63,735 nucleotides of DNA, filler included, from Collodictyon triciliatum (GCA_043381765.1; 11 parts of 11 records of this genome joined end to end with filler, not necessarily neighbours in it); one strand, 5' to 3'. Positions 1-63,735 are shown, counted from the whole stretch's first letter. Numbers and translations are program-made. The notes: generated by a model from the letters alone, not told the origin.

Positions 1-63
1 CACACACATATTTCTGCCCTCCCCCCCCCACCCCCACCCCCCCCCCTCTCTCTCTCTCTCCCT

Positions 64-133
<70 letters not shown>

Positions 134-143
134 ATTCGCACAG

Positions 144-343
144 GCTCAGATACTGTGGCCCTGATATATGTATATAATTACAATATTCATCCTAATCCAA
201 AACTCTTACTTCTGATAGGCTGACAGGGAGGTCGATATCTCTCGCCAATCAAAAGGTAAGTGCATTCCCGATTACGGGCTTAGACACACCCCTGATATAT
301 TTCAATCTACTGCGCTCTCCTTTGTTTTTTTTTTTTTTTTTTG

Positions 344-381
<38 letters not shown>

Positions 382-2941
382 TACTCACTCGCTAATAATA
401 TGCCTCCTCGCCTGGCTAACATTTATTATCTTTATCTGCTATTTTTAACTGTAAGATTCGAATTTACCTCCACTTCAGAAGACCCCTTCGACGGAGGTAT
501 CATCATTTATGTCAGAGATGTGCCTAATATACATTATCTCCCCAATTCATTTGTATCCAAAGTTTCTTGTTTTGAACGAAACTGACGAAAATATTATTTC
601 TATGCCTCTCCTGTGTTTCTTTCTATTTATCTTTTTGGATCATGCTATAGGAAATTCCCCAGCAAAGGTCTCTTCCATTACTCAGGACAGACACCAAGCA
701 AAATTCGTCGGATGGAGTTCAGAGTCACCCCAACAGACCTGCATCAAAGTATGCATTTAAATGCGCACTATAGTTTCTTTTCTTTTCTAATGTTTCACTT
801 AACTGCGACGATACAGTTTGATATGATACATCTCATACACACACACATTCCTAGAGAATTATAATATAAACCGCCAAATTCACAAAAAGAAAAAAACTAG
901 AGCTAAACCATCTTTATTCACTCTATCCGTGTTGTCTCTATGCCCCTCTAACGGCTTTTGCACATAATGTCACAGAGATTCAAAGCGTCCAATCATTTCC
1001 CCACAACCACCTGGCTCGAGGACATCATCAGGCTCGTCTCCAAAATCAACCATGAGAGGGTCGTCCAGACAAGTCTCTACGAGAACTTCCCCATCGAAGT
1101 GAGGCATCACTCTCATCCCTTCTAACATCAAATAATAATAATAATAATAATCCCCCTGTGTATCCACCTCACTTTTACATACTCGAATGAATTATTAGAA
1201 AACAAGATATACTGTCACATATATCCGAGTTGCATTTGCTCAATATCCACAACAGATACGAGGAGAGGCTGTTCAAATCTCCACCAAAGTCCAATGGTCT
1301 TCCACCGGTCGTCACGTCCAACTATCCAAGGATTGGCATTGACCGCGGGCAAAAAGTGGTTCTTCCCCCCATCGGCGCAGCCCCCAGGTAAGTTTTACTC
1401 TGCTCCAGAAACAGCAATTTTATCTTACGCTAGAGCTCGACCGACTGAATTCTTATTAGATTACTGGGAGGACATCTACTTATTTTTACGTGATTTTTCT
1501 TTTTCTTTTCTTTCGTTGCTTTTGAGAATAAATCTTTTTCCTAAATCGTAAATATATTATGCGTTTCAGAATGATGTCTCCTTCAACACCAACATACCTT
1601 CAGAATGTGAAACCTAAAGTCATCACCAGGTGTGTTTCTGTGATTCATTCAGCTATCCCATCGAACTACTTGATATATATTTTTTTTTTCCCTATCTTTC
1701 AATATGTTATTGTAGTGCATTCATGCATCCAAATCAAGATTAATTAAGTCAGTGACCGCCTCCGTACAGAAACTTTTCGGCTCATCAACCACCCAAAGCT
1801 GAGCCGGAAGAGTTACCTTCTTTCCAACTTTCTGACGTGAAGATCTTTGTGGAGCATTGGTATGAAAGCTTTTCCGTTCTTTTTTTCTTTCTTTCTTCTT
1901 TTCTCTCTCTTTAATCTCTCCTCCCATGGATGTATATTTTGCCCGAGCAACACTTCTAATCAACTACCGCCCAGCCAAAACTGTCGCGAGCATAGCATGT
2001 CGGTACGTCACGACCCCGAGAAATACGAGAAGTACTCGAGAAACGGTATGCCTGCCAAGCCTCTTACTTCAGGAGCCATTAGGCCCCGACATATACGTGC
2101 ATACACAATCATTTTTTCATATCTTGGGACTGCTTTTTTGCTGCGCCTGATTCGCAGACGCCCCAAACATCCACCATCCACCATCCACCCAACCCCGCCT
2201 TTAAGCACCTTACCCCCAGTCCACCCGTGGGGTGATTCTGCCGGACATTATAATTTGCCATTAACCATTCTGATTTGTCCTTCCCGTCAACTTAAACTTC
2301 AACTCCATCAGTGGTGGACGCAATCGAGGGGATGTATCCAGGTGTCGACATGCACGGTTGGTCCCCTTCCAGTACTCCTTTTTTCTTTTCTTTTCTTTTC
2401 TTTTCTTTTCTTTTCTTTTCTTTTCTTTTCTTTTCTTTTCTTTTCTTTTCTTTTCTTTTCTTTTCTTTTCTTTTCTTTTCTTTTCTTTTCTTTTCTTTTC
2501 TTTTCTTTTCTTTTCTTTTCTTTTCTTTTCTTTTCTTTTCTGCCTTTTTTCTTTTGCATCACTACTGCTGTGACCCATACTCGGTCTGTCGGTCTGGTCT
2601 GGTCTGGTCTCTCGCGAGGTCAGCAACGCCATAGTGTGGCCCGTTTGTTGTGTGGCTGACTCTGCTTTCCGCACCCGCCTCACACAGTAAACACCGGACT
2701 CGACCGAGCACCACGCATCGGCTCCTTTGAAGTGACCATCCGCGTGCCCCACCGAAAGGAGCAGGTTTGGCTGATAAAAGAGCTGTGGCGGTTGACAAAA
2801 GCAAAAAGAAAACACAACACCCCACTAAGAGGCGCCCCTTGTCGAGCGCAGGTCATCCACTCGAAGCTGGACTCGCTCAAGTGGCCCAACTCCGAAATCC
2901 TGCTCAAGAAGCTGGAGGCCATCCTCGGCCCGCCATCCTAA
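144..2941 (+). CDS. Multi-exon gene (5'-partial): Ser/Pro-rich region plus C-terminal Rdx-family (SelW/SelT/SelH-like) thioredoxin-fold domain with CxxC
   Basis: Manual splicing gives ...VKIFVEHC|QNCREHSMSVRHDPEKYEKYSRN|VVDAIEGMYPGVDMH|VNTGLDRAPRIGSFEVTIRVPHRKEQ|VIHSKLDSLKWPNSEILLKKLEAILGPPS*. CxxC, PRxGSFEV and HSKL..WP are Rdx motifs; boundaries are GT-AG. Confidence 0.7.
2379..2540 (+). repeat. (TTTTC)n intronic microsatellite; one of many SSRs in the window ((CT)n, (ATAC)n, poly-A, (TTA)n, (CAAA)n, (CACT)n, (TTTC)n, (ATTCCT)n)
   Basis: Seen directly; most contigs begin or end in such SSRs. Confidence 0.95.
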
Positions 2942-3322
2942 GAGACACACCCACAGTCCACAGCCTGCTCCCCAATCTCTTTCTCTCTCTCTCTCTCTCT
3001 CTCTTCATTATTCCTCCGTTCCTGTCGGGCACTCTGTCACGGTTGTTCAGCCCGCACGCCCCTCCCTATGTCACCACCCATGAAATAAACCACAGAACCG
3101 TAAACATAGGACGGGGGCGGCGAATCAGTCAGGTCTGAACTGGGCTTTACTTGACTTGACTGTGTCGGGAATAGGTTGGTGGCAGCGTTGTATTCTTTAA
3201 TCAAATGTCAAGTCCGTGGTGTATGAGAATGAGTGAATCTGTGAATATGTGAAAGAGTCGGGCAGGCGGGGCACTCTCCCCAGGACAACGGCTCCCTGTC
3301 GGGCGGGGCCTTCCTGCGCCGT

Positions 3323-5535
3323 CTACTCGTCAGCCTGCGGGGCCGGGGTTTCCTTCACCGTGACTGTGAACTCAATGGCCGGGGCGGCAGACTCCGGGGC
3401 CGACGCAGCAGCCTTCTCAGCGGCCTTGTCGGTCTTTTCGGACGCGGCTCCCTGCTTCTTGTTTGAGCGCTGGGCGCGGGACTCTTCGCGCGCAATCTTC
3501 TCGGCGGCCGCTCTCTCGATCAGCTCGGCCTTCTTCTTGTCTACCTCGGCACGGACGCGGGCCTTCTCCTCACCGGAGCGGGCGTTGAATCCGTCCTGCA
3601 AAGGAGGGGCAATGGTTAGTTATCTGCCCTGATTTTTCTTTCCCAAGCTTTGGGCGTGGTGAAGCAGCAAAGACTGAAAAAAAAAGTGGGAGGCGCATGT
3701 GCACACGCTAGGGCCGTGAATGTGTATTGGTGATGATTCATATGTTTGTGTGAAATCATTACAAGCTTGGCTTGGATCACAGGCACGCTCTCGAGCAGCT
3801 GTGGAAGCTGGGTTGGGGTCTCCAGACCGAGCTTGTTGAACATGCCTAGAACGTCCAAGGGAATGCGAAGCGTGGCTTCCTGTGAAAGTATGGAGTGGTT
3901 CATTTGAGTTGTTCGTGGTGGTTGTGACCAACTGAGATCAACCAGTTTTCCGTTGTTGTTTGTCGTTTTTTTCATAGAGGGGGGAAAAGAAAAACGGAAG
4001 ATGAAGAGGGGGAATGTGATGATTGATAATTGCCTTCTTCTCAGCCGGCTTAGCAGAGGATTCAGCTGGTGCGCTTTGGGGTGCTTTGGGATTGGCAGCG
4101 GGCTTTGGGGCAGGCTTTGGGGCGGGTTTCTTTGCTCCACTGAACCATTCGTTGTCGTGGTCGGTGACTGAGCGCTGCATGCGAACAAGGCCAGGGACGG
4201 CAGCCGGGGCAGAGCGGGGCGCGGGCTTTGCAGCTTCCTGGGCCTTTGGGTTTCGGCTCTCGATGTACTTGATCAGAGAGACGCAGATGGTCTTCTCCTC
4301 GATGAAGGGCTCGATGGCTGCATCGGTCTCGAGCCTAGGAGGGAAACACAGCATGAGCCAGCTAATCAGAGTGGTTGGTGGGTGCTCGCTTGCCAGTAGC
4401 AGATGCTACAGGACATACCTTTCAAGGTCCTTCTCAAGTCGCTCCTGGTTGCGAGCCTCAAACTCGCGCTGGCGCTTCTCCCACAACATATCACGGGTGT
4501 AGCGCTCGTAGTCCTTGAACTCGTTCAGCTGCTTGTAATAAACGTCCTTTGCAGCCTGGATGTCAGAGTATGACTGCTTGATGACCTCGCGGAGCTTGTC
4601 CTTCTCCTGGATGTAGACGGGGATCTTGCCTCCCTCGGACTTGGCCTTCTCTGAGATGCCGTCAACCAGGGCCTTTTGCTGGGCACGCTGCTCCTTGAGC
4701 TCGGAGATGGAGGCGTTGACTTGGTCAAGGTTTTGACGGATTTGCTTGCGTGTGTTGCGCAGCTCTTCGCGCTGTTGGATCAGGCGCTCCTGGGAAAGCT
4801 GCTGTTCGCTGTGATGATTGAAATGTAGAAGTTGAATACTGTCTATTCAAGGAAGGTTTGGCAGATGGAAGAGCCTAGAGAAATGTTGACAGCTAGACTT
4901 TCTCTCAACTGATGACTTATGGGAGGAAATGGAAGGAGAGAGAGTGGGCTACCGGAGGTCCTTCTTGCTGGCGCGGAGTACCGAGATCTCGGACAGGATC
5001 TTCTTCTCTTGGTTAAGCGACAGGGAGTTGATGGTGATCTCCTCTTCAAGGCGCCTGGCGAGTTCAGCATTAGTCATGTTGCGCATCTACTGTGGAAGAG
5101 GTTCGGAGGGCAAGTTCTGCTATCCAACTGGAGCGCTAAGAGTATTAGCTGACTACGTACTTGATCTTGCGGTCGATCTCTTCCTCACTCGAGACACGGA
5201 CGGCAGTTTTGCTCTTCTCGGAGAGTTCCTAGAGAAGAGAAACCAGGTTGAAGTCTTTAATGGCAATGGCAATAGAATGGAAAGGAAGAAGAGGCACCTT
5301 CCTATGAAGCCAGCGGGCATACAAGAAGGAGACATTTTACTGGATAAAAAGTCAGCTGACTTACATTCATCTTGGCCTCGACGGCGTCGAGTCTCTCGCG
5401 GAGCTGCTTGGCCTCGTCAACCTTTGAGTGGAAATCCTTCGATGTCTCTTTCAGCTTCTCAATTTCGCGGCCAAAGTTCTGGCGACCTTCACCGCTGGAG
5501 CTCTTTGCTCCTTTGATGCTATCATCAAGCTCAGC
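3323..5535 (-). CDS. Bfr1 / proton-pump-interactor-like coiled-coil protein (5'-partial, multi-exon)
   Basis: Exons encode LEEEITINSLSLNQEKKILSEISVL, long K/E coiled coils, IEPFIEEKTICVSLIKYIES and SLDVLGMFNKLGLETPTQLPQL. These resemble Bfr1-family conserved blocks; TAG at 3323-3325. Confidence 0.6.
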
Positions 5536-5712
5536 CTAAGAAGATAAATTAGACCACCGTTTGAAGTAACGATCTACAGTCTCTTTTCCCATAAAAACTG
5601 TGTGCGGAAGTATTGTGTGTGGCAAACACCTCAGAAGAGCAATAACACAAAAAAAAGCAAAAAAAAAAAAAAAAAAGGGGGGGGGGGGGGGGATATAAAT
5701 AACTGTGGTATT

Positions 5713-5812
5713 NNNNNNNNNNNNNNNNNNNNNNNNNNNNNNNNNNNNNNNNNNNNTTAATTAATTAANNNNNNNNNNNNNNNNNNNNNNNNNNNNNNNN
5801 NNNNNNNNNNNN
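5713..5812. other. Artificial contig linker
   Basis: 44 N + TTAATTAATTAA (stops in all six frames) + 44 N. Confidence 0.99.
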
Positions 5813-8800
5813 CGTGACCTGCGTCAGAGATATGAGCAAAACACCCATCGACTTTCTAGACCAAAGCAAAGGAACGAAGTCGTGTTGCTTTCTGTGCGAA
5901 ACTGGATTTACGCTCCACAAAGGTGATCCGAAGTCCCTCCCTCAGTCAGAAAAGCACTTGGATATTGTGGAGACTTACAAGAAGGCGCCAACTTTCGTGA
6001 CTTTCAAGTGCGATGGGCATCCTGAGAAAGAAGCAGTGAAGAGGTGTCTGAGTGGCTGTGGGCATATTTGTGAAGATTGTGTTTTCGCCCACCAAACTTT
6101 AAGGATGATCAATAGTCATAAACTTGTGTTAGTCTTATTTTATGTCTATATATTCTACGCTTCTCCATAACTTTCCAGATACTTTTCTTTCTTTGTTTCG
6201 AATGTCAAGATATAATATATAATTGTATCTTTTGTTTAATTTTTACATCTGATTGACGAAAGAATTAAACTCAGTGATGTGGACAAATCGAGGCCAGTTG
6301 TTTTTGATACTGCGTGCCCAGAGCATAAGCTGTCTTTCACAGAATTCTGCCCAAAAGAAAGCTCGGAGAATCCTTTCATGTGTGCAATGTGCATCGGCCA
6401 GCATTTAAGACAAGTTGGAAAGTGCGAACATGGAGAATTCAGTACGGGTGCTCAGAAAATTTGTAAAGATTTAGGCAATAATAAAAAGAAGATGGACGAG
6501 CATAACAAATCCACTGCAACCTTAGTGAACAAGATCGAAGAAAAGCAGACTGAGGTACCCGAAATTCAATCATGCACATCTACACATTTCTTGATTTCAT
6601 GATTTCATGATTTCATGATGGAACTCTTTGCATGTAAGGTTGAAAATTACATCTCGAACTTGAAGAGCAAGGCCAAAGATGGGTTTGAAAAAATAAGAAA
6701 GGTAGTAGATGAGGAAGAGCTGCGATTTATGGAAAAGGTATATGTTCACTTCAATTATATTTTATATCAAAGTAAATGTTGGGATTATAAAACTACCTAT
6801 CAAATATTTAACAGATTGAAGCCTTCCACAAAAAAATCATCTACCCATTTTCTACCATGAAAGAGCATCTGAAATTCTTGAAAGAGCATTTGGAACATTC
6901 AAAGAAATTTGTGGATGAATCAATTAAAGTTTTTGTTGAAGGAAAATCCCCAGTTAAACTTCCTCTAGCCAAAAGAACCTCGACCTCGATGTTGTCGAAA
7001 AAAATTCCTACAATACCTGAAAGCTTTGCTGAATTTACTGAAACTGTGCCAACATTCACTTTTACTGAGACAAAACCTGGAAATATACGACCTCCTGCTG
7101 CGGTTTTTACTGAGTTAATTTCATCCTCCTCTGAACCCCCATTGAGACAGGATTTATCATGCGAATTTCAACCATGGAGTCAGTTCACACCATTTGGACC
7201 ATTTGAGCCCTCGAATCAGCTCACACCATTTGGACCTCAGCCATCGAATCAACCTCAACACAGACCTCAGCCCTCGAATCATTCCTCACCATTTGGACCT
7301 CAGCCATCGAATCAACCTCAGCATGGACCCTCATCAAATCACCCCTCACCATTTGGACCTCAGCCATCGAATCAACCTCAACACAGACCTCAGCCCTCGA
7401 ATCATCCCTCACCATTTGGACCTCAGCCATCGAATCAGCCCAAACAATGTGGACCTCAGTCATTGGTTCAGAACACCATAGGACCTCCCTCTAAACAAGC
7501 TCTCCAACTCAAAGCTCATGCATCGCGTCAATCTCCATTTGATGGGCCCAAAGCTCAACCCGCACAAGCAGCACGCTCACAGGTGAACTCATTATGTAAA
7601 TATCAGTATATAATTGTTAACTATTCCTTGAAATACAACTCCTGAATTTCAACGATGGTTTGGTGGCATAAACACTGAAGGAGGTAAGATTTTAACATAA
7701 AAATACCTTAAAGCTGAAGAATCAAAAATCTATGTTCTCCAATACTTTTATCTTGATATACACAATATAATTTTTAATCAGATTCTTATGATAACCATTA
7801 ATTTTCCCTCTGTTTAAAAAAGCTAGTCCTCCAATAACAATTTTTCATTTTTAAGGGCGTAAATTTTATCTTATCATGATTTTATATTCACATATTATTG
7901 AAGTCATATTAAATCGATGGTGTTGATGTTTCTGTGGAATTATATCGGTTTGAACTAAAACGGAATATAAACATGAATATCATGACGTGATGAAATCATA
8001 GTTTGTGAGTTTATTCTTCCCGGAAAAAGAATAATTCTATTTAATTGTTACGTTGCATGATGTCTATTTTAAATTTGAGATGCATAACTATGTATACAAG
8101 AATAAGAGTTAACTGATTTATGCGAATACAATGCGATGTCATATTCATATGATTTCTGTGTCTAATTTCTCTGTAATCATAGTTTGTAAGTTTTTATTGA
8201 ATTTGAAAGATAAGATAATATGAGATAATAGAAATAAACATACTCATTTTGTAAATATGAGATGCATAATTATGTATACAAGATATAAGTGCTAGATGAT
8301 TCATGTCAATACGCCATGATGCAATATTCATATGATTTCTGTCTGGTGCATGTGTATAATCATAGACTGTATATTTTTATTCTCTTGAAAGATAAGATAA
8401 TATGAGATGATAAAAATAATTCATACGTTCGTTTATAAGTATGAGATGCATAATCATGTATACAAGAAATAAGTGTTAAATGATTCATGTGAATACATCA
8501 TGATGCAATATTCATATAATTTCTGTGTCTGCTATGTGTATAATTATAGAGAGTAATTTTTATTCCTCTTGAAAGATAAGATAATGTGAGACGATAAAAA
8601 TAATTCATACGTTCGTTTATAAGTATGAGATGCATAATCATGTATACAAGAAATAAGTGTTAAGCGACACATGTGAATGCGCCGTGATGCAATATTCATA
8701 TAATTTCTGTGTCTGCTATGTGTATAATTATAGAGAGTAATTTTTATTTCTCTTGAAAGATAAGATAATGTGAGACGATAAAAAAAAATTCATACGTTCG

Positions 8801-10732
8801 TTTATAAGTATGAGATGCATAATCATGTATACAAGAAATAAGTGTTAAGCGACACATGTGAATACGCCGTGATGCAATATTCATATAATTTCTGTGTCTG
8901 ATTTATGTTTATAGGAGGTAAGTCTTTACTTCTCTTGAATGGCGAGATGATATATGATTATAAAATAAACATATTCATTTGTAAATATGGGATGCACAAA
9001 TATTAATACAAGAAATAAGTGTTAACTGACACATGTGAATAAGCCATGATGCAATACGCATATGATTTTATGTTTGTTTTTGTATAATCATAGTCCGTAA
9101 GTTTTTATTCCTCTTGAAAGGCAGGATAATATGAGATGATAAAAAGAATCATAAATTCGTTTGTAAATATGGGATGCACAAATATTAATACAAGAAATAG
9201 GTGTTGACTGACACATGTGAATAAGCCATGATGCAAACTCATATGATTTTATGTCTGTTTGTGTAAAATTATAGAGAGTAATTTTTTTTTTATTCTCTTG
9301 AAATACAAGATAATATGAGATGATAAAAAGAATCATGTATTCGTTTGTAAATATGGAATGCACAAATATTAATACAAGAAATAGGTGTTGACTGACACAT
9401 GTGAATAAGCCATGATGCAATGTTTATAAAATTTCTGTTTCTGATTCGCGTATAATCATAGCCTGTATATTTTTATTCTCTTGATGAGATGCAAGATACT
9501 ATGTGATGATGAAAAGAATCATAAATTCATTTGTAAATATGAGATGCGCAATTATGTATACAAGAAATAAGTTTAAACTGGCACATGCGAATACACCATG
9601 ATGCAATATTCATATAATTTCTGTGTTTGGTATGTTGATAATTATAGCCTGTAAGTTTTTAATTCTGTTGAAAGATAATATAATATGAGGTGCTAAAAAT
9701 AAACATACATTTGTTTGTAAATATGTGATGCACAATTATGTATACAAGAAATAAGTGCTAAATGATTGACATATCTAAATACACCATGATGCAATATTTA
9801 TATGATTTCTGTTTCTGATTTGTGCATGATGATAGGAAGTAAGCTTTTATTCTCCTGAAGGATGTGATAATATGATACGATAAAAAAAAATATCCATATT
9901 CGTATAATTATGAGATTCGTAATTATGTATATAAGAAATAAGTGCTGATTGGCACGCGAATACACCGTGATGCCATATTCATATGATTTCTGTGTCTGAT
10001 ATCTGTTCATAATCATAGAGAGTAAGCCTTTGTTCTTTTAATAGATAAGATCATGTGAAGCGATAAAAATAAATATATGTTCGTTTGTAATTATAAGATG
10101 CTTCATTATGTATTTAAGAAATAAGTGTTAACAGATGCATTTGAATACCCTATGATGTAATATTCATATGATTTCTGCGCCTGGTATGTTTATAATCATA
10201 GCCTGTAAGTTTATTCCTCTTGAATGATAAGATAATATAAGATGATAAAATTTAACATATATTGATATCATTTGTAAATATGAGATGCGTAATTATGTAT
10301 ACTAGAAATAAGTGTTAACTGACACCTAATCAAAGAGAATAGAGAAGCAGCGTGTGGACTCTGAGGAAATAATCCGCCGGATCATGGAGATCGGCTTCTC
10401 CCGTGAAAATGCGATTGACGGCCTCAAAGCCACGGGCGGAAACGACCCAGACCGTGCAGTGGAATATCTGATGCAAATTCTGCCCAGCCTGGGGGTAAAA
10501 GTGATAACAGATACAGAGGAACACATCGTGATGCAATATTCATATGATTTCTGGTTCTGATATGTTTCTATAATTATAGGATGTAAGTCTTTATTTTTCT
10601 TTAAAGACAATAATATATGAGATGTCGCAAATAAAAAAATGCGTTTTTATGAATATATGATACGCAATGTTATGATAACTATAACTTGGCTGATGTTATA
10701 TTAATATACCTTTTTCAAAAAAAAATTAGTAA
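5813..10732 (+). CDS. RING(partial)-B-box-B-box-coiled-coil (TRIM/RBCC-like) protein with P/Q/S repeats, microexon-encoded linker and C-terminal UBA domain
   Basis: Motifs: CCFLC, CDGH..CLSGCGHICEDCVFAH..H (B-box1), CPEH..FC..CAMCIGQH..H (B-box2), then a coiled coil. The large exon ends CAG|gt at 7582. It is followed by 3-nt exons, UBA exon 10336-10494 (EEIIRRIMEIGFSRENAIDGLKATGGNDPDRAVEYL), GAT exon 10580-10582 and ag|TAA at 10730-10732. Confidence 0.75.
7186..7460 (+). repeat. Coding tandem repeat (PFGPQPSNQPQH.., ~60-63 nt unit)
   Basis: Repeated CCATTTGGACCTCAGCCATCGAATCAACCTCA blocks in ORF 6857-7645. Confidence 0.9.
7990..10680 (+). repeat. ~183-bp AT-rich tandem repeat (about 13-14 units), each unit = one intron + one 3-nt exon
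   Basis: Recurring GATAAGATAATATGAGATG..GAGATGCATAATTATGTATACAAGAAATAAGTGTTAA..ATGATGCAATATTCATATGATTTCTG..ATAATCATAG|NNN|GT, spacing 179-188 nt. Confidence 0.92.
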
Positions 10733-11523
10733 GGTTTCTATTCTATAAAACCAATCAAGTTGATTCGTCAAAAACCATATATCACCTCATTATAAACTCT
10801 GTTTCTTTTTGTTTTTATTTCTTGTTACGATGTAATATTCTGAAATACATCAATCCTTATTTTATATGTGTTAAAAAAAAATGGTCAGCATATAAAATTT
10901 TGTTTTTTAAAGCATAGTAAGCCACATTTCCTTGATGCCATTTTAAAGTTATATGTATTGAACAATGTGAATCGCCATATTCGTCATACTTATCGAATTT
11001 TGGTGGAAACTTCTCTCTATTGTATTTCTTCAGAATCGCAAGGTTATTTTTAAAATAATTCCAATATTCGCCTGCTTGCCACTTAATTATTTCTATTCTA
11101 TTTTTTTTTTTTGAGATGGTTAATTGGTCCGCAAAACATAGGATTTCGACTCAACTTCAAACCATGTGAAATCGCCTGCGTTGAGAATCACCTTTGAAGT
11201 TTGCCTAGTTTTTCAGCATTCAGTACGACAATGTCTCGCTGTTGAGATGTTTGTCTCAACATCAATCCTATCAACCCTATCAATCCGCCATGGAATAAAA
11301 TCAAATCAAGCAACTTCGGTGAAAAGGTGAAGGGTGTATGAGCTGCAGTTTTGGATGACTTTGACTTATTGAGATATCGATAAACTGTTCATCCAACCCG
11401 AAGAAATGTAAAGCAACACAGATATATTTATGCCTAGGAAGCCCTTTAGAACTCGGCACGATTTATTTGCTGAACCTGCTGGTATGGTGTGTTTGTGCTG
11501 GTCTTAAAATGGAACAGGAAACG

Positions 11524-11623
11524 NNNNNNNNNNNNNNNNNNNNNNNNNNNNNNNNNNNNNNNNNNNNTTAATTAATTAANNNNNNNNNNNNNNNNNNNNN
11601 NNNNNNNNNNNNNNNNNNNNNNN
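11524..11623. other. Artificial contig linker
   Basis: N44-TTAATTAATTAA-N44. Confidence 0.99.
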
Positions 11624-11823
11624 ATACATACATACATACATACATACATACATACATACATACATACATACATACATACATACATACATACATACATACA
11701 TACATACATACATACATACATACATACATACATACATACATAGATTCAGAAATACTAGTACGGGATAAGAATATAATCCAGTATAGTTTTCCCTGTTCAA
11801 GGAGAGAAAAGCCGATATGTTGA

Positions 11824-12229
<406 letters not shown>

Positions 12230-12384
12230 GAGCCCGTTTGAGCAGACAAAATACCGCAGATAAAGAAACTTCTGACCTATATGGTAATTATTGTCCTCTG
12301 CAAAGTCTTGCTCTTAAATACGCAGAGAAGATGCTCCAGAATATATTGTCTATCATTATACCAGAAGCGTAACATAGTCGAGGA

Positions 12385-13500
12385 AACCACCTTCGCCTCT
12401 TGGACAAGAAATGAACTGTGGACGAGACAGTGGAAAACCCCGGATTTTGTGGTTGGAATTTTTGTGTTTTGAAACGAAAAAAGAAAATAGAAAGGAGAGA
12501 GTATTTGTCCTCACACACAGACTATTCTACCCGAGGTGAATCAGCTCCAACGCGGTTTCCGGTTGTATTCGAGACTGACAGAAGAGCGGATAAAGTTGTC
12601 GGGTCGATGAAAATATGCACATGGCTGTTACTTCTCAAATCGATTCCGACGAGTCCTTTCATCCGTCTATCTCAGACAAGGGCTTACATCCTATTTCATT
12701 CCACTGGATGAGTCTTTTGAGGGGACAACGGGTCACTTTCATTGCGTTTCTTGCTGGGCGACTCAGACAGACAAAAAGCGATACATCGTTGTTTGTCTGG
12801 TATTTTCGGAAGAGGCGCTTGACCGTCCCCTGGTTTCAGGAACCATGCGTAGCCGGCAGTGGACTTTGTTTAACAGGAGTATGGATACGCGTTTGTGGTT
12901 TTAGAAACATACGCTCCTGCTTGCTCGGACTGTCTTTAAAGTGTGAAGTTCCAAGCTTGGATTCGACTTTTGCTGTTTGCTTTTGCTCCTTGGTTCTTGG
13001 TGCGACGGGCTGGGGAAGGATAAACGGACTATCTTTGGTGGGCGCTGGTTCTTGTGTTGCTTTCGCTTTGGCGTATCCTTTCGGATAAGTAACGAAGACT
13101 GCCTTGATGCCTCCTGTGTTAACCATATTCACGTCAGTCTGAATGGGTAGTTTGAGGGGGGATTTCTTTCGGGGTTTGGAGATGCGCTGCTCTTGAGTCT
13201 TGCGATGCGCGGGCTTGTCCAGTGTTGGCGGTGGAGGGCTCGAGTGCGAGGATTCTGAAGAGGAACCGAATTTCCTTCCATGTCATCGTCGCTGTCGCTG
13301 TATGCGCGTATCTGCTGCGTGTCTTGTGGACTCTGATGTTGCCCGGCCTTGGCTTCCTTGCACGGGTCTTCCTTTGGACTTACGTGCAACTCGGGGGTTT
13401 TCCGCAACAGCGTTGGAACCAGAAGAATTGGCTGCAACTTGCAAAGTTTTCGATGTTCTCGTGGCTTATGTTTTCCATCCGTCTCGGCTCGTGTTTTCCA
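12385..13500 (-). mobile_element. Degenerate non-LTR retrotransposon (L1/Tx1-like) ORF1 region, internally deleted copy A
   Basis: Clear similarity to 14470-15350 (+) and 21065-22255 (-); frameshifts and stops present. Confidence 0.65.
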
Positions 13501-14469
13501 TCAGGCGCGGGCACGTTCGATATATTTTAATAAATAATATGTGCATACGCAATTCGTACTATATTTCTTTTTAACAAAGTTGCCTTTGAATTACCTTTTC
13601 CTTTCTAATATTATTACATACTATTTGTGCAATATGATGAAGATTTAGACTTTGGTAAATTACCTTTCCTTCCACAGTCCAATAATACAGTTGTGCCCTC
13701 GTTACGTAGAAGTGGCACGAGTCGGATTTAGCTACATTTCAGGTCGGAACAGGAACTGCATTAAGGATTCCCTCCTATGAAATCAGTAGGTAACGATAAT
13801 AATCTCATCACATACAAAGCTATAACAACCAATAACCCAGACCCCAACTTTATCCACGGCCAGATTTTTTTTTTTGAATTGTAAAAATTGTGCATGATGA
13901 TTAATTTATTAAAAATAATATAAAAATAACAAATCACTACGGTCTAGTATTTCTTTTGACATATAAAATTCTACAAATTCATTACCATTACAGTTCTTGA
14001 GGTAAAATTATTCACTAAAAATATATCAGCATCGTTGTAATTAACCTCCCTCCGATGCGAATTAATAGAATCTACTTTATATCTTTGAACACAAAAAAAA
14101 TAAACATTCTTGGTAAAACAAAACTAACTTAAAAATCAGTATCTCCCATAAATTATGCGATGTCATACTATTAATATATTCCTGCAGTTTTAATTTTTAT
14201 TCGTATTCAGCAAATTATCTTGCACACTATTGCTCAGATGTATGCGTGCTATTTCCTACCAGTTCACAACTATTTGTATTTATTAGCATAATTCTGATAG
14301 TTTCTCATCATTTCTACTCTATCCTCATCAAACTGCACACATCATCATCAATCCACATCGATTACCATATATTTGCATTCCATCCTATTTTTCCCGTCTA
14401 CCTTCTGAGTCGTGTTTCCGTGTCTCTTGCTTTCTTAATCATCCTATTTATCACTAATCCGCCGTTCCT

Positions 14470-15350
14470 ACCTGAATGGAGAACACAAGCCGCGACCCGT
14501 CGAAGGCTTTGAAAGTTGCAGCCAGTCCTTCTGGTTCCAACGCTGGCGCAGAAAACTCCGATTTGCACGCAAGCCCAGGAAGACCTGTGCAAGGAAGCCG
14601 CCTACAAGTCTGTCTGAGCGAAGAGTATTATTGGACGGGGTCAATCAAGTCGCATACAACAAGAATAGGGCCCGCAGATTCACAGATGCGCCCGCCTCCT
14701 CCTTGAAAGCGAACAAACTTTGGGAAGAGTCCATCCAATTGCGCTTACCGGACAGCGAAGGCCTTTGACTCATTACCTTCCAAACTGCAGAAAACGCCCG
14801 AAAGCTTCTGGAACTGGAGCAGGTAATTTTGAGTGATATCATAAGCAGCTTCAGCAGATGTAAACCAACAGAGACCCCTGTGATGATCTACCAACTACCG
14901 CTGGACGTGTGGCCGCAACTCCTTTGTGAGGAGCTGAAGCCGTTCAGACCGACCCACGTGGGCATCAAAAAGGAAAAAGGCTTTTTCACAGACACGGCGG
15001 TGGTGAAGCTTCTTTGTCACAAGAACCAGTTCCCTGCAAAGTTTACAGTCATGGGTAAAAAGTATTCAAAGCATCCTCAAAGAGCGTCCGCCAGCCGCGA
15101 ACAACGAACGACAAGTAAAAGCCCCGTAAAAGAATACACCTGCCAAGCAGACAAGCAGCAACGGGGTCAAGGAAGCCAAGGCCAGGCAACAACAGTGTCC
15201 GCAAGACTCACAGCAGATACGCACACACAGAGACAGCGACGATGACATGGAAGGAAATCTCGGTTCCTCTTCAGAATCCTCGCACTTGAGCCATCCATCG
15301 CCAACACCGCCAATAATGACAAGCCTGCACATATGCAATTCTGCCACCTC
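14470..15350 (+). mobile_element. Degenerate LINE ORF1-like copy B (RRM-like ORF1)
   Basis: LITFQTAENARKLLELEQV..VMIYQLPLDVWPQLLCEELKPF..FTDTAVVKL..FPAKFTVMGK resembles L1/Tx1 ORF1; broken frames; dispersed multicopy. Confidence 0.65.
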
Positions 15351-17334
15351 GAACGGAATCAAAAATCGCGTTGCAATTCGTCACTCGTATAATGGTCTGT
15401 ATGTGTGAAAGAATCACCTTTTTTTTTTTTTTTTTAACAATTTTGGACTTTTTCTCTACTGACATCCAAAAAATAAACCAATGTGAAATTATATTGAGAA
15501 TATACTCTTTTTCTCTTCAACTCACACTTCTAGATGGGTGACTTTGGATAAATTTTTTATACTTTTCAAGCAGTTTGATGAAATTTTTTTCTTTATTTAT
15601 GTAGGTTTAACAAAAATCCATACGTGGGTGTCATGTAACCGTCAGAATGTGAAGTATTCGATGTCACAAAGCGGCTATTAAGTTTTCTGTGCAGGACATC
15701 GAAGGCAAATAACATAAGATACATTGTGGTTGCTGCACTCTTTGCATTTCGACAACATACACCGTATTTTCAAGTTAAAAATATAAGCCTAAGAATACGA
15801 TGATTCATACGCGTGATTCCTATTTACTTCATATATTTTGTGCTCTATTCAAAAGATTACCATATGGATGAAGCAATAACAGAAATGCCGAAAAAGGGAC
15901 CAGTTTGGGTGCATTCCGGGGGTGTGTCGATGTTTCGATTCTTGGAAGGAAAGGCATGGTCATCAAGTAAGAAAGCAGGGCTCTATTAACATGAAAAGCA
16001 CATGATGAAAGTATGCAAAATCTGTCAGTACTATGGCCATTCGGTATGGAACTTATGCATTTGAGTCAAATAAGAGGATTTTAATACATAAATGAATGCA
16101 TGCTAAATAGGCCCACGATATAACGACAAAGACTCAAATTTAACATCATTCACTGAACGATTTCAATATATAACTCTATTTTAAATATTATTTTGATTTA
16201 TTAATTAAATCTCTTTATTTTGCACTCGAATAATACGATATTTTACCTATCCTTATGAATATCCAAAAATCTATGAACAGTCTGATTTTTTAACCGCGTT
16301 ATCGATACATAGTTGGCGAGAATCTCTATTCGGATACCAATATATACATGGCTGGCAGGTTGTGCGTATCGCACAGCTTAAAAAATTTTAATTCGTGATA
16401 TAATTGGATTTGTGTCACTATTTAACTGAATCCGATATCTAAACACCGATTAGATAATGTAAAAGCAAGCATGTGTTCTTATTTAAACTCGATAGCTCTT
16501 GATAATAACCGCCTTTCCATTTATGTATCGCGAATCATCATACTGCATATCATATCATTTGTATAATCTATGTTCTATTCATGCAGCACGTCTTATTTTT
16601 ATGAAACGCTCCGCTCTATCGTTTTGTATTCAATATTTAATCATCTCACAAGCGCTGAATCAATTATAATATTTAAATGCTTGGCTAATACATTATTACC
16701 AATATTTATAGACCTTCTCTTCTATATACTGGTTGGATAATCGAAAAGGACGTAGGATTTTTTTCGACTGCATGTACAATAATCACTGTAGGTTTTCATA
16801 GTTGGCATTTAAAGCTCAAGACATATTACGTACTTTGTAAACGTTTGTGCAGAAAAGATGACACATATATGTAGAGCATAACCTGAAGAATTTTTTTTTT
16901 AAAAAAAAGATGATGTTAACGAATCTATTCAATTGATATTCATGTTTCGACTAAATTTTATCAACTTAGAGAGCACATCCTTTTGGATTATCCAAAAAAA
17001 TATTTACAGCGAATTACGCATACATTACATCTACCATCAAACTTGATTTGTATTCGATGCCGCATTGCATCCAAAATAATTAAATTACAATTCACTCACA
17101 GCTATCCACTACCACCCAAAGCATCGGACGATGGCCAGACGAAACCAAATTATGAAACGTGTTTTAAAAAATACGAAATTGTTTCATTCTCGTTATTATA
17201 TTAATAATGTAGTATTTTTGATAGTATGTCTTTTCCATCGATTAATTATAAACCACTGTTTTTTTAGTGTCAGTTTGCGGTCGTACATTCTTCCCTCTGA
17301 ATGATAACACAAGGTCTAATGTCCCATCCATAGC

Positions 17335-17434
17335 NNNNNNNNNNNNNNNNNNNNNNNNNNNNNNNNNNNNNNNNNNNNTTAATTAATTAANNNNNNNNNN
17401 NNNNNNNNNNNNNNNNNNNNNNNNNNNNNNNNNN
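17335..17434. other. Artificial contig linker
   Basis: N44-TTAATTAATTAA-N44. Confidence 0.99.
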
Positions 17435-17478
17435 AGAAAAAAAAGAAAAGAAAAAAAAGAAAAGAAAAAAAAGAAAAG

Positions 17479-17572
<94 letters not shown>

Positions 17573-17617
17573 AAAGAAAAAAAAAGAAAAGAAAAAAAGA
17601 AAAGAAAAGAAAACAAG

Positions 17618-19085
17618 GTCGATAAAAACCACAGCTGGGAGTCTCCATGCATTCTTTTTCTCCGTCACAAAGATGTAACCAACTAAAGGGTTTATTACCC
17701 TATCAATCACAATAGTTTGGAGAGGAACGCTCAAAAATATTTACAGTTGAAGAAGGACAAAAAATGGATTTCTCACAATATGAGGCGGTGTGAGTTAGAG
17801 TCATCCATGCATATATTTGGCCCTTAAACGTGATGTTTCCTCAAAATATTGTGTACCACTTGGTCTTCTATCACGAAATCTACACACCTTTCCACCGAGG
17901 AAATATTAACGACTCATCGTCTTTTAATAGTTCTCTTGATAATAAACCCGTGAGTCTTTTGGATGTGACCGAAAGAAAAGCATCCCTTGTTACAATCGCT
18001 TTTCGAAAATTCTCTGAGGTATGACTAGTATTTCCGTATGTAAGCTGCCTTCAGGTTCCTCGAAATATCATACCCGTTATGTTTATCACTTTCTTAATGT
18101 ACTGGGTGCTCACTTTAAATTTATGTGCACTCTATCGAATCCCAACTCTAAATTATATCTAAAGAATCCAGAAACATATTTTGTCTGTATAAAATTCAAC
18201 GAGTGATAATAGAATAAATCAATTAAAAACAACGATGACATACTTCTCAATCACAATCGGTCTTAGGCCTCTATTAATTCTTGGGTAAACGAATACAAAA
18301 ATGAGTTCTACGACCCTTCTTTATTTAAAGTTGTTCAGGTAATTTCTTCATCACTTACTGAAATCTTTTGGAGATGAAGTAATCCAATAATATCACGACT
18401 ATTGATATATTTTGTTTCTTCTATTTTACTTTACTACAGTAGCATCAAATATGTTCAGGCGTACCTATACAAAACACTAGATTTCAGTGGTAGACCATTG
18501 GTTTTGGACGAAGCTCAAATATACCTTACTATCTTCGATGAAAAAGTCTATTCCAGGCAATAGCCAATATTTTCTGAAACTGCCTTGGGAATACATCGCC
18601 AATTCCTAAACGATATTTTAATTACCTCGAATCATAGAAAATGAAAGAAATAGTTATGTATGTATTTTTGGGGATGAGAATGCACTCAAGGTTCAAAATG
18701 AGCTGAAAATCACCAATCGGCTTCAGGGTTATTCTTTAGTTTTCTTTGATTATATACTACTTGTGTTAAAAAAAAAACGTACCGAAATCATTCTGAACTG
18801 ATCACATATGATTTAAAAGATTTTTCTAATATTTTTATTTGATGTTTTAAGGTAGGAATCAATGTATTTGATGATGATTAAATGTTTATTTAGTATTTCA
18901 TTCGTAGGACATGTATACCTGGTTGATTATGAGGGTAGAATACGTTGGAAAGGAGTAGGCAACGCCTTTCCCGAAGGAATTGAGGATATGAGAAAGGTGA
19001 ATGATTAAAGCACATTGCGAAGAACTAGAAAGTTAATACACGCGCCCTTATTTCTTAATCTGCCTTACAGCAATTCGTTTTGTAG
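17618..19085 (+). CDS. ATP10: Mitochondrial ATP synthase assembly factor ATP10 (5'-partial, multi-exon)
   Basis: KASLVTIAFRKFSE|ASINSW..|ISVVDHWFW..MKKSIP|..LKITNRLQG|HVYLVDYEGRIRWKGVGNA matches the ATP10 N..GYvyLvD...IRW...G.A signature. Confidence 0.85.
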
Positions 19086-19091
19086 CAACGT

Positions 19092-19183
19092 AAAATCTAT
19101 TCTGAGATTTTTTTTCCTTTATTCGATTCAAAGTGTAGCGAGGTTATGCCATACAAAGGGGCGGGAAAAATCTATTCTGAGAT
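19092..19183 (-). mobile_element. 5'-truncated LINE 3'-end stub with 17-bp TSD
   Basis: AAAATCTATTCTGAGAT direct repeats (19092-19108, 19167-19183) flank the reverse complement of GCCCCTTTGTATGGCATAACCTCGCTACACTTTGAATCGAATAAAGGA(n); the core matches 20611-20650. Confidence 0.9.
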
Positions 19184-19749
19184 AAATATCAGAATGATGT
19201 ACATTCTCTCCTGCGATTCAATATTCACGTAGTTTTTTTTTAATACTTAAAACAGGTCGCATTAAAACTATCAAGAAAAGTGAAAAAAGAAAACGAAAAA
19301 GCCCCAAACCAGGCAATAGCGGGTATTTCGAAGAAGGATATCGAAAGTACAGAACCACAAGGAAACAAGAACGAAGCGCATGAGACAAACAACGAATGAA
19401 TATTTTAGCTATCACAGAATATTCATTATAATACATATGATTTCCCCAGATCAACAATAAACTCCATCGCAAAAGAACCATAGCAATTCAAATATTTTTT
19501 CCACCTAGACTTATCAGTGGAGTATAACCCACACCTAAAGGCATATGTAGTAACGAAGGCCAAACAGTGTTGATTTTAGCCAAATCCTCGAGTTTATTTT
19601 TAGAAATCTGGGTGCGTATTTAGTCCTGGAAAGACACTCAATCCGCGGCAAACTGGGGATGGGTCCTCCGTTATTTGGCTTTGGTTGCTGTGTGTAGTTG
19701 TGTTTGTGGTGTTGGGGCAATCAATATAACACTAAGACTTCTCCACTCG

Positions 19750-20657
19750 TCATTTCCCTTTCGCCTGAAGAACCAAAGGCGGTCCATTACGCCTGATTCT
19801 CTGCAATTCCCGATGTCCATACCATATTCCAAGCTGTTTCGATAAAAAATAATCAGTCTGAATCCCTACAAACCGGAGAAGATGAGTCGTTGGGCCGAAA
19901 CTATAGGCATTATAGACCTACCGATAGTCAAAAGCTGGAAGCAAGTCCGTATACCTCAACTATTCCCGAAACACCGCGCCCTACTTCTCAATATCTCCAA
20001 CAGAGAGCTGTGGATAGGTGCGCGTGTAGTTCATGCAGCAACGACCTCTCCAGAATGCACCATGTGCCATAGTGGAGATGACTATCGAACACACATTTGT
20101 GAAGTGCTCTCTTGCTCAAAAAGTGACATAATCTAACCCACAAGATGCTCCCTGAGGTTGATTATGCTCCCAACCGACTCAGCGCGTCTGACATCCTGTT
20201 TGGCCGACAATACCAAATGACCCACGACTCTAAAATACTCTGGACAGTCACAAGGGGACATATGCTGTGGTCCTTATGGAGTGTGCGCACTTCTCTCGCT
20301 CTAATGATTCGAACGAACGAGAAATCAATGTATCCAGGCTGGAAAGCCTCGTGCAATAAAGCTTCCTGAACAGCCTGCTGAAACACGCTCGCATTCTTCG
20401 CTACTCTGACCGCAAGCGAAGAGAAATGTGCAAATGTGTTGTGTGATATCTCCCACAGCATATCCAACCCCTGCTACCCACGCAACCAATCAACCAGTTG
20501 GGTCGCCCACCTGACCAACTCGCTATCATTGATTTCTTTCCAGTGGTTGCATCTTCACAGTAACGTCTTCTCTTACTCACGTTTGCTCTCTACCATGCGC
20601 ACCTATCTCGCCCCTTTGTATGGCATAACCTCGCTACACTTTGAATCGAAAAAAAAG
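19750..20657 (+). mobile_element. 3' portion of an L1/Tx1-like LINE ORF2 (zf-RVT C-terminal domain) plus 3'UTR and A-tail, degenerate
   Basis: W..V..P..FPKHRALL..ISNRELW..CTMCH..(ET)IEHTF..C and LWSLWSVR motifs across frameshifts; ends CTTTGAATCGAAAAAAAA. Confidence 0.75.
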
Positions 20658-21064
20658 ATTTATTTTAAGGAATTCATGAGCTAAGTGCAAGTGGCTAAGG
20701 TGTTCTTATAAGATGAAACGTAGGACATACGGGTTTTACCAGGAATGGAAGTCACATAAGGCGGTACATAAGTCTGAAGAGAGAATGATAAACGAAAGAA
20801 ACGTATTCCCCTTACTTAGTTCTAAGATAAGCGAAGGCCAAGGTTACGAAGCAAGACACACAGAAATATGATACGGAAAGACGGAGAATGGTGCTATGGA
20901 GTGCAAATAGGGGCGGAATGAGACGGGTCGATGTGCGCAATATGATTACATCACAAATATAAATTACAAATCACTATATATTATAAAAAGTGAAGATATT
21001 GAATTATATGGCGCTGATGGACGATTCATTCACATTTTTGCGATATTTTTAATCGAGAGAAAAC

Positions 21065-22255
21065 AAAGCCGAGGAAACTGCCTTCGCTTCTAGGACTAAA
21101 AATGAGCTGCGGACAAGACGATGGAAAACGGCGAATTGTGTGATTGTAGTTTTTGTGTTTTGGGTGGAAGGAAGAGGAAGGAAAGAAAAAAAAAGGATAG
21201 AAAGGAGAGAAAGTGTAATAACACGTATACTATTCTACCCGAGGTGATTCAACGCCAACGCGATTTCTGGTTGTATTCGAGACTGATAAAAGAGCGGATG
21301 AAGTTGTCGGGTCGATGAAAGTACGCACATGACAGTTACTTCAAAAATCGATTCCGACGAGTCCTTTCAACCATCTATGCCAGACAAGATTTACATCCTA
21401 TTTCATTCCACAGGACGAGTCTTTTGAGGGGACAACAGGACGCTTTCCTTGCGTTTCTTGCTGGGCGACTCTGACAAAAAGCGATACATCGTTGTTTGTC
21501 TGGAATTCACGGAAGTGGCGCTTGACCGTCCCCTGGTTTCGGAACCATGCATGGCCGGCAGTGGACTTTGCTTAACCGGAGTATGGCTACGCGTTTGTGG
21601 TTTTAGAAACATACGCTCCTGTTTGCTTGGACTGTCTTTAGTATGTGAAGTTTCCAGGTTGGATACGACTTGTGGTGTTTGTTCTTGCCCTTGGTTCTCG
21701 GTGCGACGGGCTGGGGCAGGTAAACGGACATATTTGGTGGGTGCTGATTCTTGTGTTGCCTACGCCATAGTATACTTTCGGATAAGTAACGAAGACTGCC
21801 ATGATGCCTCCTATGTTAACCATATTCACGTCAGTCTGAATGGGTAGTTTAAGGGAGGATTTTTTTCGGGGTTTGGATATGCGCTACTCTTGGGTCTTGC
21901 GATGTGCGGGCTTGTCCGGTGGTGGCGGTGGAGGGCTCGAGTGCGAGGATTCTGAAGAGGAACCGAGATTTCCTTCCATGTCATCGTCGCTGTCGCTGCC
22001 TGCGTGTATCTGCTGTGAGTCTTGCGGGCTCAGTTGTTGCCTGGCCTTGGCTTCCTTGACCCCGTTGCTGCTTGTCTGCTTGATGGGTGTATTCTTTTGC
22101 GGAGCTTTTACTTGTCGTTTGTTATTTGCGGCTGGTGGACGCTCTTTGAGGATGCGCTTTGGATACTTCTTACCCATGACTGTAAACTTTGCAGGGAGCT
22201 GGTTCTTTTGACAAAGAAGCTTCGCCACGGCCGTGTCTGCGAAGAAGCCTTTGTC
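21065..22255 (-). mobile_element. Degenerate LINE ORF1-like copy C
   Basis: Colinear with 12385-13355 and with the reverse complement of 14980-15330. Confidence 0.7.
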
Positions 22256-23145
22256 TTTTATCTCTTTATTTTTGTGATGGACACTTCTTTTTTTCTTTTT
22301 TTGGAACGGAATATCATTTCGTCGTATTAGATGTTTGCCGTTGGAATGCTTATTCTCTTGTTTTCAAACCTTTTATTTTTTTCGAACGACGATATGCATA
22401 GGTGGTCTCTGTGACTCTTATTTTAGAACAATGATTATATGGTCATGTCCACTCACAACAATACTGCAACGATGCAATCAAGACGTAGTTTGGTGCAGTG
22501 ACATCTCGCGGATTCTTTATTCAATCACACAAAATGCCAAAGTGATAAGAAATGAAAACATCCACTTTATGTTGCGTGGCTAATAAATTGAATTGAATTA
22601 CAGTAAAAATAAACAATAACATGCGTTTAATGTTGAATTATAAATGCATCTTCATGCAAAAAACAATTCAAAATTAATATTTATCAAAATCTGACTAAAT
22701 GAGGCGAGAAATATATTATTTTCCAGAAATACAAACTATTTATTCAAAGAATATATCCATTACTGGAATTATCATTCTGACCGTTGTGCGATGGGTTTAT
22801 CGAATGAATCAACTCGAACGATGAATCATAGCGGCGAAGCAAAGCATAATAAAAAAGCTGGGAAGAGAACTGGCTCACTGCGGTTCACTGAGTAAACGAG
22901 AATCACGAAAGCAGCACATAATCAAACAATGCAGACAAAGTTCGAAGAATTATCACGTTGCAGAATATACTTTCGTGCTGAGCAGTGGGCGTTTAGACCT
23001 GATTCAACGAGGCACACGGCCTTTTTTTTTTTTTTTTTTGGTTGTGTGGGTTATTAACCGCTTCTTAGTCGGAATGCACACGTTATAAGGATAAAACAGA
23101 AATCGATAAGGTCGATATAGTATTAATGAAGATGAATTTTTTTTA

Positions 23146-23245
23146 NNNNNNNNNNNNNNNNNNNNNNNNNNNNNNNNNNNNNNNNNNNNTTAATTAATTA
23201 ANNNNNNNNNNNNNNNNNNNNNNNNNNNNNNNNNNNNNNNNNNNN
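23146..23245. other. Artificial contig linker
   Basis: N44-TTAATTAATTAA-N44. Confidence 0.99.
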
Positions 23246-23269
23246 AGAGCTGAAGAGAAGAGTATACAG

Positions 23270-23309
<40 letters not shown>

Positions 23310-23431
23310 CAAACAAAGTATTGCGATAAGAGAGGCAAAAACAAAAAGCAAAACAGGAGCGACTGCGAAAGGAATAGAAAAAGAAATCAGTCACTCTTTT
23401 GACCAGATAATAATCATAACACAGGAACAAA

Positions 23432-25598
23432 ATGGACGGCTCTGCTAGAGAGGGAAGTGTTCCGCTATTGTCAGGATCTTCCACTTACTATTCGGGTGGT
23501 CGATCTTTCCTTATCAGCGGAGATCAAGTGCCGTAAGTTGATCTTCTACTACCTTACTCTTCCATATACTCTTATCATTTCTCTATTTGTTCGTTAAAAT
23601 ATATTCACTATATGCTACCAAACATTCTTCATTCACCTGGATATTACATATGTACAAATACCGTGGCAAATCCACTCTTTTTTTTTTCTATCTTGCATTT
23701 TATGGCTTCCAATACGAGCTCTATAATACTATCATAATTATATAACTGTATTTCCTAACAGCCCTATTATTGTTAGTTTATCTGAAAACACACCATACGC
23801 TCGCTTCGATAATGACCCAAATATCAGAAACCAAGTAGAACACATCATCATCATTAATATTTACTGCTTTTAATTAGTATGTACTAGTCATTTTATTCAA
23901 AATATCTTAACATGTCTTTTCTTGTATAGAATCGCCCCGCTCCTATGAATCCGTCACAGTCATTCTTCCTCCGCCAACAACCGGTGAGTCGATTTTCTCT
24001 TTTCCTAGATGATTTTCTATTCAGGGAGTTGCCTTTCTGTATATATACATACACTCTTATCAATTTATCCTTTGATTCAATTTATTTTTTCTATTTACAG
24101 ATAATAATATAATTAATAATAATGATAAATAGGAACTGCAAATTCAAATCATAAGATCCTTTTTATTTTTCTTTAGCAGTCTAAAGGAGATAGTATACGT
24201 GAATCATTGGAGTTCAACCAAGACTATGAATCAGACGTGCGCATGGCATCAGCAAGAAGTAGACTCATAACCCTGGATACATTTTTAATCATTAGTTAAC
24301 TTCTTTATTCATTTATTTTTCTTTGATAAAAACTGGAGTCACCTTACATCCAATCGTGGGGTAACACTTTTTTCTCTTGTAAATGCGTTTAAATTATGTT
24401 CGATTCTGCTAGCCAATGACCCTGCCGCAAGATATGATTACAATGGCCCACAATTCGGCCAGTCGGCTCCATCTCAACCGTAATTATGCTTTAAGATAAA
24501 AAAATCCACTGGCAGTATCCACATTATTGAATCAATATATATATCATATGGCATATAAATTATTCACTTCAAAATGAAAACTAACATATCATTTTTTACA
24601 ATCATCAGAAATGATGGACATATGCAACACAGCGCGTATTTCATCAACACTCTGACGTTAATCCATCTTGTTGTTTTTGGATTTGAGGTTTGCATATATC
24701 AACATCACCACATTTCCATTCATCAAAACAACCACATTCTTTTTTTTCTTCATCCAATATTATCATCACACGGCATGATAATTGAAGCAAGTCCTTTAGC
24801 ATGTTTCATCGCCATCATTTCTCTTTTCCGTTCCTCATTTGTTTCCTTTTTTTTTCTTCCCGCACAAAGATCTATTACAATGGCGGATTCGAAAGCATTA
24901 AGCTCAACCCCTTGCTCGGGCCGTCTGCAGACACCCTTCTCGACCTCGGAGCCAAATACGGCCCGTACATGCGCTCTCCCAATCAAGACTACTTTCGCTT
25001 TGTCGCTCCGATATTTTTGCACGGAGGTGTCGTTCACATCCTGATGAACTTCAGCTTTCAGATCCGCATAGCCCGGCAGATTGAGCAGGAATATGGAACC
25101 TGGCGCGTAATCATCATCTACTTTGTGGCCGGGGTCGGGGGCAACCTTGCAAGCTGCCTGTTTGTTCCGAACCAAGTGCAAGTCGGGGCGTCTGGCTCTC
25201 TCTACGGGATGATGGGATGCCTGATTGTTGATCTGGTTCACAATTGGGATTTCTTGATCAAACACAAGGTCAACCCTTGGTGGGAGCTGTTCAAGCTTCA
25301 GCTCCAGATTATCATCTCGCTGTCCATTGGGCTCTTGCCCATCATCGACAACTTTGCACATGTGGGCGGGTTCATCTTTGGAAGCCTGGCTGGTCTTATT
25401 CTTTTACCCACGGTCAACAAGGAAGGGCGGAAGTGTTGTGGAATCTTTAGAAGCTTTCTTCTGGCCGTGCTACTGATTGGGCTGCTCCTTATCGGATTCT
25501 ACATATTCTTTTCAGGCTTCGATAGTGATGAATGGTGCAGTTTCTGTCAGGAGATTAACTGCCTGGATGCGTTCTTTGATTGCTCCAGCTTCGAATAG
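23432..25598 (+). CDS. Rhomboid intramembrane serine protease (multi-exon, last exon 24870-25598)
   Basis: NPLLGPS, FLHGGVVHILMN, catalytic GASG, DNFAHVGGF (catalytic His), Cys-rich tail; upstream short exons have GT-AG boundaries. Confidence 0.92.
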
Positions 25599-25980
25599 AG
25601 TCAACCAGCGTGGGTGGACTTTGGGTGGTGTTGCTTCCAAAGCTTGGAGAGTGTGAAGGAGGAGCGAATAATGATTCAGAATCACACACTCAAGACTACA
25701 ATACAATAATATCAAAAAATAAAGAGAAAAAGAAAAGAACAAAGCGAACAAAAGAAAAATCGTGCCTTAAGTCACACTTGCACATAGAGGGATTTTATTC
25801 TGTACTAACAAGAGTACCCGTGCTTCGCAACGGGAATGAGATGAGAAAAAGTAAATAGAAAAAGAAAAAGAAAGAAATGGATGAATGAATCAAAGCAACT
25901 AATACCGGGCATTATAATCATAATTATCTCGCTACCCGTGGGTCGATGGCTTGGGCTCGCTCCGTCTTTTTTTATTCCCC

Positions 25981-26065
<85 letters not shown>

Positions 26066-26436
26066 GTTTCGAAGAGCTCGCTCCATCTTATTAGTAGTTT
26101 GTTGACTCACGGGTCGGTGGCAGCTGGTGTCCTGATCGTTGGTGTGTCTCAGTGCATAATCTGCGGTGTAAAGGATGTGATCGAGTGACCTTTTCGCTCT
26201 CTGCGTTGGCTGCGTCGGCCTTCTCAGTTTTCGTACGATCAGTAGGCGTTCCACGGGCGGGGTTGTGGCGCCAGTCTCGTCCTTCTCGGGATTCCTCTTT
26301 CCGATCGCTTGCGTGTTTTTCTTCTGGCTTCGGGATGTGGTGGGTTTGGAGAAGAAGAAAAGGAGGCCAGTGTAATAATATTATTTTCCAGAGAATGTGT
26401 CTTTGTCTCCCTCAGTGCGTTTATTATTTCTCAGCA

Positions 26437-28524
26437 ATGCAGACTTTTTCTGAATCATTGTGTTATTTTGTTGTTCCTCTAAACTCTGTCTCTCTGTGCG
26501 ATCACCTCATTTATTCGCATCGTGAGTATGTACGATATTGAATAGATCAGCCTTTTAGATTCTTTTCTTGCAAACAAACAAACAAACAAACAAACAAACA
26601 AACAAACAAACAAACAAACAAACAAACAAACAAACAAACAAACAAACAAACAAACAAACCTTGCAATTACTGGACATTAAGCAGTCCGTGTAATCCAACT
26701 ACCAACATATTTGTTTATTCCGCCCTTGAAGTCTACTATTTACCAACTATTCGTATGGGAAGGAGGCATTGGGGTATCTGCGAAACAACCACTTAGTAGG
26801 ACTCCTTTATGTCTTTGGATGCCGAGGAAAGTCAGTATGACAGAATTATATTTGCTGTCAGACCGGATCAGTACCAGAGTTTCCACGTGAGTGAAAGCGT
26901 CTAACAGTTTGTGAAAGTATCTCCAATGACTCATTTTTTCTTTCTTTCTTTCCCATTTAAATAAAGAATAAAAATGTAAAGGTTGGATAAGCCATATATT
27001 GAAGGAATAATATCTGGTTATTTTCACTCTTTGTTCTGAATGTGCCGAATTAGTATATATCGAGTCCAAAGTACTCTGAAAATATGTTACGAGATGTAAA
27101 CCTTGATGTGAGCTGTGATGGATGCTTATGTGAAGAAGTTTGCGGGTAAGATGACATTCATTTAATCACACATACTTACATATACCAATATATTATGTTC
27201 TTTTCACGTTTTCGTTTATTCCCAGGTTATAGTATTATTTCCAGCCTAAATGTCTCTTGACCATATTACTCACCAAAAATTAAGGCAAGACTGTCATTGT
27301 GGAGTCAATGGCTTAGTTTTTGACGAGTGCTCGTCATCCTGTCTGTGTAAAAGCTCTTGTCCTAACAGACTGCTCCAAAACGATACTATTTGCCAGCTGC
27401 AGGTTGGAGTTTTCTTTTATCTAGTGTTTCTATTTTTTCATCGATATCATGCATATACCATAATATAATAGAGCTTTTTTTTTTGTATTTATATAAGCTT
27501 TTATCTTCCCTATTTCATCATAGATACCACACTTTCATGAAAATATTATCTTTTCGCTGCTTTTCGATTGCCCTAAAAATATTGATGGAATATACCTCGA
27601 TTTCTGATAAGGTTCGCTTTACTCATAGATTTATGATACAGAGCACATTGGTATTGGTATGAGGACTTTAAATTTTATACCAAAAGGATCGTTTGTGTGT
27701 GAATATGTTGGAGAATATCTTACTATCGAGGAAGCTTTGGTCAGATCTGAAGGTAGTGCGTCAAATTTCATGGAAATTTTAAGTATGTTGTCTTTTGTTA
27801 TTATCCTATATATTTATTTTCTATCATTTTTTATAGTAGCTAGAAATTCTTGTTATTGTTGAATTACCTAAATTACGTGTAATAGTTTCTTTTTTTTTTT
27901 TATCCTAACAGATTCGTATGATACCAGCTACATGATGACTGTCGATGCTCACGATGACTCAGAACTATCATTTGTGTATTTTTTTCTTTTCGTTGATGTA
28001 GTTCCGTCACTGTATTTTATCTTCATGGAAGTCCCCTTGAATCAAATAGAGGGATTTTTTTTTTATTGTTGACCATTATCGTATTTTTTTTGATTTGTTA
28101 TTACAATAATTTAATTATATGGGTAGCATCGATGCCAAATCATTTGGGAACATAGGTCGATTTGTCAACCATTCCTGCACTCCCAATCTTGTCACAAAAC
28201 AGGTTTGTTCTCATCCGATTCATGTATCATCTCAAAATTATGTGTCTTTATTTTTCCTATAGACGCCGAAGTGTCATTTTAAGCAATTTAATGTAATAGC
28301 ATTACATCGAGGGCTTCCCTATTCCCAGAATAGGGTTCTTTGCAAGTAGAGATATAAAAAAGGATGAGCCAGTAACTTGGAGCTACATCGGCAATCACAA
28401 ACGCGAATTACCACATGCAGTTTCTGAGAGATACATCGATTGCAAATGTTATGAACCTAACTGTATCAAGTACCTTCCATTGATATGCTCAAGAAATCCT
28501 TCACTCGCTGACCATACTAAATAA
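26437..28524 (+). CDS. Pre-SET/SET/post-SET histone lysine methyltransferase (Suv39/DIM-5/SETMAR-like)
   Basis: Spliced: NYSYGKE..GCLCEEVCGQDCHC..ECSSSCLCKSSCPNRLLQ..GIGMRTLNFIPKGSFVCEYVGE..IDAKSFGNIGRFVNHSCTPNL..IGFFASRDIKKDEPVTWSY..CKCYEPNC. Confidence 0.9.
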
Positions 28525-28951
28525 TTCCTATAATCCATCAAAATTCCTTTAAATGGATACCAAATAACCCGATGCCATCTAGTCTCCCTTCTTTTCCTCT
28601 GCTATAAAAATTGTCCAATGGCATATTCCTCTTTTAACCGTCTGTTGCTTTATTAAGGCCTCTGATGAGGACTGGCTTTATACTTTTAATTTAATGAACA
28701 CGCGCGGTACATTTGCAGATGATTCTATTTCCTCTCATCCAGACTCATATGACGAGAAAAACATGCATAAAGAGGCGCTTTTAATTGGGTCTCTTTTATA
28801 CTAATAGAAGCCATATTTGGGGAAAGCAGACATACCTCTCGCCATTCTCTCACTCACTCACTCACTCACTCACTCACTCACTCACTCACTCACTCACTCA
28901 CTCACTCACTCACTCACTCACTCACTCACTCACTCACTCACTCACTCACTC

Positions 28952-29051
28952 NNNNNNNNNNNNNNNNNNNNNNNNNNNNNNNNNNNNNNNNNNNNTTAAT
29001 TAATTAANNNNNNNNNNNNNNNNNNNNNNNNNNNNNNNNNNNNNNNNNNNN
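28952..29051. other. Artificial contig linker
   Basis: N44-TTAATTAATTAA-N44. Confidence 0.99.
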
Positions 29052-29115
29052 AAAAATAAATTAGTTAAAAACCTTTTTTAATTCTTCTTTTTTTTTTTTT
29101 TTTTTTTTTTGATAG

Positions 29116-31348
<2,233 letters not shown>

Positions 31349-31387
31349 GTAACTTTAATTGAGTTTTATGGACAGGCGATGCAATAG

Positions 31388-31810
31388 TTTATTCCTTTAT
31401 TCCTTTATTCCTTTATTCCTTTATTCCTTTATTCCTTTATTCCTTTATTCCTTTATTCCTTTATTCCTTTATTCCTTTATTCTTTTATTCTTTTATTCCT
31501 TTATTCTTTTATTCCTTTATTCTTTTATTCTTTTATTCTTTTATTCTTTATTCTTTTATTCTTTTATTCTTTTATTCTTTTATTCTTTTATTCTTTATTC
31601 TTTATTCTTTTATTCGTTTGTTCGTTTGTTCGTTTATTCGTTTGTTCGATTATTCGTTTGTTCGATTATTCGTTTATTCATTTATTCGTTTATTCGTTTA
31701 TTCCTGTATTCTTTTATTCTTTTATTCCTTTATTCCTTTATTCCTTTATTCCTTTATTCCTTTATTCTTTTATTCATTTATTTCTTTATTTCTTTATTTC
31801 TTTATTTCTT
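31388..31810 (+). repeat. Compound microsatellite (TTTATTCC/TTTATTCT/TTCG)n
   Basis: Seen directly; lies between the CHD and RGP1 exons. Confidence 0.95.
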
Positions 31811-31844
31811 TATAACGTTATTAATTTATTTTTTTTTGTTCCAG

Positions 31845-34266
31845 CCGACAAATGAAACAACCGATGAAAATGACTCTGATGTGTGTGAATCTGTCAGTGC
31901 AAGGGCTGTGCCAGTGTTGTGGGTTGCTGCGCAGATAGCCGGCCATTATCGTGTTCAAAGGCATTTGGTGAGTTTAAAGTCTCTGCCGCCGCCCAACCGA
32001 AGGGCTTCTACAAAAGTTCTTCATACACAAAAAGGAAAGACAGCTCTGCCAAACTTGTATGAGGAGCTAGGTAGTATCGTTGCATTTATATCCTTTTGCC
32101 TATGTTTGAAACATGTCGGGGAGATTCCAATCATGTAAATATTCAGAAAATGAATGGGGGAAAAGGGGAACAGGAACGGTTCATATACTCTCCATTATAA
32201 CTAAAAGTTGGTTAGGTGATGATTCTAGATGCATATTTTTGTCCCCGCCAATCATCGTAGATGCAGACTTCAGCGTTAATCAAGGGCAAATGCCAATACG
32301 ATGTAATTCCGTTCATTCTCAAAATTTTTTTGATGCACATCCGATTTACATTTTCATGGATTAATTGTATTCAATCACCATTAGATCAAATAGAGGGTCG
32401 ACTTCCTCCATTTATCCCGCCCTCATACCGAAGCTCAAACATGCGAATCATATATCAAGTATTGTTAACATGTATATCCTCATCTTTTATCCCAGTTTAT
32501 AATTTTACGAAACGAATAGAACTTTTCAGTGATTTCCTGTTGATGTAAGATACATATTACTGTTCGAATAAAGGGAATAAAAAGACACATATTACTGAAT
32601 TACTGACCAAAACCTTAGTTTATAGTCGGGGTTCAACTATTCACACAGAAAATAGAATTATATTCCACTAATTTTCGTGTTCTCCCGGGAGGTCACCCAA
32701 ATTTAAAATATAAATAATATTTTATTCTTGTTTTATTTGGTTTTTTTTAAAAAAAAAAACGTAGGAAAATTAAAGCTAATTTGAAAAAAAATGTAACGAT
32801 AATAGTCCAATTATGCACCCCTTTTCCACGAGAATTAAAAGACTATGATTATCGCCTAACATCCTCCAAAGTCCCATGGAGTAAACCAGTTGGTTGGTTA
32901 CTTAATATTAGAATTTTTGTTTAAAATGAAACTGATTAAGTTACCAGTATTTAATCGAATAATGGAAAATTGTATTAATTCCGAATCTTCGTCTACATTA
33001 TCCATGTACAGATGTTCGGCTATATCTATCTGATGCTGACTTAAATACCACTAATTATTGCAAATAAATTAGATGATCTCATCTCCTTTCAAGTAACCAG
33101 AGAAAGTCAGAGAGCGAAGGCAACTGAAGATGAAATCAAGAAAATGATCCGGAGGAATAGGGTGTCTTGTAATAAAGTTTTTTCTCCTTTATTTGATTAC
33201 CAGCTTTTCTGATATGAAGTGAAAAGAATTCTACGAATTATTAAAGTTTTTTTTACCAGAGTACACAACAACGTATTTTGACCCTTAATTTTATTTCATC
33301 CCAAAGCTATCTACAGTATCGGTCACTCGCAGTCGACCCTAGCCAAGTGCACTATAGCCAAGGAACATTATCGACTTGGAGAATCGGTCACTGGAACTAT
33401 TGATTTCACGAACTCCACAGCTTCGTGTCTTCAGGTGTTTACCAAAGTTATATAACCTTTATATATTAAGGTTGTGATTCGGGTCATGATCAAGTCTTTT
33501 AATCTTTTTGCATTCCTGGGCGTACCTTATCTGGACGAGGATGATGTAGACCATCCGGAACTATATATAATTACAATTATATAGCGATTGACCCATTGTT
33601 GTAATTAGGTCACAGTTGAACTGATATCAGAAGAAAACTTGAACCCTGGGATGGTTCTTCCTGGGAGGCCGAAACAAACGAGGACATCTGTTTTCTCAAA
33701 ATCTGAAATTGTTGTGCATACAAAACAGTCCTTTTTTTCATTCATCATACCAGCAAGCTCGTGTCCATCATTTGCCTCAGAAATGAGTAAATACTAAAAT
33801 CATATCGCAGTTTCATCAAAAAAAAAAAAAGATTTTTTTTTACCAGAATAAAAGGGAAGGGAAATAGTTGGAAATATAGCAGATATTTTAATCTACTTTT
33901 TTTTTTAAAAAAAATACTAATTTATGAAACGACTACCCAGTGCTGAACTATGAAAAAAAAAACACAGTTTATAATAATCAAATTGTATTCTCTATAGTAT
34001 CTCTAAGATGGCTTCTTCGTGTGGTGTTCTTCATTTGCTCGGATCCAGCTTCCGCAGCGCAGTTCAAGGCGAGACCAGATATCATCCTGCAGCACCTGCC
34101 AGACACAAAAATCGAAGCGGTCGAGTGGGAACTGCCTATAAGCATCTACGGCTGTCGTGATGCTGCAGAGGGATTTTCCTTTATGTTGAGACATAGAGAC
34201 ATGGTGAATGAGTCCGTTGACGAATGGTCATCATCACCTCATGTATCGCGCGCAGTGGCTTCGTGA
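31845..34266 (+). CDS. RGP1: RGP1 (Ric1-Rgp1 Rab6/Ypt6 GEF subunit), N-terminus missing
   Basis: LWVAAQIAGH, IFLSPPII, LPPFIPPSYRS..IIYQ, YRLGESVTGTIDF..CLQV, FSFIIP..CPSFASEMISLRWLL..F, WELPISIY are RGP1 blocks in the expected order. Confidence 0.82.
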
Positions 34267-34732
34267 AACAGGCCGGGTGGATTGGCACTCGAAAAAAAAA
34301 ATAGAATAATAAAGGAAAGGCCATGGATTCTCACATTTCTAGTGCCGCGCTTTTTTGTACTTTATTTCTTTTCTTGGTTCATTTCTTGATTCTTTTCGTC
34401 AGAGCCGCAAAATCGTAGGAAAACACTTGCAGCAGCGACACATATAAAACCGCAAACCCGACAAGGAATCGTAGCACACGGATTATGAGCTCATCGGTGA
34501 GTCTGCAGCTAGTTTATCTTTTGTATCCCAACATAGAAAGTGCGCGCAAAGTCACTTGCGTTTTGTTTTTTTTTATTGTTTTTTATTGTTTTTTTATTGT
34601 TTTTTTATTGTTTTTTTATTGTTTTTTTATTGTTTTTTTATTGTTTTTTTATTGTTTTTTATTGTTTTTTATTGTTTTTTATTGTTTTTTATTGTTTTTT
34701 ATTGTTTTTTATTGTTTTTTATTGTTTTTTAT

Positions 34733-34832
34733 NNNNNNNNNNNNNNNNNNNNNNNNNNNNNNNNNNNNNNNNNNNNTTAATTAATTAANNNNNNNNNNNN
34801 NNNNNNNNNNNNNNNNNNNNNNNNNNNNNNNN
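34733..34832. other. Artificial contig linker
   Basis: N44-TTAATTAATTAA-N44. Confidence 0.99.
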
Positions 34833-34887
34833 TGATGTATTCTTTTTTGCTCATTTACTCACTCATTTGTTTGGTTGGTTGGTTGTC

Positions 34888-34983
<96 letters not shown>

Positions 34984-35069
34984 TATGCTATTGCATGTGT
35001 ATGTGTGTAGTTTTCAACTGCGTTTACCTTGTGGAGCTTGTCTGCAGGCTGAAATATTCTCAGTCACAG

Positions 35070-36114
35070 ATGGCAGCAGATGACTACATACCTGACTCAC
35101 ACTTTACAATCTGTGAGGAGGAGGACGACGACAGCGAAGGACCCGTCACTGTGGACCTGCAAAGTAGGTCTTTTCTTTCAAATTATATAGTATAAAAGAG
35201 TTCAAAAATGCATGGAAAAGAATCATAAATAAAAAAGAAAATATACCGAAAACTATAGGAAATTGTAAGAAAAGAAAATAGAAAAGAAAAAGTAAAGATA
35301 TAATAATATATCCCCACTGTTTTCCTCTCAATTTTTTGGAAACACTAAACTACATAAGCGCAAGGTCTCATTAATCAAATTTCTATTAAAGCATTTAAAA
35401 CAAAAAAAAAATATGAAATTTTAAAGGTATTTCTATTTTTCCCTTGACCTGATGAAACGTGTTTTTAATATCAGCGGAGACATTCCAAAAAAAGAGTGTC
35501 CATGAGAAGGAATACCAACTCGCAAAATACTGCCAGGAAATTCGACTCGATATTCAATCGTCTTTCTTACCGCGTGGCTCTCAAAAGCTCACGCATGAAT
35601 ATGACCCTAATTCAGGTTTTCTTTTTCTTTTTCTTTTTCTGGTTTCATTTTGGTTGTTTTTTTCTAACGGAACTTATTTTGAGCGACTGATAATTATTTC
35701 ACTGAACCTTTTTTTTTTCTATTCACATACTTGAATTATTCACATATTACCTATCCATGAACGAATGCAGAATATGATGGTCATGATCAACCATCACCGT
35801 CGAGCCCAGAGCCTCCTCCATCGCCATCTCGATTAGACCCCATACTGCTATCAAAGTACCCAAAATATTAATTTGATATTTGTAGAGCATCCTTTATTAC
35901 TAGATTTACGGGTGATTCTGAATATTAAAATAGAAAATAGAAACGAAAAGAATTTGAGCTATTTTTTTTTATTATTATTGATTTAGACTAGAAGAGCTGA
36001 GAAATGAACTAGCGGACCCTCTGCCCGACCTGGATGTTATACGTGATGCTTGCAAATCCATACCAATAACACCAGCACTACGACCCTTCATATGGATGGT
36101 AAATAAATGAATAC

Positions 36115-36206
<92 letters not shown>

Positions 36207-39200
36207 CTCTTCTATTTGATGGCTGTTATTATAAGCAAAAGTATCATGTTTCTCTATTCAAAATGGTGTATTTTTCTAATGTCTCAAAATTTTCTGTTAA
36301 GATATTATATTGGGAATCAAATAATGTGTTTTTATACATGCGTCCATCATAAATGCAGATACTGCTTGGGCTTCGTGCAGATCAGCGTGTGGAAAATGTT
36401 GGCTGTTATGAAGGTGACCAAAAGGAGTCTGACATGGACACCACACAATTTTCTCAATCTGCTTTGGATTGGGCCAAAGAGCATGAATCCTGTCCATCAA
36501 TCGATAAACTTTGTACCCTAGTAACACATCTTTCCACCAAGAAGGACCTGCCCTGTTCTTCTGTTCTTGGTAGAGTTGGGGCTTTGTTTCTCTCTGTCTT
36601 TGAGCCTTTCCACCAAAAGAATCGTAAAGAGTCGATCGCTTCTTCACCAGCAATACCCCAGCACGTCGAATCTCCAGACACACAAAAATCGGAGTTTCAT
36701 GAGCCTAGCACTGGAGAAGATTCTACCCCTTCCAATAAAACCCCTCTTGGCCCAAGTGAAAATCCAATCGACTCTGAGATGCCAAGACGCGATTACACAG
36801 TCGAGGAATCCAAGTCCGTGAAGATTGCGGACGTTTCAAATACTGTACCGCCTCTTCTTATGGACCAAGACATACCTGCAGAGTATCAACCACCAAAGCC
36901 CTCGACTCTTTCTCGTCCAGTTTTCTATCCACCAAGGATATCGACCCAGACTAATCACGGTGCTTCTGCCGATGTGCAACCAGCCTCTTCTCAGTCTATT
37001 ACTCAGAGGCATAGCTCGAGTCCATCTGCTTCTGCTCCGCTCACTGATACATCTGAAAGTGAGGCTCTGAGCCAATTCATCGGGATAACATCAAACTCGA
37101 TATATACATTCATGTGGAAGTACATGCCACTGATATTACTGTCGCAGAATAATGTAATTCAAGAGTCCACAAGCCTCCTCTCTCGTCTTCTTGGATTCTA
37201 CCATGACCCTTTACTCTGTGCTTACCTTGAGCAAAGAAAAGTGCCTATTGAAAAGATCACGCATCCATGGGTTGCAGACCTCTTCTCATCGTCTTCCAGT
37301 ATCTCGTCTTTAGTCAGTTTATGGGACTATGTTCTTGTCGAAGACAACATCGCCATCCCATACTACATAAGTCTGATTCACATCATCCGGCATCGGACTG
37401 CCCTGCTCCAAAAAAACCGGCAAGAGTTGGAGGAATGGCAAAAAGAAAATGAAATACTGTTTGAAAAGAAGAAAACCGTCGAGTTTTACATGAAACTTGC
37501 CAGAAAAATGGACGCCTCAACTCCTGTCAGTTTTCGCAGGTATCTTAAAAAGATTTTTTCCAGTCCCGACTCGGAGGATGCTTCACGTGTGTTGCAAACG
37601 TTACGCGGCTATGCGTGTTTGCCAATAGATGCAAATGAAGTAACAAAACAGGTACATATTTATGCAGTATATATTGGCTTCATTTTTGTCCCCTTTTTTC
37701 CCGAAAAGATATTTTACGATATATCTAAAACTATTGCGCATTATAAGAGCTCCACAATCCGGTACTTTATCGTCGATTGCAGAACTAAACCAGAATATGA
37801 CTGTGGCCACCTACCGACCGCTTTCTTCTTCGACACAGATATTGCGCTCAAGGTGAAATAAGTGCATCTTTAAAGAGAAAACCGAATGGCAAATATTTAG
37901 GGAAAGTTTTCTGTGTGGCTGCGTTGATTGCATATTTTCCATCAATACTTGATTTTCGTACTATTCCTAATCGCACATATTATGAACATTATTTTTTTTT
38001 AAATTAATAAAGGATCAGAAGCAACTGAAGATAACCCTGGAAGGGTTTAAACAAATGATACGAACCGATCATATCACTCTATACGCCACCGGAGACCTCG
38101 CTCATGACACAAATCTGAATACAGTTTCCTTTCTTTTACTTTTACTTGTTCATTCATTGGATCAATTGCCTCGATACACCCATGACTTTTTTTTTTATAA
38201 AAAAGACATCGATTGTTCATTGATGTATTCATCTTTAGATCGTATTTCAATTTCTAGCTAATGGATTTGTTCGTGTGAGTGTTGTAGACGGCGGTTTTAA
38301 AGGTATGCAGTCTTTCGGCATATTATTTGTTTTTATTTATTTATCTTTATGATGATAGTTCCTTCACATCACCTATTCATCAATGAGCCTGCAGAAAATT
38401 AATTCTATTTATTTAACAACTTTAGGCATTCATGAACTCTTTGAAATCAATCAAATTGATATCATCCACCACAACTCATCATTGTGCAAAACATGCGTCG
38501 AAAAAAGAAAACCATCCCAAGTCAGGCGTCTCTCTGTGAGTGCATAAAAAAAGCTACATCTATCCGCAATATAACTCTAATATGCGACAGTTATGACGCT
38601 CAAACTACCAAATATATTATTAGAGTGGTTTCCAAAATTTTATGAACGCTACAACCAGTTTGAGTTCTGCAATGGGAAATAGTCTGGTTAGCGGATTCTT
38701 TGGTATGAAAAGCAAGATGCTTGAAGGAGCGCGAGGTATCGTATTGAGGAGGATATGTATCATCAAAATATATGATTTTGCTTCTCCTTTTTTTTCTATG
38801 CTATTTTCAAGGCAAATCCCTATTTAATTGGGTTTACGTTGCACGTAGCTGAGGCGCCTTCAGAGTATATTGAAAATATTGAAATTCCTGAAGACGAAGA
38901 GAACATTTGCTTCATCGGTCGCTCTGTTCCAGTAATGTCTCAATATTATGATCATGATTATGATGATTATGATTATTATTGTTATGATGATTATGGTGAT
39001 GATTATGATTATGATTATGATTATGATTGTTGAATATATCATGTTTTTATGTATGTGATTGTGTCTGCTCCTCATTTAACTCCACTTGATTAGACGGATA
39101 GGTTAGCTGAACGTGGAATCGGTGAAGTTTTTGAGGGATTCTTTGTGCCAACCTTTGGAAAGGAAGAACCAAGGTATTACCGAAGGAGACAACCAATGGG

Positions 39201-40055
39201 CTGCAACTAACGACAACCCTATCTCTATTTATATATCTCTACATCACTTATTATAAAAGGAAATGAATAAATAAATAAGTAAATAAATAAATAAAAGGTT
39301 CCCTCAGAAATGGAGAGGAAAGAAATCGAACCAACTCTATCGAAATAAACACTTATTCGTTTCACATGTTAAGATATTCTAACCTTATAAAGAAGCTCTT
39401 GAGAGAAATACTATCAACAGAGCCACTTCATTCTTACCAATCGCTTTTCTCAAAAATCCTAAGGTTTATAGTTCTAACCCAGAAATCGATGATTATCAGT
39501 CTCCTTCCTCACCCATCGTGTAAAGGCCGCGGAATAGGTATTTTCAATAATTAATCGTACAAGTTGACAGTTGATAGATATCAAACAAAAAAAAAAAAAC
39601 TACAGAACTCATGAGCCTCTCTCTCTCATGTAGTTGAATCAGCCCATGATATTTCAGCGATTGAAGCACTTGGAACAAACCCTAAGAACAATACGATTGT
39701 AATGCTCACATTTCGGGTCAATACCACTGTGATACAACGGGAAACATCGGTCAAGGTTGGTTTTATTTTCCTTTGAAAATATCAATTACCTGAGTTTATT
39801 TTTTATTTGTTTATTTTGGAAAAAAGGACACATGTAATCGGGTGAACGAGAAAAAAATATGTTTGTATAAATCTAAGAGCCCACAAATCGTATCTTTAGA
39901 TAAAGCAAAATATATTTGGGTATCAGACCGCTTTCTATGCCGTTTTTTCTGATTGTTTGCCTTTTGTTACCTAGTACGTCTATCGCATTCCTGACGCGCA
40001 TGACTTTATCCTTGGAATCAAATATCACCGAAAGAGAATGAAGTCAGATCTATAA
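35070..40055 (+). CDS. TBC1D23: TBC1D23-like protein (TBC domain - rhodanese domain - C-terminal PH-like domain), multi-exon
   Basis: DLDVIRDAC..ALRPFIWM|ILLG, RLLGFYHDPLLCAYL, WVADLF..LWD (TBC); FIVDCRTKPEYDCGHLPTAF and VSVVDGGF (rhodanese); C-terminal PH-like exons; stop at 40053-40055. Start codon uncertain. Confidence 0.82.
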
Positions 40056-40537
40056 ACCTCTTTATCATTTCTACTACCATGCATGGGATAATACTAAAAT
40101 GAAAAGATCAAAAGAAAATAAAGTGATAATAAAAATTGAGAAAGGAATGATAAAGTTCTCGCAGTTACTTAATTACCAAATAGCGGACACTGACATATAT
40201 CACTACATTTACATATGACCATGTGAATCTTTGGAGGAAGAAAAAAGAATTTGTTTTATTGCAGAAGCAAATCATCATCAATACATCCCCCTGCGCAGCG
40301 ACCGTGGTGTTAAATGATTGAAATGATGATATAGTGGGCCCTATTGTTTCGTGCCGTTTCACTTTCCTTCTTTTTTTATTCTTTTTATTCTTGTATTCTT
40401 GTATTCTTCTTTTTATTCTTTTTTATTCTTTTTTATTCTTTTTTATTCTTTTTTTATTCTTTTTTATTCTTTTTTATTCTTTTTTTATTCTTTTTTTATT
40501 CTTTTTTTATTCTTTTTTTATTCTTTTTTTATTCTTT

Positions 40538-40637
40538 NNNNNNNNNNNNNNNNNNNNNNNNNNNNNNNNNNNNNNNNNNNNTTAATTAATTAANNNNNNN
40601 NNNNNNNNNNNNNNNNNNNNNNNNNNNNNNNNNNNNN
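40538..40637. other. Artificial contig linker
   Basis: N44-TTAATTAATTAA-N44. Confidence 0.99.
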
Positions 40638-40796
40638 TTTTTTTGTTTTATTTTTTTGTTTTATTTTTTTGTTTTATTTTTTTGTTTTATTTTTTTGTTT
40701 TATTTTTTTGTTTTATTTTTTTGTTTTATTTTTATTCGTTTCTGACATCTGTATTTCATTTGGATACCTTTATGGAAAAAATGGCATCATTTATAG

Positions 40797-42277
40797 GGCG
40801 AGAAGATTGTTGTTCCGTATGAATATCTTGTATGTGCTACTGGCTGCAGTTACAAACAGTCAGCACTTCATAGTGATATTGTTGTCGATGACATGTCAGC
40901 TCATGGGATGGCTGCTGCTGCTTCGAAACTGAGAGCAGCTTCGAATGTTTTAATTATTGGTGGCGGCCTCGTTGGGGTAGAACTCGCTGCAGAGATTAAG
41001 CGCGTGTACGGAGGTATATTACATTAAAAACATCGCACTTGTCCATCTTATATGATATAGTCCATCTTTTGCTTTTAGATTGTATAATGACACAATGTCT
41101 ACCAAATCTTGTCCAAAACAAAAAAATATATATCTTTACTAACACAGTTTCTCTTGTCTGGTGCAACTAGATAACAAGGATGTCAAAGTGGTTAATTCTG
41201 AAAGGGTCATCCTGCACCGATTAGATGCCAACGTTGGTCAATACGCAGAGGCATATTTGAATGAAACTTATAAAAACATATCATTCATGTGCAATCGGCG
41301 CGTTGTGTCTGTTAACAGCTTCAATGAATTTACTACAGACCAAGGTGACACCATCAAGGTTTGAAGAAGAACCATCAATATATGTTTGTAATCATAAAGC
41401 TGATATAAATTATCTTTATATATGTATATATTATTGTCAGACCTACATTAATAAGAGGCCATATGTAGGCTGATGTGGCATTTTTCTGTGCGGGCGGGCG
41501 GCCGAATACATCATATTTTTCTCCTCATTACGCTTCCAGACTGACCGACAAAAGGTTCGATATTTAATTTCAAAGTCCGGAAAATATCATGTTTATTTAT
41601 TTTTCTTCCTTTATTCGATTCAAGGGAAGGGAGGGTTAGGAAAATATCATGTCTTACAAAATTATACTAAAATATTTGATCGTCAGGATATAATTATCCT
41701 TTTTCATTTTTTTCATACATGCAGATTCGTTCGTGTCAATAGACATTTCCAAATGGAAGGAGAGACGAGAATTTTTGTAGCTGGGGACATTGCCTCGGTT
41801 AAGGAAGAAAAAATGGCTGCTAATGCACGGGCTCATGCAATCGTAGTTGCTGAAAATATCAGTCGCATTTCTCAGGGGCGGTATGGCTCTGTCCAATATC
41901 TACCTCTGCTTTAATCGTGTCTTTTTTTTTTTTTCCTTTTTTTTCCTTTATTCGATTCAAAGAATCGTGTCTTTTTTTTTAAAAAAAAAAAAAAAGAAAA
42001 AGGAAAAGGACAAGGAAAAGGAAAAGGGTTCCTTATAACCATACTTTACACAGTTTAGTTATTCGTGACTTTCAATGTATAATTGGGTTCTGTTTTCAGG
42101 ACGGACCTAGTTTCCTACCAACCGACAGAGAAGCCAGCCCAGATGATTTTGGCCGTCGGGAATGTCGGTGTCTTTGTTCAAAATGGGATTGGCCGCATTT
42201 TCGGCCGCATTCCTATGGCCGTGAAGAATATCTATGAGCGTGCACTCTTAATCTATCAATGTAATACGGCTTGGTAG
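40797..42277 (+). CDS. AIFM2/AMID/FSP1-like FAD/NAD(P)H oxidoreductase (5'-partial)
   Basis: PYEYLVCATG, VLIIGGGLVGVELAAEI, ADVAFFCAGGRPNT, VRVNRHFQ..IFVAGDIA..EEKMAANA. Confidence 0.88.
41579..41652 (-). mobile_element. LINE 3'-end stub with 14-bp TSD (intronic)
   Basis: GGAAAATATCATGT direct repeats flank ..TTCCTTTATTCGATTCAAG.. Confidence 0.8.
41913..41980 (-). mobile_element. LINE 3'-end stub with ~18-bp TSD (intronic)
   Basis: AATCGTGTC(T)9 direct repeats flank ..TTCCTTTATTCGATTCAAAG. Confidence 0.8.
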
Positions 42278-42853
42278 ATTGGGCCGTGCATCCCTCTCAG
42301 GGTCTCACCCGCCAAAATGGCTTCCACTATGTTACCAACACGGAGGCTGTAGGAAATGAAATCCACGCCAAATCCCTGGATACTCATGCCAGTTGTTTCC
42401 GTACTTGAAATAGAGTCCACTCATAGCGCCCTTATATTTCCTGATTCTGTCTTTTCTCTTCTCATTCATTTTTTTTCTTGCTGTTTGCCCAATTCACGAC
42501 TCTGACTGTTGTGACACTTAAAGAGGATAAAAGAATAACTAATTCCTTGTGATGAGAATTCGAATCATTTGCTTCCTTTGCTTATTTTTTTTTTTTTTAT
42601 TCGCCATACACACCATATCGCCCGTTATATAACATGCTATATTTCTATACATCTTTCTATGGATGAGCAATCAGCGGTTCAAGAAGAAATTCAATTATTA
42701 TTGTTATTTTTTCAAGAAAAAAATTTTGCCTTAATTTATAATTAGTGAGCGCTCTGATGGAATCATAGGACAAAGAATCCACCAACAAGGGACATTTATT
42801 ACTTTCATATCCCGTTGAACGCCAGCGAGGTTGTAGCCACCACATAGTTTTCG

Positions 42854-45800
42854 TTAACTGGTAGCAGCTTCGCCCCCAGCTTTGTCCAAGTCTTCGAAAG
42901 TGGAAAACGGAACGGGCGGGGGTTCGAATCGGTCGGCTGCCACGAGCGAATGCGGTGCTGGGAGATTATCCAAGACAACTTGCTCAGTCGGCACCTACGA
43001 TTTCCATGAGGGAGATAGACCGACGAAAGAAGGCAGATTAAGTGTTTTGGTTGGCGCTCCAGTAGAATCATGAGCGTGGAAAAAAGTGCTGCATGCTGTG
43101 AGATAATATCAAATATATGTATGATGCGGCGAAGGGTATAGCAGCTTCACGAAGGAAGAAAAGGATATATGTTGCTGAAAGGAAAGGCTCAAACATCATC
43201 AAAATAAGCCGAATCGTTCTCGGTCTTGTATCTGAAAAGAAAATGTGTGGTTTTTTTTATCTCGATAAATTGGTATATTCAACTTTAATAATGATTTGTT
43301 TGTATATCGGCACTTATAAATGAAGAGATGATAGAATTGTTTTTTCTCAACTAAATAAATAAATATGCAAAGGGAATTATTTCAAATATACAATATCATA
43401 CTTGGACAGCAAATCCTTTATCGCTGGATAGTCTTTCTCAATAATTTGTTTGAATCCAAACTCGGGGCACTAGTAGAAAGGATAAATGAGCGCTTGATTT
43501 CGAGGACTTTATTTTTTTTATGTGCATATGTTAAAAAAAAAATTGTGAAACGAATTAGGCTTACCTTCTTTGTTTCCAGTGCACGAAATTTGGCATCTGC
43601 AAGCTGGATGGTAGCGACGGAGAGCCCATATTTTCTGAGTCATTGTGTTTTCATGTAGATTTTAGACCCCAAAAGTTTAATCGATTATTTCGGAGATATG
43701 GGGCAGTGTATATAAAAAAGAAAAAACCGTCTATGGTCCAAGTAAATGATTGGAATCTATCAAATATATGGGGGGGCTTACCCAGCCAGGTAGTGGACCT
43801 CTGCAGAGTACCTCAGGGTAAGTCCAAAGTAGTAATTCTATTTAAAAAAATTACATAAGTTAATGCAATAATATACATATTAATGAATATATATATATGT
43901 AGCCTTCTACCACACATCCTAGTCGAGTGGTTGGCATAGATTTCATACTAGATTGATATCATGCATCATTCATTGAAATTCAAACAACTGTATAAGGAAA
44001 TGATTGCATTACAAACTTACAAAGTAGAAGTTGATGTATACTTTCACATCTTTATCGATGTATTTCAAAACTGTTGTGGTACTCTCCAGTAGGGTTTTGG
44101 CCGTGTAATATTTACTAAAGAATGTTCCATATCATATCTTCATCAGACCAGGTCGAATTCATGTCCAAGGTCATGAAGGAGATTAACCACAGTATTTAGA
44201 TAGAAGAAGTGTTCTTTTACTTTTTAGCGTCCAGACATAATCTTGCAAGGACACTGGTTGAGGATGAAGTACACCGGGCCTTCAAAATAGAGATAGCCTG
44301 TGCCTCAGCCAAGCAGAGACTTTGAAGTTATTTGCAATAGGATGAAAAAATACGATTTAATATATGGTAGACATATTGTCAAATACATTCTAGATGGGAA
44401 AGGTTGAAATATAACCATGAAAAGAGAAATTGCATTAAAGGGTGCGAGAAACTGTAGAATTATCGGTTGCTTTATATAAAAATTTTCAATAATTAAAAAA
44501 AAAAGGAATTCATAAATTTCAAAATAAAGACCTTGAGAGGCCATTCGCAAAGCTGGGTACCATTTCGGGCAGTCTTTCGTCAGGTATTAAGAAGAAACGA
44601 GGTAACTGGTAAGGCGAAAAAGTTATTCGCGAAAAACAAAAGCATAGTACGCCCAACATAATAGAAAAGACCAGGCAAATTTGCTAATTAATCTCTTCGC
44701 TCATATAATAAGTTACAATATTAAAAGAAAAACCTGGACAGTCGCAATAAATTCGAATAACCCTGCAGCAATCCGGTAATGTTTTGCTCCTATCTTGCTT
44801 TGGGTTGTGATACATATTAATGTTATTATTTTTCTCAACTAATCCCACAAAAACATATTATTTGAGGGATGTATGATATTTCGTACAAATCCTCGCTAAA
44901 AACTTTGGCAGAGTGAAAGGAAGAGCAGTTCTTATGAGCTAAGGAGCAGTTGACGTATGCCAAAACCTAATGTAAATTAAATATATATCAGCGATAAAAA
45001 AGACCTCATACTAGCCATATGGAGAAGGTGATTGTTGGTTTCGAATGCATATTTGAAAAAAAAATTATTTGTAATTGGACTCTAAACATCTTGAAATAAT
45101 CGGTATTATTAAAAAAAAATCATGAGAGGTGCAGGATAACCAGATTAAAATATGATATCACCAAAAAAGTCAATAAGAATATTACGTATATAAATCAACA
45201 TAATCACATTTTATCATATGCTACTGCTATTTTTGTTTTGTTTTCTGTTATTGAAATGTGCCTACACTTTGTACATATGTTAATATCTTTCACAATTCAT
45301 TATCATACATATTCCGCCATGACCAGCTCAAAGCAGTATGATTTTGAACGCATCGAACTCTCGGAAGGGTACTGGTCAGGGTCAACAAGGCCGCTGGACC
45401 ACTCTATGGCTTTTATAGAAATAATAGTAGTAAACTTCAGATTGGAAAGGAAGAAAATGATATTCATCGAACCCGGTGGTAAATTATTGTAAATAATAAT
45501 CTGTCCTCATAAAAAGCTGACATTATGGACACAAAATTTGAGGGAATCTGAGAATGGATAACTAAAAAAAAAAAATACATCCAGACAAAATAAGAGATAC
45601 TGTGGCACCATAAATATTTTTTTCTTCTCAATCAGCCACCGTACATATATTCATGTGCGGGTGCATCTCTGGTTTGTTGATTATAGAATTATTCAAGGCA
45701 CGACAACCAGGAAGGTATGCCAGAGCAGCCTAAAGTACAAATAACCGCGGCTGAATATTAGTTAGGACTATCGATAAAGTCAAAATGAAATAGAAAAGAA

Positions 45801-46154
45801 AAGAAAGGAAAAGAAAAGAAAAGAAAAGAAAATAATGTAAAACTATCTTGTGATGGCCGGACTATTCTCTTTGTCGTAGGAAGCATTATGGAAATCAATC
45901 GAGGAGTTTGAAATAATTAGCTGACCCCCAAATCCTCGATATACCTGCTCGATAGGGACTGCAACTCTGGCCAGGATGGCTTGGAAGAAAGTGTACCGTT
46001 GCCCAATGATCGCCTGAACAGTCTCGCGCGTGTGCTTTGTGGGTGTGTACGGCTTCTTTCCCGAAAAGAGTTTCCCGAGAGCAGATTCTTCCGAGAGAAT
46101 GAGCAGATCGGCGTTGCGTGTGCGCACATACTTTCCAATCGAGTATGACGACAT
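42854..46154 (-). CDS. Stand-alone BRO1-domain protein (BROX/PalC-like), multi-exon
   Basis: IEWSSGL..SYCFELVM, HYRIAAGLFEFI, LCLAEAQAISILKA..VLARL, KYGLSVATIQLA, ENDSAYFDD|VP are BRO1 motifs in order. Confidence 0.78.
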
Positions 46155-46283
46155 CTTGCTTGTTTCCTGAAGAGCCCTGAAGTTAGCATGTGCTTCTGAG
46201 ATGTTCAGGCTGCATGCAGCGTAACTTAGCTAGTTTTACTTTTTTTTGTTTTTGTTTTTTTTTTGTTTTTTTTTTTTTTTTTT

Positions 46284-46340
<57 letters not shown>

Positions 46341-46440
46341 NNNNNNNNNNNNNNNNNNNNNNNNNNNNNNNNNNNNNNNNNNNNTTAATTAATTAANNNN
46401 NNNNNNNNNNNNNNNNNNNNNNNNNNNNNNNNNNNNNNNN
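46341..46440. other. Artificial contig linker
   Basis: N44-TTAATTAATTAA-N44. Confidence 0.99.
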
Positions 46441-46533
<93 letters not shown>

Positions 46534-46557
46534 GAACAATACAAATAAAATAATAGC

Positions 46558-46633
46558 AATAGATATGGTCCTATGGCATAACCTCGCTGCACTTTGAATC
46601 GAATAGAGGAAAAAAAAGTAATAGATATGGTCC
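46558..46633 (+). mobile_element. LINE 3'-end stub with 14-bp TSD
   Basis: AATAGATATGGTCC repeats flank TATGGCATAACCTCGCTGCACTTTGAATCGAATAGAGGA(n). Confidence 0.88.
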
Positions 46634-46671
46634 ATTACATTAACAATCTAATATTTAAATATATGAATTAG

Positions 46672-49600
46672 GTCAAAGTTCCAAAGACATTTTTAGGAGA
46701 CCTTGCATTCAGTTCCCAATATAATAATTGGTTCATAGCATGTGCAACGGGACAAACGTACTCTTCTAGTTTCTTGAATCTAACCAACGGAGGGGTAATT
46801 AGTTTAAATGTGTTTCTATGGACATACTTCCATATATTAAAGAGAAACAAAAGTTTACTTTGAATCGAATAAAGGAAAAAAAGAAACAAAAGTTTAACGC
46901 TTTTAATTTGAAAATTAGTTGTGCAAAGAAAAGACATATCGATGCAACGAAGCAAACCTAATTGATTTCATAAATCCGAGGAATATAAAAAATGAGCAGG
47001 TTAATATTTTACATGAATGATGCATGAAACTTGAGCTTTCGCACAAATTTGATGGTGGCTCTTTTTTTAGATATTGGAACATAATGGATCTTCAGAAACT
47101 GTGATAAAGATACCTTTTGTTGGTTCACAAGGAATATTGATGTTCCCAATTTTCCGTTCGGATGATGATATCGGAGATGAGCTGGGAATTTATCCAACGA
47201 TGATAAATGAAGAATCTCTTGAAAAATACTCAGGCTTATATGATATTGTAAAAACATTCTCGAACCAACTTAATGTTTAGCTATTTCGATGCAAAATTAC
47301 AATTTTTATCATTCTACTGACATTTACAATTTCAAGACAACTATAACTATGATAATTCCGGTTATTAATATATATGTCATTCAAAATCCTATCAAAAAAG
47401 GTGCGTTTCGAGATTCATTCAGACTCTGTCGACACTCGCATTACAATAGCTCTAAATTCAACAAAATCTGGGAACAATTGTGAGGAATTTACACGTCGCT
47501 TTATCAGCTGTATATGTTCATCTATTTATTAATTTTGGACGTGATTTATTAATTTATACCACTAGATTTAAGCCCTATGCTAGAGGTTTTCATTGATAAA
47601 AATGCAAGATATTGGTTTGGTTCAACTTCCACCTCAAAAAACACTGGAGTTAGGATTCACCCACAGAACGGATGGGAAATATATATTCATATCGACGTAG
47701 AGAAGTTGACCTCTACAATAACCGTAACTTAAATTAAAAATAATTATTAGTATAATTTTTTCTTTACTTTCTCACACTATTATATCATATTCGATGATAA
47801 AATTGTAAGTTGATGCACTTATGTGCTCTTTCATGCAGTCAAGCGATGAACAATCCACACCAAGGATTCTTCAGGATTCTGTCATAGTGGAAAGTCATTC
47901 TATCTTTATATTTGTACCCCAGACGTTCTTGGGAAATATGGATGATATGCATACATGGTCGTTCGCTGTTGTCTCTGGAATAAGATCTGGTTAGCAAAAT
48001 GTTTTTTTCCTTTTTCTTTCTTTATGTTTTTATCTTTCTTCTTCTTCTTTGTCCCTCTCCCCGTCTAACTCTTAAAAATTTTTGAAAAAACTTTAGCTTG
48101 TGTTTTATTGTTTATGTTTGTGTTTTTTTGGTTTTGGTTTTGGTTTTGGTTTTGGTTTTGGTTTTGGTTTTGGTTTTGGTTTTGGTTTTGGTTTTGGTTT
48201 TGGTTTTGGTTTTGGTTTTGGTTTTGGTCTTTGTTTTCTGTTTTTTTTTTTGGTTTTGTTAGGTTTTGCTTCAATCAAAATGCCCTGATACTATTTACTT
48301 TTATTTTATACAGAAAGTGGAGCCTTTTTGGATTTACAGGATACCACGACAGATGAAAATTTCAGTCGGAAGCACTCTGGGTTATTATACAATATAATGG
48401 ATTTCGTGGCTCCTGGTAATGTCATTATACTTTCCATACACTCAATATATTGTAGATTCTCCATTATCACATCTCTACTTGAATGAAAAAGTGTAAACAA
48501 GTATATTTTTTTTTTGATTGCGTGTAGGTGAAATTCAGAAAAAGGTGATAGAATCCTGGATTACCAACCCGGAGTACAATTTTTTGCCTTTTGTTGGAAG
48601 CGATGTCTCAATTCTGATAACGGATGCTTTATACGATGTAAGTAAAAGACAATCAGAGGCAGTAAAAAGAACACGAAGGATGAAAATGAACATATAGAAT
48701 GAATACCAGGAAAGGAGCAACAGTAAAACGGACAATAGAGAAAGGATATACGAACAACAGAAAAAAAAAACCATTTCAGCATAAAGTGTTTTTTTCCCCT
48801 ATTTTTCTCATAGGACTTCAAAGAAGATGAATTCGGTATTTATCCTCTAAATCCATTCTTCAATGGAAAAAAAGGTTTTGATATTATATCGAAAAATCTG
48901 CTCTTAGCGTATAATTCCTAGATAGCAAAAATTAAAAATGATGCTATACTAACAGAAATAATTATATGGGTATGAATATAAAATCCAATCCTTTTATTTT
49001 AACTAACACACCAACATCTTTATACAAGGACTTTTCGATATTTTATCTTTTTCGATTCAACACGGTCCAAGCTTCACCAGATTCAGTATCAAAATGGGCT
49101 CTTTTTCTGATTCCTCCAATGATATCTTGCCCATTGGATTCTTGGCCACGCAGATTTATATAGATACAAATCGCATACACAAAAATGGATGCTCAGAATC
49201 TGTTGGGCATGCGAATATCACGCCAGACAATCAATACTATTGGGAATACTCTATATTTTCTTTTGGAAACATGACACATCTTTACCGATGTAACGGAAGT
49301 GTTTTTGTACAAAAAGCTTCGACATTTAATATCAAGAGAGATACCTACGCATTTTACTTTGATATACCATCAGAGGACCTTCCAAGTCCACAACGATTGT
49401 GGAATTATGTCGTAGTTAGCGGAGCGATTTTTGATAACCAAGTAAATTCAATAATAATTTTTTGTGTTATGGCACGCCGAGTTACTTATTTTAGTATTAT
49501 TTCCGTCGTTTCATAGAAAAAATTGGCCCGCGTCTCTGAAAACCCGACCAGCATAACATTTGGGGGCGGGGACAAGAGTGGCTACAGTCCAAATATTATC

Positions 49601-51950
49601 GACATTGTTGCAAAGAACTCGGACGTCCAATCGCATGCAATTAATAGCTTCAACGCCCCAAAGTATTTTAATCATATTTTTTTAATTATTCCTTTCAATT
49701 TGTGCAATGTGGTGAGGGTTTTTTTTTGTAACCATAGATTTACTGTTTTTATAACCATCTGCACAATAAAAATTGAGTTAAACGATATTAAAATAGGAAA
49801 GAGTTCTCTACGGTTTATCCGATAGGTTTTGATTTAACCGCTGCAAAAAAAAAATTGGGAGTCAGGCGATTCCCCGAGGGATGAGAGAGGAGAGTATCCA
49901 ATTGAACTTGAGAGATATAAGGTATTTTGAAAAAAATCAAGAAAATCAGGCTTCACGATGAGAAAAAAATATCACTTGAGTAATTGAAAATATAATTTTC
50001 TGATTATTTCAAAAAATATTTATCCCGTAATTATCTTTATTTATAATATAGGGGACAGGATTATTTGATATATTGTACTTTGAATCAATGGAAGATTTGG
50101 AAAGGTTACTTCTGCGTGTGACTTTTTCAAATTTATTGGCGAAAAACGCAGGTGGTTTATGGAAAACAGAATATTTGCTTCTACATATCTACATTAATGT
50201 AGATGGGGATTCGGGTACTGGCTCATCAAAGGTGGTATCTGATTTTTTTATTATCATTGTATTGGAGAAGTCATTCTAGATATTAATGTTTAATATAATC
50301 TCAAAACACTTTGAATCGAATAAAGGAAAAAAATGTTTAATATAATCTCAAAACACTTAATAGGCGCTGTTTAATGCAAACTTTGGTGTTAACCCTTTGT
50401 ACGGATGGGAATATGCTCTGATAGCTGGGCCTCATGGGGCTCAATTTTATTCATTTGATGAAATTTTGAAAACTCCGACTGTAAGACTATGTTATGAAGT
50501 GTTTTTATTATATTCCTATAATAATGATAAGTTATTTCTCCTAGAGAATCGCGCTTGATCCGAAAATGATTTTTGAGGGAAATACGATATCTTTAATTTT
50601 ACCATTGAATATATTGTTAACCCCTGAGCCCTCGTGGTCATATTTGGTTCTATCAGGTTATCATTTAAGCTTGAGTTTTCTTTGCATATATTAATTTTTT
50701 AAAGAAAAGTGTTAAGTTTATGATAAAATAGGAATGGAATCCATGATACCTTGGGAATTGGTATTATTATCAGAGGAATCCACCCATTCAACTTTTGGGG
50801 GCTCTCAAACCACCCACTTTACACCCAACCTTATTGACCTACTTACACACACCAGTGAAGACCAAGAAGTGGTATTTTGCATTTAACTATATGGCCATAT
50901 TATTTGTTACCCTATTTTTTTAATATAATATAATATAATATAATATAATCCGAAACTTGAGTATAGAGTTTTCTTACGCCTTGGAAATCCTAACTATCTG
51001 TCTTATTTTCATGATTTACTTTTGATTGAATAGAATTATAATTTTAGTAATCATTTTATTCTCTTGAAGATATTTTCGGAGTGTCGATCCCTGATCAACA
51101 CAAAGTGCTTCATTCCTTTTATTGGAGGATCAGACTTACGGTTTCTTTTTGAATTGAATGACTCAACACATGATGAATTCGGTCTCTATACCACAAACAA
51201 GGAGATGAATGGAATCGAGCCTTCCGGACTCATAGATATGACAAATTTCGGGGTTTTCTACAATTGGACGCATTTTATCATGACTGTAAGCTTTCGAGAG
51301 GCTCTTACCAACCCACGCAACTATACTCTTGGATTCTCCTTACCGATCGTGTCAGTGTACTGCCATGATCAATTTCAGGTGATAATATAAGACTCCCGCT
51401 TAATTCAAAATATTCAAAATATGCATCAAATAGCCGCAAATTTCTATGTCTCAACTTCAATAACTTATATCTACAAATAATTACTCACTTTCACGCATTT
51501 AATTTTACTTTATAGATACGTGGGCGGTTTGAAGCGGGAGATAAATCATTTCTCGATCTCCAGCACCCATGGAATTGGGTGATTCTCGTTCATGGCAAAG
51601 GAGCTTCACTTAAATTTTCGGATTCTTGGCCTGGCTCTATGATCGACTTTCAATATGCAGCCCAGAAACGTATTATTGTGTCGCTAGACGAACAAGATCG
51701 TAAAATTAGGGTAACTCAGATCCAAATCTATTAAAAGAGGATGAATTTTTATTTATTTATTCATGACTGCGCTAGCTATTGACATATATGCTAACAATCT
51801 TAGTATTCATCAATTTGATATTAAATTTAGATAATTGTCCCAAAGAACTTAATCGGAAATCCAAGTGAACAGTGGCAGTATAGTGTATTCGTCGGATTAT
51901 GTGATCCATCATCTAATGATTATTCTCTTAGAAATAAAATACCTTCAGTG
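46672..51950 (+). CDS. Intron-rich gene (partial at both ends) encoding >=5 tandem glucodextranase-C / DOMON-like (amylopullulanase SLD-type) domains
   Basis: Recurring blocks: D..xDExGxYP..GLxDI, GFSLPIVSVY / IYID..G, GWEY / WEYSI, IIVPKNLIGNP..WQYSVFVG, FGGG...PNIIDIV..Q, LPFVG. Confidence 0.65.
46843..46896 (+). mobile_element. LINE 3'-end stub with 15-bp TSD (intronic)
   Basis: AGAAACAAAAGTTTA repeats flank CTTTGAATCGAATAAAGGAAAAAA. Confidence 0.85.
48124..48228 (+). repeat. (TTTTGG)n intronic microsatellite
   Basis: Seen directly. Confidence 0.95.
50285..50358 (+). mobile_element. LINE 3'-end stub with ~22-27-bp TSD (intronic)
   Basis: AATGTTTAATATAATCTCAAAACACTT repeats flank TGAATCGAATAAAGGAAAAA. 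Confidence 0.85.
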
Positions 51951-52143
51951 GTAATCTTTTGAATTTACCAAAAAGCTGGATAATTTCTTTATTGTAATTA
52001 TTACTAATCTTATTCATATACCGATATCGATTTCTATTCCTATTCCTATTCCTATTCCTATTCCTATTCCTATTCCTATTCCTATTCCTATTCCTATTCC
52101 TATTCCTATTCCTATTCCTATTCCTATTCCTATTCCTATTCCT

Positions 52144-52243
52144 NNNNNNNNNNNNNNNNNNNNNNNNNNNNNNNNNNNNNNNNNNNNTTAATTAATTAAN
52201 NNNNNNNNNNNNNNNNNNNNNNNNNNNNNNNNNNNNNNNNNNN
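52144..52243. other. Artificial contig linker
   Basis: N44-TTAATTAATTAA-N44. Confidence 0.99.
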
Positions 52244-55200
52244 TTTGGTTTTTTTTGGTTTTTTTTGGTTTTTTTTGGTTTTTTTTGGTTTTTTTTGGTT
52301 TTTTTGGTTATGTTTGTTTTGTTTTTCATCACGATTATGCAGGCAGCTCATAAGTAAAAAAACAAATTACAATCATCATTTTCTCATTAGAACTCACTTG
52401 ATTCTAGTGCACAGAGTCTGAGAGGTGAGAGCCAATGCTCCATCTGCCACTGATAAATGAATTCGCCTGGAGTCGCAGTCAAGCAGCATTTTTTTTTTAA
52501 AAAAAAAATTAACAAAGAAAATCCAGGAAAAAGAGAAACAAACAATAAAAAAAAAAAATTAGTTGCAGAAAGTATAACGAAAAACTGGCAATAATTGTCC
52601 AAAGTTGTTGCTACTTGTATTCCTTTATATGTGTGTCTTGTTTATGCAAATGTGCAAATATTTAAATGCGACCTGGGAAATTGATTCCAGCGAGAGTGAT
52701 TACTATGCAGTGCAAACTATATGTAGCAAAAAATTGTATTAAATAAAACCCAGATATAGATAATTATTATCAAGTTCGTCAATATGACAAATTTTCCACA
52801 ATGGGATACAGAATCGGAGACTGTAAAAAAATGAAGACCAATCAAGCCACCGAAAAAACCGCACTCACGAAAACGGTGCCTACTCACTACCGCACTTCAC
52901 GGACGCCGCGAAAGGACAAGAATAACGAAAACCACACTAACCACGGATCAAGGCGCACTTCCTACCAAGAAAATATATATTATCTGAGGTCGACTTGATG
53001 TTCCGAACGATCGCGTTGATCGCCTACGGTTCACATTCATTCGTAGTGCCTCCAAATCCAACTTCAAAAAAAATCCTCCTTTTCGAACATAGTGCCGCAA
53101 CCAAACAAACCACAGATACTAAATTATAATATGGGTGTTTCCTTGTGAGAAAACATTCAAAAATTCAAGTTTCGGAGGAATATTCACAAAACGCTCTCGT
53201 TTCTTTTCATACCAAACCACACAAACTCAAACAAACTTTATTAGGAGGTGTGTGCGCCTGCGGTAGTAACCTACTGACAAAGGTCCTTAGTTGATTTTGA
53301 TTCAGTTTATAATAAATATAATTTTTTTTCAAAGGAACACAAGAAATGACTTCAGGATGATGGTCGCACAATCGTCCTTAATAAAAAAAAATGTTATGGG
53401 GACACACGCATATCCAGGTCGGTTTAACTACATCAGTACATTCTTACAATATCCGATATGCGTCCTTACTATATTTCCCAAAAAATTCTTTCGGAAATGT
53501 GTATGTAGACACTTTTTCTGATAACTCTTAACCTTATCTTGGATCTTATATAAAGAATGTTTTGAATTATACTCAAATAACCTATAAAGTACATAACTAT
53601 CTTCCAAAAAATAAGGGTTACATTTTATCCATCATTTGCAATCAATAGATTCATTTATAATTTCAATTACATCGTATTTATCGTAGCTCGAGTATTAAAA
53701 ATTTCCCGAGCTTTTTTCTGCAATAAAAATCTCCTATTGATTAATTAAAAATGAATTATGATTTTACTCATTCTAGATTATGAGACTTGCTGTTTACAAA
53801 TATTTCGCTCTAGAAGTGTTTTTCTTTGAAAAAACAACATGTTTGACAATTTTCCTTTTTGTTTCCTCAGTTCATTTGAAATATATTTTAAAAGCATTAA
53901 TTCTCGCTAAGGTGAAACGCTGTATTGAATATCTGTGAGCACCAAGGTTATCAAACTTAAAATTGAGAAATACTGGCCATTTTCGATGTAATTTCTAGAT
54001 TTTATTCTTTTAAAAATATACATCTTTCCAAAAATTGTCAACAAGGCAATCTAACTATTTACAACAGCTTCCTCATGAAACAAGTATGGATAAATTGAAA
54101 CTATTCAATAAAAACGTTATGTTTTTGAACCTTTTTCTGAGAAAATTCAAATATTAAAACGGTTTCTCTTTTTTATTCCTGTCCATTTTTCGACATCTGT
54201 GGTACAGCTAATTCAGAAACATGTAATTCTATTGAAAAATACCATGTAATTGGCTGTTATACTTTTCAATAGATTAATGACGTATCGAAAAGTGGATGTC
54301 CTAGATTTTGACTCAAACTTACAACGGCATAAATATCGCGACTTTGAAAGCCTCACGTTATGTTTTCCTCAAAATAAGGAAATACCAAAAAAAAAATAAC
54401 GCAAATAATCAATATTTTTACCTATTAGCATTATTTTTTCATTTAATATGATTGTTAGCTTAATATTTCATAATACAAAAAACATCTAGTACATAGTATA
54501 GTGGAATAATTTTTATTTTTACTTGAAATCAATTTTGAAACGCTACTGACTTATTTTTATCTCATTTGTGGAAGATGAATTTTGACCTAACAGATATGTT
54601 GATGTAAAATATTGGAATTTTTATTGAAGAAAGGAAACCTGTCATGACTAAATTATACATCTATATTCTATCTTTTCATAAATTTTTCCTGTTCACTTCC
54701 AACATTTTTGGGTTTCCCTTTTTATTCAAAATTTTAGCCAAAAAGGCCAACGTAACCAGTTCTGTTATATTTAGCATTATCATGATTAAACTCAGTATTG
54801 ATTCTTTTGGAGTGTTTTGATTTTAATTTATCATAATTATCAGATTGATTTCTCTGATATGGAATATATTGTTATCTGCAAATAAAAATTATATTTTTTG
54901 GTTGATTAGATTTAATACTGTATTTTTTAAATACCATATTAATTAAATATCTAGAGTATCATATTGAGATTCATATCATTACTAGTATATATTTTCAAAT
55001 TTTGATATTTTTATTTCTTCATTAGATTTTACAGTTTTTTCAAACATTTTAATCTAATGCTTCATGATTAAGACAATATCATAACCTCTATTTAAAAATA
55101 TAAATCTGTGACAATTAAGATATGAGTGGCCAAAAGTGAACATTAATTTTCATAGTAACACAGTTTTTATAAACCTTATAGAGACTATGAAGCATCTATC

Positions 55201-55263
55201 GAGCATAATCTTTTCCAGAGTAATAATCGGTAACAATATTACCAAAAGAAAACAACCATAAGA

Positions 55264-57939
55264 ATGAAATTTCATTATCTAAATATTATAGGTATTTTCA
55301 TCTTGCTTCAGATTCTATCATGTATGGGTCAAGTGTCGTCTGTGTTCACTGCTGGAACAGGCCATACAGGAGCTGTTTGGGAAGGAAATATTTCATTTGA
55401 TGGAATCAATATTATATCATGCAGCGATGACAGAACAATCAAGATTTGGAGTTTTCAAGATGGAACTTTGATTCGAACATTGACTGGTCACACTAGTGGA
55501 GTCGCTAGTGTCATTATATCGCGTGACGGTTCCAAGGTTGTTTCAGGAAGTTTTGATAAAACAATAAAAATTTGGAATCGTAATGAAGGCACTTTATTGA
55601 TTACTTTAGTCGGACACACTGAGTATATTTGGAGCGTAGCAATTACTCTTGATGGCTCAAAAATTGTCTCTGGAAGCCAAGATACGACGATAAAAATTTG
55701 GAATCTTTCTGATGGAACTTTGATCCGCACTTTGATGGGACATTCTAGTACAGTTCGCAGGGTGGTTTTCACCCCAGATGATTTAAAAATCGTATCAGGA
55801 AGTTTTGATAAAACTATCAAAATATGGAATCTTTCTGACGGAGCTTTGATTCGCACATTGACTGATCATTCTAAATTTGTTTTTTGTGTAACTGTTTCTC
55901 CAGATGGTTCAAAAATTGTTTCTGGAAGCCAAGACAATTCAATTAAAATTTGGAATCTTTTAGATGGAACTTTGATCCGCACTTTGACTGGTCATACTAA
56001 TAATATTAACAGCGTTGTTGTTACACCTGATGGCTCAAAAATTGTTTCTGGGAGTTGGGATAACACCATAAAAATATGGAAACTTTCTGACGGAACTTTG
56101 ATTCGTACATTGACTGGACACCTATCTTACGTTTTAAGTGTTGCAGTTAATTATGATAGCTCGAATATTTTTTCTGTAGGTTCTGATAGAACCATTAAAG
56201 TTTGGAATATTTCTTTTGGAATTCTAATATACTCGAAAGGCTCGAGAGTGACCTCAATTGTGACATCTTCTGCCAAATCGATCTTTATTACAGGACATTC
56301 AGACAACATCATCAGAATTTGGAATCTGTCAAATGGAAATTTCATTAGTTCGATGGATGCTCATTCTGGTATTGTAAATACATTGTCACTAATCGCTGAT
56401 AACTCTAAAGTCATATCTGGAAGCTCAGATAAAACAATGAAGTTATGGAATGTCGATGATGGCTCTTTGATTCAATCATTTCAAGTCCATATAGATTCAG
56501 TGAACTGTGTCGCCATTACAAATGATGGAAACATAATTGTTTCTGGTAGCAGCGATAAAACCATCAAAATTACAAGGATATCTGACGGAAATATAATTCA
56601 CATATTAAATGGACACACTGAAATAATCACAAGTGTAGCTTTAACTCCTGATGGCTCAAAAATTGTTTCTGGAAGTTCTGACAAAACCGTCAAAGTCTGG
56701 AATTTTAATGACGGAACATTGGTACAAAATATAAAATTTCATGCTGATTCTGTTAATTGTGTTGCTGTAACGCCAGATGGAACGAAAATTGTTTCTGGAA
56801 GCAGCGATAGAACAATAAAAGTGACCAGCATTTTGGATGGAAGTTTGATTCGCTCTCTCAATGGACACACAGGAATAATCAAAAGTGTTTCGATTTCTCC
56901 AGACGGCTCCAAGATTATTTCTGGAAGCAGTGACAAAACCATCAGAATTTGGAGTCAATCAAGTGGAACGACTATAAATATCATCAATGAACATGCCGTT
57001 ACAATCACGGGAACATCAGTTCTCTCAGACGGCACAAAATTTCTCTCAGGAAGCGATGACACAACAATCAAGTTGTGGTATTTTCCTGATTTCAGCTTGA
57101 CTTTGACGGTTTCAGGCCACAGCGGCTCAGTCAATAGTGTTGCTTTAAGCCCCGACAAAACAAAAATTGTGTCAGGAGGTAGCGATAACACAATTAAAAT
57201 TTGGAATTATGCTGATGGTTCTCTAACGCTATCAATAAGTGCCCATTCAAATTCTGTCAATAGTATTATTGTTTCGGCTGATGGAACCAAAGTCGTGTCA
57301 GGAAGCAGTGATAGCACCGTAATAATGTGGAATTTTTCGGATGGTTTACTTTTGAAAACATTTAGAGGACATACCGCTGCTGTTCGAAGCGTTGCAATAT
57401 TACCAAATAATTCTGTGATTGTATCAGGAAGTGATGACATGACTATAAATATTTGGAGTGCTTCAGATGGAATTATAATTCGCACCTTATCTGGTCATAC
57501 GAAAGCAGTGAATTCTGTTTTTATTGCGCCTGATAATACCAGGATTATATCAGGCAGTGCTGATTTTTCCATAATAGTTTGGAATATGTCAGATGGAGCA
57601 TTAATAAGAACGATTACCGGCCACGGAAATGCTGTAAGATGCGTTCTTACATCTCTAGATGGGATGCGAATCATATCTGGAAGTAGTGATAACACAATCA
57701 AGATTTGGAATGTGTCAGATGGTATCTTGATTCGAACGCTCATTGGACACACAAGTTCAGTAAATAGCATTTCATTTTCACCTGATGGAACGAAATTGCA
57801 CTCTGGAAGCAGTGATAAATCAGTCAAAATATGGTCAATATCAGATGGACGAGAAATTCGAACGCTTTTAAGTCACACCAATTCAGTTAATAGTGTTTTT
57901 GCCACTCCAGATTCAAAAATAATTTCAGCAAGCACAGAC
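55264..57939 (+). CDS. Intronless WD40-repeat protein (~20 highly regular repeats) with N-terminal signal-peptide-like segment; 3'-truncated by contig end
   Basis: Repeated GH..V.SV..SPDGSKIVSGS.D.TIKIW; N-terminus MKFHYLNIIGIFILLQILSCMG. Confidence 0.93.
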
Positions 57940-58039
57940 NNNNNNNNNNNNNNNNNNNNNNNNNNNNNNNNNNNNNNNNNNNNTTAATTAATTAANNNNN
58001 NNNNNNNNNNNNNNNNNNNNNNNNNNNNNNNNNNNNNNN
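57940..58039. other. Artificial contig linker
   Basis: N44-TTAATTAATTAA-N44. Confidence 0.99.
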
Positions 58040-58370
58040 ACATAAAGAGTCGGGATAAAGCTGTATGTAAACCTCGGTAACGCTAAGCCTGTGCGATCAG
58101 GGTTATCCGTTTATTCAAGTTTCGTACCCTTTTTTTTCGTTCTTTTCAAGGCGGGCGGCTTCGGCAGCCGCTCGCCTCGCATGCGCGATCCTTTTTTTTG
58201 CAGCAGCCGGCCAGTCGCCAACCGGTCTCGAGTCTCGAGTCGAGTCGACCTGCAAATGTCGTCTGCAACACTCAGCTACTCGCACAAGCAACGCAACGCG
58301 GACTCGCGAGCACACCCGCACCCACGAGCACGCACACTCCTGCACGCACAAGACTCGAACGCCTGCAAAG

Positions 58371-59425
58371 GCACTCCACTATGCCGGAATACGACGAAGT
58401 CTGCTGCACCCACGAGCACCGCAAAGGCTCTCCACTATGCCGGAATACGACGAAGTCCGCTTCACACGCAAGCACCACAAAGGAACTCCACTATGCCGGA
58501 ATACACCGAAGTCCGCTTCACAAGACCTGCAAAAGCCACCCCACTATGCCGGAATACGACGAAGTCTGCTGCACCCACGAGCACCGCAAAGGCGCTCCAC
58601 TATGCCGGAATACGATGAAGTTTGCTTCACACACACAAGATCCACATGGCTCTTCACTATGCCGGAATACGACCAAGTCTGCTTCACAAGACCCTAAAGG
58701 CTCTCCGCTATGCCGGAATACGAAGAATGCTTCACACAAGACCCGCAAATGCTCTCCATGCCGAAATACGACGAAGTCTGCTTCACACACACGCAAAACC
58801 CGCAAAAGCTCCACTATGCTGGCATACGACCAAGTCTGCTTGACCTGCCAAGGCACTCCACTATGCCGGAATACGAAGAAGTCTGCTTCACACAAGACCC
58901 GCAAATGCTCTCCATGCCGAAATACGACGAAGTCTGCTTCACACGCAAGACATGTGCACTCCACTATGCCGGAATACGACCAAGTCTGCTTCACAAATCC
59001 CACAAAGGCACTCCGCTATGCCGGAATACGACCAAGTCTGCCTCACACACAAGACATGTGCACTCCACTATGCCGGAATACGACGAAATCTGCTTCACAC
59101 GCAAGACCCGCGAAGGCTGTGCGTTATGCCGGAATACGACGAAATCTGCTTCACACCAGACCCGCAAAGGCTCTCCACATAGCCGGAATACGACAAAGTC
59201 TGCTTCACACGCAAGAACCCGCAAAGGCACTCCACTATGACGGAATACGACAAAGTCTGCTGCACCCACACGTACACAAAGGAACTGCACTATGCCGGAA
59301 TACGACCAAGTCTGCTTGACCCGCAAAGGCTCTCCACATAGCTGGAATACGACGAAATCTGCTTCACACCAGACCCGCAAAGGCTCTCCACATAGCCGGA
59401 ATACGACGAAATCTGCTTCACACCA
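58371..59425. repeat. Minisatellite, ~20 units of ~45-58 nt with conserved core CACTATGCCGGAATACGACGAAGTCTGCTTCAC and variable linkers
   Basis: About 20 core copies counted by eye; linkers are related (..GACCCGCAAAGGCTCTC..). Confidence 0.92.
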
Positions 59426-60154
59426 GCACAAGGAAGAATACGAACTCGCTGCGGCAAAGATGAAAGGTTCACTCACTCATTATACAAGCCATGTAACACC
59501 CTCACAGCATGAAAAAAAAAGATAGAAATAAACATGGACATTAATGGCATGAAGAAGCAAATTTTCATCCAAAAAGGGAAAGAGGTAATTTACAATCCGT
59601 ACGATTATCACCATACATTTTTCAATCTGTGGAATTTACAGCATATACATATTTTGTGGTGCATGTCGAATACTGTGTCATTAATTTTTCCAAATTTTTG
59701 CAGCAGGAATACACGTTGTGCATCATTAGGAGATATCGTACCTGGAGCATTCGAGAATGTTCTGCCTTCCCAATCACCACACGAGCCACACACCGCACAC
59801 GAGCAACACACACCCCAATCCGCCCACTATATATTGAGATAGCCGCATATTTATTCGGATGGAAGATTCGCCGGCTTTTGTGGGATATTTAACCTTCGTC
59901 CCGTCGAAATCACTGCTGCCTTGCGCTCTTTCTTTCTCGCTACCTTATCGCACCACTCATTCGCAATGCGCGTTCTATTCTCTGTGTGCACAACCGCACT
60001 GCTCCCACCCAGCAACGTCAGTCTGTGTGACTTGTCAAGTGCATTCACAAAACAAAACAAATAAACACCGCAGTGCACTAACACACAACCCAGTCCACCC
60101 GCCCACACAGCCCCCAGAACCCACCCAAACCGCCCCCGCCCCACATCTGTTGGC

Positions 60155-62852
60155 ATGGCCGACCAGAATGCGCTTTTAGAAGAGGTCCTAAAAATCGCCG
60201 GATATTTTCGCGACCTCGCCTCTTTAAAAAGATCCAGGGGTCTACGGCTCCAATTCAAGAAACTGACATCTGTTCCGCGTGGCGTATTTTTGTTCACTGG
60301 TCTGGAAGGCTTGAGCCTTCAACGAAATAAGTTGTCATCGCTTCCTGCACAAATATCGTGTTTGACTGGTCTCACCCGTCTTGGTGTTAGTGGCAATCAG
60401 TTGTCATCGCTGCCTGCACAAATATCATGTTTGACTGGTCTCATTGAGTTTTATGCTGCATTGAACCCGGTATGTTTTTATTCATTTATTATTACTATTT
60501 TTGTTTATGTTGTAAAGATAAAGTCACTGACAACGAAACATGCAGATAGAGGAGCTTCCACCACAATTTACAGCGCTCACAAATCTGAAGGCGCTCTTCA
60601 TCGAGAACGGTGGAATAGTTAAAATAAAGAGAGCGCCGCGTGGCATCACAGCCCTTCCAGTGTGGAACAATACAGAGAAACTCGGAAAAATGACACTGAG
60701 CTTTGCCGACACCCTCCGAAAGCTGCAGCTCTACGACCCCGTAAGCACAGTAAATAAAATAATACCAAAAAAGTATCCTAAAACATAAAACAAAAACAGG
60801 AAGACGAAATTCTAAAGCCGGGATGGACACCAAGCGAGGCATATATCCACCCCCACTCACTGAATTTCACGGGAAGAAACATCTCTGTGCTTCCAGCCAA
60901 CATCTCCCTCCTGGTGAATCTGAGCTTCATCGACATCAGCCAAAACAAGGTGAGTGAATCAATCGCCGTAATGTGCATAAATCCCAATGATCGATAAACA
61001 GCAAGTCCACATGATTTGGTACTAATTAAATTTCTGCATGATGAACACGTGGCGATAATCGATACTTCAAACGATAGGTTAATTTTACTTCACTCATATA
61101 ATGGGCTATCCATTCTATTAGTAATTTGATTGTTATTAAACCCTCTTTAAATAATAAATAAATAGATATCCACACTGCCAGCAAACATATCGAACTTGAC
61201 GAATCTCACAAATCTCAGCATCAGCAACAACAAGGCATGAATACTTGAATAAAAAAGCATATAAATATACATCCCAGTCTATCATAAATGAGAGTGTTCT
61301 GACAAATACTTACACACCAAAGTTCGACGAATTGCCTGCAGCCATCTGCGCATTGACGCTCGTTGCATCACTCGATATATCCACCAACCAAGTGATTAAA
61401 CCCCTTTTAACGAGAGATTCCTATACTTTATTAGTACATTATATCAGTAATTTGATTCAAATTAAACCCTCTTTAATAAATTAATAATTAAATAGATATC
61501 AACAATGTCAGCAAACATATCAAACTTGACGAATCTCACAAATCTCAGCATTAGCAACAACAAGGTAGGCATATAAATGTACACAGACATAACCGAATAA
61601 TTTAAGAGATTGAATCATACACAAACTGGAAGGCCTTAGATTTGTTTGTGGATTCATGCACCAGCCGTCAATATTAAGGAACAAAACCTAACTTAAATTA
61701 ACAGATATCCACTTTGCCTGATTTGCGAGCGTTGACAAAGCTCAAGAAACTGGACACGAAGCAAAATGCTTTTCCATCGCACATCCAACAAATTTTAGAG
61801 TCAATCAATCTCACAAATAGCGATGGAATAAGTCTCTCTGGAAGAATTATTATTGAAATACCAAATGAGCTGTTCATGCTGCCCATTAACGGACTTGACA
61901 TCTCCAACAACCAGGTTTATAATGACTTTAATATGAATGGAACACCTGTAATTGTTAATCCATTCTATTAGTAATTTGATTGCAATTAAACCCTCTTTAA
62001 TAAATAAATAGATATCAACACTACCAGCAAACATATCGAACTTGACGAATCTCACAAATCTCAGCATCAGCAACAACAAGGCATGAATACTTGAATAAAA
62101 AAGCATATAAATATACATCCCAGTCTATCATAAATGAGAGTGTTCTGAAAAATACTTACACACCAAAGTTCGACGAATTGCCTGCAGCCATCTGCACATT
62201 GACGCTCGTTGCATCACTCGATATATCCACCAACCAAGTGATTAAACCCCTTTTAACGAGAGATTCCTATACTTTATTAGTACATTATATCAGTAATTTG
62301 ATTCAAATTAAACCCTCTTTAATAAATTAATAATTAAATAGATATCAACAATGTCAGCAAACATATCAAACTTGACGAATCTCACAAATCTCAGCATTAG
62401 CAACAACAAGGTAGGCATATAAATGTACACAGACATAACCGAATAATTTAAGAGATTGAATCATACACAAACTGGAAGGCCTTAGATTTGTTTGTGGATT
62501 CATGCACCAGCCGTCAATATTAAGGAACAAAACCTAACTTAAATTAACAGATATCCACTTTGCCTGATTTGCGAGCGTTGACAAAGCTCAAGAAACTGGA
62601 CACGAAGCAAAATGCTTTTCCATCGCACATCCAACAAATTTTAGAGTCAATCAATCTCACAAATAGCGATGGAATAAGTCTCTCTGGAAGAAATATTATT
62701 GAAATACCAAATGAACTGTTCATGCTGCCCATCAAACCCAACGAGCTTGACATCTCCAATAACCAGGTTTATAATGGCTCATATGTTAACAGAATACCTG
62801 AATTCGTGAATCCATTCTATTAGTAATTTGATTGCAATTAAACCCTCTTTAA

Positions 62853-62895
<43 letters not shown>

Positions 62896-63658
62896 ATAGA
62901 TATCCACACTGCCAGCAAACATATCGAACTTGACGAATCTCACAAATCTCAGCATCAGCAACAACAAGGCATGAATACTTGAATAAAAAAGCATATAAAT
63001 ATACATCCCAGTCTATCATAAATGAGAGTGTTCTGACAAATACTTACACACCAAAGTTCGACGAATTGCCTGCAGCCATCTGCACATTGACGCTCGTTGC
63101 ATCACTTGACATATCTACCAACCAGGCAACTTTTTCTGTTTCTTTTTCTTTAAAAGACCTTCCTATACTTCATAAATAAATTTTATGAATAATTTGATCG
63201 TAATTAAACCCTATTTATTTAATCGATAAATAGATATCCACACTGCCAGCAAACATATCGAACTTGACGAATCTCACAAATCTCAGCATCAGCGACAATA
63301 AAGTACACACATTCATATATATTGAATATATTCAAAAAACAAAATTCAAACAGCCTATCATACATTCTACTTAATAAATTAACTGAAAAATACGCGGGTA
63401 TTTCAGTTCGACGCATTCCCCACAGTCATCTATACAATAACACTTATCGTGACCCTCAATATTTCTGGAAATCAGGTTATAAAATTACACAACATACATT
63501 TGCATAAAAAAAAACTTATGAATAAACAACCATAGTGCAAAATATAGTAATCAAATACCCACTTAAACTCACCTACCGTGCAAATTCAGATTTCACACAT
63601 CCCAGATGTCATAGCAAACCTCGTAAATCTCCAAAAACTGGACATATCCAACAACAAG
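60155..63658 (+). CDS. Leucine-rich-repeat protein (3'-partial), >=15 phase-0 exons, most encoding exactly one 23-aa LRR
   Basis: Exons: 60155-60469, 60546-60740, 60800-60949, 61166-61234, 61323-61391, 61496-61564, 61705-61914, 62012-62080, 62169-62237, 62342-62410, 62551-62766, 62900-62968, 63057-63125, 63234-63302, 63590-63658; e.g. ISTLPANISNLTNLTNLSISNNK. Confidence 0.88.
61100..63130 (+). repeat. ~846-bp tandem duplication (about 2.4 copies) of a four-exon LRR block including introns
   Basis: Near-identical sequence at offset 846 (61166 vs 62012); third partial copy from 62900. Confidence 0.92.
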
Positions 63659-63735
63659 GTCATTTCTCTTCCATTTTCCTGTTTTTTTTTATTATTATTT
63701 TTTTTCCATTTTTTGATTCAGTTTTATGGCCGTAT

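Follow-up and report, generated by a model that had tools for sequence, protein, structure and literature searches.

The locus described here is a B-box/UBA gene of the freshwater eukaryote Collodictyon triciliatum, within which a 2.3-kb "satellite" of intron-like units is located. The product of the gene comprises B-box-like, coiled-coil-like and UBA parts. The gene lies in the window, i.e. the whole stretch of DNA analysed (63.7 kb), and its features are collected in Table 1.

Table 1. Features of the unit array and its surroundings (positions in the window; X1 and X2 are relatives described in the text).
Feature	Position	Strand	Basis and remarks
End of proline-rich coding exon	6812..7582	+	ORF; candidate phase-0 donor CAG/GTGAAC at 7582/7583
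Candidate intron a, 98 nt, GT..AG	7583..7680	+	splice-site inspection; retained in X1 record 5 and X2 record 11
Candidate 3-nt exon GAG	7681..7683	+	AG-GAG-GT; donor used in relatives' RNA
Intron b, 172 nt	7684..7855	+	spliced in one RNA contig each of X1 and X2
Candidate 3-nt exon GGC	7856..7858	+	AG-GGC-GT; acceptor used in relatives' RNA
Candidate intron c, 143 nt	7859..8001	+	retained in X1 record 5 and X2 record 11
First array triplet TTT	8002..8004	+	ATAG-NNN-GT scan
Units U1-U12, 176-185 nt, each GT..AG	8005..10201	+	repeat finding, junction scan, profile, alignments
Internal triplets of U1-U12 (first base)	TTT 8183, ACT 8366, AGA 8550, AGA 8734	+	
Internal triplets, continued	GAG 8915, TCC 9094, AGA 9275, CCT 9462	+	
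Internal triplets, last ones	CCT 9648, GAA 9836, AGA 10019	+	
Triplet CCT, last one upstream of UBA exon	10202..10204	+	ATAG-NNN-GT scan
Intron preceding UBA exon	10205..10335	+	5' 121 nt of unit 13, then 10 nt of unique sequence with AAAG at its end
UBA-domain exon, 53 codons, both ends in phase 0	10336..10494	+	Pfam UBA; donor 10494/10495 used in X2
Intron following UBA exon, 85 nt	10495..10579	+	GTAA, then 3' part of unit 13
Triplet GAT	10580..10582	+	junction scan; GAT also among the four codon-sized pieces in the X2 spliced record
Last intron, 147 nt	10583..10729	+	first 86 nt homologous to unit 5' part, remainder unique
Terminal exons	10730..11313	+	start with in-frame TAA; poly(A) site 11313, AATAAA 11294-11299
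RNA-verified intron inside terminal region	11043..11141	+	

Layout of the unit array

The units of ~180 nt follow one another head to tail: 12 of them are full, the 13th is interrupted by the UBA exon and the 14th is partial. The run of consecutive homologous units described in the sequence-only reading is borne out. Tandem Repeats Finder, applied to the window, reports a repeat at 8070-10325 with a period of 184, 12.3 copies and 80% matches. Every array unit has GT at its start and AG at its end. At all 14 junctions both dinucleotides are invariant and the units are separated by exactly 3 nt, despite the varying unit length. A pattern scan for ATAG-NNN-GT finds these 14 junctions within 7998-10576 and a single occurrence elsewhere in the window; YAGNNNGTAAG occurs 9 times in the window (1.95 expected), 8 of them within the array locus.

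A profile built from the 12 full units was searched across the window by nhmmer. All 15 matches are contiguous and fall within 8001-10688, with no copy of the unit in the remaining ~61 kb. The 13th unit is matched in two pieces, 10210-10326 (model positions 10-121) in the intron preceding the UBA exon and 10499-10580 (model positions 105-184) in the intron following it. A 16-nt direct repeat flanks this exon (10310-10325 and 10499-10514, identical at 13 of 16 positions). The last intron corresponds to the partial 14th unit (10583-10668, model positions 3-88, E 5e-4). The UBA exon itself scores 39.2 bits against Pfam PF00627, above the curated cut-off of 22.4 (E 6.1e-10). Its extent as given earlier is corrected here to 10336-10494, its end differing from the array edge given with it; the region 7583-8001, previously taken for a single first intron, holds two further AG-NNN-GT sites (GAG at 7681-7683 and GGC at 7856-7858).

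The likeness of candidate intron c to the unit 3' end is confined to its last ~10 nt. A partial unit at the left array edge was rejected, as local alignment of 7859-8004 to the units gives scores of 18-20 against a shuffle mean of 20.5. When 7582 is joined in frame via all triplets to the UBA exon, the frame stays open; the stretch 7583-8004 is closed in all three frames. Judged from the splice-site pattern, the run would contain 16 candidate exons, all of 3 nt, placed between the proline-rich, UBA and terminal exons. Coding on the minus strand was rejected, its ORFs being broken (50-111 aa) and the unit lengths being no multiples of 3.

Several other searches were carried out. Rfam gave no match on 7400-11400 at E up to 1, and intron-hosted snoRNAs were dropped as candidates owing to this result and to a box-C-like TGATGC that lacks the final GA. 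The consensus fold of the 12 units (-5.0 kcal/mol, double change in 2 of 20 pairs) provides no supported structure. Comparison of the proline-rich exon with longer proteins and of the UBA exon with proteins of near length found none. A protein-based metagenome scan with the B-box-region exon returned 241 pattern matches and no relative.

Splice-site use in the RNA of relatives

Four small-share sequencing runs were considered, two of them guessed to be RNA and two being freshwater metagenome DNA; parts that these runs leave uncovered were not counted as evidence. The sequences X1 (relative A) and X2 belong to other organisms or paralogues with 82-98% identity and not to the organism of the window. 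Splicing in these relatives makes use of the 3-nt-spaced sites 7683 and 7856: in RNA contigs of both X1 and X2 the intron 7684-7855 is excised exactly between AG-GAG-GT and AG-GGC-GT (joint 7681>7854, cut +2, GT..AG). The four introns of the gene verified by relatives' RNA are 77-172 nt long and start with GTTAGT, GTATAT, GTAAGA and GTTATT. Both the lengths of the array units and their 5' sites (GTAAGT, GTAATT, GTATAT) resemble those of the verified introns.

X1 has ACT as the homologue of the first array triplet, directly behind which the contig stops; the start of another X1 contig coincides with the first base of the UBA exon. Such breaks at splice sites would be expected from a de Bruijn branch at a used site. 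Behind the UBA donor 10494, the X2 sequence continues with CAAGATCAAT and, after it, the terminal region (joint 10494>10725), so that CAA, GAT, CAA and TAT are read. Of these, CAA and TAT recur at unit junctions left unspliced in the same relatives, with TAT at the final junction ahead of the terminal intron, and GAT is what the window itself has at 10580-10582. It is possible that four codon-sized pieces are joined here behind the UBA exon. The ten letters behind the UBA donor could also be genomic, from a diverged terminal exon of the relative; the stretch and the A-rich 10715-10724 of the window are alike at ~10 of 15 positions. The junction order in relative A (CAA, unknown, TAT) has no simple mapping onto CAA-GAT-CAA-TAT. 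Among the relatives' junctions listed, all four keep ATCATAG-NNN-GTA with other triplets (ACT, TAT, CAA, TAT). Two of the four array differences listed fall into one triplet (AGA to TGT, 8550-8552).

Unspliced forms are present as well. Three unspliced junctions are joined to a spliced, poly(A)-tailed 3' end in X1 record 6 (1170 nt), X2 record 11 reads through the first array donor for ~160 nt, and both X1 record 5 and X2 record 11 pass unspliced through 7582, the sole in-frame donor. Read-through of 7582 leads to a stop at 7643-7645 in the window's sequence, in which case neither the array nor the UBA exon is translated. This retention of units at both array edges, the passage through 7582, the lack of a spliced chain spanning the array among the joints listed and the 36% of unit columns that are invariant in any case all speak for an ordinary transcribed minisatellite. 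One acceptor-codon-donor junction would then have been copied with the 184-nt repeat inside a single long intron (7583-10335) or an untranslated tail, with neither unit-wise splicing nor translation. We regard this explanation as rather unlikely. It does not explain why the three columns between invariant AG and GT vary most at fixed length, nor why the relatives have the same frame-neutral layout with different triplets. An intron of 2.75 kb would be 16 times as long as the longest of the four verified introns of the gene, the UBA exon requires an in-frame connection to the upstream ORF, and the relatives do splice at the 3-nt-spaced sites 7683 and 7856.

The relatives' RNA is rich in partly spliced forms, which also suits true introns whose array consists mainly of alternative donors and acceptors. 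Most transcripts would jump from one donor to the UBA acceptor with zero to few triplets in the mRNA, and the array would tune linker length or transcript fate (detained introns, decay) instead of encoding a fixed 13-residue stretch. All junctions are in phase 0 and any donor-acceptor pair therefore preserves the frame; moreover, the breaks of the X1 contigs coincide exactly with the first array donor and the UBA acceptor. Such an arrangement nevertheless seems improbable: among the relatives' joints listed, none leads from 7582 or from the array interior to the UBA exon, and the four codon-sized pieces of X2 suggest serial inclusion over skipping. On the whole, the RNA of the relatives gives mixed evidence for triplets as exons; their splicing as codons is only partly shown, and those of the present array are candidate exons.

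Triplet variability and growth of the array

Column diversity was determined on a junction-centred alignment of 12 units with 183 columns. The triplet columns (pi 0.77, 0.74 and 0.70) rank 1, 2 and 5 among the 183; the mean pi of all columns is 0.225 and 66 of them are invariant. The most variable 3-column window is the triplet (0.74), followed by a non-overlapping window with 0.50. On the unit tree the triplet columns take 7, 6 and 5 Fitch steps, the mean being 1.23 and the maximum among the 180 other columns 5. In an ordinary neutral satellite, according to the sequence-only reading, triplet columns would be no more variable than others and AG/GT no more conserved than background. The triplet columns proved far more variable; the invariance of AG and GT alone has a chance of ~0.02, since 36% of columns are invariant. 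The related claim that the triplet diverges faster than its flanks stands as a measurement, part of which reflects the homogenisation of neighbouring intron bodies, with the junction modules remaining distinct. The absence of stop triplets from the array is uninformative (0.26 expected by chance). We infer that selection acts on the triplets.

Mean unit identity drops from 0.77 (lag 1) to 0.73 (lag 2) and is ~0.70 at larger lags. The subfamily noticed earlier at 8369-8914 was recovered exactly as U3-U5, which are 85-91% alike and bracket AGA and AGA, and each of the two strings regarded as diagnostic for 8918-9461 has exactly three occurrences, all in U6-U8, the units that precede TCC, AGA and CCT. 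In the youngest block, 8382-8715 was copied to 8566-8900; the copies are near-identical and include both AGA triplets. This block (8382-8900) corresponds to 2.8 units and has its breakpoints within introns: its start lies 14 nt into one intron and its end ~10 nt short of an acceptor. The three junctions whose flanks are most similar (2-9% difference) have AGA in common. The triplet covaries with the 5' splice-site variant, AGA with GTAATT in 3 of 3 cases and ACT or CCT with GTATAT in 2 of 2. The right array edge is a partial unit and the left edge has no significant partial copy. The lag-dependent similarity, the youngest block with its triplets, the covariation with the 5' site and the partial right edge support the tandem duplication of intron and codon, one of two models put forward from the sequence. 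Most likely, the array has grown by tandem duplication of an intron-plus-codon cassette or by unequal crossing-over, not by a jumping intron.

The other model, in which an introner-like mobile intron was inserted repeatedly, 3 nt apart, in pre-existing coding sequence and the triplets are remnants of the host exon, found no support and appears very improbable. In its favor, the typical length of published introners matches the unit length, the triplets are mutually saturated where local flanks differ by at least ~14%, and their G+C (0.40) is above that of the array (0.28). Against it, all profile matches belong to one locus with no copy elsewhere in the window, and a 23-nt unit pattern had 0 matches in one metagenome scan. 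No terminal inverted repeats linking the unit ends were found in the array units, and identical triplets stand on both sides in only 3 of 12 units. The youngest copies form a block of several units broken within introns and including the triplets, the triplets covary with the 5' end of the supposed element, and the last intron is only a partial copy. To our knowledge, no mechanism would place 13 independent insertions at exact 3-nt spacing.

Known systems and proposed mechanism

Spider flagelliform silk genes consist of iterated exon-intron repeats with introns more alike than exons. The array is similar to them in the concerted evolution of exon-intron modules, with introns homogenised beyond the coding parts; silk exons, however, span hundreds of bases and code for repeat motifs, whereas the "exon" of the array is one codon. 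Intron gain by duplication is the subject of the AGGT-duplication model. The array has the features of intron/exon multiplication by tandem duplication: copies are arranged head to tail, they carry acceptor and donor, and neighbours are most alike. Intron gain by tandem genomic duplication is described for potato RdRp (PMC4974935). Likewise, duplication of acceptor and donor here would yield a complete new intron without a mobile element. The known cases are single duplications that restore the original mRNA, whereas the array would require at least 12 iterations, each adding one codon.

Micro-exon genes (MEGs) of Schistosoma have exons of 3-81 bp interspersed with long introns of up to 5 kb (PMC10526429). 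The array resembles MEGs in its run of very short candidate exons which, being multiples of three, preserve the frame in every combination, in the variable, probably disordered protein segments that these would encode and in growth ascribed to duplication. By its predicted layout, a run of 3n-nt exons flanked by ordinary exons, it would look like a MEG; long introns and a secreted trematode protein were not found. Unlike in MEGs, all candidate exons of the run have exactly 3 nt, the introns are 85-185 nt long with 12 of them paralogous and head to tail, and the host gene belongs to a freshwater eukaryote and encodes a B-box/UBA protein instead of a secreted trematode one.

Introners (PMC9860276) are families of near-identical short introns explaining recent intron gain, a likeness to the array. 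There, target-site duplications of 3-9 bp or terminal inverted repeats mark part of the families (49/130 and 72/177), the copies are dispersed over many genes, and the word "tandem" is absent from the main text. The copies of the unit in the window, unlike these introners, all stand head to tail in one gene and are without both marks. Isolated 3-nt exons, such as micro-exon 8 of Drosophila homothorax (PMC7392893) and that of human RPS24 (PMC12207440), demonstrate that the spliceosome is capable of including a 3-nt exon. They are single, conserved and often alternative, whereas the array has a dozen or more candidate exons with paralogous flanking introns. A literature search for arrays of 3-nt or single-codon exons found no description, only isolated 3-nt exons and intron-gain papers.

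With a probability of about 0.55, the array consists of short spliceosomal introns linked in a chain and produced by repeated tandem duplication and unequal crossing-over, each copy adding one linker codon. The duplicated cassette would run from the 3' part of one intron through AG, a single codon and GT into the 5' part of the next intron, and each new copy would give one complete ~180-nt intron, because the repeated segment carries acceptor and donor (AG-NNN-GT at 14 of 14 junctions), together with one codon. The codons would lengthen the linker that connects the proline-rich region with the UBA domain at the C terminus of the B-box/coiled-coil protein. Recombination among neighbouring units may preserve the similarity of the intron bodies; selection on splicing and on the reading frame would maintain both the splice dinucleotides and the spacing of 3 nt, and the codon itself would be free, or pushed, to change. 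Since acceptor and donor complexes cannot both fit a 3-nt exon, serial removal of the introns would be needed, and many partly spliced intermediates should therefore arise. We infer that all units of the array are spliced and the triplets translated.

A bolder version of this mechanism is rather doubtful. The codon cassette would act as a splicing-based diversity generator on a TRIM-like protein, growing and shrinking by unequal crossing-over, with codons under diversifying selection and with serial or selective splicing producing many linker variants beside the ubiquitin-binding domain; B-box paralogues within the organism would possess such a cassette too, and other protists and fungi would have acquired it convergently.

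Should the triplets indeed be spliced in, the gain of introns would be coupled to elongation of the protein in this gene, one intron and one codon per duplication, and the array would represent a concrete, datable route of intron gain without a mobile element. A dozen or more consecutive 3-nt exons would then push the limits of exon recognition, and serial (recursive-like) splicing would become testable in a natural substrate. The combination of fixed splice sites and fixed 3-nt spacing with saturated codons is a clean signature, which could reveal such arrays among the "satellites" of other genomes.

Layout of the array and its host gene

The window sequence is eukaryotic DNA with one gene on the plus strand at 5.8–11.3 kb, and the reported repeat separates the proline-rich exon of this gene from its UBA exon. 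The poly(A) addition site lies 14 nt past AATAAA (window 11294–11313) and is marked by 21 non-templated A in contigs from two runs. The proline-rich motif is itself encoded by a coding 33/63-nt tandem repeat (7188–7463); relatives' contigs omit or duplicate 88–141 nt here, so its copy number also varies.

Features of the gene and of the array
Feature	Position	Strand	Remarks
B-box-like exons		+	weak Pfam zf-B_box match, E 0.0033, under cut-off
Long exon with proline-rich repeats at its end	ORF 6812–7645	+	
UBA-domain exon	10336–10494	+	PF00627, E 6.1e-10
Gene 3' end	AATAAA 11294–11299 region; poly(A) site 11313	+	
Unit 13, left piece	10210–10326	+	model positions 10–121
Unit 13, right piece	10499–10580	+	model positions 105–184; UBA exon between both pieces
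Partial unit at array right	10583–10668	+	first 86 nt of last intron
Triplets, genomic order		+	TTT, TTT, ACT, AGA, AGA, GAG, TCC, AGA, CCT, CCT, GAA, AGA, CCT, [UBA exon], GAT

The junction motif ATAG-NNN-GT, whose NNN is the triplet, occurs 14 times at 7998–10576 and once in the rest of the 63.7-kb window. These junctions bound 12 complete units (U1–U12) of 176–185 nt, each with GT at its start and AG at its end. Tandem Repeats Finder reports 8070–10325 (period 184, 12.3 copies, 80% matches), and all 15 window matches to a 12-unit profile fall in 8001–10688. The consecutive homologous units that the sequence-only reading described as introns are confirmed as 12 full units, a split 13th and a partial copy in the last intron. 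Its subfamilies are real as well: U3–U5 share 85–91% mutual identity, and both diagnostic strings occur exactly three times each, in U6–U8, whose following triplets are TCC, AGA and CCT.

Together with the 10 nt that precede it and the 3–4 nt that follow (10326–10498, 173 nt), the UBA exon is lodged inside unit 13, and taking this segment out would restore a unit of about 186 nt. A 16-nt direct repeat lies on both sides (10310–10325 and 10499–10514, 13/16 identical). The arrangement suggests that a phase-0/phase-0 domain exon was put into an array intron (exon shuffling) or, conversely, that the exon was lost from the other units. The two best-conserved blocks, 8080–8095 and 8140–8160 with the same columns of every unit, are predicted to pair together (12/20 consensus pairs), almost without covariation. 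The sole TAG-GAT-GTAAG site outside the locus is at 12683–12693 on the minus strand, its triplet and flanks being the same as at junction 10577–10587. Elsewhere in the window, a 917-codon uninterrupted ORF of WD40 repeats (55234–57987, 126/252-nt periodicity) extends into an assembly gap, and a 56-nt tandem array (58365–59432, about 20 copies, 73% matches) is G+C-richer, with long ORFs in several frames.

Variability of the triplets

The array was re-cut with the junction centred in each piece, and 12 pieces were aligned over 183 scored columns, of which 66 are invariant (mean pairwise diversity 0.225). The triplet columns have diversities of 0.77, 0.74 and 0.70, ranking 1, 2 and 5 of 183, and form the most variable three-column window (0.74; next non-overlapping window 0.50). 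On a unit tree built from all columns except the triplet they require 7, 6 and 5 changes, against a mean of 1.23 (maximum 5) for the other 180. The bordering TAG and GT are invariant, and the spacer is 3 nt at 14/14 junctions while unit length varies at several other places. The pattern that the sequence-only reading named as the mark of an ordinary neutral satellite, triplet columns no more variable than the rest, is not what the array shows.

The earlier claim that the triplet diverges faster holds as greater variability than its flanks, but not as a rate. At the three junctions whose local flanks are closest (2–9% apart over ±25 columns) the triplet is AGA, and junction pairs with flanks 14–19% different already differ at 2–3 of the three triplet positions; the triplets are saturated and give no measurable "x-fold faster". 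The triplet also tracks the 5' variant of the intron (AGA with GTAATT at 3/3 junctions, ACT or CCT with GTATAT at 2/2): triplets are passed on together with the repeat.

Among the junctions listed for relatives, 4/4 retain ATCATAG-NNN-GTA but have triplets other than the window's (ACT, TAT, CAA and TAT, the second TAT from a metagenome DNA contig). In two contigs of X2, one of two runs (X1, X2) from relatives or paralogues, the window's AGA at 8550–8552 is TGT, which accounts for two of the four array differences listed. In both runs three or more full units separate the UBA exon from the terminal exon, where the window has one junction, so the number of units before and after the UBA exon changes fast.

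Origin of the array

Mean identity declines with distance: it is 0.77 between neighbouring units, 0.73 at lag 2 and about 0.70 for units farther apart. The youngest duplication makes 8382–8715 almost identical to 8566–8900 (lag 184, then 185 past a 1-nt indel); it holds both AGA triplets and breaks inside introns, starting 14 nt into one and ending about 10 nt short of an acceptor. Each end of the block 8382–8900 is no more than about 14 nt from a junction. At the right edge of the array a partial unit passes into unique sequence. The alternative, repeated insertion of introners (mobile intron-like elements), receives no support from the array evidence within the 63.7-kb window: no inverted repeats linking unit ends were found, the same triplet stands on both sides of only 3/12 units, and the profile search gave no unit copies elsewhere in the window. 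A 23-nt unit pattern had no match in one scanned metagenome. Introners are dispersed families, and "tandem" is absent from the main text of PMC9860276. Taken together, declining identity, the young block, the partial edge and the lack of inverted repeats and dispersed window copies fit tandem duplication of an intron-plus-codon cassette, by which the array very probably grew.

U6–U8 have the middle of the unit in common and differ in their junction modules, which indicates that adjacent intron bodies are being homogenised by unequal exchange or conversion. Homogenisation seems to halt before the junction modules. Homogenised introns are also known in spider silk genes.

Proposed splicing of the units, and related systems

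All RNA evidence comes from contigs of X1 and X2, 82–98% identical to the window; their GT..AG joints and non-templated poly(A) are the ground for taking the two runs as RNA. Both runs remove 7684–7855, whose ends are AG-GAG-GT and AG-GGC-GT; this shows use, on one side each, of two more 3-nt-spaced sites that precede the array. As these sites (GAG, 7681–7683; GGC, 7856–7858) lie in non-repetitive sequence, the chain of candidate one-codon exons begins before the repeat. One X1 contig ends precisely with the first array triplet, and the start of another coincides with the UBA exon's first base, as we would expect if the assembly graph forks at splice sites that are in use. Among the joints listed for these contigs none crosses this array.

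Between the UBA donor (10494) and the terminal region, X2 has ten letters, CAAGATCAAT, whose in-frame reading is CAA, GAT, CAA, TAT; CAA and TAT are also triplets at unspliced unit junctions in the two runs, TAT being the last junction ahead of the terminal intron, where the window has GAT. These letters may be spliced codons, but they could also come from genomic sequence that has diverged. The order of the X1 junctions (CAA, an unknown one, TAT) has no simple match in the four pieces. Against complete serial splicing, moreover, units are left unspliced inside otherwise spliced, polyadenylated contigs (three junctions in X1 record 6; about 160 nt beyond the first array donor in X2 record 11). 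Both runs pass through the in-frame donor 7582, after which the protein would end at 7643–7645 in the window's sequence.

The sequence itself argues for splicing through the frame-neutral fixed 3-nt spacing and the invariant AG/GT. Unit lengths and 5' sites fall inside the range of the four introns of the gene confirmed by RNA contigs (77–172 nt; starts GTTAGT, GTATAT, GTAAGA, GTTATT). Read on from 7582, the frame stays open across every triplet and into the UBA exon; 7583–8004, by contrast, is closed in all frames. Units would be removed serially as introns, leaving one codon each behind; recursive splicing is a known process. We put tandem origin combined with such serial splicing at roughly 0.55, and translation of the triplets is plausible for this array.

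Literature searches for 3-nt or single-codon exons in arrays turned up isolated 3-nt exons only. The closest named class is that of schistosome micro-exon genes, described in PMC10526429 with exons of 3–81 bp and introns up to 5 kb; relative to that description, the array has a different host gene and exon size range, and its introns differ in length and are paralogous copies. Intron gain via tandem duplication is known as single events in the account of PMC4974935, whereas here it is iterated. We class the array with tandem exon-intron duplication and micro-exon genes, as a variant of both.
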